Source: Lama guanicoe (Eukaryota). From it: 64,000 nucleotides of DNA. Below the pieces are notes generated by a model. That model did not search any database. It worked only from the letters and a program-made list of their open reading frames with translations, and was not told where the DNA came from. Of the stretch, positions 1-64,000 are shown one piece after another. The number at the start of each line of letters is the position of its first letter. Within the stretch, counting starts at the first letter, position 1. The translations under genes and the position numbers were made by a program. The DNA is taken from NCBI GenBank assembly GCA_013239625.1, contig MU056434.1:496001-560000 (forward strand). Direction: 5' to 3'.

Positions 1-99
1 CTGAAGGAGAGGGATTCACAGGAGACGGGACACTGCCCAAGACCAAGTCAGGGTGAGGTCAGGCGGAGGAGCAGCCCACACTCAGGCCAGGAGAAAGCA

Positions 100-1330
100 G
101 ACGGGCCCGACATCTCCGCAACAGGTCCCCAGGACACTGTGAAAGGAGAGAAGACATAATGCGGGCAAGGTTCACATAATTAAAGAAGGACCAAGGGCCT
201 TAGGTTGAAAGGCCTCACCAAGTGCTGATGGGGTAAAGTGCAGAAAAGCTGATAACCAGACACTTTAGAATGAAATAGTCAGAATTTTCAGATATAAAAG
301 ACAAATACTGAAAATTTTTGAAGAACAAGAGCATATGACCTACAAAAGCAGACATGCCAAGATTCACAACAAAGTGGTGTTTTGAATATACTAGAAAAAA
401 ACCTCATTACCTACTTTTTAATCCAGCTGAAGAATTATTCACATAAAAGGCTATAACAAACAATGTCCCTAGGCTGCAAGACCTCAGAAGGTTTGCCACA
501 GGAAAGGTCCACCCTGAAAACGCCTGAGGGAAATACTAAAAGTGAGAAGAAATGAACCCAGACAATGTTAGAGGAGGTGTGGAGAACAATGAGACCAAGT
601 CTCTTGCTAAAGTTGATGGTGGTCTTAAAAAAAAATAAGGAAATGAAAAATATAAATGGTTTGAACTCGGCGATGAAAAAACAGACCATCAGATGAGATA
701 AAACAAAAGCCAGCCATGTGATGTTGGCACGAAACACAAACACGTAACAGAAAGGCTGAACGTTACAGGTGGAGAAAGATATGTTAGTAAATAGTAAAAA
801 AAGAGAAAGCCAGTATTTTATAATTATCAGAGAAAGCAGCCTTTGAGACAAAATCCATCTTGGGAGAAAGAGTCAGAAGAGAGGACAGAGCGGCCCTCAC
901 AGCGAGGTGTCCGTGTCAGTCAGTCAGTGAGGGCCAGCAAGGCACAGCCTCCGGGTTCCGGTGACTCAGCCTGCACGCTCAGCAAGCGTGACCTCCTGGA
1001 CGTGCGCAGACAGGGCGGGGCGCCCGCGGCTGGAGGGCGCGTTCTTCCCTGGCCTACACGAGGACGGGAGAAGCTGCTCTAACAGCAGAACCCAACAGAG
1101 CAGCAGGCATCGCGGGGATCATGGGCTGGCATGGGCCACAGTCGGCCGTCTGTTTTAACAGGAGAACAGGAAGCAGCCCCTGTTAGAGAACCTGGAAGAA
1201 TCGCAGCCGGTGACCCTGGTGTCCAACCAAGTCTGCGGGGAGGGAGGAAGGCAGGAAAAAGATGACTGACCGAGAACATTCGATAGAGAAGAGGAATAAA
1301 GACAAAAGCCAGTTTTTGGAAGAGACTAAA
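100..1330 (+). mobile_element. Ancient L1 (L1ME-like) relic, ORF1 to ORF2-endonuclease region
   Basis: A-rich degenerate L1-like sequence; agcaagcgtgacctcctggacgtgcgcaga resembles L1 EN-region aacaagcttgacctaatggacatatacaga. Confidence 0.55.
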
Positions 1331-1370
1331 AAGATATCGCTCTTGCAAGATTCATCAAGAAAGGGCAACA

Positions 1371-2300
1371 GCAAGTGTGAACAGACCTGTAACTAGCTAG
1401 GAGCCTGGACCAGCAACCAGACACAGCCCAACAGAGAAAAGCCTAGGACCGACCAGATGGCTTCACCGGTGAATTTTATCAAACATTTAAAGAACAATTA
1501 ACAACAATCCTCCACGTACTCTTTCTAAAGAACTGAAGAGGAGAGTGCATGTTCAGATTCACTCTACGAGGCCAGCATTACCCTGATGTCAAAGCCAGAC
1601 AAAGACACTGCAAGAAAAGAAAACAGACCAATGTCCCTTGTGAACACTGATGCAAAAATCCTGAACCAAATACTAGGGAACAGAAATTAAAAGCAAATTG
1701 AAACCAGTTTGTGATTTATTCCTGGAATGCAAGAGTGATTCAAGAAACTAAAATCAATCAATGTACTACACCACATTAATAGAATGTAGGAAAAAAAAAA
1801 ACACGGATCATCTCAATCAATGCAGAAAAAGCATTTGACAAAATTCAACACCCTTTTACTACTGAAACTCTAAAGAAACTGGTAATAGAAGGAAGTTATC
1901 TCAATAAAAATTAAGGCCATATGTGAAAAGCCCACAGCTAGCATCATTCTCAACGGTGAAAGACTGAAAGCTTTTGCTCTAAGGTCAGGAACAAGGCAAG
2001 GATGCCTTGTTTTGACCACTTCCATTCAACACAGTACTAAAGAGTCCTAGACAAAGCAATGAGCAAGAAAAAGAAATAAAAGGCACCCAAATTGGAAAAG
2101 AAGTAGTAAACATATCTGTTTGTAGACAACATAATTTTATACGTAAAAAACCCTAATGATTCCACCAAAAAAAAAAAGTTTGAACTAATAAATGAATTCA
2201 GTAAATCTGCAGAATATGAAATCAACACACACAAATCAGTTGCATTTTTATATACTAACAACGAACAATCTGAAAAAGAATAAAGAAAATAATTCCACAA
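1371..2300 (+). mobile_element. L1 ORF2 (reverse-transcriptase region) relic
   Basis: Typical motifs ccagatggcttcaccggtgaattt, gaggccagcattaccctgat, gcagaaaaagcatttgacaaaattcaacac, ggaacaaggcaaggatgcc; disrupted frame. Confidence 0.9.
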
Positions 2301-3459
2301 GTGGAAAAAAAAAGTCTCCCAGAAAAAATGAAGTCTGCCTTCCAACCTCCTCCTTTGAACTGGACGTGAAAGCCACCTTATGACCGTGAAGGGAATGGCC
2401 AAGAGGATCACAGAGATGCAGGCCACCTCTCACCTCCAAAGGACCCGCTCTGGAGGACAGACCAGAACCACTTCAGCCAAGGTTAGGGGACATCACGCAC
2501 CTGCAGCTGAGAGCATCTGTCATGGGTACTGGGATGTGAGCGGACCAATGACTGCAGGTAGTCTATCTACAGAAGGGGGATGCAGGCAGGGCCACACCGC
2601 TGTGCCCCCGGGAAGGTGGCCACAGGCTCTCTGGGAAAAGCCCTGCTGAGGGGTCCCACTTGGTGTTGGCATTAACAGCAGCAGCAGGAGGGAGCGGGAG
2701 GGTGAATGGCCGAGAACTGGTGGCTCGTCTGTGCCTTGTCCCCTGCGCCCCCTCCGTGTGCGCAGCTCTGGCAAACGCCTTGGCCTAAGGCTCCCCGAGT
2801 GGCAGCTGGGACTCAAGAGTGAAACCCCACAACCTGGCTGAGGGATGCTCTGTGGGGCACATGCCTACCTCCTGCTCATCGAGCAGACGGCATGTCAGGC
2901 TGCCCGGAGGGGAGGTGTGCTTGGAAATAGCTCCATCACTGCAGGTGATTCAGAACCACCCTTCCCAGTGAGGATGGGGGGACAAAGCTGGACCAAAGGA
3001 GGCAAATCGTAGAGAGCCAATGTGCTGGGATGAAGGGCGGGGCCAGGGTGTGGGGGAGGGAGACATGCGAGGGACACCTTTGCCTTGGGAGCAAGTACTA
3101 ACACGAGAGAGACCAAGTGACCTTGTCAGGCTTGAGAGCTGGCGGGGGGTGGGGTGGGGTGGGGGTGGTGCAAAGCAGGGCCCTGAGGCCCATGGAAAGT
3201 GGGGGTCCTTCCTTGGTGCTGGTATCCCAAAGGGATGCAGCCTAGAAGAAGGGTGAACTGGCAGTAAACCAGCCTCTGCACCAGCTGGTGCTCAGTGTGG
3301 AAAGTTCCCAGGCAGCCGGGAAACCTCCCTCCCTGAACTGGGCGGAAGAGACCCTGCAGCACCGGGGCCTTAAGAGCTGGTGCGGCAGCAACTACAAGTG
3401 TGCCATGGACATGGTGACGTCCCCTGAGGCCCAAGCCGCTCCCACAAGTAGTTCTTCTA

Positions 3460-3965
3460 ACACCATGTCCAGCAGACAGGTGAAAATAACCAGGCCACAA
3501 GGAGATAAGATCACTCGAACAAGAACTGGCAGAAACATTTACAGGCAAAGGGCTCCTGATGCTAAGCCATCAGACACAACTTTAAAATAAAACAACTAAG
3601 TTTACTGTGCTCAAAGGAAAAAAAATTGGGGGGGGAATTAAAACTGTAAAAATTGATACAGCCAATTTTAAAAAGGGATGTCATGGCATCTCTCTGATGA
3701 CAAAGAAAAAGAAAGGGAAGACAGAGTCAGAGAAGAACCAAGCCCACAGAATGACAGATACTGAACCTTCAAAGCACTAAGGGAGGACCCCAAAAGAATT
3801 CAAGCAACAGAAATCAGATTTGCCACAGGTTTTAGCAACAGCAGCAAACACTGAAAGTCTGTGGCACAACACCTTCAATTGTCCAAAGGGAACTGGCTTG
3901 AACTTAGGATGCTATGAACTAACCAAATAAAGATCTATTGCAATAAGACAGAAATGGAATAAAAA
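3460..3965 (+). mobile_element. Degenerate L1/HAL1 ORF1-like relic
   Basis: A-rich, caccatgtccagcagacag...aaaataaccagg pattern typical of old L1 ORF1 starts. Confidence 0.35.
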
Positions 3966-3989
3966 TACCGGAGTCCAAGGACACACCAT

Positions 3990-4810
3990 GGCCTTCAGCA
4001 TTCTCCCAGGACTAAGCGCCAGTCCTTCCGGCCTCATCTGTCTTACCTGTCCTCCCATGGCCTTTGCTCAGCTGTTCCTTTTACACTGCAGGCCTCACAC
4101 CTCAGGGCCTTTGTACCTGCTGTTCCCTCTGCCGGATGTTCATCCCCAGGTACCTGCCCACACCTCTGCTCGATCCAGCTGGATGTCCGTGATCGCCCAA
4201 CATAACACCTGCTCGTGTGCTGCAGCCCCTGCCCTCTTCCCGCCCCACACGGTACCTGCACCTGCTCCCCTCAGGAAGCGGGGCCCCGGGCCTAGACCTC
4301 TCCCAGCAGCTGCTCAAGGACCAAATGGAGCTGTGGCGTCACCCCTGGATCCACTCCCCCAACTGGCTTCTTTAACACGTCAACCACCACACCCGTGTCC
4401 CCAAATGCGAGCCAGAAATCCCATCTCTGAGGCTTCATTACATTCCTTATTCTTGTCTCTCACTGCTCCACCGCCACCCACCCACTCCTGTTGGTTCTGT
4501 TTCCAAAATGCATCTTGAATTGGTTTCTCTTCCCCCTTCCATGGCCACCACATGGACCGAAGTCACCTTCAGCCACGGCCAGGACCACCACAAACCAAGC
4601 CCCGACCCGCCTGCAGCGTCAGTTCACGTCGCCTCTGTGCAAACTCCTCCAGAAGCTCCCGCTACCCGGGACTACACTGCCAGCTCCTCCCAAGGCCCCT
4701 GCCCTCCTGCTTCAGGTCACACCTCCCTTCGGTCGATGATGTTCCAGCCACAGCAGCCTCTGCATCTGCTGTCACCTCTACCAAGGGCTGCCTAGGTCTC
4801 TCCTTGGTTT
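3990..4810 (+). mobile_element. L2 LINE remnants
   Basis: ctcagggcctttgtacctgctgttccctctgcc and ttccaaaatgcatcttgaat resemble L2 3' region. Confidence 0.45.
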
Positions 4811-5098
4811 CATCTGGAAAGCCCTCCTCCCTGGAGGCAGGTGGAGGGCAGCGGGAGCTGTTGGAGGAGTGGGGAGCCCTCCCCGCCCCCTGGCACACCT
4901 GTCTTGCTGCTCTGCTCAGCAGAAGCCCCCGTCGACAGCTATCCTATTGACTGAACTGCTTCCGTGCTGAGGCTGGGGCCCACAGCAGAGCTGCAAAGCT
5001 AATGGGGAAGCGTTTCAAAGCACTCAGGCAGCCTGCTACATCTCCCCCTGCACTTCCCAAGAGAGAATTCTTGCGGCAAGAAGGAAAGGAGCACCTAC

Positions 5099-5127
5099 CA
5101 CCACTGTGGACTCCCACTGGCTTCCAG
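5099..5127 (-). CDS. HIRA: HIRA exon 24, readable 3' part only (GSQWESTVV); the 5' part is in the gap at 5128-5256
   Basis: GGA AGC CAG TGG GAG TCC ACA GTG GTG|gtaggt; abuts the N run. Confidence 0.92.
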
Positions 5128-5256
5128 NNNNNNNNNNNNNNNNNNNNNNNNNNNNNNNNNNNNNNNNNNNNNNNNNNNNNNNNNNNNNNNNNNNNNNNNN
5201 NNNNNNNNNNNNNNNNNNNNNNNNNNNNNNNNNNNNNNNNNNNNNNNNNNNNNNNN
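5128..5256. other. Assembly gap (129 N) covering the 5' part of HIRA exon 24
   Basis: N run begins inside the exon. Confidence 0.95.
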
Positions 5257-6866
5257 ACCAAGGACATGCTACGCTGCACAACACAGAATGAACAAATGCT
5301 GTCTCTGCTGCCTGTGTCTCAGTTTAGGGCGCCGAGGCCTAGAGGACAGGTTCTCACCACTCACCCCGCTCCCCAACCACACAGGAAGTGGCGCAAGGGC
5401 AGGCAAGAGTGGCAGTGGGGACAGGCCCCAGGGGATGGACAGTGAGGGCGCTGTGGCAGGAAAGGAGGGCAGCAGGGTCTGTCTGGGAGAAGGCGTCTTG
5501 GCAGGAGGTGGAATGGAAGAGCAGGGTGAGGGGGCAGCCCCCAGAGAAGAGGTGGCGGGGGGAGGGGAGTTTGCACCCAGAAGAGGGCTTGGGCTACGGG
5601 CACTGCCAGGGCAGAGCCTGGGGTCTGTTGGCACTGGGGTAGCTGAGGCCCAGAGGATGGATAAATCACCTCAAGGTGAGGGTGGAGAAGGACGGTTGAA
5701 GATGGACCTGAGGACTTCGGGACGAGAGCAGGGCCTCCCTTCCAAGCCTGAGAACTCCTTCTCTGGCAGAGGATGCCAGGGATGGCGGGGAAGAGAACCC
5801 CTGCATGGACCTGGGGTAGACGTGTGAAGAGGAAGAGGAGCCAGCAGTGGAGGTGACCCCACATCGTGCAGCCCAGATGACACCCAGGGTGAAGCAAACC
5901 GGCGGAAGCGGAGCCAAGGTTTCCCCGGGAAAGCTGAGGAGGCCCGGACGCGGCCGAGTCTGCACCAAACTCATCCCTGGGCTCCGTGGAGGAGGAGGTC
6001 TGGCCACCTGACCCATGAGCTCTCGGAGTTACACCCTTAGGAGTTTGGCATGTTTTTCTCTGGCTCTTCTATACTTAATTTGTTTTCTCTAAACCGTAAA
6101 ACAGGGAAGGTGTCGACAGCATAGCCTGAAGGCAGGAGAGGCTGTGGGGGGCCTGCTCTGTGCCCAGGCCAGAGGCTGCATGGAGACACAGGGGAGCTGG
6201 GGAGGCCCTGGAGGCCGAGCCCAAGTGGAAGACGGCTGGTAAGGCCAGACCCCAAGTGGGCCTCAAAGGGGGATGAGAGGCCGCAGGTCACCCCCGAGAA
6301 CAGGACGGCCACCTCCTCCAACACCTTGCTTCCTGCTGACCAGCAGAGGAGGTGGGGGTGCGGGTGGGAGGGATACCGGGAGGCGGCACAGGGGCTAGGA
6401 GCCCCGGCAGGGAAAGCGTGGCTGGGGGCCACGGTGCAATGCCAGACACAGGCTGACCCTTCCAGGCCAGGAGGGGCTCAGAGGAGGGAGAGGCACAGGC
6501 CCAGATGTGGGCAGAAGGCACCGTCCACTGATGCTGCCAGGGGTGATGGGCGCAAGCTGAGCTCACGCCTGTGCCTTCTGGGAGGGTTTCCATGTGCCCT
6601 CTTCTCCCACCCCCTTCTGCCGCCAAGCCTCCTGTCCTCATGGGCTACCCCTCTTGGCCCCAGTGGGGCTGGATGCTTGCTGAGCTGCCCACTTTGCTGA
6701 CGGGGGTGGGAGGCCAGGGCTCCTGGGGGTGACCGTGGGAGACCAGGGGTGGGAGCACAGAGACCTGGGCCATGCACCTCGGCTGGACTCGTGGGCCTTC
6801 AGGAGGGTCGTGCTGGGGCAGGGACTGAGCCACGCTGGGCGGGTAGAGGGGCGCTGGGAACCTCAC

Positions 6867-7030
6867 CTTCGTTCACGAGGTACCGTGCATAGAGCAGAAG
6901 CCAGTGGCGGTACTCATGGCTGGACTGCAGGGTGAGCGCCGCGGCGACCTGGCTCTCCAGGTAGGCCAGGGTGGTCTCCTGCTGCACCACATGAGGCACA
7001 GAGAAGAGTCGGGCCGCCTGCCGCCCCGAA
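6867..7030 (-). CDS. HIRA: HIRA exon 23 (SGRQAARLFSVPHVVQQETTLAYLESQVAAALTLQSSHEYRHWLLLYARYLVNEG)
   Basis: ctgcag acceptor, gtgagg donor, 164 nt. Confidence 0.97.
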
Positions 7031-7439
7031 CTGCAGAGGACAGCAGAGCACAGGTCACATGGCCGCCACCACGTACCTGGCACCAGCAGGAAGCCAGCAG
7101 CAGGGCAGGCATCAGACTCCACCCCGGCCCAACTGAGCTGGAGCCCCAGCTCTGGGCCCCCTGGCCGCTCTGCTCCCCCTCTATCCCCTGGGGGGACAGG
7201 CTAGCAGCCCACTCCCCCACCCAAGACGCCACCCAACATGAGGACAGAGGACCTGCAGACCCACAGACTGCCACCTGGGCCCCCAAGTGAGGCTAGCGCC
7301 CAGCATCCTAGACAGCGCCGGACACTTGGCGCCTCTGGGTGCCCGTGCAGAGGGCCACTGGGCCCCGAAGATGGGCAGTCTGAGGTGGGCCTGGGTGGGG
7401 CTGCGTGCACAACCTGTACCCCTTGCTTGGGTCACCTAC

Positions 7440-7562
7440 GTGGAGGCGCGTCCCTGGACTGTGGCTAAGGGTCCTGAGCACAGCATAGCGTCCTGGGGGT
7501 GCAGGCTGCTCCTGAAGTCTGCACACTGGGCCAGGGAGTCCTGCTTGTCGGAAACCAGGTTC
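7440..7562 (-). CDS. HIRA: HIRA exon 22 (NLVSDKQDSLAQCADFRSSLHPQDAMLCSGPLATVQGRAST)
   Basis: acccag acceptor, gtaggt donor, 123 nt. Confidence 0.96.
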
Positions 7563-8661
7563 CTGGGTGGGGCAGAGAAAGTACAGAGCTCAAGAGAACC
7601 AGGAGTTCCAACAGAGGAGGCTGAGCACCCCCATGTGCCCACCTCAGGGCTCCCTAAGGCAGCATTCTTGATTAGGACTCTAATGACAATGCGGGGCACC
7701 GACGCTGCTGCCGCGACCACTCAGGCCAGGCTTGGGTCCTGGGGCCGGGACCGTGTGAGGGGATGTTCTTCCCTGAGCTCCCCTGGCAGCCCAGCCATCA
7801 GACCTGCACTTTCTCTGGCCCCTCACGTCTCTGTTGAGAAAACATTCTTCACGTGGTTTACAGACAGCCTGGTGCCTTTGTGCAAGCGTCCGAGATGCAG
7901 AGTCAGCATTCCCCTTCCTAAATAACCAGCTTGTTCCCATTATACCAATCACATGTAATACACAGCACTTTACAGCTGGCAAGAGCAGGGAGTGGGGACT
8001 TTTAGTTTCCTAGCCCAAGAAAGAGATCTTAGTGTGAGGATAAACTTCTGTCTGGCAGCTCTTAACAGAAAAGGGCTGGAGAGGGACAAGCTTGCGCCTG
8101 GAGGACCACAGGTACACCCTTCTGGGTCTGAGTGAGGGTCTCTGACGTGTAGAGATTTCATAAACACAGAAAAGGGCCCCACATTCCAAAATGAGCAGAA
8201 ACACGGTGCAGACACTCAGATCACCACAGACATGGTGAGTGCCATTACCCCTGGCTCCTCCTGAGCTACAGAACTTGCCCAGGGCTGGTGGGACTGCCGT
8301 GAAGCTGACCCGCTGATGGCCGAGGAGGCTGGGCTGGGAGCATCTACCGAGAACCATGACAGCCTTCCGATGCCTATTCCACACAGAGGGACCCGGAGAA
8401 CATGCAAGGAAGGAAGGCCCCCACCATGCAGGGTCTGAAGTGAAGGGGCTGCGGGACCAGCTGCCGGCGGGGAGGGGCGTGGGCTGTACTGGTGGGTTTG
8501 AGCTCGGCCTCCTCCAGCAGACAGGGCCCGGGGCTGTCACTGCCGCTCCACTCCAGCGCCCAGCTCCCAGGAGGAGGGGCCAGGCAAGGGCCTCTGCTCG
8601 CTGCTCTGGGCTCCAGTTGAGACAGACACCCCATGGGGCAGGGCCAGGGCGGCAGGCTTAC

Positions 8662-8767
8662 CACGTAGACAGTGATGGATTGAAGCAGTAGGCCTTCCCA
8701 TCGGACAGGTTCATCACAGGGATCCCGTGCTGCGTCAGCAAGATCTGTGACACCGTCATATCACTCC
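8662..8767 (-). CDS. HIRA: HIRA exon 21 (SDMTVSQILLTQHGIPVMNLSDGKAYCFNPSLSTW)
   Basis: ttcccag acceptor, gtaagc donor, 106 nt. Confidence 0.97.
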
Positions 8768-8983
8768 CTGGGAAGACACCCGCGAGTGGGTTTCATGGCG
8801 TCATCCCTGGCAAGAGCTCGCGCGTATGGGGGGCAGGAGGGTGTCTGAGCCGCTGCTCCGCTCTGCCAGCTGAGCTCACTGCCACCCTCTCCTTCCAAGC
8901 CTGCCCCAGGGCCTGGCTTCCACTTTGCTGAGCGGAGCCCTTCGCGCCAGATCTGGACTTGGGCTGCCCTGCCCCCGGCTCAC

Positions 8984-9042
8984 CTGCCAAGATGGAGTGC
9001 AGAGACTCCTCCTTCACCACCACCACCTGCCTGTGAACATCC
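8984..9042 (-). CDS. HIRA: HIRA exon 20 (DVHRQVVVVKEESLHSILAG)
   Basis: tcctag acceptor, gtgagc donor, 59 nt. Confidence 0.96.
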
Positions 9043-9481
9043 CTAGGAGGGAGACAGGGCTAGGGTGAGGGTGCACCAGAGCAGGCCTTTGAGCTCAGAC
9101 CCCACCGCATGGGCCCTGGGCCAGTCCTTGTCTGGCCTCCCCCAAGAGGGGCTCTGGCCACAAGTGGCTTCCACACCCCCAGGCCTCTGCGCGAGTCCAG
9201 GGCAGAGCCCGGAGCTGTGGGCTCGGCCCCAAAGCCACACTGACTCAGGAGCAGCAGGGCCCTAAGATCCCATTTCTGAGGTGGGCACACGCGATCAGGC
9301 CCTGTGACCTCATGTGGTTTGCGCCTGTATGGACAGTGTGGGGCAGGCCGCCCACCCCCACTTCTGCCACCCACAAGCAAAGGCCAGGCACTCTGGGCCT
9401 CCTTGGTGTTAAGACCCCCAGGCGTGTCCCGGCAGTGAGGGGGACCTGCGCAGCCCCCCCTGCCTGCCTGGAGCCTCTCAC

Positions 9482-9643
9482 CAGACAGACAGCGTGGCCG
9501 CAGCAGTGAGCGCCATGACGTAGGAGCCGGTGCAGTGCAGAGTGGAGATCGGGGACGGCAGGAGGATGGGAGGGAGCAGGCGGCGACCGCAAGCGGAGAA
9601 CACGGACAGCGTCCTCTTTTCACAGGCCACACACACCACGTCA
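9482..9643 (-). CDS. HIRA: HIRA exon 19 (DVVCVACEKRTLSVFSACGRRLLPPILLPSPISTLHCTGSYVMALTAAATLSVW)
   Basis: ctctcag acceptor, gtgaga donor, 162 nt. Confidence 0.96.
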
Positions 9644-11019
9644 CTGAGAGGGCAGACAGGGGACAGTGTCATGGGGGTTGGGGCTGGGACAGCCCCGAAG
9701 GAGTCAAGCTTCCCTCTGCCGGGATCTGCCCGGGGGACCCCCGCTGGGATGCTCACCTTTCCTGAGCTCAAGTGACCCAGTGGGGCGGGCATTCGGAGCA
9801 CCAGCGCCCCCAGCAGTGTGCTGGGTCACACACCTCAGTGCCGGGCTCAGCCACAGCACCCCTTTGACAATCTCCTGCTAAGACTCACCAGGCCAGCCCG
9901 AGAAGGGCTTGGCCAAGACAGGAAAGTCCCACTGCTGAGCTCAGGGGGCCAAGACCGGGGTGGGAGAGAGGGTCACTCGCTGAGCAAAGAACGCTCCACT
10001 CTGAGTGTGGGTGCCGTCAAGGATCCCTGCCTGAGCGGCCACCAGGCCCCTCGGGTGTGCCCAGCACAAGCAGGCTGCTGCCTTCCCAGTGGACTCCCAC
10101 AAGGCCCCCACCACAGACCCCCAGAAGTGGGAGCAGGTGTGCAGACTACTGGACGGTGCCCAGAGCACTGCTGTTCGCTCAGCCAGCGCCTGTGTTCTGC
10201 ACGGGCAGCAGGCTCGCAGCAGGTCAGGTAAGGAAGCTCTGCTGGCTGCCTGTCCTCGGGGTGGGAGGCTGTGCCCACACACCTGGGCCCCCAGCTGGGG
10301 CGCACCAATGGCCTCAGGACCAGGGACAGGAGGGAGGACAGAAGGGTGGCTCCTTCCTGGTACCATACGCTCACTCAAGGCCAAGTCCGCAGACATTTGT
10401 GGAAGCGTTTCACACGCAGCCCCGTGGTAACTGATTCGGGGTCTAATGGAAACGACCACCTCTGCAAAACCGTCGTGAGAGCATGGAGCACACGGGCCCC
10501 ACTGGGGCCGTCCACCCCCGGGCTCCAGAGGAAAACACTTATCCTCTTTCCAGACCGAGGGAACGCATGGCATAGAGGTCCACGGGAAGACACTGGGTGA
10601 CAAACCACCGAATTAAGGTCTCTACTCAGAGGGCAGAATATAGAAAGGGCTGGCCTGGGGACTTGGGGGACAGTCAGAAGTCCGTGCCAACTTCCCTGGA
10701 TGAAAACCTGGGGTACAGAGAAAAAGCCAGCCCAGGTCAGAGAAAGCCAGGCAGAGTCCAGACTGGAAACAGGGACCTTGTAGATCTGGCCGGCGTGGGG
10801 ATCAGAACACGCCCAGGGGAAATCCTGGCTTAGGTGACCATCTAGAACATGGAGGGGACAGTGCCACCTCTGCGGGGTGTCACAAGGACCCAGATGACAT
10901 GCGCACAACCTCGGCCTGGAGCAAGGCCGGGCGCAGGCCTCCCGTGGGCAGCACCCCTCAGAAGGGCACCTCCCAGGACGGCATGGCTGGGGCAGGCTGG
11001 GCAAAGACCCTGCTCTCAC

Positions 11020-11168
11020 CAACTGCCAGCAGCGGTGAGAATCCGGCTGGTGAGCACCGTCTCCCACTCCTTCCCTTCCCGGTTACACTTCAAGCGGCTC
11101 AGCTTCAGTCCCCCGACCGCCGTCACGTCGTTCTCCACCTCGATGTACATGGAGGGGTCAGAGCTTAC
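11020..11168 (-). CDS. HIRA: HIRA exon 18 (VSSDPSMYIEVENDVTAVGGLKLSRLKCNREGKEWETVLTSRILTAAGSC)
   Basis: ctcccag acceptor, gtgaga donor, 149 nt. Confidence 0.96.
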
Positions 11169-12613
11169 CTGGGAGGGGAAAGCAGACAGAATGTCTTTAG
11201 GCAACGTGGGCCCCTCGGATGTGGGCCAAGGATGGGAAAAGGACACGAAGAGGCAGAGCGAGCCGGCTGGCTGGCAGGAGGATGGAGGTGTGGGTGGTCA
11301 GAGGAGGCAGGAGGGCCAGAGGTCCCAGCGTACAGCCTGGGGCACTTGGGTAGGGACCATGCTGGGAGCTGGCTCCCACCCTGTACTCCGTGCTGCAGGG
11401 CAGAGAATCAATGTCACAGTTGAAGATCCCACAGCCTCCAGATCCCCCACTTCCCCTCATAAGGGAGAAGGCACAGAAGGCAAGCATGTGAGCACCCTAG
11501 CCTGTGGGGCGAGAGCGGGGAGACACAGGTCTCCCGCCTCCTAACTGAAGGTCTTCAGGGACCTTGAGAACAGTCTGTGCGGGAGCTTGGAGGGAGGCCT
11601 GGAAAGCCGAGGCTCGCCAGTTCCCCAGGTGGGCACCTCAATGTGCTCCTGGGTCCCATGTCACAAGCGTCCCCAGGAGAGCGTGGGGAGATGGGCTCAG
11701 GCAGCGCCTGGCTCCACACGGGCTCGGCCTCACACGCTGTGTCCATGGCGCTGACGAACAGATGCTCTATGTGGAGAACCAGGCGAGCAGTCTGCCTTCA
11801 TGGCCATGAGCAGATGAGTGGGGGTGGAGGGCCCAGGCACACCTGCAGGCCCCCAGAAGCCAAGAACGGCCCCAAGCAGCACTCAGCAGGGGGTCCCAGA
11901 TGAGTCTGGGAGGGGGATTTGTGTGACAAGAAGCAGCCAGGTGGCCCCAGCCTTAGGCCCAGACGGACTTGTGGCAGGGAGCCAACCCCGGCCCTCTGGC
12001 CCCGCTGAGGACCAGCCTGGGCTGGGGCAGGACACGGTCCACCTGCACAAGGGGTCCTGCAAGGATACGAAACTGAGCTGCGGAACAGGGCGTGGGCGAT
12101 GGCGTGCACAGGCCTGGCACAGGTGCTAGGCTCAGTGCCCAGAGCGCCTCTGGGCATGAAGGACTATTTGCTCTAGATCTGGGTTTCCAATAAACATGTG
12201 GCCACACACTTCGCCCCAGAGCTCAGATGGCCCTGATGACGACCCCACACTGGGTGCTGGGAAGCTGGCACAGACCACTACAGTCCAGCGGGCACTGGGC
12301 CCAGGGCGAGTGCGGAGATCGAGCCCCCAGGAGAAGGGATGCCTGGACTGGAGCTTGACAGAGCTGGGCTCCCAGAAGGTGGCAGCAGGGACTCGGAGGG
12401 CAGAGCCCTGGAGGAGAGAGAGGTGTGCAGGGTGGTGAAGTGAGGCCTAGAGAAGAGTCTAGTCATCTTGCTGAGACCAGGTGGGTGGTTTGATCAGCTC
12501 CGACTCGCCCGGAAGGTGGTGGAGGGCACCTGAAAGCAGCCCTGAGCCCTGAGTCTGTGACGCTCAGAGTTCACTCTGCATGGTGGTGCAGGCTTGGGAG
12601 GGAGGGGGCTCAC

Positions 12614-12718
12614 CTGGAGGGTGAATGCTCTCTGCGGGCCGGGCATGGGCAGCTTCAGCGTGGGCGCTGGTATCGACAGACACACGGTATCCTTCTCTGC
12701 GGTCAGGGAAGCGGGGGA
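12614..12718 (-). CDS. HIRA: HIRA exon 17 (SPASLTAEKDTVCLSIPAPTLKLPMPGPQRAFTLQ)
   Basis: ttgcag acceptor, gtgagc donor, 105 nt. Confidence 0.95.
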
Positions 12719-12977
12719 CTGCAAGGGCAGACATCTGTCCCTGAGCCTCCTGGGAGGCGGGGCCCCTGCCCAGGCCTCTCCACCGACTGTGAGGGCCACA
12801 CCACAGTGCAAATGGATGCCACCTTGCTGCCGGGGTTACAGAGCAGCAGCTGACCCCAGGGGGCTGCCAAAGGACTCCGGGAGGGCTGGGAACTGTCCTG
12901 GGCAGGGGGGCCTCCCTCCTCCCCTCGGGCTTGTGTGGGCTCTGGCACCGAGTGCGGGAGGTGGGCGGAGGCCGCAC

Positions 12978-13182
12978 CTGGACGGACAGAGACATGGGCA
13001 TGAGCCGCGCGTCCTTCCGAGGCCGCCCCTTCTTCTTCTTCTCCACCGTCTCCACCTCGAGCTCCAGCTTCCGCTTGGACAGTGAGGAGGGCTTGGCCAC
13101 GGGGACCTTCTCGTCACTGTCACTGCTGCTCTCCAGGACGTCCCGGGGCCTCGGCTCCTTCACGAGGCCCTGCTCTTTCAAC
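12978..13182 (-). CDS. HIRA: HIRA exon 16 (LKEQGLVKEPRPRDVLESSSDSDEK...KKKKGRPRKDARLMPMSLSVQ)
   Basis: gtgcag acceptor, gtgcgg donor, 205 nt; basic KKKKGRPRK motif. Confidence 0.96.
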
Positions 13183-13939
13183 CTGCACACACACAGGCAC
13201 CCAGGGTTTTATAACAGCCCAGAAGATCCTTACTCATCCTCCCAAAGCAATGAATTTAAAAAGCAGGAGAGGATGCCTGATTTCTGCTCTAAGACGCAAA
13301 GAGCTCAGAAGCTGTGCTTCTCACCCTCAAAGGTGAGAAGTCAACAAGTCTTGGATCCATCAGAGAAGGCCACGGGGAAAAAGGCCACCCTGAACTCTGG
13401 AGACACAGGTGAAGACAGAAACCAAAGCTCACCTGGAGCAGAAGCCCCTGGAGCCTAACAGGTAGGCAGGCTTAAAAGTTCCCCAACCCATGGCTGGAGG
13501 CTGAGTAGCTGGTTTTCGAGTCAGAACTCCAGGGGGCCAGTGGGAGGAGGGCGGCCAGCCTGCATTAGTTTTGTCTCCAGGAGCGCTCCAGGTGGTGTGA
13601 CTTGAGGGCAGGCGATTACCCGACTGCAGTCACCCCCCTCCCCGCGGTGCACTCAGAAACTCTTCTGGAGGGACAGGCCAGGACTTGGGCCCAGCAGTGA
13701 AGCAGGAGCCTTCATCATGGGATTATAGTGCTTCTCCTCCCCAGTTCTTTGCCTCAGAACCAACGTGTCATCACAACAGTAGGTCACAAGACACAGGCTC
13801 TACTTAACAAGGAGTTTCCAGGGAAACTCAAGGAAAAGGAGACAAAAGCAAGGACCCTGGAGGAGATGGGCACCTGAGACACCTAAGGCTGCAGGAGATA
13901 GTAAACAAGACCCCATTCTTACCCATGTAAACAAGACCT

Positions 13940-16379
13940 TTACCCCCTAGTTCCTAACACTCACTACATTATGTTCAGCTCCCAACAAAAATTACAAGAC
14001 ATGATAAAAGGCAGAACAAATAGAACAAAACCCAAAATGAGACACAGCCTCATAAGGCGAAGCAGGATCAGAACCAGAGTCAGATGTGGCAGCAATTTTG
14101 GAATTACCAGGCCAGGATTTTTAAATAACTGTGATGAATATGTTAAGGGCTCGAATGGAAACAGCTGGACAGTAAACACGAACAGATGGGTCTTATAAGC
14201 AGAGAGGATTTAATAACAATAATGATAATAAAAGCTGAGAATAACAATAATCACAATAACAATTAAGAATTTTTCAAAATGAATGAAAGATACCAAATCA
14301 CAGATCTGAGTTGCTCAAAGCACAGCAAATAGGACAAATACCAAAACATCCACACCTGCCTACACATAACATATTCAAACTGCAGAACACTAAAGACAAA
14401 TAGAAAGTCTTGAAAGAAGCAGAGGGAAAAATACACTTTACTTATTAAGGGACAGACTGAAAATTACATCAGATTTCTCTTTAGACACTATTCAAGCAAA
14501 AAATGAGTGACGTGAAATACTTAGTGTTAAAAACAAACACACCCACCAAACTAGAATTCTGTATCTAGTGAAATTATGCCTCAAAGTGAAAGAGAAATAA
14601 AGACCTTTTCAGACAACAACAAAATGACGCCAGAGGAAATTTGTTGCCAGCAGACCTGTCTTGCAAGAAATATTAATAGCAGTTCTTCAGAGAATGAAAA
14701 TGATGCAGGTCAGAAACTCAGATCTGCATGAGGAAAGTGCTAGAGAAAGCATAAATAAATGTAAACATTTTTATTTTTCCTATTCTTAACTAAAAGGTAA
14801 CTTTTGTTCAAACTAGTAACAGCGACAATGTATTGGGTTGTTAGAGCTTATGAATAAGTGAAATAAATGAATAGTAGCAATGTTATAAGTCATGGAAGGA
14901 AGAAGCTGGGAACACTCTAAGGTACCTGCACTATCCTTAGGCAGTATAACATCATTTGAAAGTGTATTTAGATGAGTTACAAATGTTCACTGAATTATAT
15001 GGCGACCACTAAAAAAATTTTTTTAAAGTAGTATAGTTGATATGCTGAGAGAGATCATGTAAGAGACACATGACCCTACTCTCTATGATGCTCTTAGATA
15101 CTGCTGAGAAGAATGTGAGAGAGAAGAGAAAACGGAACTGCACCAAACACGTGCACAATTAAAACTAGGATGCCGGAAAAGAGGAGGTTAAAAAAAGATC
15201 CAGTGAACAAGTGCAATGAACAGAAAACCATTATAACATGGTAGATATTAATCCAACTATATCAATATCATTTCAAATATCAATTTCTAAATATACCAAT
15301 TAAAAGACAGAAGCTGACAAAAAGAGTTAAACTAGACATCATTAACAGAAAAATAGCTGGGAAATGCTCAAATCTTTAGGGATTAAAAAACATACTTCTA
15401 AATAACACATGGGTCAAAGAAAAAGTTCAAATATTTAAAAATATATATATGTAAATAGACTTAAATATATTCTAAATATTTTTTAAAATATTGAATTAAA
15501 TGAAAATGAAACACAATGTCAAAATTTACAGGATACAGTGAAAGCAGCGCTTACAGGGAAATATATTGCAGAGAATGCATAAATTAGACAAAAAGAAAGA
15601 CCTGAAATAAGGTTCACCTTTAGGAACTAGAGAAGGACGAGCAAGCAGAAGTAAACAAATAATAAAAATTAGAGCAAAAGTCAATGAAATTGCAAAGGGA
15701 AGACAACAGAGAAAAATCAGTGAAATAAAAAGCTGGTTCTCTGAAAAGATCAGTAACATGGGTAAATTTACAGTTTACTTCTGAGGCTAATCAGAAATAA
15801 GAGAAGACACCAATTATTAACATCAGAAATGAAAGGAGGATTAACAAGATTTACTGTATAGTACAGGGAACTACAGTCAATATCTCATAATCTATAGTGG
15901 AAAATAATCTAAAAACATACACGTAACTGAATCACTGTGCTGTACACCTGAAACTAACACAATATTGTAAATCAAGTATACTTTAGTTTAAAAAAAAAGA
16001 AAATGAAAAGGGTCTCTCACTACTGATCCCATGGACAATAAAAATATAAAAAACATTATGAACAACTTTATACCCAAATATTTGATAACTTAGATAAAAC
16101 GGAACAGTTCTTTGGAAAAAAGAAAAACAAAAAATCACCTAACCTCACACAAGAAACAATCACCTTAACAGACTTGTTATCTACTAAAGAAACTGAAGCA
16201 ACAATGGAAAATCTTCCAAGAAAGAAAGCACTAGGCCCAGACAGTTTTACTGGTGAATTTTACCAAATATTTAAGAAAGAAATTATACCAATTCTCTACA
16301 GTCTGCTCCAGAAAACAGAAATAGAGGAAATAAATCCTAAGTCCTGTGAGGCCAGCATCACCCTAACACCACAACCAGA
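13940..16379 (+). mobile_element. Old L1 (L1MC-like): ORF1, inter-ORF and 5' ORF2 relic
   Basis: ctagaattctgtatctagtgaaatta, ttgccagcagacctgtcttgcaagaaat, ctaggcccagacagttttactggtgaattt; multiple stops. Confidence 0.85.
15837..15998 (+). mobile_element. Younger 5'-truncated cetartiodactyl-type L1 3' end nested in the older L1
   Basis: actgtatagtacagggaacta...ctgaatcactgtgctgtacacctgaaactaacacaatattgtaaatcaa plus A tail; near-TSD agaaatgaaagg / agaaaatgaaaagg. Confidence 0.85.
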
Positions 16380-17215
16380 TCACAAGTTTTCAAGGTCTGC
16401 CCCTGTTGTGGCACAGGTAAGTACCTTACTCCTTACTGCCAAATACTACTACAGTGAATGGATGTACCACCTTCATCAACCGACGGACATCTGGGGTGCT
16501 TCCACCTTCCGGCTATTATGAGTAACACTGACACGAAAATTTGTGTACACGCTTTTACGTGAACATATTTTCAGTCCTCTTGGGTGCACACCTAGGTGTG
16601 GAATTGCTGGCTCATTCGGAAACTTTACCTGAAGAACTGCCAGACTGTCTCTACACCAGCGAACCACTTTACAACCCCACCAGCAATCAATGGGGGTCCT
16701 GATTTCTCCCCACCCCCCAACCCTTCTGATCATGCCTTTCTGACTACAGCCATCACAGTGGGTGTGAAGTCATCATGGTTTTGATCTGCATTTCCCCGAT
16801 GGCTGAATGTCTTTTTATATGCTTATCAGTCATTTGTGGATCCTCTTTGGAGAAATTTCTATTCAAATCCTTTGTCCATTTAAAAACTGGGTTATTAATC
16901 TTCTTACTGTTGAGTTGTAAGAGCTCCTTACAGACTGTGGATCCTAGATCTTTTGATATGATTTGCAAATATTTTCTCCCATTTAGTAGGGTGTCCTTTC
17001 ATTCTGATGACAGGGCTCTCTGAAGCACAAGGTTTACATTTGGATGAAGTCCAGTTTATCTATTTCTTCAGTTGCTTATGGTTTATGTGTTATATCTAAG
17101 AAATGGTTGCTAACCCAAGGTCACATCTCTGTTTTCTTCTAAAAGCTTTATAGTTTAGCTTGTACATTTAGTTCTTTAATCCATTCTGAGTTATATTTAT
17201 ACATGGGATAGAATA
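16380..17215 (-). mobile_element. L1 (L1MB-like) ORF2 end/3'UTR relic, antisense
   Basis: ggaattgctgg, gatctgcatttccccgatggct, ttctattcaaatcctttgtccattt, gatttgcaaatattttctccc. Confidence 0.85.
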
Positions 17216-19017
17216 CTAAACTTTCCTCATGTCTCTGACCATCTTAAGCACGTTCATTTTACCATCTCTCTGGGCAATGTCTGATTGGAGGCAGGGAGGT
17301 CTACACCTCCTGCTCACGATGTGTCCTGATGTTCGTGCGTACACAAGGTTTCCTCCTGTGCTTTGTCCCTCTGGGTCTGAGTCACCTCAGGTAGTGTGTC
17401 CACAGCGGGAAGGCTGTTCTGGGGTCAGGGGAGGGTCCCTGCAGGGTGTACTGGTGTTTGATTTGCCACTGCCTCTGGGGCGTTAAACAGACTAGAACCT
17501 CCCTGTATGCCCCCTTCTTGGTGTGATTTCCAGATCACACAGGTCGTGTGACTGACCCCCAGTCCACTCTGGGCAGGCCTGTGGCCATACAGCCTCTGAG
17601 GAAGACTGTTTCCAGCCTCAGAGGACAGGCCGAGATTCTAAGCCCTTGGCCACGCACCTGTGCTGTCCCTTGGGTTTTCTCTGGGCCCCTCACTGGAGGT
17701 GTACATTCTGAAGCAGCCTGACTTTATGTTCGTGTCTTAGTCCCAACCCCTACAGGCTCAGGCCCAAGGCCCTGTCTCTAATCAGCATGGCCATGAAAAA
17801 TCAAGGTCACCAGGCCAGTGACCTTCCAGCCCAACACTCACTGCTCTGGTTGCTTTGTTTACTCTTAGATTTTGGCTCCTGGGGACTAGTCTTAACTTTC
17901 TTGTGAGCTTCCTAGTCACATACTTTAGGAATGTTTCACCCAGCATTTCAAAACGTTCAGCGGCAGGAAGTTGCAGATGCTCCATGTTGCTGGAGAGGAA
18001 AAGTGCTTGACAGAAAGATGACACGAAACAGCTGGCACTGAAGCAAGTGCGTGCTATGCGGGAGAACTTGGGCCCACAGCAAGGGCAGAGCTGACCTGAA
18101 GGGGCGGCCCTCCACCCTGGCTTCTGGGGGCTCTTCTCCAAGAGGGGCAAACCCTGCACAGACAAGCAGTTTTGAGGCCAGGGGTGAAGCCCCAGGGACA
18201 GCACACTGTGGCTTTAGCTCCAAGACACAGACCACTGCAAGGCTGGTCTCAGCCCACGCTCCCCCTCACTGGGAACCTGCTGGCTGTGTGGCTCCTGTGG
18301 GAGTCTCTGACCCATGTCCCTGATCTGGCTGAGCCAAATCATCCTGCAGTGGACATGGCTCTGAGACAGCACGTAAAGCCCTGGTCCTGGTGGAGGAAGA
18401 TGGCCTGGCCACGTCGAACCCTCCAGCCCGCGACTTGCTGGACAGCACAGTGAGCTCTGTCACAGCGGGCTTGGGAGGGGCCCCCCAGAGGCAGAGCAGC
18501 CCTAAGCCAACCACAGAGGCTGCAACACTCAGTTTGGGCACCTCAGGACCACTCCTGCAACTCCATGACCCAGCAAACTACTTCCCACTGACTTGGCGGC
18601 TGTGTGCTGAGGGAGGTGTGGAGAACAGAGCCTGCCGGAGCCCAGAGGCCTGACTTCACAAGGACCTGCCCTCCCTCACCTCCACCTCAGCTCCCAACCA
18701 CCCTCCTGGTCAGCATCTGAGCCCTCTGCCCTCCGACCAGTTTCCTTCCTCTTCTGGGCAGACTCTGAGCTCCCGTTGGACACTGAGCCCACTCAGCGCA
18801 GCCTCCGTACCACCTGGCCCTCATGCCTTTGTCCGGAGGCCTTCCCAGCGGCTCCATCCATCTATCTTCTCACTGGGAACAGCCTTTCCTCTCCTTGGAG
18901 TGGCAGCTCCCAAGCACAGGGACGGGGTTCTGCAGCCCTATGGAGGGCAGGCACTGCCCTGCCGGCCCCTGCCGGCCCCTCCCCGGGTCTCCCACACCCC
19001 ATGCAGCCTCCACCTAC

Positions 19018-19179
19018 CTTTCCACAGCCGTCGGAGTCATGCTGGTCAGGGAGGGGGCACCTGGTGTGGCTTTGGACCGCTCTGTGAATCGAGAGTCGAA
19101 GGCTTTCATAGGTTCGATCTTGGACGGGGTGGTGAGCACAGAGGGTGACAATGCAGCAGGAGTCGAGGTAGCGTTCACA
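19018..19179 (-). CDS. HIRA: HIRA exon 15 (VNATSTPAALSPSVLTTPSKIEPMKAFDSRFTERSKATPGAPSLTSMTPTAVER)
   Basis: ccccag acceptor, gtaggt donor, 162 nt. Confidence 0.96.
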
Positions 19180-20338
19180 CTGGGGGAGGAGGTGGAGGGC
19201 ACATCAGCACAGCTGGCGAAGGCCCGGGGCTGGGTGTGGGTGACCCGGAGCCCACCTCCACAATGTGAATATAGCCACTCCACCCTGACCCACTCTGACC
19301 ACCAGCTTTCCCGCTGGGTCTGACGGGAAGCCCTACAGGAGCCAGTAGCCATGGGGCCTCCTTGGATCACATCCAGGCTGACCACCCTCCCTGCTGCTGG
19401 CCCTAGGCTGGGCGCCCACAGGCATTCCAGACAACCCTCTCTTCCTCTCTCAGGACCTGTCCTTCCCCAGACACTCTTCCCCCAGGGGCTCTCCTCCCTA
19501 ACTGGTCCAGCTGCTCTTTCCTCTTCTCTTTCCTCAAGGGGGAGGTGACACCTGATGCCTTTGAAGCCACGACACCAGAGCCAGAGGTAGGAGGCCGCGA
19601 TGAGGCTAGGCCCTGTCTCCGATGCGGGAGAATCTCTGCCAGTGTCAGCGGCATGTGCCAGGGTGGCTCAGTTTGGGCTGTTTCCTCAGGAGCAGGTCAA
19701 AGTGCCCATCCCGCTCCAACTGCTCAGGGGTCTGCTGCTCCCCCAGGTCAGCCTCTATGCGCTCCAGGTGGAGTGCTCCCAGGGGCCTTCCTCTCCCAGC
19801 CTAGGCACTCCCTGGGGATGAGGGCCCAGCAGTCAACCCCCTGCAGACATCTGGGCCTAGCCCAGTGTGTAACCCTGAGCACGTGCTGGGCAAATGCCCC
19901 AAGTGCACAGCTCCCGGCCTAGTCCTGCTCACAGGTCCTTTCTGACTTCTAATTTGGCCTCCAGGTGATGGTCAGCGAAGACTCGGGCTCCCCAAGCAAA
20001 TGTGCTCTGAACAAGGGGAATCCTGGCCACCGCACACCAGCACCCTGCCTGAGACATGGGGGTGGCCACGCTCCCACCAGGGCTGACTGGCCAGTGGGGC
20101 AGCTGATGTGTCACTGGCCAGTCCCTACCCTTCGCAGCTGACCCTGGGACTGCATCTCCCCTAGGACTGGAGATCCTCAGGGCCCGGAGCATCAGACTCA
20201 CCTGATCAAGGCCTCCCTTCCGAGCAGGCCCTCATCTGAAACCAAGCATCTTTCTTAACTGAAGAGGATGAAGCATCCCTGGAAGTGTCCATACCTGCCC
20301 TTCCCCCGGGGACAGGAGCAATCCTTGCACCTGCTCAC

Positions 20339-20536
20339 CTGTCCTTACTGACAGCATCGCCCGCAGGCCTGGCGCCCGCTGTTGCCACAGGCTCTGTGGG
20401 AGGCTTGGAGGCGCTGAAGGAGACTGGGGTGCTGGAGTCCAGTGGCAGCAGCTGCGGACCACTATGGGAGGTGAGCATGGTGCCCGCCAGGGAGCCCGAG
20501 AGCGGGATGCTGTTAAAGAAGGCCGTGGAGAAGTCC
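20339..20536 (-). CDS. HIRA: HIRA exon 14 (DFSTAFFNSIPLSGSLAGTMLTSHSGPQLLPLDSSTP...DAVSKDS)
   Basis: caacag acceptor, gtgagc donor, 198 nt. Confidence 0.95.
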
Positions 20537-21189
20537 CTGTTGCCAAGAAGGAGAGAGGTCAGCCTCGGCCATCTAGCCCCTCACCAAGCCCTCACACTTT
20601 CTAAGCAATGCTTTGTCTGGGTCCACAGGCAGTGTGTTTTCACGGTAGAATGCTCATGCAAGTTACAGAGAAGCAATGAAGAAATTAAAATCACTTCATA
20701 CACTGTATTTCATTAGACCGAAGAGGAACTGGTACTCACAAAGCACTAAGAAAGAAAAGGGCTGCTACCAATAATAACTGTTGGACGCCACTGGTCATCA
20801 CACACCCCGACCTCCAAGGTGTTCATACGTGCAATCGCACCTCACAGGACACAGGGCAGGCCTCCCTCCTGCCACAGGCAGTGTGGGCATCCCACAATTT
20901 ACCTAATCAGCCTCCCCCGAGGAAGGAGCGGAGGGCCTCCCAGGTCTCTGTAGCAGACACTGCTGGCCCAGGAGAGGAGCCTGCGGTGTGAGTGCTGAGG
21001 GCCCCGGGGTCACTGCCTGGACCACGGCGGTTCCAGCAGGCATGCTCAGAACAGTGTCTGCTTGGGGATGCCCGCTACACATCACCCCACCACCAGGATA
21101 CATCCCTAGAAGGGACTGCAGCAGCAAACGGAATGCTCACGGATGATTTTGGATTTCTGGTTCTAGAGGGCCCTCCTCATAAGAGTGCC

Positions 21190-23200
21190 ATCTCTGCACA
21201 CCCTCTGCAATGGTTACCAAAGTCTTGACATCTGACAATCTGGTAGATGAAAAATGGTACCTTACTACAGCTTTAGTTTATTTTCTGCTGCGAGGCTGAC
21301 ATTTTTTCATCTGGAAACATCTGATTCCCCTTTTTCTGAGCTGTTTGTGGACATCTACCATGTACTGTTCTGTTTCCTTACTGGTCTTTGCTATTGATTT
21401 ACTGGCTTTAAGGACACTTTGAAAAGTTCCTACATGAGCAGGAACTATTTTGCCCAGGATGTTGTGTTTTGACCCTCTATCATGTAACTGTCCTTGCCAA
21501 AAATGTTATTTTTATGTGGTCTAAATTTTGTAGAAAAGACTTTATCTCTGAGATTATAAAAATGTTCTTCTATGGAATATTCTAAAATTTGAGTAACAAA
21601 AAAGTTAAAAAAAATCACCTCTGAGCTGTACAGAATGTTGTTCTCTGAAAAATTTCTGATCTGTGGAAAATTTTAAGTTGTGAGGTAAGGCTCCAGTTTT
21701 GTTTCCTCAGAGTATCACATAGTCCTGACTTCATTTATTGAATTAGATAACAATCCATCGCAGGTGCAAAATATTTGAGCCTATTTCTGGCTTTTCCATT
21801 GTGTTTCACTGTTCTGTCTATTCATGCATCAGTACCTTCGTTTTAATTTCTATGTTGTAAGCTTTAATTTGTAGTGGGGCTAGTCTTCCGTGATTTCATC
21901 TTCTTCACAAATACTTCTGCTACTTCTGTTTGTTTTTCCACGTAACTTTGGAATGGGTCTGATTCTGAAAACTCCTGTGGTTGCAGTATTTGCTCAGGTC
22001 ACATTTACGGCTGAGAGAGACCTGTCACCTTTGTGATATGGAGTCACCCTAGCTAACAAACGGCATGCATTTTTAGCGACTTCTGTGAACTGTCTTCTAG
22101 GTCTCTCGATGGAGTAAAGTTTCTTCTTCATAAGGATATTCCCCTTCCTTGTTCCATCAGGTCTTGTATTTCTGGAAGTGACTTCTTCCTTTGTATCTTC
22201 TAAAGGTGGTTGTGCGAGTTCGTCTCATTACGTCCCGTTACCTGCTTGTCTCCTTTCACTGTCTACGGCAGTCCCCCAGCTGATTTTCTTGTAGGTCACA
22301 TCATCTTTAAAGAATGACACACTTACCACTTCCTTTCTAATTTCTTTCTCTTGACTAACTGTATGAGCCAGAACATCCAGAACAACGTTACATTAATCAC
22401 AAGAGTAGACGTCTGTTTAGTTTGTAAATTTAATTTGAAGTAAGATGCTTTATCGAGTTAAGCAAGCATCCATCTACTTCCATTTAACTGAGTTTTAAGT
22501 AAGAGTGATTTGGATTTAACAAAAATGCCTCGAGCATCTACGGAGATGGTCATACAATTCATTTATTTTGATCTATTGATGCGTAGGAGTAAATTCAGTG
22601 TCCCAAAATTGTTTGAACCACTTTTTCTGAAATAAATTTTATTTATAGTGTATTAGCATGTTAGCACACTGGAAGGTTCTGTTTGTTTTTATTTTATTCA
22701 GGATTTTGTACTGACATTTGGAAATGAGATTGATCAGAAACTTATCATATCTTTGTCACATTTTCACTGTGAAATTTCAGTACTGTGCTCATTTCAACAT
22801 AAGATTTTGCAAGCTTTCTTTTTCTACACACTACATACTTCCAATAGTATTAGGATAATCTGTTCCTTAAACATTTGTTAGAATTTTCCCATGAAGCTAT
22901 CATACCTCATAGTATGGTGGCTCCTGGCAGATTAAATCTCTGACAGTGTCCTCTATTTCTTCTCTAATAATTCACCCGCACAGATTTTCTTCAGTTTTGG
23001 TAATTTTTCTTTTCTTCAAAATCATCGACTTCCAAATTTATTTTAACAGAGTTCAGCAAAAAGTGTTTCATCCTTTTGACCTATTCTTTATTTGTGATCA
23101 TTTCCCACTTCTTTCCATTTTAATTATTTGCACCTTTTCTTTTCTTTCTTGATAGCCAAGCTAATAATTAATTACCTATTCTGTTGCTACTTGTTTTAAT
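21190..23200 (-). mobile_element. Highly diverged old L1 fragments
   Basis: T-rich block with antisense L1 ORF2-like phrases (cctatttctggcttttccattgtgtttcactg, aggattttgta...gagattgatc). Confidence 0.6.
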
Positions 23201-24469
23201 CTAGGAATCAGGAGGGCAAAAAAGTCTTTAAGACCAAAAGAATCAAGTTCTGGTGCAGAAACATGTACCCCGTGGCAGAGAGTGGGCTCAAGGCCAGGCA
23301 GGAAGCCATCTACCACCTGAGTCCTCAGTGAGGCCTGGAAGGATCCACAGAACCAAAGTGCCACCCTCACCTCCACCAGCTCCACACCATCACCCCCCGC
23401 AAGCTCTGAGGTGCTTGGGCACAGTAGCACCCTCAGTCTGACTTGGTCCTGATAGAAGGTGGGCCGGTGGCACCACCCCCACAGGTTCACAGTCGGGGAA
23501 GCCTTGACCAGGTACAGCCACTCCGTGGGAGGGGTGGGGAGTGGGCTCTGCCCTCTAGGGCCTTGGCGCCTGCACACCTGACATGCACATCTCCTCGGAC
23601 TTCCGGGAAGGCCAGGAACAGCTCATGGAGGAACCAGTGCAGAGGGCAGAGGGCTGTGTGGCTCCCTGAGCAAATGAGTGAGCAGGACGAGCCACCTTGA
23701 TGTGCAGTCTGTCCCTTTCACACAGGGCCTTACATCCTTTAACTCAACACACCTCATTTTGGGGAGAATGACCAATGCAAAGCAAGCCTGACTACAGATG
23801 CCAAGACAGCAGCAAGCAGCAACCGAGTCCCCGACCCCACCCTCAGGGAACTCTACCCTTCACCCAGCAAGTCCGCTCTGGGAAGGGTCGCGAGGGAAGT
23901 CACAGGTGTGCTGAGGTTCTTTCCAATCTGAAAACACCGGACCAGCTACAAGTCCACATGGTGCGTTCCCAGGCTGGGTGCCTGGACAGTCAGCAAGCTG
24001 ATGCTTCAGAGGACTATTTATTGAAACGGACACAAGGTCGAGATATAGGAACAAGTGGGAGACAGATACCAAAATGTTACAGTGACCACGTCTGAAAGAC
24101 TGGATTACGGATAGCGTTTATGTCCTTTGGGCTTTTACCACTTTCAGTAGCGCAGATATACTCCTTTCATAACCAGAAAGAGGAGGCTATAAAAGGGAGA
24201 AAGAAACAGAAGCGACTCAGTCTGACTTCTCTCTCTGGCGTGGACAGGCTGGCACTGTGGAGCCCGCAGCACCGTCACATGTGCACGGGGCCCTGCGGGA
24301 GCCGAGGCTCTGCGGCAGCTGGGAAGCGGGGCTCCACCACGCGCTTCCAGACTCTACGGGTGAGGCTGGCCCCAGGGACCGCAAGATCTGGGCATGACAG
24401 CGCTAACTGGAGAAAGGACAGGAAGACCTCCCAGTGAGGCCACAGAAAGCTGGGCGAGCGGACCAGTAC

Positions 24470-24555
24470 CCGGTGTCCAGCTGTGCGATGCAGAGGGGCG
24501 TGATTCTCCTCCGGCCGTCTGCCGTCCGAGTCTCAACTTGCTTCTTTAAGAGATT
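24470..24555 (-). CDS. HIRA: HIRA exon 13, ASF1-binding B domain (NLLKKQVETRTADGRRRITPLCIAQLDTG)
   Basis: tgccag acceptor, gtactg donor, 86 nt; GRRRITPLCI B-domain motif. Confidence 0.97.
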
Positions 24556-25336
24556 CTGGCAAAGCAGAGTGACAAAAATGAATGGAAACGTGTCTGTCAA
24601 CTGTCTCTGAATACCAAAAAATAAGGCTTCGAATGAAATGTATCTAACCTCCCTTCCTGTGGCCTTTCAGATACAACTAACCCAAGCGGCCTCATCACAG
24701 TACAAGTGTTTTATGAGGGAGTGTGCTTGACTTCCCGCAGTGATGCAGTGAGGACAGAGGCTTCCCACTGAACCAGCTCCAGCACCTCCTGTGTCTCCAG
24801 GCTGCACCCAGCCGGGTTCCTGGGACAGCGAGCACGTGCCAGGCTGGCCTCCCCACCCACAGCCACGGGACTCAACAAGGGAGCTCCCAGATGAGACTCG
24901 CACTCCTCTCTCAGCTGTGATGTGCACTGTCTTTCACTGAAGGCTCGCAACCAAGAGTTCTGGTCACATGGTGTGTACGCGTCACTCGGGAGGCTGAGCG
25001 CCTGCACGAGCCCCTGACGCCTCCTATTTCCGTCTTCCAAACCCCCCAGGGAAACATGGACTTCCAAAGCGAGAAGGGGGTGCTAGCAGATGACCCCAAG
25101 GGCAGAGCCTGAAGCACAATGCTCTCAGTCCCTGCAATCTCTAAGAAGGGCTAGAGGTGAGGTTTGAAAGTTCCACTAGGAGCAGCTCCTTGAGAGCTCC
25201 AGGGACCAGGCCTTGGATGAGGTGCCTCAGGCCCCAAGGTGGTTCGTCCCAGGTCCTGTCCACCCTCCCCAGCACACGCGTCTGAGCCCTGCTGAGACCC
25301 CCTATCCCCTCGTGCGGTCCCAGGCCTGGCGCTCAC

Positions 25337-25543
25337 CTTCCTGATGTCCTCCAGACTCTCCCCATTGACAACGCCAGCCACCGCAGCCGTGGCACCTGTC
25401 TCCCTGGCCGCTGTGCCCCCCTGGCCCAGCTGCTGCCTCCGCTGGTACTGGAGCATCTCGGGGTTTTCAATGACGGCTGTGGAAAGCTGCGCCTCAGCCA
25501 TGATGGCCAAGCTCTTGCCATAGGTGGACTGGTGGATGCGGCT
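25337..25543 (-). CDS. HIRA: HIRA exon 12 (SRIHQSTYGKSLAIMAEAQ...VNGESLEDIRK)
   Basis: cccctag acceptor, gtgagc donor, 207 nt. Confidence 0.96.
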
Positions 25544-27196
25544 CTAGGGGAGGCAGAGAGGCGTGGCACTGTGCCGGGGCAGGCAGGGCCCAGAGCCCTG
25601 GACACCAGCTCCCCAACTGTCCACCCTGTTCTGCCCAGTGCTGACTGGAGACACTGGGGAGGTCACATACCCTCGCTAGGCATCTACAGCCTCACGTGGC
25701 TGCGAATCAGGGAGACCGTGGAGCCGCCAGGAAAACACCTGCGGCAGATCTGGTGCTGAACAACAGCAACAGACACACACTGAACTGAAATGACGACACT
25801 CAAAGTTCTAACGTAAAGCTCTTAACTCAAGCTACAGACCCCAAACTCGTCTGGGAACCAGACCTTGAAGCCCAGAGCCAGCTTTCATTGCTCCTGCCTG
25901 TGCCGTCAGTCCGCGTGGTTGGAGGTCTCTATGGGGCCAACAGTCCCCAAAAGCGAGGAAAGGCCTGGTGCAAAGACCTGGGGGGGGTCTTTCTCTGCCT
26001 CTGCTTTCCCCCAACACATCCTGACTCCTCCCTCCATCCCCCCAGGTCTCAGGAGTCCTGGGCCACAAGCCAGACCCCGCGTGGGCAGGAACGGGGCCCC
26101 AGCACGCAGAACAGCCCCTATGACGAGGGGCAGACTTGCTCAGGATGTCAGATGACTGATGCAGAGGGGTGAGCAGGACGACTGCCTTGCAGGAAGGATG
26201 CTGGGTGAGGAGAACTGGGACCTGGCCCCCTGGAGTCTTGAGCCAGAATTTGCTCCTCAAACACAGGGCCCCTGCCTCTACCTGCTCCCGCACAGGACCC
26301 CCCCAACCCCGTGACTCTAAGCAGGGAGCGGGCTCGGCACTCCTAGGACACCTGATGACACTGACAGGCGGGGATAAAACCTGAGGCTGCGGACACACTC
26401 ATCCCTTAGGTCAATGGACAAACGACTGTGAGGTACCAGGATGTCCAGGGGCCGGAGCAAGGCAGGCCCCACCCCTGAGGGTGCACATCATTGTGGGATG
26501 GTCCCCACACAGCCTATGTGGAAGCTTCACCAAGGGCAGGGTGGCTGGCCTGCTCTGGGCTTTCCAACACGAATGCATCCTTCGGCGTATGGGTGACGGC
26601 CTATCTGCAGGCTGGCTGGCATCCGCCCAAGGGAGGTGACACAGCGCCTCCACCAGGGCCTGGAGGATGGGCCCGGGCCACTCCATCTGGGCACAGCACA
26701 GTGCAGAGGCGGCCTGGCCCAGAGGCTGCGAGTGGTTCATGCTTTTGTTCTCAGACCCTCTGAGTCACCATGGCCTCAGCAAAGGGAGGGCCGGACTGTT
26801 TCCCGAGGCTGTTACTTCCTCAGTGAAACAGGGTAGCCCTGCCCTGAAGTGTTCTTTATCAGTTCAGTGAAATCCTATGTGCAAATGCACGGCCAGGGTC
26901 TGGCCTAGGCAACGTTGTCGGGACAGGATGGCAGGATGAGAGTGGGGACCCCAGTGTGGCTGAGCAGCAGCTCAGGAGAGGCCCAGGGTTCTATTCTTAA
27001 GTCTAGGACTGGTTTCTGACCAGAACAGAGCCTCACTTTAAATTAATCTATCTTGTGGAGAAGATCAAGGATTATCACAGATGAGAGGCAGATGCGGGAA
27101 CATTTCAGGAAACGTGTCTGTGGGTCGTGAGAGGCATCCTCTCAGGACGCGTGCAGCACGCAGGCCAGAGCTGGGGTGGGGGCGCTGCCTTCCTAC

Positions 27197-27302
27197 CTTC
27201 TCCTCCTCGCTCAGGGGGTCTCCCAGCTCGTCCTGGGAGAAATCCAGGAATGCCACGGAGCCATCCATAGAGCACACCAGGATGCCTAGCCCATTCAGCG
27301 TC
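27197..27302 (-). CDS. HIRA: HIRA exon 11 (TLNGLGILVCSMDGSVAFLDFSQDELGDPLSEEEK)
   Basis: tttcag acceptor, gtagga donor, 106 nt. Confidence 0.97.
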
Positions 27303-27883
27303 CTGAAAGAGACGGCCATCAGCGGCCGGGCTCCAGCCCCGCAACATGCGGAGGATGGATGCAGAGCTGGGGAGGAAGTGTGGGGGCAGGGGGGGGGGAT
27401 GTCCCGTCCAGAGAGCTCTGGGGCCTTCAGTTCTCAGCACACGTACAAAGTATCTCTCATCATGTGTTTCCAAAGAGTTTCCATTTTATTTGTCTCATTT
27501 TTGAAACTGTGTTTTAGAAAACATGAGGGAGTGCACGTCCGAATGAGACTGCTGAGAAGCACACAGTGGTCTCTACACCTGCACTGCTCTGATCTGTGCA
27601 GCGACAGTGAAGTGGGACCAGGGCCACGGCGCTCCACCCCCACCCCCAGACAAGTACCAGTCTGTCTGGGCAGCTGTTTCCAGCGGCACATCCCAGTGAG
27701 GCCGGGAGCACAGGAGCTGGCCAGCCGCCCTCCTGAGTCACTGCAGACCGCACATGGGGTCTGCTCTGGTGGCGCACCCGGGGGCCCTGGCTGCCTGGCC
27801 CTGACCGCATCCCAGAGGCCCTGAGTGCTGGCACGTGGCTCCTCCTTTCCCAGACCGTGCACTGCAACAAGGACCCAGCTTAC

Positions 27884-27954
27884 CAGGAAATGTCCATGAT
27901 GGACTTGTCAAACAGCTCGTGGATGACAACCAAAGGCCGTTTCAGACACGTGAG
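27884..27954 (-). CDS. HIRA: HIRA exon 10 (LTCLKRPLVVIHELFDKSIMDISW)
   Basis: ttccag acceptor, gtaagc donor, 71 nt. Confidence 0.97.
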
Positions 27955-28899
27955 CTGGAAGGAAAGCGGCGGCAAAGGTGATCGAAACGAAGGCAGCCCT
28001 CCGCGTCCACTCGGCTCCCTTAAACCCTGGACCCAGGGACCCTGGATGGAGCTCTGTCGACACAAAGGACAGCCTCAACTCTACTCCGGCAGCCAATGCC
28101 CAGACCCAGTCCGGACGTGTGTGCTGGCAGGGGACATGGCTGTACACACATGACCAGCAACAGAGAAGAGGGTCTACAGAGCAGGGGTGGGATGCCAAGC
28201 CCTGGGCAGGGGATGAGGCAGCAAAGGACGCTCCCTCAGAGGGAACTCAGCACCCCTTCCAGGCTGAATTCGGGTACACACACATCCCAGGCTCAGTGGA
28301 ACCAGCTTCCTGCATTACACAGGTCCCTTCTGCAAAGGCTGTGTGCAGACAGTTCACAAAACCAATTTAAGCTGTCCTGATCCAGACTCCAAACTAACCA
28401 CCATTAACATTCTGATGACTTACACAAATGTCTCTCACACACTAGTGTCTGCTCACCCCACTGACAGGTCCTGGGCCACATGACAGCAGGCTTGGGGTGG
28501 GGGGGATGCTTGTGAAGGGCTCCCAGCAGGTGCTATGGAAGCTTCTGGAAGGCTGGTGCAGGGAAGGAGCTGCAGCCACCCTAGCCCTGAGGAAAGAGCT
28601 GGAGTCTGAGCCGCCTGGAACCCACAAGACGCTTGCCCTACTGTAGTTCCACTTCTGGGAAAAACCTGCCCTGCCCCCGGTCCCACAGACGTGCCTGCAG
28701 ACCGCTCAGAAGCCCAGAACCCCCATGAACACCTGACATCGATCAGTGACATGTGGTCGAAGCACCAAGGATGGCCCAGGCCTGGAGGAGTCCAGGAGGA
28801 AGGTGCCTAGGCTGCTGGTGGCATGCCGGGCCCAGGGCCTAGAACGGGGCCACATGATTTCTCCGTGACAAACAACTGTCATAAATGCAGCTACAGGAT

Positions 28900-29230
28900 A
28901 ACTTTCAAATCTACAACTTTAAACCCACTCTGCTTGAAGGGAATGAACAACAGGGAATAAACCATCATTAAAGACAGCGGCATACACAAATTCTAGCCAC
29001 ATTATACCAAGTGAGAGTGACCCAAGACGCAAAAAGTAACAATGTAACTCCACTCATGTGAAGTTCAGAAATAGGTGCCGTCAAGGTGGCTGGGGCAGGG
29101 TCCTGTGGTGGGTGGGGGGCAGCTCCGGAGGAGCACACACATCTGACGATGAAGGCACAGAGCTGTACACCTCAGGGGACATGTTACGTAGGTTACCCGC
29201 TGACACACAGGTTCTTTCAAAAGAAAGCTG
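28900..29230 (+). mobile_element. Degenerate L1 3'UTR fragment
   Basis: ccaagtgagagtgacccaagacgcaaaaag...tccactcatgtgaagttcagaaataggt, cacagagctgtacacctcag. Confidence 0.5.
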
Positions 29231-29500
29231 ACACAATGCGCTACCCATAGCCCTGACCACTGGAGGGTTCCCTGGGTCTGGACACCAGAGCTGTTCTGGT
29301 CGGGGGTCAGGGTGGCCCCTCCTGGCCCGCCCAGTCTTCAGTGCTTCCCTCTGGGGTTACAGGAGGGCAGCACCAGGTGCAGGGCAGAAGCAGCCACTGA
29401 TCACCATTCAAAGCAGGGTCTCTCCTCTCCCAAGGCTCCAGGTCCTGCCCCCACAAGAGCTGCGGAAGTGCTCGGAAGGGGACGCTCAGCAGGGCCTCAC

Positions 29501-29614
29501 CCAGACAGACAGTGAACGGTCCTTGCTGCCCACAGCACAGCAGCAGTACGGACAGCTGGGCTTTGCGGAGCTCCCGTTCTTCTGCTTCTTCTTGAAGATT
29601 TTTGGGTTGAATTT
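29501..29614 (-). CDS. HIRA: HIRA exon 9 (KFNPKIFKKKQKNGSSAKPSCPYCCCAVGSKDRSLSVW)
   Basis: ttttag acceptor, gtgagg donor, 114 nt. Confidence 0.97.
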
Positions 29615-31187
29615 CTAAAACCAAATAACAAAAGTTAGTAACGAATGAAGCGTCAAGCAGGTAACCCACGCCAAATACGAGGCACCCTGCAGTCCCAGCC
29701 CACCAGGGAGCCCCGCCAGACACTGGCCAGCCCTGGACGCCCGCATGGTTATGGCATCTTCACAACTACCTAGCGGGCATTGTGCTGAGGATGAAATGGA
29801 GGCTTAAGAGGCCAGGAAATGTGCACCAATGAGTCCCCAAGAGTAAGTGGTGAGGCCTGGATCAGAGGCCGGCTTGACCAGCTGTGTGGTCCCCCTGCAG
29901 CCAGGTCCACGCACGGGAACTGCTGACCCCGGCCTCTGAACCCTCCTGGTTCCACAGGACCAGCTCCAGGAGCCAGGCTTTAGGAACACGGTCTCCTGAC
30001 AGGAGAGACTGTCTCTGTCTGCCCCTCCCTGTTCACAGTCAAAAGTGTGAGCCCTGCAGGACCTCACTGAGTCAGGCTAAGGCCATGCCACGGGGCTACC
30101 CCCATGTAACCCAAGTGTCACTTCCGCGAAGGCTGGGAACACGTGCTGGGCTGAAAGGGGCAGGAGGAGCGGCAGATTCAGGTCAGGAATCCGCAGGCCA
30201 GACCAACAAGGAGGAGCCTGGTGCAGGTGGCCCAGAGGGACCTGATCCCAGTGAGCAGGCAGGAAGGGCCAGGGTTGCACGGGGCTGGGAGGACAGGAAC
30301 CAGAGGCGTGCAAGGCCCTGGGGCTGTGAGGCTCACATGGGGCACGCAGGAACACTGTGCTGACCATGAAGCAGGGTTTCAATTGTTTTAGCAACAAGGT
30401 CCAGGGTTGCAACAAAATCCTCCCAAGTCCAACAGGAAAAGATTAAAGTAGCAATGTTGTATGAAATTTACATTTTAAGTTACAATAGCTGATGATATAT
30501 GTTATCAGTACAGGTGATGGAAAGACAAGCCCATCTGGTGATGAAACCCTGAGATCAGGGTCCTGGGTGACCCTTCATCTGGGTCCACCTTGGCCGCCGA
30601 TCCATTCACTTGTTCAGTCGCTCACAGCTGGGAAAGTCCTGGCTCTCAGGACATTTCCATCAGGGCCCCAAAGGCACGGGGGTGGGGGACACACACACAA
30701 TCCTGAACTTGGGGCTCTGCTCCCTCCATGTCAAGATCAGGGGCTGAGGGTGAGGGGTGAGCACCCAGTGAGCCCAGCATGGCCTGGGAGCTCCGCCGGA
30801 GCCTGGTGGGTGGGCACCTGTCAGGGCCACAGGCTCGCGCCCCCCTGAGCAGACCCGAATGTGGGGAAAGGCTGGCGCAGGCTGACGACATTCCCGATCA
30901 AAGTCCAATGTGGGATGTCCCACATGGTCAGTAAACTATCAGCACGATATTTATCATGTTCACCTGCCAACAGAACATGCAGATGTGCATCTTTTCCTGC
31001 AGAATAAGCTTTAAAATGCTGAAACATTAAGTAAAACACAGTAAGGATGCAACATGTGCTGCATCTGAGGGGCCACCACCTCAGCCCCACCTGTGGCCCT
31101 GGCTCTGGGAGCACAGCACTGTCCTGACTGAGGGGCCACAGCAGGCGGGGCTGACAGTGCCTCCCTGAGGCCCAGCCACTCACTCAC

Positions 31188-31355
31188 CACGACGGTCACA
31201 GCTTTCCGGTGCCCGACGAAGTCCATGTTGGTCTTCCAGCCCTCCCGCTCAATGATCTGGGCAGTGGGGCCAGAGTTGTTCATGGCGTGTGCGGATACCA
31301 GGTAATGCCCGTCAGGTGACCAGCTGAGCCGCAACACGTGGGTCGTCCCTCCACA
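31188..31355 (-). CDS. HIRA: HIRA exon 8 (CGGTTHVLRLSWSPDGHYLVSAHAMNNSGPTAQIIEREGWKTNMDFVGHRKAVTVV)
   Basis: tttcag acceptor, gtgagt donor, 168 nt. Confidence 0.97.
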
Positions 31356-32701
31356 CTGAAAGAGATGTCTGTGCTTGAAAGGAGCTCAAGGCCAACTCTG
31401 TGGCAGGACTGGCCCCAAGAATCAGGCTGAACTCTGACCTACAAACGTACACTGGTGGCCTGTACCCCAGCTTCTGGCTGTACTCCGGCCTCTCTGGAAG
31501 ATCTGCCAGAAAGGCCATCAGAGAGCTAGGAGGGGCAGCGTTCCACCCCCTCGACACGGTGCCTGGGCCCTCAGGACGGCCACCACCTTGCACCGTCAAC
31601 AAGTGTGGCCAGGCTCTGAGCATGGCCCCTTCTTCTGCCCCACGCCTGTTAACTCTATGCGAGGTCAGCAGAGCCCTCACTGCAGTGGAGACAGAGCCCT
31701 GCTGACTGTCAGAAGCCTGGTCAGGAGACTGTCTGCGACACAGCCAGTGACCACGGGGCCACATCTGCTCTCCCGAAGCCCACCAGCCAAGAAGGGGTTT
31801 GTAAATTTCATATAAACCATAAACGGCACAGCAGACAGGCAATGTTCCCCCGACCCGGGCAGAGGCAGGGCATCCTTTCACATTATTCCTCCTGCGAAGT
31901 GAGATGACGGTGGCTAAAGCCACCTCTTGAAGCTCAGGGTCAGTGCAGGGCAGCCCTAGAGACTCAGGAATTAAGATCTAGGCTGCACATCCCTAGAGGA
32001 AGGCCGGGCAAGGCAGGGGCTGAGTGCAGCACCCCACAGGCCCATCCCAGAGACGCACAAGGCCCACGGTGAGCAGGACTAAGCCACCGTGCTCAGGTCT
32101 ACCCTTCCTACAAAATCTCGTGCTCACACCTCATCCTCTGAGGGGCCTTTCCTGAGAGACCATCCTCCCAGCCACTTCTGCACACTCTGGGTAACTCCAT
32201 CCCAGTCCGCAAGAATCTGCGGTGCTCAGGATGGCCCCACGCAGAGGAGGCACTTACGGGATATCTACTGGATAACAGCGACCCTGATCTATGATCCCAC
32301 AGGCAATCAGAACTCAAGTCAGGGAAGAGACAATAAGATACTATACAAGCCACCACAGTCCCACCTCCAGACATCCTGATAACCAGACTGCTAAGTCCCC
32401 CTGAGGAAGCTGGCCAGCCTGTGGAGCAGAGGGCAGCAAGCCCAGCCCAGAGTACTCGGGGAAGACGCAAGAGCCTCATCCACCTGCAGTGCCCCCGCCC
32501 TGCGGGGCAGTGTGATGTAAACACTTTAGCTTTAAGACCTACAATCCTTTTCACTTCAAAGGTGAACATTTAACAGCTTGTGAGAAGTGAAAGGTTCCCA
32601 TCACCTGACTCTTGGGGCCCCAGACTCTGGGCTCCCCCAAGGTCTGGACCCTGAGCAGCCCCCGCCCTGGCGTGAGGAGGCCAAGAGGGTTGCCTTGTTA
32701 C

Positions 32702-32862
32702 CTCGTCGAAGGGCTTGGTGATGCTGGTCTCCAGCTGCCAGTCCAATGTCCTCCACACCTTCAGGCTGCGGTCATCAGCTTGGGAGGCGATGTATTTACC
32801 GACAGGGTCCCAAGTCAACCCCTTCACCAAGCCAGAATGACCTCTCAGAGTAGCTAGAATTT
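32702..32862 (-). CDS. HIRA: HIRA exon 7 ([54 protein letters not shown])
   Basis: cacag acceptor, gtaaca donor, 161 nt. Confidence 0.97.
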
Positions 32863-33858
32863 CTGTGAGGGAAAAATAAAAGGTTGGAAAGGCGTAACCA
32901 AAGGGAAAACGATGATTCTCTACAGAAACCTGGGCCGGGGAATGGTCAGTCCAGAGAGGGGACTTCGGCAGGTCCCGCCCCTGGGAACTGGCAGGAGCGC
33001 CCCCTAGTCTGACTCCCATCCAGGAGGCGGGCACCATAGACGTCCCTTCAGACACAGCTCACGCTTATAGGCTGAGGCCTCATGTGCCCCCAGAGGGCGG
33101 ACAACCAGGGCTGGGTTGGGGCTGGGCAGAGATGTGCCCGTCTCGTCCGCAGCTGGCAGTCCCACCAGGGCTCTCCTCTTCTGTACAGGGCCCGTACCCA
33201 TCTGAGCACTGCTGATGGGAGCCCCCCAGCAGCTCCCCTGATAAGGAGCAGGCCTGACGGCTGGGGATGGGCCTATACTGAGTGAGTCCCCTGGTCCTCA
33301 TCACTGAGATCGAAGGTGTGGGAGACAGGCAGGCTCAGCGCCGTGATCTGAATGCTACTCCAGCCTCTGTCCTGGGCTGAGCCCCCACAAGCAGTGGGCT
33401 TGTAGAGAAAGTGACTAGGGCCTAAGCCCCTGGGAACACACTCTAGACACCAACCAGGGACACAAGGCATCCCACTGGCCACAAACTGCAGTGCTATCCC
33501 GGTTATGCCATCTGCAGTGATCGAACACATCGATAGAAATATCAGTCTTCGTGAAACTGAAATTTGTTATCCTGTATCCGCTCAAGGGCTGCACCGAGCC
33601 CAGGGGTGGGAGGGTGGGAGCCAGTGAGCCACACAGGGACTGGGCAGGAACCCCCTGCCCTGTGGCAGGTCCGTGCAAGCAGGCAGTTACTGTTTCCCTG
33701 TAACATCAATCTCTTTTTAAACCTTGAATGTAACTGATAAATTAGAACCAAGTGACTGTGAGACTCTGCTGCTACTGGCAGACGGAGGTGGAGCCCCCTC
33801 CACTCCAGACACCATCAGGCAGTGCTGCGGACAGGCCGCCAGTCAGAGGAGGCCAGAC

Positions 33859-33954
33859 CTGGGAACTTGACAGCATTCCAGATGACGACGGTGTTGTCCA
33901 CGCTGCACGAGGCCAGCCAGGCGTCATGGGGCGACCACGCTACGTCCATCACGT
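33859..33954 (-). CDS. HIRA: HIRA exon 6 (DVMDVAWSPHDAWLASCSVDNTVVIWNAVKFP)
   Basis: ttccag acceptor, weak gtctgg donor, 96 nt, WD40 motif. Confidence 0.96.
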
Positions 33955-36329
33955 CTGGAAGACAAGGGCTGGCAGTGAGTCTCTTATCGGGCCCACAGAC
34001 TCAGGAAGGGGCCCTGGGGACCACCCTGTCCACCAGCGGGCTCAGTAGCCCGCGGCTTCTCACTGCTGAGGAGACTCAACCTGGGCCCATCCTCACTGGA
34101 CTTTACGAACCAACCTGAGAAACTTCCCCCTAGGTTCTTCCTCTGGCCACAGAACCTACAGCACCCCGTGGCCTCCGCCCGCTGTGGGAGCCCACCCACA
34201 CCCACCGGGTTTTCAGCCCTGAACCACTAAGCTGGCTTCTCCGCTCCCAACCGGGATGTCCCCAGGGGGCGTCAGGCACCTGGCAGGACACCTGGCACAC
34301 GTCAGAGCTCAGCAGCCCGGCCTGCTTCAAGAGGGACCCGCCCCCCGTGGCCCAGTCCCCGAGGCTCCATCCCTGCGGCCCCCCACACGACTCATCGCGC
34401 TCCTGTCTGACTCGCTTTTAAGTCTGCAAAACATGGAACAGAAACCACCAGCCCCTAAGGGTTACCCTGAGGATGAGACAAAGACATGGCAATACACAGC
34501 AGGGCGGTGACACAGGCCAGCTGTGCCCACCTCGCCGGGCGCGGGAGATGGCGGGGTGGTGAGGGAATGCCCAGCAGGGAGTCAGGGGCTGGCTAGTCCT
34601 TCTCTCAGAGGACTTTACATCTTCGGAGGCAGCCTGGCGACAGCCCGTCACGCAGGCTCTGACTGCGTACCATGTCCGGGGATCAGGGCCCACCTCCACA
34701 CCCGGCCTGGCTCTGCAGAGGGCTGGGCCTGGGGCCTCAGACTAGGAGCGCACCCTGGAGTCCTCTCTGAGGCCAATCACGCACAGCAGGAATCGGGGTG
34801 GAGCACTGGATCAACTTCTGGCTCCTGAGTCTAGCTCCTCTCAATGCCACAGATGGCTTCACCAAGACCCTGTGACCTCCTGCTGTCATCAGCAGAACGT
34901 CCGTTTCAAACCTCCCTTATTAGCTGGAGGATTCTGATTTCCCCTTCTCACTTATTAAGCACACTTTTATATTTTAAATTTTACTTTAACTTGCAGCAGA
35001 AGTGCAGACTTTTTACTTCTGTGTCTGAGGTCGTCTCTGTGGACAACCCCTGCTCCTACCCTCTGCTGGGAGGTCTTCTGTGCCAGCGGCTCTGATGTAA
35101 ATGCAGCGTCCACAAAGGGAGGCCTGAGAGCTGGGAGGGCAGATGCGCACCCCGCGGCATCTCCCTGCGGTCCTGCTCTGCGGTGCCTCCAGAAAGGCCT
35201 CCGGGTGAGACTTAGAACGCTTCTCTAATGTCTAGAGTCCACTGTGCTGTCTTCAGCTGAGGCTCGAGGTCACTGTCCTCGAGGTCACCAAGAGCTGCTT
35301 GCTACCTCATGCGGGGAGCGACCCTCTCCCGACATCACCGACCATCAATGTGGCCTTCATGACACGCCAGGTGCTCAGGTGCACTGAAGCCTACTTCGAC
35401 GTGGTTGCCTCTGCCCAGCACTGAAGTTCTTCCAGGTCCCTGCTCATTCTTCCAGACGCCCTCTGGAGTCGTGCTGAGTCGTGCGGCAGACCCACTCACG
35501 TGACACGACTTCCTCCAGAACCCCAGGTTTGGAGCGTCTGTCTTCAGACCACCCCAGCCCTCTTCTCACCATGGCTCTGCACACACCTGGACCCTCCCTG
35601 CACTCAATTTACGTTTCTGGTCACTGACGTTCCTGCCAACTCTCCACTACCATTCTGGGTGAGTCCAAGCAGATGGTCTTCTAACACCCTGACCTCCTCC
35701 ACCAGCTCCCGTGACCTTGGTTTCCATGGCCACGGCTACTCGTTCCCCTGGTCATGCCCAGAGACCATCCCTGAAAGGTCACCATGACCCGGCCTGGCCT
35801 CATTCCCGCGTCCCACGCCCCCCACCAGCTCGGTGGCTCTGGCCCACTCTCTGACAGGTCTTCTGGGTGCAGCAGCCTCTCCATTGCAGACACCGCTTGG
35901 AGCTGGGCGTCCACCACCCACTGTGGGCCTCCCCGTCACCCTCCTGTCCTCATAAGCCCCTGACAAGACCAGCTGCCTCCGCCCAGCCCCACCCCACCTG
36001 GTCTCCCCTGGCTCCTCCCCTCAGGCCTTCACCTGATAGCACGGGCATGAGCTACATCTGCTGGGGCTGCTGCTGGCCGTCAAGCCCAGTGCTCAGTCCT
36101 GGCCTCAAAGCAACAAATACCTGCAGTTTGCTCTCTTCTGACTCAGGCTCCACCCTAGGCCTCTGCTCCCACCCACACTTCTCCCCTGATTCAGTGCCCA
36201 CATACCCAAATGCCCAGCTACTAGGCCCACTCACCCAGCAGCCCCTCCGTGAGGCCACACCCCGCCTCGCAGGACGGCACCCACACCCCTTCCACCGCTA
36301 AGGCCACAGTCCGGAGTCGTCCCTCAACC

Positions 36330-36612
36330 CACCAAGCACGTGTGTACACCCCAGGGCTGTTACCCTGGTTGCTCCCTCCTCCTGGAAAGCTCTCTGGATG
36401 CCCACACAGGTGTCCCCTCACCTTCGTGTGGTCTCCCCTAGGAAGCCACCTTCTCAGTGAGACCCTCCTTGGAATCTGAGTAAAACTGCACTTATCTTCC
36501 AGGGTCTTTCGTGGCTTGTTGACTGTCTCTCTCACAAGAATGTGAACTCCCTGGGGGTGGAACAGCACCTGGAATATACCAGGCACTCAATAATTATTTG
36601 TTAAATGAATAA
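36330..36612 (+). mobile_element. L2 3' end
   Basis: gaatgtgaactccctgggggtggaacagcacctggaatataccaggcactcaataattatttgttaaatgaat. Confidence 0.7.
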
Positions 36613-36614
36613 TA

Positions 36615-37900
36615 AATATTACTTTGGGAAAAAATAACATCTTTATTTTAAAAATATTTAGTCTTTCCACTGATGAAGTGGTCATTTCATTTCTCAAAAA
36701 AGATTTGCGGCTTAAGTCTCAGACCTCTCACACATTTCTTGGGAAAATTATTCCTGAGTATTTATGATTTTTGATCCTACTGTGTGAGGGGTCTCTTTTT
36801 ATCATCAGCTACTCCATCCAACTGGCTGTTACTAGTGAAAGACAATTAAAAATCTCCTTAGATGAGGCCAGTTCCATGACTCATCTTTATGAGCCCGAAG
36901 TGTTTTTCGATGGTTTCTAAGCTGTAAGGGCTTCACTCCTCGGGCTTCCCTGATGTGCAACGCCGCCATCCTCACACCAGCTCACAGTGGGGTTATCCTG
37001 CAGTCTGTCTCCTTCTTCTGGTTCTGTTTAGCTGGACTGCATAACTTCCCGAGTAATACACAGAGTGCTAGCGCCCACACCTGGCTCTGCTCTGTGTCAG
37101 TGGGAACAGGCCATGAGCTGTAACACCTGCCCCAGGCTGACTCTTATGATGTGAAGGAACCAGCTTTCTACAGCCATTTTTAAAAAGCATTTGTATTGGG
37201 AATTGATGCTGAATGATCTAATACTCCTTTCAGAACACCTCCCAGGATAACTCTGGCATCTCTCACTTAACCTCCTGGTGTGCTAAGACAGTTAAAAGAG
37301 AACGTTACACAGAATTCTCCCATTGTAAATCACATTTAGTCAAAATAAGTGACTGCTTTAAAATGCTCCTAAATTCACAAGTATTCTGTTTGTGATTTCT
37401 CTAGCTTTATTCATATTTGTCTATGCTTTTGTCTCATTATTGTTTATTAGGTTTTGGAAATGCAGGGTAATAGCTTCCTTTGAAGAACAAATATTTCTAT
37501 GTTCCAGGACAGTTTTTCTTAATTGTTTGAAACAACACATCGACAAATAACTCAGGATCAGGAGCCATTTCTGAAGGTAACTTCCAGCTTCTTCAATAGT
37601 TTCTACTTTGTTCAGATTTTCCTAACCCTACTGTATCCATTTTGAAAACAAGTGTTTTTTAGAAAACTCCATTCCTCTTAGTATTTTGTTTGGTTTTTCA
37701 GTCCAATACTATAAACATCACATTGTGCTCTCTTTGTTGTCTTTTTTCCCTGTGGGTTAAGTATGTTTTTAGACCTTTTATTTCTAATTTTTTCTATGGT
37801 TTTTTTTCTCCTATCCCGATTAAATGTGCGAAGTATATGTTTTTCACACTTAACTTTCAAAGACCAATGCTTTCTATTCATGTATTTCTGCTTTTTCACG
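36615..37900 (-). mobile_element. Highly diverged old L1 ORF2 relic
   Basis: T-rich antisense L1-like block (ttattcctgagtatttatgattttt, tgtgtcagtgggaac). Confidence 0.5.
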
Positions 37901-38988
37901 GATTTTCTTTTTTCCTTCTTAAATGGTTCTGCCCACACCTGCTACCAGGACCATGCAAAGGAGTGGCAGGTACCTGCTGAAGGTGGGCAGCCCCGCCGCC
38001 TGGGAGAGGAGCCCGGGGGGTAGCTCAGGAGAGGTTCGAGGTCATGGCTCAGCCAGGGTCTCAGGTCAGAGGCCCTAGGAGCATCCTCATGGGAGCCCCG
38101 CCCTACGCTTGGATGACCTCACAGACCCTTGTCCGCACTCCAGGGAGGCTCATCTAGGACCCCACTATGAGCCCTGTGGGCAGGTAAGGGTAAGCCACAT
38201 GTCTGTACCACCAGCTCTGCAGGGTGGCACCTGCTCTGCCCTACGAAGCCCCAGTCTCCCGCCCCAGCTGTCAAAGGCCCAGCTTGGGCCCTTGCAGCTT
38301 TCGTCCAAACCACTGAAACTGCTTACCCTGCTGCACTGCCAGCAGATGCCCCGCTTCCACCTCCTGCCTCTTCCCAGATGAAGAACACCCTCGTGAACCA
38401 GCAGCTCAAGCCTTCCCCACCCTGGCCCCATGTTCGCTGTCTTGCACGTCACATGGCAAGACCCAGCAGTGCTGATGCCGCCAACCTGCTCTGACACCAA
38501 GCCTCTCTGGCCTCTGCTGCCCTGCCTGGCAAACCCTTCTGGCCACTCCTGGCTGGACCGTGGGCTCTCTGAGGCAGCCCTGGCATCTAACTGAGCGCTA
38601 TCAGCTTCAGTCCCGTCTGAACAACCGTCTCCTTCCACACCAAATCTACTTCAAACACTCTGCATACACATGCAAAGTCAGGTAAAAAGCCTTCTGGTGG
38701 CCCCAGTGTGCGGGTTTCTGTGGAATAAATAAAGTGCGCTTACGGACTGAGTGATCCACTGATGGAGGTAGTGACTCAGTTCATCAGGATAAACAGCGGA
38801 ACGTGGGGAGTTCTACATTAAAGATACAAACATACACCCCATGAAGGCAGGAGTGGGGACGGTGACTACACGGACTTCGAGGGATGGCAAGGTCTGACCG
38901 ACGGTGATGGGGAGGGTGGCCCAAGCTCAGGGCTGTTCTCAGGACCCAGGCAGTCCTGGGGCCGCCCACCCCTGGACCGCCCACTCAC

Positions 38989-39083
38989 CCCCTGAGTGGC
39001 TCCGCAGGATGGACACACATCGCCACTGCTCCACGTTGGCCAGCTCGCCGCTGGAGCCGAGCACGGTGCTGGGCCCGATGTAC
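38989..39083 (-). CDS. HIRA: HIRA exon 5 (YIGPSTVLGSSGELANVEQWRCVSILRSHSG)
   Basis: cag acceptor, gtgagt donor, 95 nt. Confidence 0.96.
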
Positions 39084-40209
39084 CTGCATGAAAGGGGGGT
39101 CAGGAGGGCGCCCCAGAACCCCGGCACCACACAGCAGACAGACAGACCGTGATTGCGGGGTGCCCCGCTGGAGAACAGGGCTGACTAGGCAAGGGAGGGT
39201 CTGTGCCCAGGGGGAACATCGCATAGCTGCCACGCAGGACCCGCCCTAGGGTATAACTAGTGACAGCAGCAGCCTGCAGGCCATCGTGGAGAACAGGAGA
39301 CCACACACACCATCCTCGCATGGAAGGTGGACCAGAAGGACACACAGGAAAAATTCCAACATATTAACCGTGGCTTTTCTTAGGTGGTGGGATTGTGGTG
39401 CTTTTCTTTAACATTTGTTCAGATTTCCGAATTGTGTACCAAATGTGCTGTTCATGTTGGCTAAGCAACAGCTTCAGGAGCAACTTTCCAGCCCTCCTGT
39501 AATGACTTGAACACCTCTGTCATCAGAGCTGAGGCACAGAAGTGCTCAGCCAGGGGCGTGGCTTCTGCCCCACAAGCAGTCCTGGGTCCTGCAGGTGTGG
39601 CATCAATGAGCCTCTTCACTCCTGTAAGTCCTCCTGAGCCCTAGGGAAGAGCTCACAGGAGCAGCTGGCTGGGCCGAAGGAGACAGTCTTTCCTTTCCAA
39701 GCCATGGCCAGAGGCCACTCCAGCTGAGCAGGAGGGGAGGGTCTGGTCCCCAGTCTGGTGGCCCCGGTGTCCCAGGACCCAGCCTGAGGGACTCGGCCTA
39801 GGTTCACAGGACAGTCTCCAGGAGGTGTGAGTGCATCATGGGTGCAGAACAGGGGTTTTTAGGGACAGCACGGGCTCCCCAGGACCCCAGGAGAGGCTGC
39901 CAGATAAAGGGGAACAGCCACAAGGGTGGCCCACACTCCTGCCCAGGATTCCGTCAGAGCACCCTGACTTCACCATCTGTGTTGGGGGCTTCATCTGAAG
40001 GACAGAACAAGGGAGCCACCGACGTCAGCCCCGGTAGGGATTAATCCTCCCTTTCAAGCAGAAGCCCTGCAGCCCCAAAAGGGGCACTGAGCAGGTCCCC
40101 AGGCAGCTGGGGGCACCTGCCTTCCTGCTCAGGCCCCAGTTGAGCCCTGGGGACTGGTGCCGGTAGGAGGAAAGTGCTGTGATGGAGACCAGCAAAGAAG
40201 CTTCTAAAA

Positions 40210-40390
40210 NNNNNNNNNNNNNNNNNNNNNNNNNNNNNNNNNNNNNNNNNNNNNNNNNNNNNNNNNNNNNNNNNNNNNNNNNNNNNNNNNNNNNNNNNNN
40301 NNNNNNNNNNNNNNNNNNNNNNNNNNNNNNNNNNNNNNNNNNNNNNNNNNNNNNNNNNNNNNNNNNNNNNNNNNNNNNNNNNNNNNNNNN
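40210..40390 (-). other. HIRA: Assembly gap (181 N), inferred to contain HIRA exon 4
   Basis: Expected exon-4 peptide (about CVNCVRWSNSGMYLASGGDDKLIMVWKRAT) not found between exons 2 and 5 in readable sequence; the gap is large enough. Confidence 0.5.
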
Positions 40391-41246
40391 TGCCATTTGG
40401 CAAGATGCAGAGGGTTCACAAAACCTAACCCGCCTCATCTCCTCCAGGCACCTGTGGTGTGAGGGCCCCCAAAGAACCACCCCGTTCAAGCACTGACCTA
40501 CTCATGCTGCAAGAATGAGCCAGAGCAAGGTCTGGAGGGGAAGCTATGTTATCTGAGAAGTGGCGGCGCTGGATCAGTCAGCAGAGGGAGGCTCATTTCC
40601 AGGGAAACTGATAAATAACTAAATCTCATCATTTCAAAAGGGCAGCCTAATGATGACAGTAGATCTTTCCAAGTAGAGAGAATTCTTGCAATGAGGGCAT
40701 TTGCTAAAAAGGTCTAGGTGCCTTTTCCAGAACTTTCAGGGGAGTGGCTTGGTAGAGCATAAAACTCTGACTCCAAGCCACCTATCAGCTCTTTTAAATC
40801 CAGATCTCCCAAACTTGTCAGCACTGCAGGTAGACTGGTCCTGCACTTATAAACTGAGAGCAGCAGAACCTCTCTGGTCCTGGTGGTTCAGGGCCTTGGG
40901 AAGCCCCGTGACAGGAGGGATGTTACAATGTGTGGTCCACACGTGGCCTGTGAGTGACTTGTGCTCCGGCCAGAGGACACCAAGGCCGGGAGAGCAGGAG
41001 GGTGCAGTGCAAAGGAAGGGGACACAATGGCTAGGGAGCATCTCAGGGAGGCGGTGAGGTGGGGACCAGAGCCAGGTACAGCTACCCTGAGGTGCAGGGG
41101 CTGGAGACCCAGGCATGAACACAGGACAGGAAACCACAACACTGTCCAAAGGCCACAGGTGCCAGCAGGGGCCCGGGAGCCACATGGTGGCCTTCTGAAA
41201 CTGTGGTGAGCTGTCTCTTGGGCACCCTTCCCCAGATCCCTACTGC

Positions 41247-41378
41247 NNNNNNNNNNNNNNNNNNNNNNNNNNNNNNNNNNNNNNNNNNNNNNNNNNNNNN
41301 NNNNNNNNNNNNNNNNNNNNNNNNNNNNNNNNNNNNNNNNNNNNNNNNNNNNNNNNNNNNNNNNNNNNNNNNNNNNNN
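41247..41378. other. Assembly gap (132 N), content unknown
   Basis: N run. Confidence 0.95.
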
Positions 41379-41493
41379 CCCAGGCGTGCAGCAGCATCTG
41401 TGCCTTCAGACGGCAGGCCGAGGGGGCTACCGCCGCACTAGTCACAGACACGCGTGCTAACCTTGGGCACTGTGCCGACACGCAAAGCCTGCA

Positions 41494-41633
41494 NNNNNNN
41501 NNNNNNNNNNNNNNNNNNNNNNNNNNNNNNNNNNNNNNNNNNNNNNNNNNNNNNNNNNNNNNNNNNNNNNNNNNNNNNNNNNNNNNNNNNNNNNNNNNNN
41601 NNNNNNNNNNNNNNNNNNNNNNNNNNNNNNNNN
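41494..41633 (-). other. HIRA: Assembly gap (140 N), inferred to contain HIRA exon 3
   Basis: Expected exon-3 peptide (about QDSGKVVIWNM...DNHLA) not found in readable sequence; on the minus strand a pyrimidine tract (tgggttgtttctgctcc) runs straight into the gap. Confidence 0.6.
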
Positions 41634-42879
41634 GGAGCAGAAACAACCCAATGTGTAAGGAGTGCCAGCAGGAGCCTGTGACTGTCTTCACTCAGCTGTC
41701 CCAAGTCAGGGGTAACCAGATCAGAGGAACCAGAATTGCTCACGGACATCACAGGCACAAGTAAGGGGAAATGCGGGCCAGGGATCAGAAATGGCAGACT
41801 CGGGAGGAGGCTGAGGACAGCCTGACTCTAAAGGAACAACCCTGGACTCAACTCCAGTCTGGCCTCTAGCACGGATCCACCAGGGGCCCCATGAAGGTCC
41901 TCACCCCCACCCAGGACACAGACCCTCATCTGTAATGCAAAGAGGCTGGAAAAGCCGACGTCCCGGAGTGTCCCCCGCTCTGCGCTCGGGCAGCCCAGCT
42001 GCTGCTCCCACAGCTGCCCGGATGCTTTGAGAACCAAGTCTGAAATGGGCCCTCACACAAGAGAGGGGACAGATCATGACCTCATCGGCCCCTTGCAGTC
42101 ACCTATAGATGGGACGTCAACTAAGAGGGCATTCAGGGTTCCTGGGGTCATAAGGTGATGTACACTCTGCTTTGCCTTTCCATAATGGCTTCTCTTTCTG
42201 ACTTCCGTTACTGACAACTGACAAAAGGGCAGCCCTCACCTAACTTTGTGTCATCAATGGCAGGACCTGAAAATGCCTGGAAATGGATGCGTCAAAATTT
42301 CCATTAAGCACACCTGAAGTTGCTACCTGGCCCGCTCAGCACACTTTCTGGGCGGCTCTCCTGGGCCTTCCTACACCGAGTAGGTGGGAGGTGCAGCTCC
42401 TCTGGCAGACAAGGAGAAAACCCCGGCCCCCCCAGCCAGGCCCAGAGCTCCTGGGTGATGCAGTGGAACTCAGTCGAGCTTCTCTGAGCCCAGAAAATGG
42501 GCCTAATAACTACATAACTGACTTCATTATTCAACCACCTCCTCCCTCCTGGGGTGAGAAAATGCTGCCGGAGCTCTGACAAGGGACCCAGAGCCCTTGC
42601 CTCCGGGGCCGGGCCACTCTCCATGCTCAATCAGGTTGGGCCCGGGATGTAGACTGATTTCAGTATTAACCCAATCAATAGGAGTCATGAAGATAAACCT
42701 GCCACCAAAATATTTACAGAGCACACTGGGGCCAAAAACAGGTTTTGAGGTGGCCTGTTCAGATGTAAACTGTCACATCCGTTCTGAAGATCAGCACATC
42801 CTCTTTCCAGCTCGTGGGCCACCGGGGGCAGTAGGGCACGGCAGCGGGCAGGAGCCCCTCTAGTGCTCTGTCAACATAC

Positions 42880-42942
42880 CTTGTCCTCCAGTTGCGAACT
42901 TGGTTCCGTCAGGGTGAATATCAACTGAAAAAATTGGCTTGC
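42880..42942 (-). CDS. HIRA: HIRA exon 2 (GKPIFSVDIHPDGTKFATGGQG), first WD40 repeat
   Basis: ttcttccag acceptor, gtatgt donor, 63 nt, phase continues exon 1. Confidence 0.97.
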
Positions 42943-44479
42943 CTGGAAGAAAGAAAAAAGAAATATAACATCTACCTTGCTTTTATTCACTGGAGAATAG
43001 ACACAGACTCAGCCATTTAAAATACTGGTCATTCAAACAATATCTTGAACCACTGCTCCTAGGAAGAAAAATAGGCCACTGGTAAATGACCTGTGAGTAA
43101 AGGGAGTGATTTAACTTTCAGTTAAAGTATAATCTGCTAAGACTCTCCAAGCGACTTCAAATAGCTGCAAGTCAGAAAGTGGGACAAAGCATCAATCACT
43201 GGAATGACCGAGCCTGCAGACCCAGGCACTCAGAGACAGACCCCTGGGACAAGACCCCGCCCCTCCCGGGGCGCACACTTATAAAGGCCACGAGCTCTTC
43301 GTGCCAACAGCCACACAACTGTGTGGCTTACACAGTGGTGCCATCTTCCCTCCCATAGGTCTGCACTTGGCCGGCAGCCCAGACACAGGGAACCTGCCCC
43401 AGCTTTCCCACCTGGCCCTCTGGCAGCTGGGCAGGACCAGTGGCGGCAAAGCAAGGCCCACTTCCCTCACCACGCTCCAGCTCCCTGGAGCCCTCCCGAG
43501 CATCTGCGTGGTGGCAAAGTCCACGGAGAGCCGGCCTTCTTGATGTAACCCTGCAGTAAGGGCTGGCATGAATGTCAGGACCAGGGGACGTGCATTCTTG
43601 CCCATGTTGGTCATCACGAGGTCGCAGGGGAAGCAGCTATGCACGGCCACCAGAGAACAGGCGCACCAAGTGTGAAGGCCTTCCTGTCTTGGGGAGCAAG
43701 GAGCAGTGCAAGGCAAGGCTGGGAATCACACCCCGCATTGTTTTGCTCCAGAACTTACTGAGTTCCAACAACACAGCTACGCAATAGGCCCTGGTCACGC
43801 TGGCGGCTCTGGCTTGGTCCCTGAGCCAGAGCTCCAGAGCGATAGCTCACATTCGGCCAGGTGGCAGCTGACCGGACCTGGGGCACATGTGGTGTGCTCA
43901 AAGTGGTTCCATGCTGGGAAATACAGCCCGGCTGCCCTGGGCACTGGTTCTAAGGGCTCACGAGACGGGCCTGACACAGCCTGCACTTGCACCTGCACCA
44001 GCAGCAGAAAGCGGTCAAAGGCCCAAGGAGAGCCCGCCTGCCAGACGGTGCAGACCCCAGTAGTCCCACCTTAACCTTCAGGAGAAGGGCCTGTCCGTTG
44101 GCTACAGGAGGGCCGTGCAGAGAGCACGGGGAAGGGACTGGAGGCGTCATCACTCAGGCTGGCAGGGCCACACCCTCCTGGGCCAGGGTCTGCCAGCTGC
44201 CACTGAGAACGTGCCACCCTCCCCACAGGCTGACGGCTGGAGGAAGCAGTTGTGAGAAGGAGGTGGCTGCCTCTCTGGGCCATGAGGAGTGCACCTCAGG
44301 AAGGGCTAGAGAGACAGGAGGGTTGGGGCTGTGGGACTGCAAGACCACAGTGCCAAGACCCAACCAGGATCCTGCCGGACACCAGAACGACCAGCTGGCA
44401 CCCCCTTAGGAAAGGCAGAAGAGCAGATATCTCAAGGGTGGTGAGGAGGGCGGTGGGGGAGCCTGGAGGTTTTAGCTAA

Positions 44480-44812
44480 TAGAAGCAACAGAAGCAGTGT
44501 GGCGGCACTTGTGGCCTTAAGGGAGGCCCAGCAGCCCAGCACCTGCGCTCTGGAGAGAGCCAGCTGCTATGCAGGGAGTCCGGACACCCTGAGACCACTG
44601 TGCTGAGGGAGGTCCTAGCTGTCCACACCGAGAGGACCGAAGAACCCAGTCCCCCGTGAGAACTAAGGCCTGGGACACAGGACCCCAGGCTTCTAGCCCC
44701 AGGCTGCCTGACCCCCACAGGTTCCATGAGGAGCCTTGCCTATGTGCAGAATCACAAGCAATGAAACCGGGGCTTTAAGCTGGCAGGTCTGTTATACAGG
44801 AGATAACCCAAG
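44480..44812 (+). mobile_element. Possible MaLR (MLT1) LTR remnant
   Basis: ctttaagctgg...gtctgttatacaggagataaccca resembles an MLT1 3' terminus. Confidence 0.35.
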
Positions 44813-45092
44813 ATGCCAATTCAGTCACTTTTCTGCTTAAGCCAAACTGCGCTGGGGATTTCTCATTTTAACCAAAAAAGTTCAGCTGAGCCAGCATTGG
44901 TCTTTGTAAGGCATCAGCAAGGACCACCCGGGCCCTCGGAGCGCCTTTCAGCTCCTGAAGTCTGTGAGCTGCAGGGTGTTTCCTCGAGGAGAACTTACCC
45001 ACCAGTCAGCCCGACTCCTCGAGAGTACACAGAGCCTGGGAGGCTGACGGGGGCTCCGCTGCCCGGATCCTTCCCACCACACCCACTCTGAC

Positions 45093-45642
45093 AAAAAAGA
45101 GAATCACCTATGACCCAGCAGTTCCACTTTTGGATTTATACACAGAAGAACTGAAATTAGAGTCTCAAAGAATATTTGTACATCTACCTTCATAGCAGTA
45201 TTAGTCACAGTAGCTAAGAGGTGGAAGCAACCCAAGTTGTCTATTGATGGATGAATGGGTAAGTAAAATGGGGGTCCAACCACATGATGGAATATTACTC
45301 AGCAATGAAAAGGAAATTCTGACACAAGATACAATATGCATGAACCTTGAAGACATGTTAGTTAACATAAGCCACTCACAAGCACAGATACTGCATGATT
45401 CCACTTACATGAAGTTCCTACAGTTTCAAGTTCACAGAGACAGAAAGTAGAAGGGGGTTTGCCAGGGGCTGGGGGCGGGGTGGGGAGTTGCTGCTTCAAG
45501 GGCACGGAGTTTCAGTTTAGTGAGATGAAAGGTTCTGAGGACCCGTTGTGCAACATGAATGTATGGAACACTACTGAATTACAGGTTAAAAGATGGTTAA
45601 GATGGTAAATTTTATGTTTATTTTGTGACTACTTAAAAAAAT
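45093..45642 (+). mobile_element. L1MB-like 3' end
   Basis: tatgacccagcagttccacttttgg, ggaagcaacccaag, gagacagaaagtagaa, gatggtaaattttatg plus A tail. Confidence 0.9.
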
Positions 45643-47182
45643 GCTAACCAAAATCAAACCAAACCAAACCAATATGTATATAAGCTGGAGGGGCCTGGGA
45701 GGGAGGTGGGTGTGGCTGTAAAAAATGTGGAACTAATCGGTCTTGACTGTGGCGCATCCACGAACCTACACACAGTGAAAATGAGCGCAGGACTTGCTTA
45801 TCGGCCATGTCCACACAGACAAGCGCCACAAATAAATGTGGGAAAATCAGCGTAAGATTCTGGAGTCTGCCAGTGTTCATGTGACATTACACTCCAGTTG
45901 GGCAAAATGTGACCACTGGGAGAAACTGGGCAAAACATACAGAGACTCTCTCTGTGAGGGACAAACACATACACAGTCTGTTTTCTAAAGGCTGTGTATA
46001 TGCATGTGTATAACACAAAGGTAATTAACACAGCTAAATATCAAAACACCAGTGGCTGTCATAACAAAACCGATCCTTTTCTTGTGCAGGAGGGGCTATA
46101 ACGAGAACCTCCTGGGGAGACTCCTGCCCCATTGCTCTCGGGGGCAGGTACCTATCCAGCTGCCACTGGCCTCTCATCCTAAACTTCATCACAACATAAC
46201 TGCTGGTCTTTCCAGCCCAAACCTGCCCACCTTGGACAGGAGAACAATAAGCCCTCACAACAGCTTGCACAACTCGCTGCAACTTCCCTGGCCTCATCTG
46301 CTGGCCCCTGGCCCCTCTCTGCTCTCAGATGGCATGGGGTGCTACCATGCAGCACCCAACCCAGCCTGGTCCTCTCTCTGAGGCCCACCCTAACCTCCCT
46401 CCCTGAAAGCACTCCCTCCCCAGCCCCTGGAGCAACCTCTTGCACACGTATAGTTTCCTCCACTGGACGTCTGTCCACTCTACCCACCGGAAGGTCTGTG
46501 CCAAGAGCTTAGTGATGTGGTCTGTTTCAGCCATGGCGCGGTCCCCAGGACCTAGTGGCTGGGCACACAGTTGGCGCTCAGTAAACACCTGCTGTTGTTC
46601 GTGGCTGAGAAGGCCCAGAGCAAAGATCCCAGATTCTAACACTCCTCAGTACCACTGGCACCCTGATATCAGGAAGGCAGGCTCCTGCTCTCCCAAGGAG
46701 GGGACTCAGGCTAGTGTCTGAGTGTCTGTGGCTGTCATCTCTCCCGCTATCAACCACAACGACCTCTCCAGTCCCCTCAGGTCAGCGCAACCACAGGGAC
46801 ATGTCAGGGTGCCAGGTGCCTGAGAGCGCACACAGCACAGGAAGGAAGCTGTAGCAACCCCGTGACCGTTTTCTGTTGTTTTTGCCACGAATTAGAGTTG
46901 AAGAAAGTGACAGGTACATCGTGTGCAAACCTTACTCACTCCTGCAGCTTCTGCCAACATATAATCAAGAAAGTTCTGGTGTTTCCTCATACTCTTTTCT
47001 CCTCTAATTTTACAGAACAGAGATATTCCCTGAAAATTATCTGCAAGATGAAGTTCCATAAATACAGTCATCTCTCCTACCTGGTTCCATTAGAAAGTTA
47101 AGAGCGACTGAAACAACACCCCTCCCCATAGGGGGAAAATCTGTTAGCTTAACAACCACACAGTGAAGAAAATGATGCTACA

Positions 47183-47385
47183 GTTAATATTGTATCATAT
47201 ATTTGACAGTTGCTAAGAGAGTAAATCTTAAAAGTTCTCATCAAGAAAAAATAATCCTGTAACTATGTGAGGTGACAGATGTTAAATAGACTCACTGTGA
47301 TCATTTTGCAACATATACAAATATCGAATCATTACGTTGTACACCTGAAACTAATACAATGTTGTTTATCAATTTAAAAAAAGAA
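47183..47385 (+). mobile_element. L1MA9-like 3' end
   Basis: gttgctaagagagtaaatcttaaaagttctcatc...gttgtacacctgaaactaatacaatgttg plus A tail; degenerate TSD agaaaatgatgctaca / agaaaaatagatctaca. Confidence 0.8.
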
Positions 47386-50300
47386 AAATAGATCTACAAT
47401 ATTATTTATATGGAAGATGCAGTGGAAACACTTTAGCTGTCTGAAGGGAGGCTATTCAAAAAAAAATAAAAACCCAATGGATTTGCAATGATATTGGGCA
47501 TTGGGCTAAGACTTTAAGCAATTCAGATATTTTTATAATCTGGTATACATAATAAATAGCACCAAATTACCCTCTTATATTTTCCAAATGGTCTGAGAGA
47601 CCACATAAAAAAGTTTTAACAATGTATTCTTTTTGCATTTTCTCATTTTTCCTACACTGAACAGGTATTACTTTTATTAAAAAATTATTTTATATTTTCC
47701 GAATGACAAGTATCAAACCACAAAGTGCTTCATTATCCAGATCCGCACACAACATTAAGGCATCCTAGTAAAATCAGATTTGGCAACTGTCACAGCCAAA
47801 AAGAGAAGGAGCCACCCTGTTTCTCAACAGCAGTCTGAGTCCAGGATGGAGACCAAGTCCGAGAAGGAGCCCTAGCTGGAGCCAGAGCGTCTGGCAGGGC
47901 AAGACCCGGGCGGGCAGTCTGGGAAGGCCCTGTGCGGTCTGCTCCCTCCCTCCCTAGCTGCCCCTTTCCCAGTCTCACTGATTCCATGGGGTCCCCTTTG
48001 CCCCCTTACCTCACACCCCACATTTGACCTCGCGACTCCACATTCACTGGAACTTTCTGGGGAGGAGGAAACGTTCCAAATCTCTGATGGGGGAACACGT
48101 GTTTGTGAAAACACATCACATAGTAGGCTTAATGCCTGTGCATTTCACTATGTAAATTACACATACAAACACGCGTGTAATGCTCCCAATGCTCATGACA
48201 CTCTGGGTCCAGCCCTCTCTCAGCCGCCAACACCACCTGGTCACCCTGCCCAGACCAGGGCTGCAGCCTTGCGGCAAGTTCCCCTTTGCCCCCTTGCCCG
48301 CTGAGTCCCAGCACAGAAAGACCTCTAAGACCCTCCTCAGGCCGCCTTCCTCCTCTGCGCCCATCATGCTGAGAACCAGTGCCCACGGGTCCTGGGTACT
48401 GTCGGTTCCAGCTCCGCCACCATCCCGACTCCTCCTCAAACCCACCAGGCAATTTCTGGCTCCTCCCTCAGCCGGCACCCTCTCTCACCTCCACCAGGCC
48501 TATGTGGTGGCCACTGTGCCCGTCCAGGGGCCCTCCCTCTAGGAATAAAGCCCCCCAGGAGCTCCTCAGTAATTCTCCACTCACAACAAGGTCTCTGCTC
48601 ACATGTGCCACAAAGCACTGCATTTAAAACTCTCCCCACCACCTCTACCCCAGGCTCACCTGTCTGCTGCTTCTCCCACACCCACCCGCCCACCACTGTG
48701 ACGCCCCATTTGTGATGCCCCCAGTACGCCCCTCCTGGCATCCCCTTCTTACACAGGACGCCCCGCAGATGCCCTCCCAGTCTCACTGCCTAGTCCACGT
48801 GCAGCCCCCCACCTCGCCCCACAATCACTCTCATGACCTGCTGAGGGGATGAATTCATCGAGTGCCCTTCTGTGCGGGAACTGCTGGAGGGTGCAGAGAC
48901 CAGGAGTCCGCTTGGATGAAGGCCTATCCTGGCCCTCGAGTGAGCTGTGCTGCCTTCTGTCTGCTCCCCACTGCCGGGGCTATGGCCAGGCAGCTTCCTT
49001 GCCCTGGGTTGGCTAATGCATCAAGGCAGGTATTGCTTTCAAAAGCAGCAAGTTTTGACCTAAATGGGTTTTTATTTTGCCAGCATTTGCGATCTGTTTT
49101 GTTTCATCGATGCCCCCTCCTGAAAGAACAGCAAGACACAACTATGTAAGTGGGCTCCCTGGGGAGGACCTGGGTGAAATGTGTCCCTGCGTCACTGGAA
49201 CCCCCACCGGACTCCACCACAAGGTCTGACGTATTTGTGGCACCAGCCAGAATGAACAGCAAGTTTTATGAAACAAGTAACTCTACCAGTCAAGGCAGCA
49301 GACATGGTGGGCTACATGTCTGCCGGCCACCTCCCATCCACCTCCTGCGCACTCAGTTACTGCGTGCCCCTGAGCTGCTGGCCTGGCTCAGCGCTCTGAG
49401 GGCTTACTTTCAGTGGTGTGGTCAGCTACCTCTGGCTACAGCAGATGTCAGCAGGTAGCAGGGACCGTGTGAGGGAGGGTGCGGGACCGAGCTGGCCCCA
49501 GCAGGCAAATGGGGCCGACTCAAAGTCCACGACTAGGGCATAGCTCCCCCACCCCCCCAGTTCCTCCCTGAGAACATTCTGCTGATACCCCTCGACTGGA
49601 GGACTCTCAAAAACCAAATGCCAGAGAAGGTGCACTGGGCACCTCAACAGAAAGCCCTGGCCCCCTGAGTGCCAGAAGCAGCCCTGCCTGGGGGGTTCTG
49701 GTCCCAAGCTGCACCCCGTGGTTTCTGAGGCTATTCCCAAGGAGGAAAGGTAGCCCAGCTCTCCAAGCCGAAGGGGCCAGCCTCAGCACTGAGACCTCTG
49801 CTTGGTTCCAGCTTGCTCCCCTAGTGACCAAGCAGGTGAAGGTAATGCAGGGCCCTCACCTCTGGTCTGGCCCCGGGGGTCCCCCACCTCACTCAACCTA
49901 CGCTTCCTTCTGCAAACTGTCCTGTCAGAGGTGCTACAGGTCACAGAAGCACCACGGATAACCCAGGAGCTCACAGCCAGTCCTAAGAAGGGTCAGCTTC
50001 AAGGTGCTCTGGTGAGCAGCTCAAGGAGCCCCGACTTTCCACCCTCCCCTCCTGTCCTGCCATGTGGGCCCATCCTTGCGGTCACAGGCTGGCTGCCACA
50101 CGCAGGGTAGGGGAGTCCCGAGGAGAGATGGGATGGGCGGCTCAAGCACCCCTTCTTCCCCGACTCCCCACGAGCCCCCAGCAGCACCCCTCCTAGTCGT
50201 ACCGGCTGGAACGGCCCCCCTGTGCCTGGTCCCCAACTTGTCCCTGGCCGTCACCCACACTCCGGCTTAGGGCCATCAAGACTTGCCCCTGCAGCAGAAG

Positions 50301-52097
50301 GCAGACACGTGCTCACATCCCTGCTCCGTCCCACTCCCACAGAGCTTTCAGCTCCCTCCCGAGGCTCTCAGCCCTCCTCCATCCAGCCTCTGCCTTCACG
50401 GTCCTCCGGTCCTCCTGGGTCCAGACTCAGCCCAAGGGCGCACCAACAAACCAGGCCCTCCTTCCTGGGGCTGCCATCTGCCCTGATTCTGGAGCATGGC
50501 CTGTTCCCCTTCCTCCTAGCACACAGCTTCCTCATCACCTCTGATCTCCAGAACTTCTCTCCAGAGGGATCCAATGTCTGGTGCATAAGTCAGTGAAAAC
50601 GCCACAAGTGGGTTACCCACAGCAAACTCCACCCACACTTCTTCTGAATCTTCTCCAGATGAAACCTGGTTATTTTTTAAATCAACCCACTGTCTTCAGG
50701 CATAAGACAGTGAGAGACTGTGAAGAGAGCTTGCATCTCCTGAGCCCTTGCCGGTGAGCAGCTGTTACCGGCCTCATGAAACCGACCCGTGTGAGATGTG
50801 TCGAGAACCTTCTGTGACACACACTTGCTGAGCAGCAGAGCATGGAGACTCAAGAGCAGGACTACATGATTCCAGAATAAAAGGCACAACTCTTGTCTCC
50901 AAGAAGCTTACGACCTAGTTGGAAGGATGAGACAAACAGGTGAAAAGGCAGGTAACTGTAAAGCTTTCCTTGCCCAGAGCACTTTCTCAGCCAGGCACCG
51001 CCACGTGCTCACGGGGGAGTGTCTTCTGTGCTGCAGTGTGACCAGCAGCCATCCCGTGCTCCTTCTACTGGACACCAGCAGCAACCTTCCTGCTGGGAAA
51101 CCAAGAACATCTCCAGACAACGGCCGGCCGAGGACCCCTGGTCTGAGCAACCGCCCGGTTTATCTTAATGACTCTGTGATCACAACGTGTCAGTCTGGGT
51201 CCCTCCTCGCCCGTTCACCAAGATAGGTCTGCAGAGGCCCCAGTAGCTGTGTGGGGCCTGTCCACACCCGACCTGGCTCCATTGTTGCACCACCCTTCCC
51301 CACACTCCCCCTTCCCCAAGATGCGGTGTGTCTCAGCAGGGCGTCTTCAATCCTTCGTGGAGTGAGACAGGGCAGGGAAATAATCCGATCACAGGACAGA
51401 GAAAACACACACCTACAGCAATGTGATTAACTGACAAATCATCCCATTATAGAAAACTGGCCAAACACCTTTCTACAACACTGCCATCAAAGTGTGAGCC
51501 AGAGGCCAAAGGAGGACGAGGTCTTTCAGTCCCCGACCTTCTGGTTAGAATGGGCTTCACTGCAGAGCTGCACACAAACCCCGTGAGAATTCCAGAAGGA
51601 CTCTCAAGAACGAAGACCCAGGGACGTGAAGAACCGTGAATCTCAATAAAATTTTCTCAACGTACAAATACATTTTTCTACAACCAAAAGCCCAAACTGC
51701 TTTCACTTTCTGACCAATACATGGTCATAACCTAACTTAGAAATGAACCTTATTTTGGCCAAGCCTAAAATAAAATATTAACGGAATACTACAGCCAAGA
51801 ACAGAGTAAACCAGGTGGCTGTGTGACAACAGTGCCTAACATATGACTTCCGTGTACACGAGAAGCATCATCAGCTCTTGCTGCACATCTTAATCAAAGA
51901 CAGTCTTTTACATCTGGGACGGCGAAATGCAGGGAGGAGCACGTTTCTTCAGCTTTAGCGAGGCCCAGAAGTGGAGCCACAAGTGCAAGACTTAAAGCTG
52001 ATAAACGATGGTGTGTGGTAGTCAGTCTGATTCCAAGTTCAAGGCTCGTTACTGTGATATGACTTAAAGATCTATGAACTTCCTGATCACCTTAGAA

Positions 52098-52309
52098 CAG
52101 TGATTCTCAGATGGGGATGATCTGGCCAACAGGAACACTGGCAACATTTGGAGACACTTTCAATTGTCACAACAGGGTATGTGTGTGAAGGTGCTACTGG
52201 CATTGGGTGGGGAGAGGCCAGGGACGCTGCCAACGTCCCAAAACATGCAGGCTGGTCTCTACGACAACATGGTCCAAAATGTCCACAGCGCAGAGACTGA
52301 GAAACCCTG
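52098..52309. mobile_element. MER20 (hAT-Charlie) DNA transposon, near full length
   Basis: Termini cagtgattctca...tgagaaaccctg; internal ggtgctactggcatt...gaggccagggacgctgc; 8-bp TSD ccttagaa / ccttagag. Confidence 0.9.
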
Positions 52310-54639
52310 CCTTAGAGAAGAGGTCTTACCATCACCAAAGGCTGGAAAGACGAAGACCCAGAGCACACCCACCCCCAGTAGCTGCTTCCCCCTCGGCTTT
52401 CAACTTGCCCTCTCCAGGGCTTTCAACCTGCCCTCTCCAGCCACAGCCACAGGGAAAGTGCAGGGCTCGCTGGTCCTTCCCTCTCTGGACTCAGACACCA
52501 GAAAAAGTATGTTTGAGCTGAATAAGGAGTCAGGAGACAAGAATGCAGAGTTGGGAAGCCGGAAAGTGCAATGGTGCGCTCTCCAAAGCACCACACTCCT
52601 CTTGGTTTGTTAATCCCAAGTGCGGCCGGCAGTTTTCCTGCCCACCCCTCTCCCCACTCCAGGCAGCTCCTAACACCCATCAGTCTCTACGGGAGGCTCA
52701 GCAGTGATTCAGACCATCATTGTGTCCTTCAGGACAGCAGAAATTTATCCCCACAGCCCTGCCAAACACTCCATGGGACAGGGTGGATTTCAAGAGATTT
52801 TAAAAGAGAGGAAATTTGACAAAGAACAGGTTTTAAAGAGTCTCAATTGCTTTGATCACTGTCTATTAGGTTTCCAAAGCACTTTATAGCCTGGAGAGCC
52901 GTCTTCCTTCCCAAGAGAACACCGTAACTGGACCATGAAGACGGAGGGGCAGGTACCGCAGTTTCTGCTCTAGGATGGCAGAGAGGCCCCAGGCTCACTG
53001 CCCTGCCCACTCTGCCAGGCTGGGATGACTGGCTGCTGACCTGGTCACAGACTCTCACTCATTTGCACTTAAATAATTGCTTAAGCATCTTGACTGACTT
53101 ATGCTTACACAGCATAAAACTTGTGTTCTACATAGAAGTTTGCCATCAAGTGAGAAATTATAGGGCAGAAGAGAGACTGGAGAACGGTCCGCTACACACA
53201 CAAACTCATCCAGGCAAAGTGGTGCAAACTGCAAATTCCTTCAGATGCCACTCGCACAGCCGCAAACTCATAATACGACATTTCCTGATTCACCAGCACC
53301 ACGGTGTGTAACTACTGAATGTCTGCCCTGTTCTCCAGAGAAGAGCTCACACTCACGTCAGGAAATGCTCTTGGAGAGCAACACAGGAGAAGCGAAACTA
53401 GACCCCCGCGCTTCTGCTTTCACGCACAGTAAGTCTCGCTGTCTCTGTAGGTCAGGGCCACCTCAGCTCCCAGCTGTGCCGGCCCACATCATCAAGTGCC
53501 CGTTGTGTGGAAGGCACTGCCGACAGTGACAGAGAACACGGTGGCGAGTGCCCGGAGTGCACACTCACAGGAACAGAGCACATTCAGAGCAACTCAGGAG
53601 CAACGGTAACATCAGGAGAAAGCGACCTCACCCAGGCCTGAAAAATGAGGATGACGTCCTGCAGGAAACGGGACAGGGGAACACTGACTGAAGGAACAGA
53701 CAGAGGCGGAAAGTGTCCAGGGATCAAGTTCAAAACTTAAAAGCTACATGCTTCAGAAAAGCAAGACCATCCACTCCACTTGCTCTAAAAGAAAACCGTG
53801 GCTCCCTCTAGTCACACAGCCAAGTAGAAAAGAGGAACGAATCAGGGTGACCCTTTGCTATCAGCAGGCAGGCAGGCCAGCCAGCTGTGGGCCCTGGGTC
53901 GTTCCCATGGGCTTCAGCACTGTCAACAAGGAGATGGTGACTTTCTCCCCTCACCTCCTTGGGGAGCAAGTCCAACTCCTGCAGCAGGTGTGCAGACAAG
54001 ATGGAACTGTGACGAAACTGCTGGTTGCCACGGGTTTCACTGTATGAGTCTCTTCCCAACCAGAGGCCTGGATGAGTCTGTTTCCCAGGGTGTGCTTTGG
54101 AGCCCCTGCCACAGAGCTAAGGAAGACCCTCTTCCAGAACACACCTCTGCCCTATGGGCCTCAACTCAAGTCACCCAGATGCTCCAGCTCAGAGTGCACG
54201 TGGTGCCTTGGGCTGCAGCCACAGTCCCCACTGGAGGCACTGTCACCAGATCCAGCCCTTCCGCATGGTAGAGCATGCCCATGCCAGGTATGCACCCCAC
54301 AACTGAAGGGCCACGGCGGGGATTCCGGCCCGGTTTCACACACTGGACCACCCTGCACGACCCAGCCGGCTCCTAGGGCTGCTCCCCGGGGCCAGGCCGC
54401 GACCCTTGCTCGGCCCACGGGTGGGTGGCCGGGGGCGAGGGCGGACGTGGCCGCGGCCGGGCGGAGCACGTGCCCAGCTCCCTAGCTCCCCGCGCGAGGG
54501 CAGAGTCCGCTCCCGCTGCCGGGGCACCGGGCACCTGGCATCGGAGTCAGGCAGGCAGAGCCTGCGCGCGCCTCCCGCCCAGCTCTGGACCCCGGCCCGG
54601 CTGCGGGCTCGGCTCTCCGCTACCCCCGCGCGCACTCAC

Positions 54640-54676
54640 CATTGTGGTTGACCCAGGTCGGCTTCAGGAGCTTCAT
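54640..54676 (-). CDS. HIRA: HIRA coding exon 1 (MKLLKPTWVNHN-G)
   Basis: ATG at 54676 in context GAACAATGA; translates to the HIRA N-terminus; donor G|gtgagt; 37 nt. Confidence 0.97.
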
Positions 54677-54718
54677 TGTTCGGCCGCCGCCGCCGGGCTG
54701 AGGCGAGAGCCGCGTCCC

Positions 54719-54736
54719 TCAGCGCGCCCGAGCCAT
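54719..54736 (-). other. HIRA 5'UTR uORF2 (MARAR*)
   Basis: ATG GCT CGG GCG CGC TGA, context TCCATGG, stop 42 nt upstream of the main ATG. Confidence 0.75.
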
Positions 54737-54796
54737 GGAGCCGCCGCCGCCGCTGCCCGCGCCGCCCGCCCTCCGGCCGCCGCCCGCCCCGCGCTC

Positions 54797-54814
54797 TCAG
54801 CGCCGCCGCGCCAT
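54797..54814 (-). other. HIRA 5'UTR uORF1 (MARRR*)
   Basis: ATG GCG CGG CGG CGC TGA, strong Kozak (GAGATGG); assumes the TSS is upstream. Confidence 0.7.
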
Positions 54815-54830
54815 CTCCGGCCCGCGCCCC

Positions 54831-54890
54831 CCGCCGCCGCCGCCACAGCCGACCCCCGCGCTCGGCCGCCGCCGCCGCCGCCACAGCCGC
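54831..54890. repeat. Two copies of (CCG)n-CCACAGCCG in the HIRA leader
   Basis: ccgccgccgccgccacagccg at 54831-54851 and 54869-54889. Confidence 0.8.
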
Positions 54891-55597
54891 AGCCCCTGCC
54901 CCGCTCCTCCTCCGGCGGCTCCCGGGCAACGCCGGAAGTCACGGCGCGCACCTGCCAAACCGCCCCGGCGGGAAACCGCTCCCCGCGCGCACGGGCCGCC
55001 CGACTCCTCGGCCGGCCAGCGGGCGGGCAGGCGGGTCCGCCCCCCGGGGCCGTGAGCGAGGGGACGGCCGGCCGGGAGCAGGCGGGCGGGCGAGCAGGGT
55101 CAGGGGTGCGGAGGGCCGGCGGAGCCAGGCAGGGCGGCGCGGCGCGGACGGCCTCGCGGCTCCGCCCGCCGGTGTCGAGCAGACTAATTAACTGGCTTCC
55201 GCCTGCCCGAGCGCGCGTTCATTGGGCGCCCGCGAGCGCAGGCCACGTGCCGCTCGGGGTGCAGCCACCGCGGCCCTGGCTCGGACGCCGGCGGGAGAGC
55301 CGGCGCGAGCGGGCGCGCTTGCTGGACGGCCGGCTGCACTGCAGGCTCGGCCCTCGCGGGGCGCAGGCCGAGTCGCCTGGGAGCGGCCGGGGCAGCGCCG
55401 GCGGGAATAAGGACCCCGGCCGGCGCGAGGTGCGAGGCACCGGGCGCGGGGGCGGGGCCACGTCGGGGGCGGGGCCAGGCGCGGCGGCCGGAACGCGGGA
55501 GCGCGGGGCGGCGCGGCGGCCGGACTGGTGAGCAACGCACGGCGGGCCTGGCCACCGAGGGGTGCGTGCCCGGAAGCGCCGTCGCCGACCCGGAGCC

Positions 55598-55650
55598 ATG
55601 GCGGCCGCGGCGCTGGGGGCGGCCTGGCGCGCTCTGCGCCCGCCCAGGAG
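55598..55650 (+). CDS. MRPL40: MRPL40 exon 1 (MAAAALGAAWRALRPPRR), mitochondrial presequence-like
   Basis: GCCATGG Kozak, gtgagt donor, 53 nt, Arg/Ala-rich with no acidic residues. Confidence 0.93.
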
Positions 55651-55817
55651 GTGAGTGCGGCCCGGCCGGGCGCCCAGGACGCGCGGGGACGCGGGTGAAG
55701 ACTCCCCATCGGCCTGGCGGCCTGACCCAGCAGTTACGAGGGCGTCATCACTGAGTCCTCCATTCCCAGCGGGCGGGCGGCGGAGTCAGGCACTTATTCA
55801 TGCGCCGTCTCTTCCAG

Positions 55818-55901
55818 GCTTCTGGGAATGTGGCCGGCGCAGACCAGGGACGCGCACCAGCGGGCTTCGCTGCTGTCCTTCTGGGGACTCGTGCCCATGA
55901 G
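55818..55901 (+). CDS. MRPL40: MRPL40 exon 2 ([28 protein letters not shown])
   Basis: cttccag acceptor, gtaagc donor, 84 nt. Confidence 0.94.
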
Positions 55902-56785
55902 GTAAGCCCGGCTGCGGGCCCCGCCTCAGTCGCCCGCGGGGACCCCACGCGCCAGGACGCCCAGCGCTCGGTTGGCAAAGGATCTCAGTTACATTCACGC
56001 AAAAGCTTTTTTCTGTCATTTCATACGAAACTCTGTTACTGCCTGTAATCAGAAAACAAAAACCAAGTGTAAAAGCGGCCTAAAGAAAAACTAGCCTTGG
56101 AGGGATTCGTGTGTGTTTTAAAGAGCCTAGCACTTTGATTTCTTGCTCCCTGGAGAGGTAGGACGATGTGTGAGGATTCGTTTTTCCACCTGGGATGCCG
56201 GATTCTTTCTAGGGATTTGATTCATGAAACTCAGTCTTGATACCGGAGGATTTGATGTGTTCTCAGTAGTTTATTATCATCATAGGAGATGTGTTCCTCA
56301 GAGTAAATCAAACTTTTGTCAGTGCTCGGGGATGGGGAAATTTGTTAAAAAATCTTGAAAAGTAAGAACTTGCCAGTCATTTTTACTAGACTTTCTTAGT
56401 CTTATCAAATCAACGTTATAAATCACAAATCCATTCAAGATCTGAATAATAAACTTCTAATTCATCTGTTTGGTATTTTCACTTTTCAGTGTTACCTCAA
56501 GGTGCCCCCGAACCCCAGTTGTAAAGATGAGCCCTTCCTTTAATTTATCCTGACATCCCATGAAGTTTCGCCACCCCTTCCTGGGGTGGCTGTGCCCACG
56601 GGGTTCTCAGCAGGACCCTCGGGATATGGTCTCCCTGCCACACTCAGCCTAGGAGTTCAGGCCCACACAGTTCCTTACCTAGTCGAGAGTTCAGTGTGCG
56701 TTTGGGGGCGCTTCATCGGGCGCCACGTCTCTGCGTGTTCACAAGACAGAAGAGCAACATATCTCATGTTTGCTTTACCCTTTAG

Positions 56786-56944
56786 AGCAGAGCCTCTGCG
56801 AAAGAAGAAAAAAGTTGATCCCAAAAAGGACCAGGCAGCAAAGGACCGCTTGAAAAAGAGGATCCGACGGCTGGAAAAGGCGAGCCAGGAGCTAATTCCC
56901 ATTGAGGACTTCATCACGCCAGTCAAGTTCTTGAACAAAACAAG
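56786..56944 (+). CDS. MRPL40: MRPL40 exon 3 ([53 protein letters not shown])
   Basis: tttag acceptor, gtgagg donor, 159 nt; mL40 signature. Confidence 0.96.
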
Positions 56945-57738
56945 GTGAGGGCCCTCCCTCTGGGAGGGGGGCCTCCAGCAGAGTTCTGTCACCTTCAGGG
57001 GTTCTGTTTGCACCTGTAATGGAAAGGGGTCATAGGTTCGGGCTGACTTGGCCTCGTCTGAGTCCTTTTCTCCTGGATTGTCTTGTGGGAGCTGGAGAAA
57101 GCCTTCTTGGGTTCAGGCTGCCCTTGCTGAGTGAGAGAGGGAAACTCAGCAATGGCTGATGAGCAGGGCAGGTGCCTGAGCGAGTTCGCACTGCTGCCCC
57201 TGCAAGAGGAGTCAGCTGTGACGGACGACCTGGGCCCGGGACTGCAGCTGCTGCCCCATCCTGATGGTAGGAGGCCATAGCCTCTTGCTCTCAGATGCAG
57301 ATGCTCATAGTTGGGGTGTGTCATGTGTGGGGTTGGTGGGGTTGCTGCCTTCCTGTAAGAAGCGCGTACCACTTATAAAGTAACACTTTGCCGTGAAAGT
57401 GGACACGCAGGTGTTTTTCTGGGCCTCCTGGACTGGTGTAGGCACTTGACTCATTGGGATTTTGCTGTCACTTTCATAACAGTGCCTGGCTCTTCCCAGA
57501 GCCCCTCTCAGCACAGGCAGCCCCACCTGGAGCCAAGGAGGTGCTTCTATTCTTTCTTGTCTCCACGTGAAGCAAACTGCACTGGTTCCTGGCGGCCGTG
57601 GCTGCTACTGCCACATTCAACATTCCATTCCTCAACTTGTCGCCAAGTTCCCTCCGTGTCTGGCAGTGGGGATGCTGGGGTGGCGTGAGGTTGGTCAGCG
57701 AGGCCAGTGCTCATGCCCTTGGTTTCTTGTGTTCCCAG

Positions 57739-58063
57739 ACAGCGGCCTCCGGCAGAGCTCCCCTTCGAGGAGAGCGAGCGCAGGGCCCTGCTTCTGAAGA
57801 AGTGGTCACTGTACAAGCAGCGGGAACATGAGGCGGAGAGGGATGCTGTCCGGTCCCTGCTCCAGGCCCAGCAGGAAGCTCTGCGGGAGCTGCAGCTCAC
57901 AGCCCCGGAGCTCCATGCTGAGGCCACCAAACGGGACCCTGGTCTGTTCCCCTTTGAGAGACAAGGACCAGATTACACGCCTCCCATCTCCAACTACCAG
58001 CCCCCAGAAGGCAGGTACCACGACATCACCAAAGTGTACACACAGGTGGAGTTCAAGAGGTAG
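57739..58063 (+). CDS. MRPL40: MRPL40 exon 4 CDS ([26 protein letters not shown]...[13 protein letters not shown])
   Basis: ttcccag acceptor, TAG stop; total CDS 621 nt = 206 aa. Confidence 0.96.
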
Positions 58064-58131
58064 AGCTGCTGGCAGCCGCGCCCAGAGCGCCCAGATGTCT
58101 GGGTCAGGCCTGCCTGTGGCAGCATGCAGTG

Positions 58132-58137
58132 AATAAA
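58132..58137 (+). terminator. MRPL40 polyadenylation signal AATAAA
   Basis: First AATAAA, about 70 nt after the stop. Confidence 0.8.
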
Positions 58138-58504
58138 TATTTAAGAGCAAGTGTCAGAGTCAAAATTAATTCACCTGAGGCTGTGCGGGGGTGAGAGTGG
58201 CTCGCCTGAGGGAGAGGAGGGCTAAGACCTTGCCCGTTGCCCTCCAGGTATGTGGGGCTGACTCCACCAGCAGGAGGCACAGAGCTCCACGGGAGGGAGT
58301 GGAGGTGAGGGACAGGCAGCAGCACATGGGGAGGAGCAGGGCCAGCCTTGGGGGGTGGGGGTTGCTAGACAGAAGAGGAGGCAGCAGGCCCTCCAGGGCT
58401 CCAGTTACAGCTGCCCTGTGCTCCAGGGTGCGATACCTGGCCAGCCGAGGGTACTCTTGTCTCGTCCAGGTGCTGTGCGCCTGGAGCGGTGAGCTCTGGC
58501 CTAC

Positions 58505-58800
58505 TGAACAAAACACTGCGGACTCCGGGCTTAAACAGGAAAGCGTTTCTCTGGAGGCTGGATATCCAAGAGCCAGGCTTTTGCAGGGCTGTTTCCTCCT
58601 GAGGCCTCTCCCCGTGTCCCCACGTGTTCATCCGTCTGTGTGTGTGTGTCTTGCATCTCTTCTTGCAGGGGCCCCAGTCAGATTGGATCCTATCCCCTCA
58701 AAGGCCTCATTTTAACCTAATGACATCTAAGTACCCCGACTCCATGTAGAGTCCCCCCAAGCTGCGAGGGTGTTGGCCAGTGCATCTAGGAAGGAGGCGG
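58505..58800 (-). mobile_element. MaLR MLT1 (MLT1A/B-like) LTR remnant
   Basis: ggcttaaaca...ctggaggctgg...ctgaggcctctc...ccagtcagattggat...cctcattttaacctaatgacatct. Confidence 0.75.
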
Positions 58801-60145
58801 GGATGTGATGCAGCCTCAAGGGGAGGGTCCGGGATCAGCAGGGAGCCATGTCTGCATCAGGGCCCCTTTACCACCTGAGTGCAAACCAACCAGGGAAACA
58901 GGCCCCTGTCCCTGCTCCCTGCGTGGGGTCCACTTTGGTTTAAGCACCAGACAAGCGCTTTTACTGGATCAGGAAGTCACCTGGGATCCTGAGTCCTGCA
59001 GCCTTGCCTCTTCTGCAGCCGCAGGCCAGCTGGCCAGCTGGCCTGCCACCCCCAGAATTGCAGCTTGGCGCTGCCCCCCATCCCCTGGGCACGGGCACTT
59101 GTTCCTCGTGTCCTGTGTGGCCCTTTCTTTGCCTTGGTGGGCTGCAACTGCCTCCTGGTCTGGGCCGACGCTGCGCCTCCCCCACCTCCCTGCCCATCAC
59201 AGGTGCTTTGGAAAGTCAGATTTTGTCCATTAGGTGTACAATCAACTCAGCGGGTCATGGCCAGCTGTTTCATTTTAACCTTTTATTTAGGAGTAATTAC
59301 AAGTTTCCAACAGGAGATTAGATATTACCACACAGGGCGGTCGGCGTGTGGCTCCCCCAGTATCACATCTTATACACCGTGTGTTCAGACTCCTGGCCGT
59401 GGCGGCCCGCGTCTGTCTTATCCCAGTGTGGTCCCATACAACTACCCCAAGGTCCAGGCACCTCAGGACATCTCCCAGCCCTGACCCTTGACCCCACAGC
59501 CTTCCCATCTCTGTATCATTTCATGGTATTATGTAATGGAACCACATGTGTGACCCTGTGGATCCTGAATGTGGCTCTGAGGGGTGGCACGTGCAGCAGA
59601 CCCAAGCTGCCGGCTCCCCACGGCGCAGGCCAGTGCAGTGCTGGGACACCCGTTCCAGTGACACGTGCAGTATGTCACAGGACACACCAGGTCACAACGT
59701 AAAACACTCGTTATCACAGGCTTGGTCCCAAGAGTCTGAAAGAATTTGCTCTTCCTTGTCACTCTGTCCATTTTCCTCACAGCTGATGTTTGAATGTTCA
59801 CATCTGTTCCCTCAACTCTGCTGGACTCTCTGGTCCTGTCATGGGTGCAGACACCAGGGGTGGACAGGAGAGGGTGTGGGAATATTCTCCAGAATGACGG
59901 TCATCAGTGGTGTGGAACCCACTGGGTATCCAAGAAGGAACAGGACTTCTAACGGGGCGTTGGGTGCTGGCAGCCCGTGGCCCTCGCCTGGCAGGGGCTC
60001 TGCGAGGGGTGCCCCTCAAGACTGTTGCCCTGGCTGCCGCTCCGGCACCTCCTGTTGCCCAGCCCTGTGCCAGGAAGCAGTGAGGAGCTGCTGCGATTCC
60101 AGGCACATGTGTGACTGCGAGGCTCCTGTGTCCCTGCCGGGGCTT

Positions 60146-61032
60146 CAGAGCAAGTAGGGCCCAGGCGGAGCCCTGGCAGCCCACCCTCTCCCCTCCTGCC
60201 CTCCGGCACACAGCCCCTGGGGTGGGGGACCCTGGCTCCCCTCCGCACACTCAGGTGGACACACAGGGCAGATGACCAGGGCCCCACGTGCACAGCCCCC
60301 ACTACTCCCAGGTACATAAGCAGTCAGAGGGCTCTAAGGCACCTGGTAGAGAAGCCACATGACAGGACAATTTGTTCTTTAATGCACACCCCTCTGAAGT
60401 GACAGATTACCCTGTGGCTGGGCTGGGGCTGTGGCGTGAGGGAGGGGCTCTTGTCAGTAACAGAGGCACCTCTGTCAGTTCACCTGCATCTATTTCACAA
60501 ACACCAACAGGAACACAAGCACGCAGAACTCTCTTCCTGCATGAGCATGAGGCCAGGTACCACATCGAACAATCTCAGCAGTTAACCTGGATTTAATTTT
60601 CAGCTTCTACCTGGACTCAAACGAGTGAAATGTCCTTTGATATACTCCACGTTTTCTAAAAGTGACCAGGGAAAGGAGGAGGGAAGAAGACCCACATTCC
60701 ATGTGTCCTGGGCTGAAGACCAAAGTTCACAAACCCAATTCACACAAGGGTGTGCATCCCATCCTGGAGCCATGAGCATCTCCAAAAGGCCCTGGGGGGC
60801 CCACCTGTGCTGCTGAGGGGCTGAGGGAGGGGCCTCAGCGGGGCCGGCACCGAACCAGAGCCAGGCGAGGCTACCTGGCCACCTTATTTTGCTCCTCGCA
60901 TGTCCACATGGGTCAGGGATACCTCTGGAGAGTTCACCCACGAGGTCCAGAGCAAGGAGGGCCCAGGTGGAGCCCTGGTAGCCCATCCTCTCCCCTCCTG
61001 CCCCCCAGAACGCAGCCCCTGGGGTGGGGGAC
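60146..61032. repeat. Dispersed 85-bp direct repeat (60146-60230 and 60948-61032)
   Basis: 77/85 identical by manual alignment, no indels. Confidence 0.92.
60378..60383 (-). terminator. Candidate C22orf39 poly(A) signal ATTAAA (alternatives at 60592-60597 ATTAAA and 59282-59287 AATAAA)
   Basis: Hexamer on the minus strand downstream of the stop; usage not determinable. Confidence 0.35.
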
Positions 61033-61226
61033 GATCCCCAGGGGAGCACAGCCAGCCTGACCACCTCCCGCAGGATCGGCAGTGCTGCCTGTGGCCTGGA
61101 AGATGTGCACTGGGTGCACCGGTTCAGGTGCGGCAGCAGGTAAGGCCAGAGGCGGGGCTCTCAGGGACCCACTGGATGGTTGAGGTCAATCACAGCGGTA
61201 GGGGTGTGAGACATACAGAGCGCTGG

Positions 61227-61352
61227 TCAGCTGTCCTTGTCCTGAGGCAGAGGGAGGTGCCAGTCTGCAGGGGGGCTCTGCCTGGGGGTCCACACCAGGC
61301 CATGCTTCTGTGCGGCCCGGACTCTTGCCCGCTCGCTCTCACAGAGGGACCG
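61227..61352 (-). CDS. C22orf39: C22orf39 exon 3 CDS (RSLCESERARVRAAQKHGLVWTPRQSPPADWHLPLPQDKDS*)
   Basis: tttgcag acceptor, TGA stop; total 318 nt = 105 aa. Confidence 0.93.
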   Translation of the reverse strand, partial: RSLCESERARVRAAQKHGLVWTPRQSPPADWHLPLPQDKDS

Positions 61353-61455
61353 CTGCAAAGGAGACCCGGTCACTTTTGTCCCCATGTGCCCCCGGACAGC
61401 TCCCTCCTCCAGGCACCCGCCCACCCCTGGCCAGCGCAGGGAGCGCTCTGAGTCA

Positions 61456-61478
61456 GCGCGCGCGCGCACACACACATA
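61456..61478. repeat. (GC)6(AC)4 alternating purine-pyrimidine microsatellite
   Basis: gcgcgcgcgcgcacacacacata. Confidence 0.85.
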
Positions 61479-61994
61479 AATTACTAATCTCTTCCCATAT
61501 AGGCTGCAAACCATCTTCCCGATTTTCCATTTATCACGGACTTACCGTTCTCTCTCAAACATACCAGTCCTGCTGCCCCGTCCCGTGAAAACAACCCCTC
61601 ACTGCTTCCCCTCTCCAACAGCTCCAAGGCCTCACTGTGCCCTGGACTAGGATGAAGGAGCCAGGAGCACAGGGCTTTGTTCTCATCACTCCTGTATCCC
61701 CAAGAGCATCCTTCCCAAGCGGTATCTAGTAAACGAATGGACCAGAACCATCTCCTGACTGGTATCCCGCCCTGGCGGCAAGCACGCTTCCCAACACACG
61801 TGAAGGCCTGAACCTAACTCCTTTTTTAAGGCCTGCCGGGACTACCCTCACCCCGACCCCTCTGCAGCCGCCCCCTGCCCTCAGCGGTGGGCCGTCTCTG
61901 TCCCGGCGTCGGGCCCGGGGCTGGGTGATGCTACTCGGGCAGCTTCCCGGGCTCGGCAGAACCAACCCCTGCAGGCCAGTCCCCTGGGCCTCAC

Positions 61995-62162
61995 CTGGGC
62001 CTCGGCGCTGCGGCGCTCCTCCCACTCGCGGCAGCTGGCCAGGTCCCGCCGCCACTGCCCGCAGGCCGGCCGCTCTCCGTGGACGTAGTAGTGGCGCAGG
62101 AAGTGCCCGGCGCTGCAGCAGAGCTCCCACTCCGCGCGGTAGGCCTCGCACGGGCGCGGCGG
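61995..62162 (-). CDS. C22orf39: C22orf39 exon 2 (PPRPCEAYRAEWELCCSAGHFLRHYYVHGERPACGQWRRDLASCREWEERRSAEAQ)
   Basis: ctgcag acceptor, gtgagg donor, 168 nt; two CX9C-spaced Cys pairs. Confidence 0.93.
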
Positions 62163-62290
62163 CTGCAGGGACCAGGCGTGAGCAGGCGACCCGCAGCCCG
62201 CCCACCCCGCTCGCCCGGACCCGGTCACCACCCGCTAGCCTCGCTCAGCCTGGACCGAGTTATCGCCCGTCCCGTGGGCCCCGGGCTCAC

Positions 62291-62314
62291 CCGCCAGCCA
62301 CCGCCGTCGGCCAT
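62291..62314 (-). CDS. C22orf39: C22orf39 (PANTS, UPF0545) coding exon 1 (MADGGGWR)
   Basis: GACATGG Kozak, gtgagc donor, 24 nt. Confidence 0.88.
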
Positions 62315-64000
62315 GTCTGAGCTGCTGCCCGACCCGCCGGCCACCTCGTGATTGATGGGTAGAGGAACCAATGAACTCTGAGATGTCATCACTACATCCT
62401 CGCCCTCCTCCTCGAGACGCGCCAGTGAATAGGACGTCCGGGTTGGCAGCCAGTAACAGCCGAGGAAGGGCGGGGCCGGGGCGGTGTGGGCGGGGCGCGC
62501 CCCAGGGTCCGAAAGGCAGACCACGCTGCGTGGCTGTGTAGACCGCAGCCGTCCGCTCCGGCCACCTGGCATTCCGCTACACGTTCACGTCCAGTGGCCG
62601 TTTCTGACGGAACCACGCGGTTCAGGCAGGTTCTTTGCAGCAGCCTTACCAGGCCTTCTGCTCCAGGCAACCCCATTGTCACCAGACCCAGCAGCGGGGC
62701 CATCCCTGGTCCAAGCAGGGAGTGCGCCTCCAGGAACCGACAAGGAGTGGTTTCCCTGTAGACACAGCAGGTGCCGCTCAGGGCAGAGAACCCAGGGCCA
62801 GAGTCCCACGTGACACTCGAGCACAGAACGACACGGTAGCCCACGTGATCCCGCGGACAGAGACGGCTTGCCCACCCAGGAGGGCTCCCACCTCTGCCGG
62901 CGACCCCAGGACCCATTGAATGGAGGGTCTGTAGGTCCCAGCCGTGCTCATGCCTTCCAGAGTCACACCCACAGCCAGTGGTGTGGGCGTGGGCCACGGG
63001 GTTCAGCCCTGGCCATCAGGATGACCTTTGATGCTCACTCTGAGGACTCGTGGGTGAACCCTGGGGACGCATCCTGCATGGGGACGCCCTCTCCTGAGTG
63101 AGGGGAGCCCTATCCAAAGACGGACAGACCCCTTGGCCTACTATCACGAACAAGAGGAAACCCTGCTGGGCCCGACCACCCCCTCCCCAGGGGTCAAGAG
63201 CCTTGTTTCCCCCTACACTGTCTGGGAGAAGCCCCCCAGAGCCCTTTCTAAGGGCAGATGCAATGAGGGTTCCTGCAAGCAGGCCTTCCTCTGGTTGGGT
63301 CAGTGGCCCAAGTGTCAATCCCTGTTGGCATTTTATCAGACATTTGGAGGCAATTCAGGTTTTAGTCACTGCCTGTTTTTATTTGAAATTCTTGAATCAT
63401 AATTATTTTCAAGAAAGAAGAGATATTAGAAATTGAATTAACATGTCATATTATAGAAAGTGAAAATCTGAGGCTAAATTAACCCTAGTTAAAAAATAAA
63501 GGCAGGCCAGCAGAACTTTGGATACATTAACACTGGGAATGGGGGGTAGGGAAGGGGAAAGAAGAGAGCTTTAGCTTTCATTTATTCTAATGGTTACATT
63601 TGTGCTTCACCATGAAGTTGTTTTACAGAAGAACAGATTGATTAAGGGGCCAGTCATTTCTATATGAAATTGAAAAAAAATTGGAAATGTTTTCAGGTCA
63701 GGTTTTCCTGCTGAGGAATGACTTTTTAGGGGAAAAAAAATCAACATGTAAAATAAAAACAGAAACACCCTTCCTCAAATAAACTGTAGCCAGAGTAATG
63801 GGATAACCACTGCTTATGGAGCACTTATCTGTTTAAACCACTTTTTTCTAGGCCAAAGGCAAATGCTAAACTATGACCTGGGAAAAGAAAGGATATATGA
63901 AAAAAGAGAAAACACCACAAGTTAGAGTAATTCAATTCCCTTCGCAGGTTCTGGGCAGGAATTAGGAAACTGCTTCAGCAGTGGGCGTGTCCTGAGGGCC

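Follow-up and report, generated by a model that had tools for sequence, protein, structure and literature searches.

The first coding exon of HIRA in Lama guanicoe is preceded by a G/C-rich leader that carries two upstream open reading frames (uORFs) of five codons each, and the question raised by this locus is whether the pair controls translation of the gene and, if so, by what kind of mechanism. The window analysed was a stretch of 64,000 nt (assembly GCA_013239625.1, contig MU056434.1), and all coordinates refer to it. HIRA was identified by its internal exon (31184-31355), which gave a 98-100% match to proteins named HIRA. The leader locus had 28 matches in the genome (2.05 billion bases), one of them full-length and the other 27 short G/C-rich pieces. 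The G+C content of the 266-nt leader (54942 to 54677) is 85%. HIRA is described as a loader of histone H3.3, and its gene falls inside the 22q11.2 deletion interval, so a conserved translational brake would provide a handle on its dosage. The features of the leader and its surroundings are collected in Table 1.

Table 1. Features of the HIRA leader and neighbouring genes in the Lama guanicoe window.
Feature	Coordinates	Strand	Details and basis
HIRA first coding exon, 37 nt, main ATG to splice donor	54640-54676	-	main ATG at 54676
Spacer of 42 nt between uORF2 and HIRA start, no stop, GGC run	54677-54718	-	sequence
uORF2, 5 codons, MARAR (stop), weak context (-3 T, +4 G)	54719-54736	-	orthologue of human uORF _3_195 (DENR-sensitive stop)
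G-quadruplex motif G3-N1-G3-N11-G3-N1-G3, three G doublets in central loop	54765-54789	-	sequence
uORF1, 5 codons, MARRR (stop), G at -3 and +4	54797-54814	-	orthologue of human uORF ENST00000263208_2_114
Two adjacent degenerate GGC-rich 38-nt copies, 79% identical, upstream of uORF1	54810-54885	.	repeat family D3
CTG in uORF1 frame, 78 nt upstream of uORF1, G at -3	54890-54892	-	frame-0 translation compared with human rows
HIRA transcription start region, presumed by orthology	54925-54945	-	human position 39 = 54892; spliced-transcript ORFs of other animals
Mitochondrial ribosomal protein gene, head to head with HIRA	55598-58063	+	Pfam MRP-L28 in exons 56544-56945 and 57689-58060
Exon with PANTS-like match	61881-62234	-	Pfam, E 3.9e-11

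Between 55221 and the main ATG, the minus strand contains exactly two ATGs, at 54814 and 54736. The original prediction, made from the sequence of this DNA alone, was that these are the sole ATGs of the leader, the first in strong and the second in weaker context, and that each opens a five-codon uORF. It proved correct, as did the frame offsets to the main ATG (138 and 60) and the stop-free spacers of 60 nt (uORF1 to uORF2) and 42 nt (uORF2 to the HIRA start). Both uORFs end in TGA, and the only other stop in 54942-54677 is at 54941, in a different frame. It had also been proposed that loss of either TGA would extend HIRA at its N-terminus. This applies to the uORF2 stop only, the loss of which would add 20 residues; with the uORF1 stop alone lost, reading runs on to the uORF2 stop, and the product is a 31-codon uORF and no extension of HIRA. 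A third in-frame ATG (55222, minus strand, 12 codons) occurs about 290 nt upstream of the presumed transcription start, inside a CCAAT box, and was discounted.

The transcription start was placed by comparison with other animals. Position 39 of the human transcript aligns with 54892, so the annotated human 5' end (position 1) corresponds to about 54930, upstream of both uORFs. In three ORFs from other animals (P0014, P0122 and P0123) reading continues through the orthologue of 54942, and as these span the exon 1-2 junction their source is spliced RNA containing the leader. By orthology, the HIRA leader of Lama guanicoe is probably transcribed from upstream of both uORFs. Words sampled from 54300-55700 were present in six RNA runs at 0.20-0.33, values that are uninformative on the transcription start site. 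The segment 54900-54945, around the presumed start, is near-invariant across relatives in alignment A1, exceeding the uORFs in this respect, and contains what we take to be an ETS-type CCGGAAGT-like site.

The human leader carries uORFs at matching places. For transcript ENST00000263208, the AUG uORFs recorded are one of 30 codons at position 39, one of five codons at 114 that has the same stop, and one of five codons at 195, and each of the three has 40S footprints at its stop (Bohlen et al. 2020, PMC7494916). The two five-codon starts are 81 nt apart in human and 78 nt apart in the window, and the final two codons and stop of the human uORF at 195 are identical to those of uORF2. A GENCODE Ribo-seq ORF, c22riboseqorf4, specifies a 30-residue peptide ending in MARRP (stop), with a start AUG that bears the label primatomorpha-young (Sandmann et al. 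2023, PMC10032668). The peptide aligns with the frame-0 translation of the window, such that the five C-terminal residues with the stop are orthologous to uORF1; initiation of the human ORF is 25 codons earlier, on an AUG where Lama guanicoe has CTG (54892). The supplements of that study yielded a single HIRA row, and the two five-codon ORFs were not seen among their small ORFs. Translation of the uORF1 frame has thus been shown for human by published Ribo-seq data. The CTG in the window sits where human has the young AUG of the 30-codon uORF, which may reflect gain of a start in primates or a near-cognate start in Lama guanicoe.

Conservation was assessed in 11 animal sequences (P0014 and ten further proteins), all of them off-frame gene-caller ORFs running across the HIRA leader; P0014 is identical to mouse-labelled HIRA over 428/428 residues. 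Back-translation was compatible with uORF2 in 11/11 and with uORF1 in the 9/9 that contain its stretch, where compatible is not equal to present, as an off-frame peptide determines the start and stop codons just in part of their bases. The sequences are few, and the patterns in them were located by motifs derived from those very proteins. P0123 and P0130, which are transcript- or contig-derived, have no uORF1 stretch, and their breakpoints fall in G/C-rich repeats; a real deletion could not be distinguished from a skip in assembly, reverse transcription or library preparation. A profile search of protein representatives returned no additional relative, and its fifth match, P0132 (E 9e-4, six stretches), was set aside as presumed low complexity. 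Taken with the two human five-codon uORFs, these counts uphold conservation of the pair.

Conservation does not extend to the encoded peptides. In a hand count of six frame-2 sequences, potentially invariant columns made up 4/4 of the start and stop columns, 1/8 of the inner columns and 27/53 overall, a difference to be read with the caution that the TG and GA of starts and stops are non-CpG and possibly slower-mutating, and the CpG-rich inner codons possibly faster. Residues 2-5 vary among the relatives. At residue 2, P0127 requires Val and P0129 requires Leu, and residue 5 is Arg in the window, Pro in human uORF1 and His/Tyr/Asp/Asn- or Cys-compatible elsewhere. The peptide pattern thought to be common to both uORFs accordingly breaks down, and comparison of human and the relatives revealed no conserved uORF peptide. 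Although both window uORFs and human uORF1 begin with Met-Ala-Arg, Ala and Arg are expected anyway from a leader of such base composition, and it is extremely improbable that MARxR peptides stall ribosomes or signal in a sequence-dependent manner.

The reading frame shared with HIRA showed a mixed picture. In the relatives, the distance from the uORF2 start to the main start varies from 54 to 66 nt and is a multiple of three in 11/11, while the distance from uORF1 to uORF2 is 81 nt in 5/9; in the remaining 4/9 it is 77 or 80 nt, which puts uORF1 out of frame. The 77-nt spacing of P0014 is weak on its own because of a frameshift just after exon 1, but P0122, P0124 and P0125 agree with it. The claim that the uORFs are in frame with HIRA is therefore valid for both in the window and for uORF2 in the relatives, but not for uORF1 generally. 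Retention of the uORF2 frame would suit a layout that serves an N-terminally extended HIRA through readthrough of the uORF2 stop. However, the changes in spacer length occur as indels within a triplet run, which preserve the frame automatically, and uORF1 is out of frame in four of the nine relatives that contain it. Among the 120 listed of 1,533 HIRA matches, the exon-1 motif was carried by 74 and was absent from 46; 73 of the 74 begin at the usual Met, although these are gene predictions and blind to readthrough. The single exception, the non-mammal-like P0112, has 17 extra N-terminal residues. Readthrough as the purpose of the layout is, in our judgement, highly improbable.

The likelihood of such a leader arising by chance was estimated from 100,000 dinucleotide shuffles of the 266 nt. 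At least two ATGs occurred in 28,473 shuffles, two uORFs of up to 10 codons in 55, two short in-frame uORFs in five and two of equal length in two, these criteria having been set after the pattern was seen. The pair had also been interpreted as a duplicated uORF-plus-spacer unit. The inner bases of uORF1 and uORF2 are identical at 9/12 positions, a level that random 12-mer pairs from the leader reach in about 3% of cases, and the repeat search found uORF-uORF similarity just as a 19-nt, 84% match over the uORFs themselves (family D5). Alignment of the two spacers scored 17.0, against 13.7 on average for 2,000 shuffles (p 0.245). As the spacers are no more similar than shuffled sequences, a duplicated unit is unsupported.

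Functional evidence comes from published studies of DENR. In HeLa DENR knockout cells, human HIRA is listed as a hit with a log2 translation efficiency (TE) change of -0.54 (rank 652 among transcripts; footprints -0.15, RNA +0.33), the values for comparison being -0.61 for CDK4 (rank 499, validated in that study) and -1.86 for ATF4 (PMC7494916). In the same data, 40S accumulation at the stop of uORF2 was 1.76, a hit (891 of the 9,982 stops were hits), and at the stop of uORF1 it was -0.25, not a hit, giving accumulation at one of the two distinct stops of the human HIRA uORFs. Mouse Hira is one of 223 transcripts down upon Denr knockdown in NIH3T3 cells (log2 TE -0.63, padj 0.099, narrowly within the FDR of 0.1; RNA +0.31, footprints -0.15) and is not down upon Eif2d knockdown (padj 0.79; Meurs et al. 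2025, PMC11790910). The other mouse Denr data set, also from NIH3T3, gave a non-significant -0.20 (padj 0.70; Castelo-Szekely et al. 2019, PMC6547434). The direction is the same in all three data sets, and the threshold of the respective paper was reached in two. The changes seen for HIRA are small, and a large part of the fall in TE reflects a rise in mRNA. A modest dependence of HIRA translation on DENR is partly supported, by the human hit, the 40S signal at uORF2 and, narrowly, one of the two mouse sets; the other mouse set and the uORF1 stop gave null results. The original prediction had named DENR/MCTS1 as often needed for reinitiation after short uORFs.

Leaders with DENR-MCTS1-dependent uORFs form a known class that includes ATF4, ARAF and CDK4 (Bohlen et al. 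2020; Meurs et al. 2025), within a mouse transcriptome in which 3,430 of 9,266 expressed transcripts have a translated uORF. The HIRA leader shares with them short AUG uORFs, a drop in translation of the main ORF without DENR that reached threshold in two of three data sets, 40S subunits at a uORF stop and a GCG within the last two codons, and human HIRA is itself listed in the tables, while the name has 0 occurrences in the main texts of PMC7494916 and PMC11790910. A uORF's final two codons contribute to DENR dependence (PMC7494916). In uORF2 the last sense codon is CGC, which is not among the DENR-dependent codons ATG, GCG and CTG, and GCG stands one codon earlier, third from last if the stop is included, like in ATF4 uORF2. 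HIRA differs from the class in the small size of the effect. The twin uORFs are nevertheless a real and conserved case of it.

The original prediction had likened the pair to the delayed-reinitiation modules of GCN4 and ATF4, in which case phosphorylation of eIF2-alpha would cause uORF2 to be skipped after uORF1, and HIRA translation would be kept or raised. Two short serial uORFs, the first in strong context, and dependence on DENR are features in common with that module. However, uORF2 is short, ends before the HIRA start and is in frame, so that it cannot block the main ORF by overlap, and an ATF4-type switch is not predicted from this anatomy. HIRA also shows no resistance to eIF2 repression: under arsenite, the TE of human HIRA was 0.14-fold (Z -0.97, compared with a threshold of 4 and a Z of 8.16 for ATF4), a drop like that of a typical mRNA (Andreev et al. 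2015, PMC4383229). This result covers one stress in one human cell line, and a low Z may, according to the authors, also mean low counts, HIRA having 566 control reads. Stress control of the GCN4/ATF4 type is very unlikely for this leader.

A further element, overlooked in the earlier annotation, is the G-quadruplex motif between the uORFs, which begins 7 nt past the uORF1 stop and ends 28 nt ahead of the uORF2 start. With its four G3 tracts and its short outer loops, the motif (54789-54765) is of the kind that defines RNA G-quadruplexes (rG4) in 5'-UTRs. An rG4 with an 11-nt central loop has been characterised in the human HIRA 5'-UTR (Jodoin et al. 2014, PMC4114690). Its loop lengths and three G doublets are the same as in the window, and 8 of the 9 numbered nucleotides match. 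The human sequence folds in a K+-dependent manner and represses translation, luciferase being almost 90% lower than with a G-to-A mutant. ViennaRNA with quadruplexes enabled preferred two-tier over three-tier folds for the window, and two-tier alternatives were also seen as competing forms of the human rG4 (PMC4114690). The text of that paper mentions neither uORFs nor upstream AUGs, and the placement of the rG4 between two uORFs is a mapping made here. Transcripts with rG4-associated uORFs controlled by DHX36 and DHX9 (Murat et al. 2018, PMC6307142) likewise have an rG4 beside upstream starts in a G/C-rich leader, but HIRA translation responded to depletion of neither helicase (p 0.62 and 0.69).

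The strength of the quadruplex effect brings up the possibility that the uORFs are conserved passengers, with promoter and G-quadruplex constraints holding the exon at this head-to-head promoter, the rG4 alone setting translation, and DENR acting indirectly. Mutation of the rG4 by itself shifts reporter output about tenfold (PMC4114690), the stretch upstream of uORF1 is the more invariant one, and the small DENR effects are accompanied by a rise in mRNA, all of which would fit. It is less easily reconciled with start and stop columns retained among variable inner columns, with 40S stalling at the uORF2 stop in the DENR knockout, or with the rarity of two short uORFs in the shuffles. We regard this explanation as unlikely, though it retains some weight. 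A coupled arrangement can also be envisaged, in which the quadruplex slows 40S subunits after uORF1, initiator tRNA is thereby reloaded before the weak uORF2 is reached, and the subunits are directed into the DENR-dependent exit. This gate is speculative and distinctly unlikely as a whole. If it were true, HIRA dosage would track DENR activity, for example through the mitotic phosphorylation of DENR, and in 22q11.2 deletion more HIRA would be made from the one allele left if a uORF start or the quadruplex were blocked.

The reading we favour, with a probability of roughly 0.6, is that the HIRA leader is a constitutive translational brake, exit from which via uORF2 is partly DENR-MCTS1-dependent, and not an eIF2-alpha switch. 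Many scanning ribosomes would initiate at uORF1 in its strong context and terminate after five codons, and scanning would then resume through the structured spacer. The weak uORF2 would capture some of these ribosomes, from which DENR-MCTS1 would clear the 40S subunit so that reinitiation could occur 42 nt further on, while the remaining ribosomes would leak past. Selection would retain the start, stop and length of each uORF and not the peptide, and the outcome would be a lower and DENR-sensitive level of HIRA. This path is a reconstruction that draws its DENR effects from human and mouse and its quadruplex effects from human; an influence of the leader on H3.3 deposition, as once suggested for this locus, is conjecture.

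The literature searched, which took in few subscription papers, yielded no text discussing the HIRA uORFs (the review PMC11818886 and PMC9316442 included, the latter a false lead) and no uORF-mutant HIRA reporter. Already in print, separately, are the catalogued uORF, the DENR table row and the characterised G-quadruplex; what is new is one joint map. With its elements catalogued individually and its uORFs undiscussed, HIRA is a little-discussed case within a known class. The class is common and the effects measured for HIRA are small, and the map presents a compact leader that is open to direct test.

Two other genes adjoin HIRA in the window. From synteny, the divergent gene at 55598-58063 is presumably MRPL40, and the exon at 61881-62234 presumably belongs to C22orf39. 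Some 920 nt separate the likely start of the former from the HIRA ATG, and one CpG island is common to both genes. Human MRPL40 was no DENR hit (PMC7494916). ORF translations from about 60000-60330 and 60830-61160 are similar, which suggests that a segment of about 300 nt was duplicated locally in the interval separating these two neighbours.
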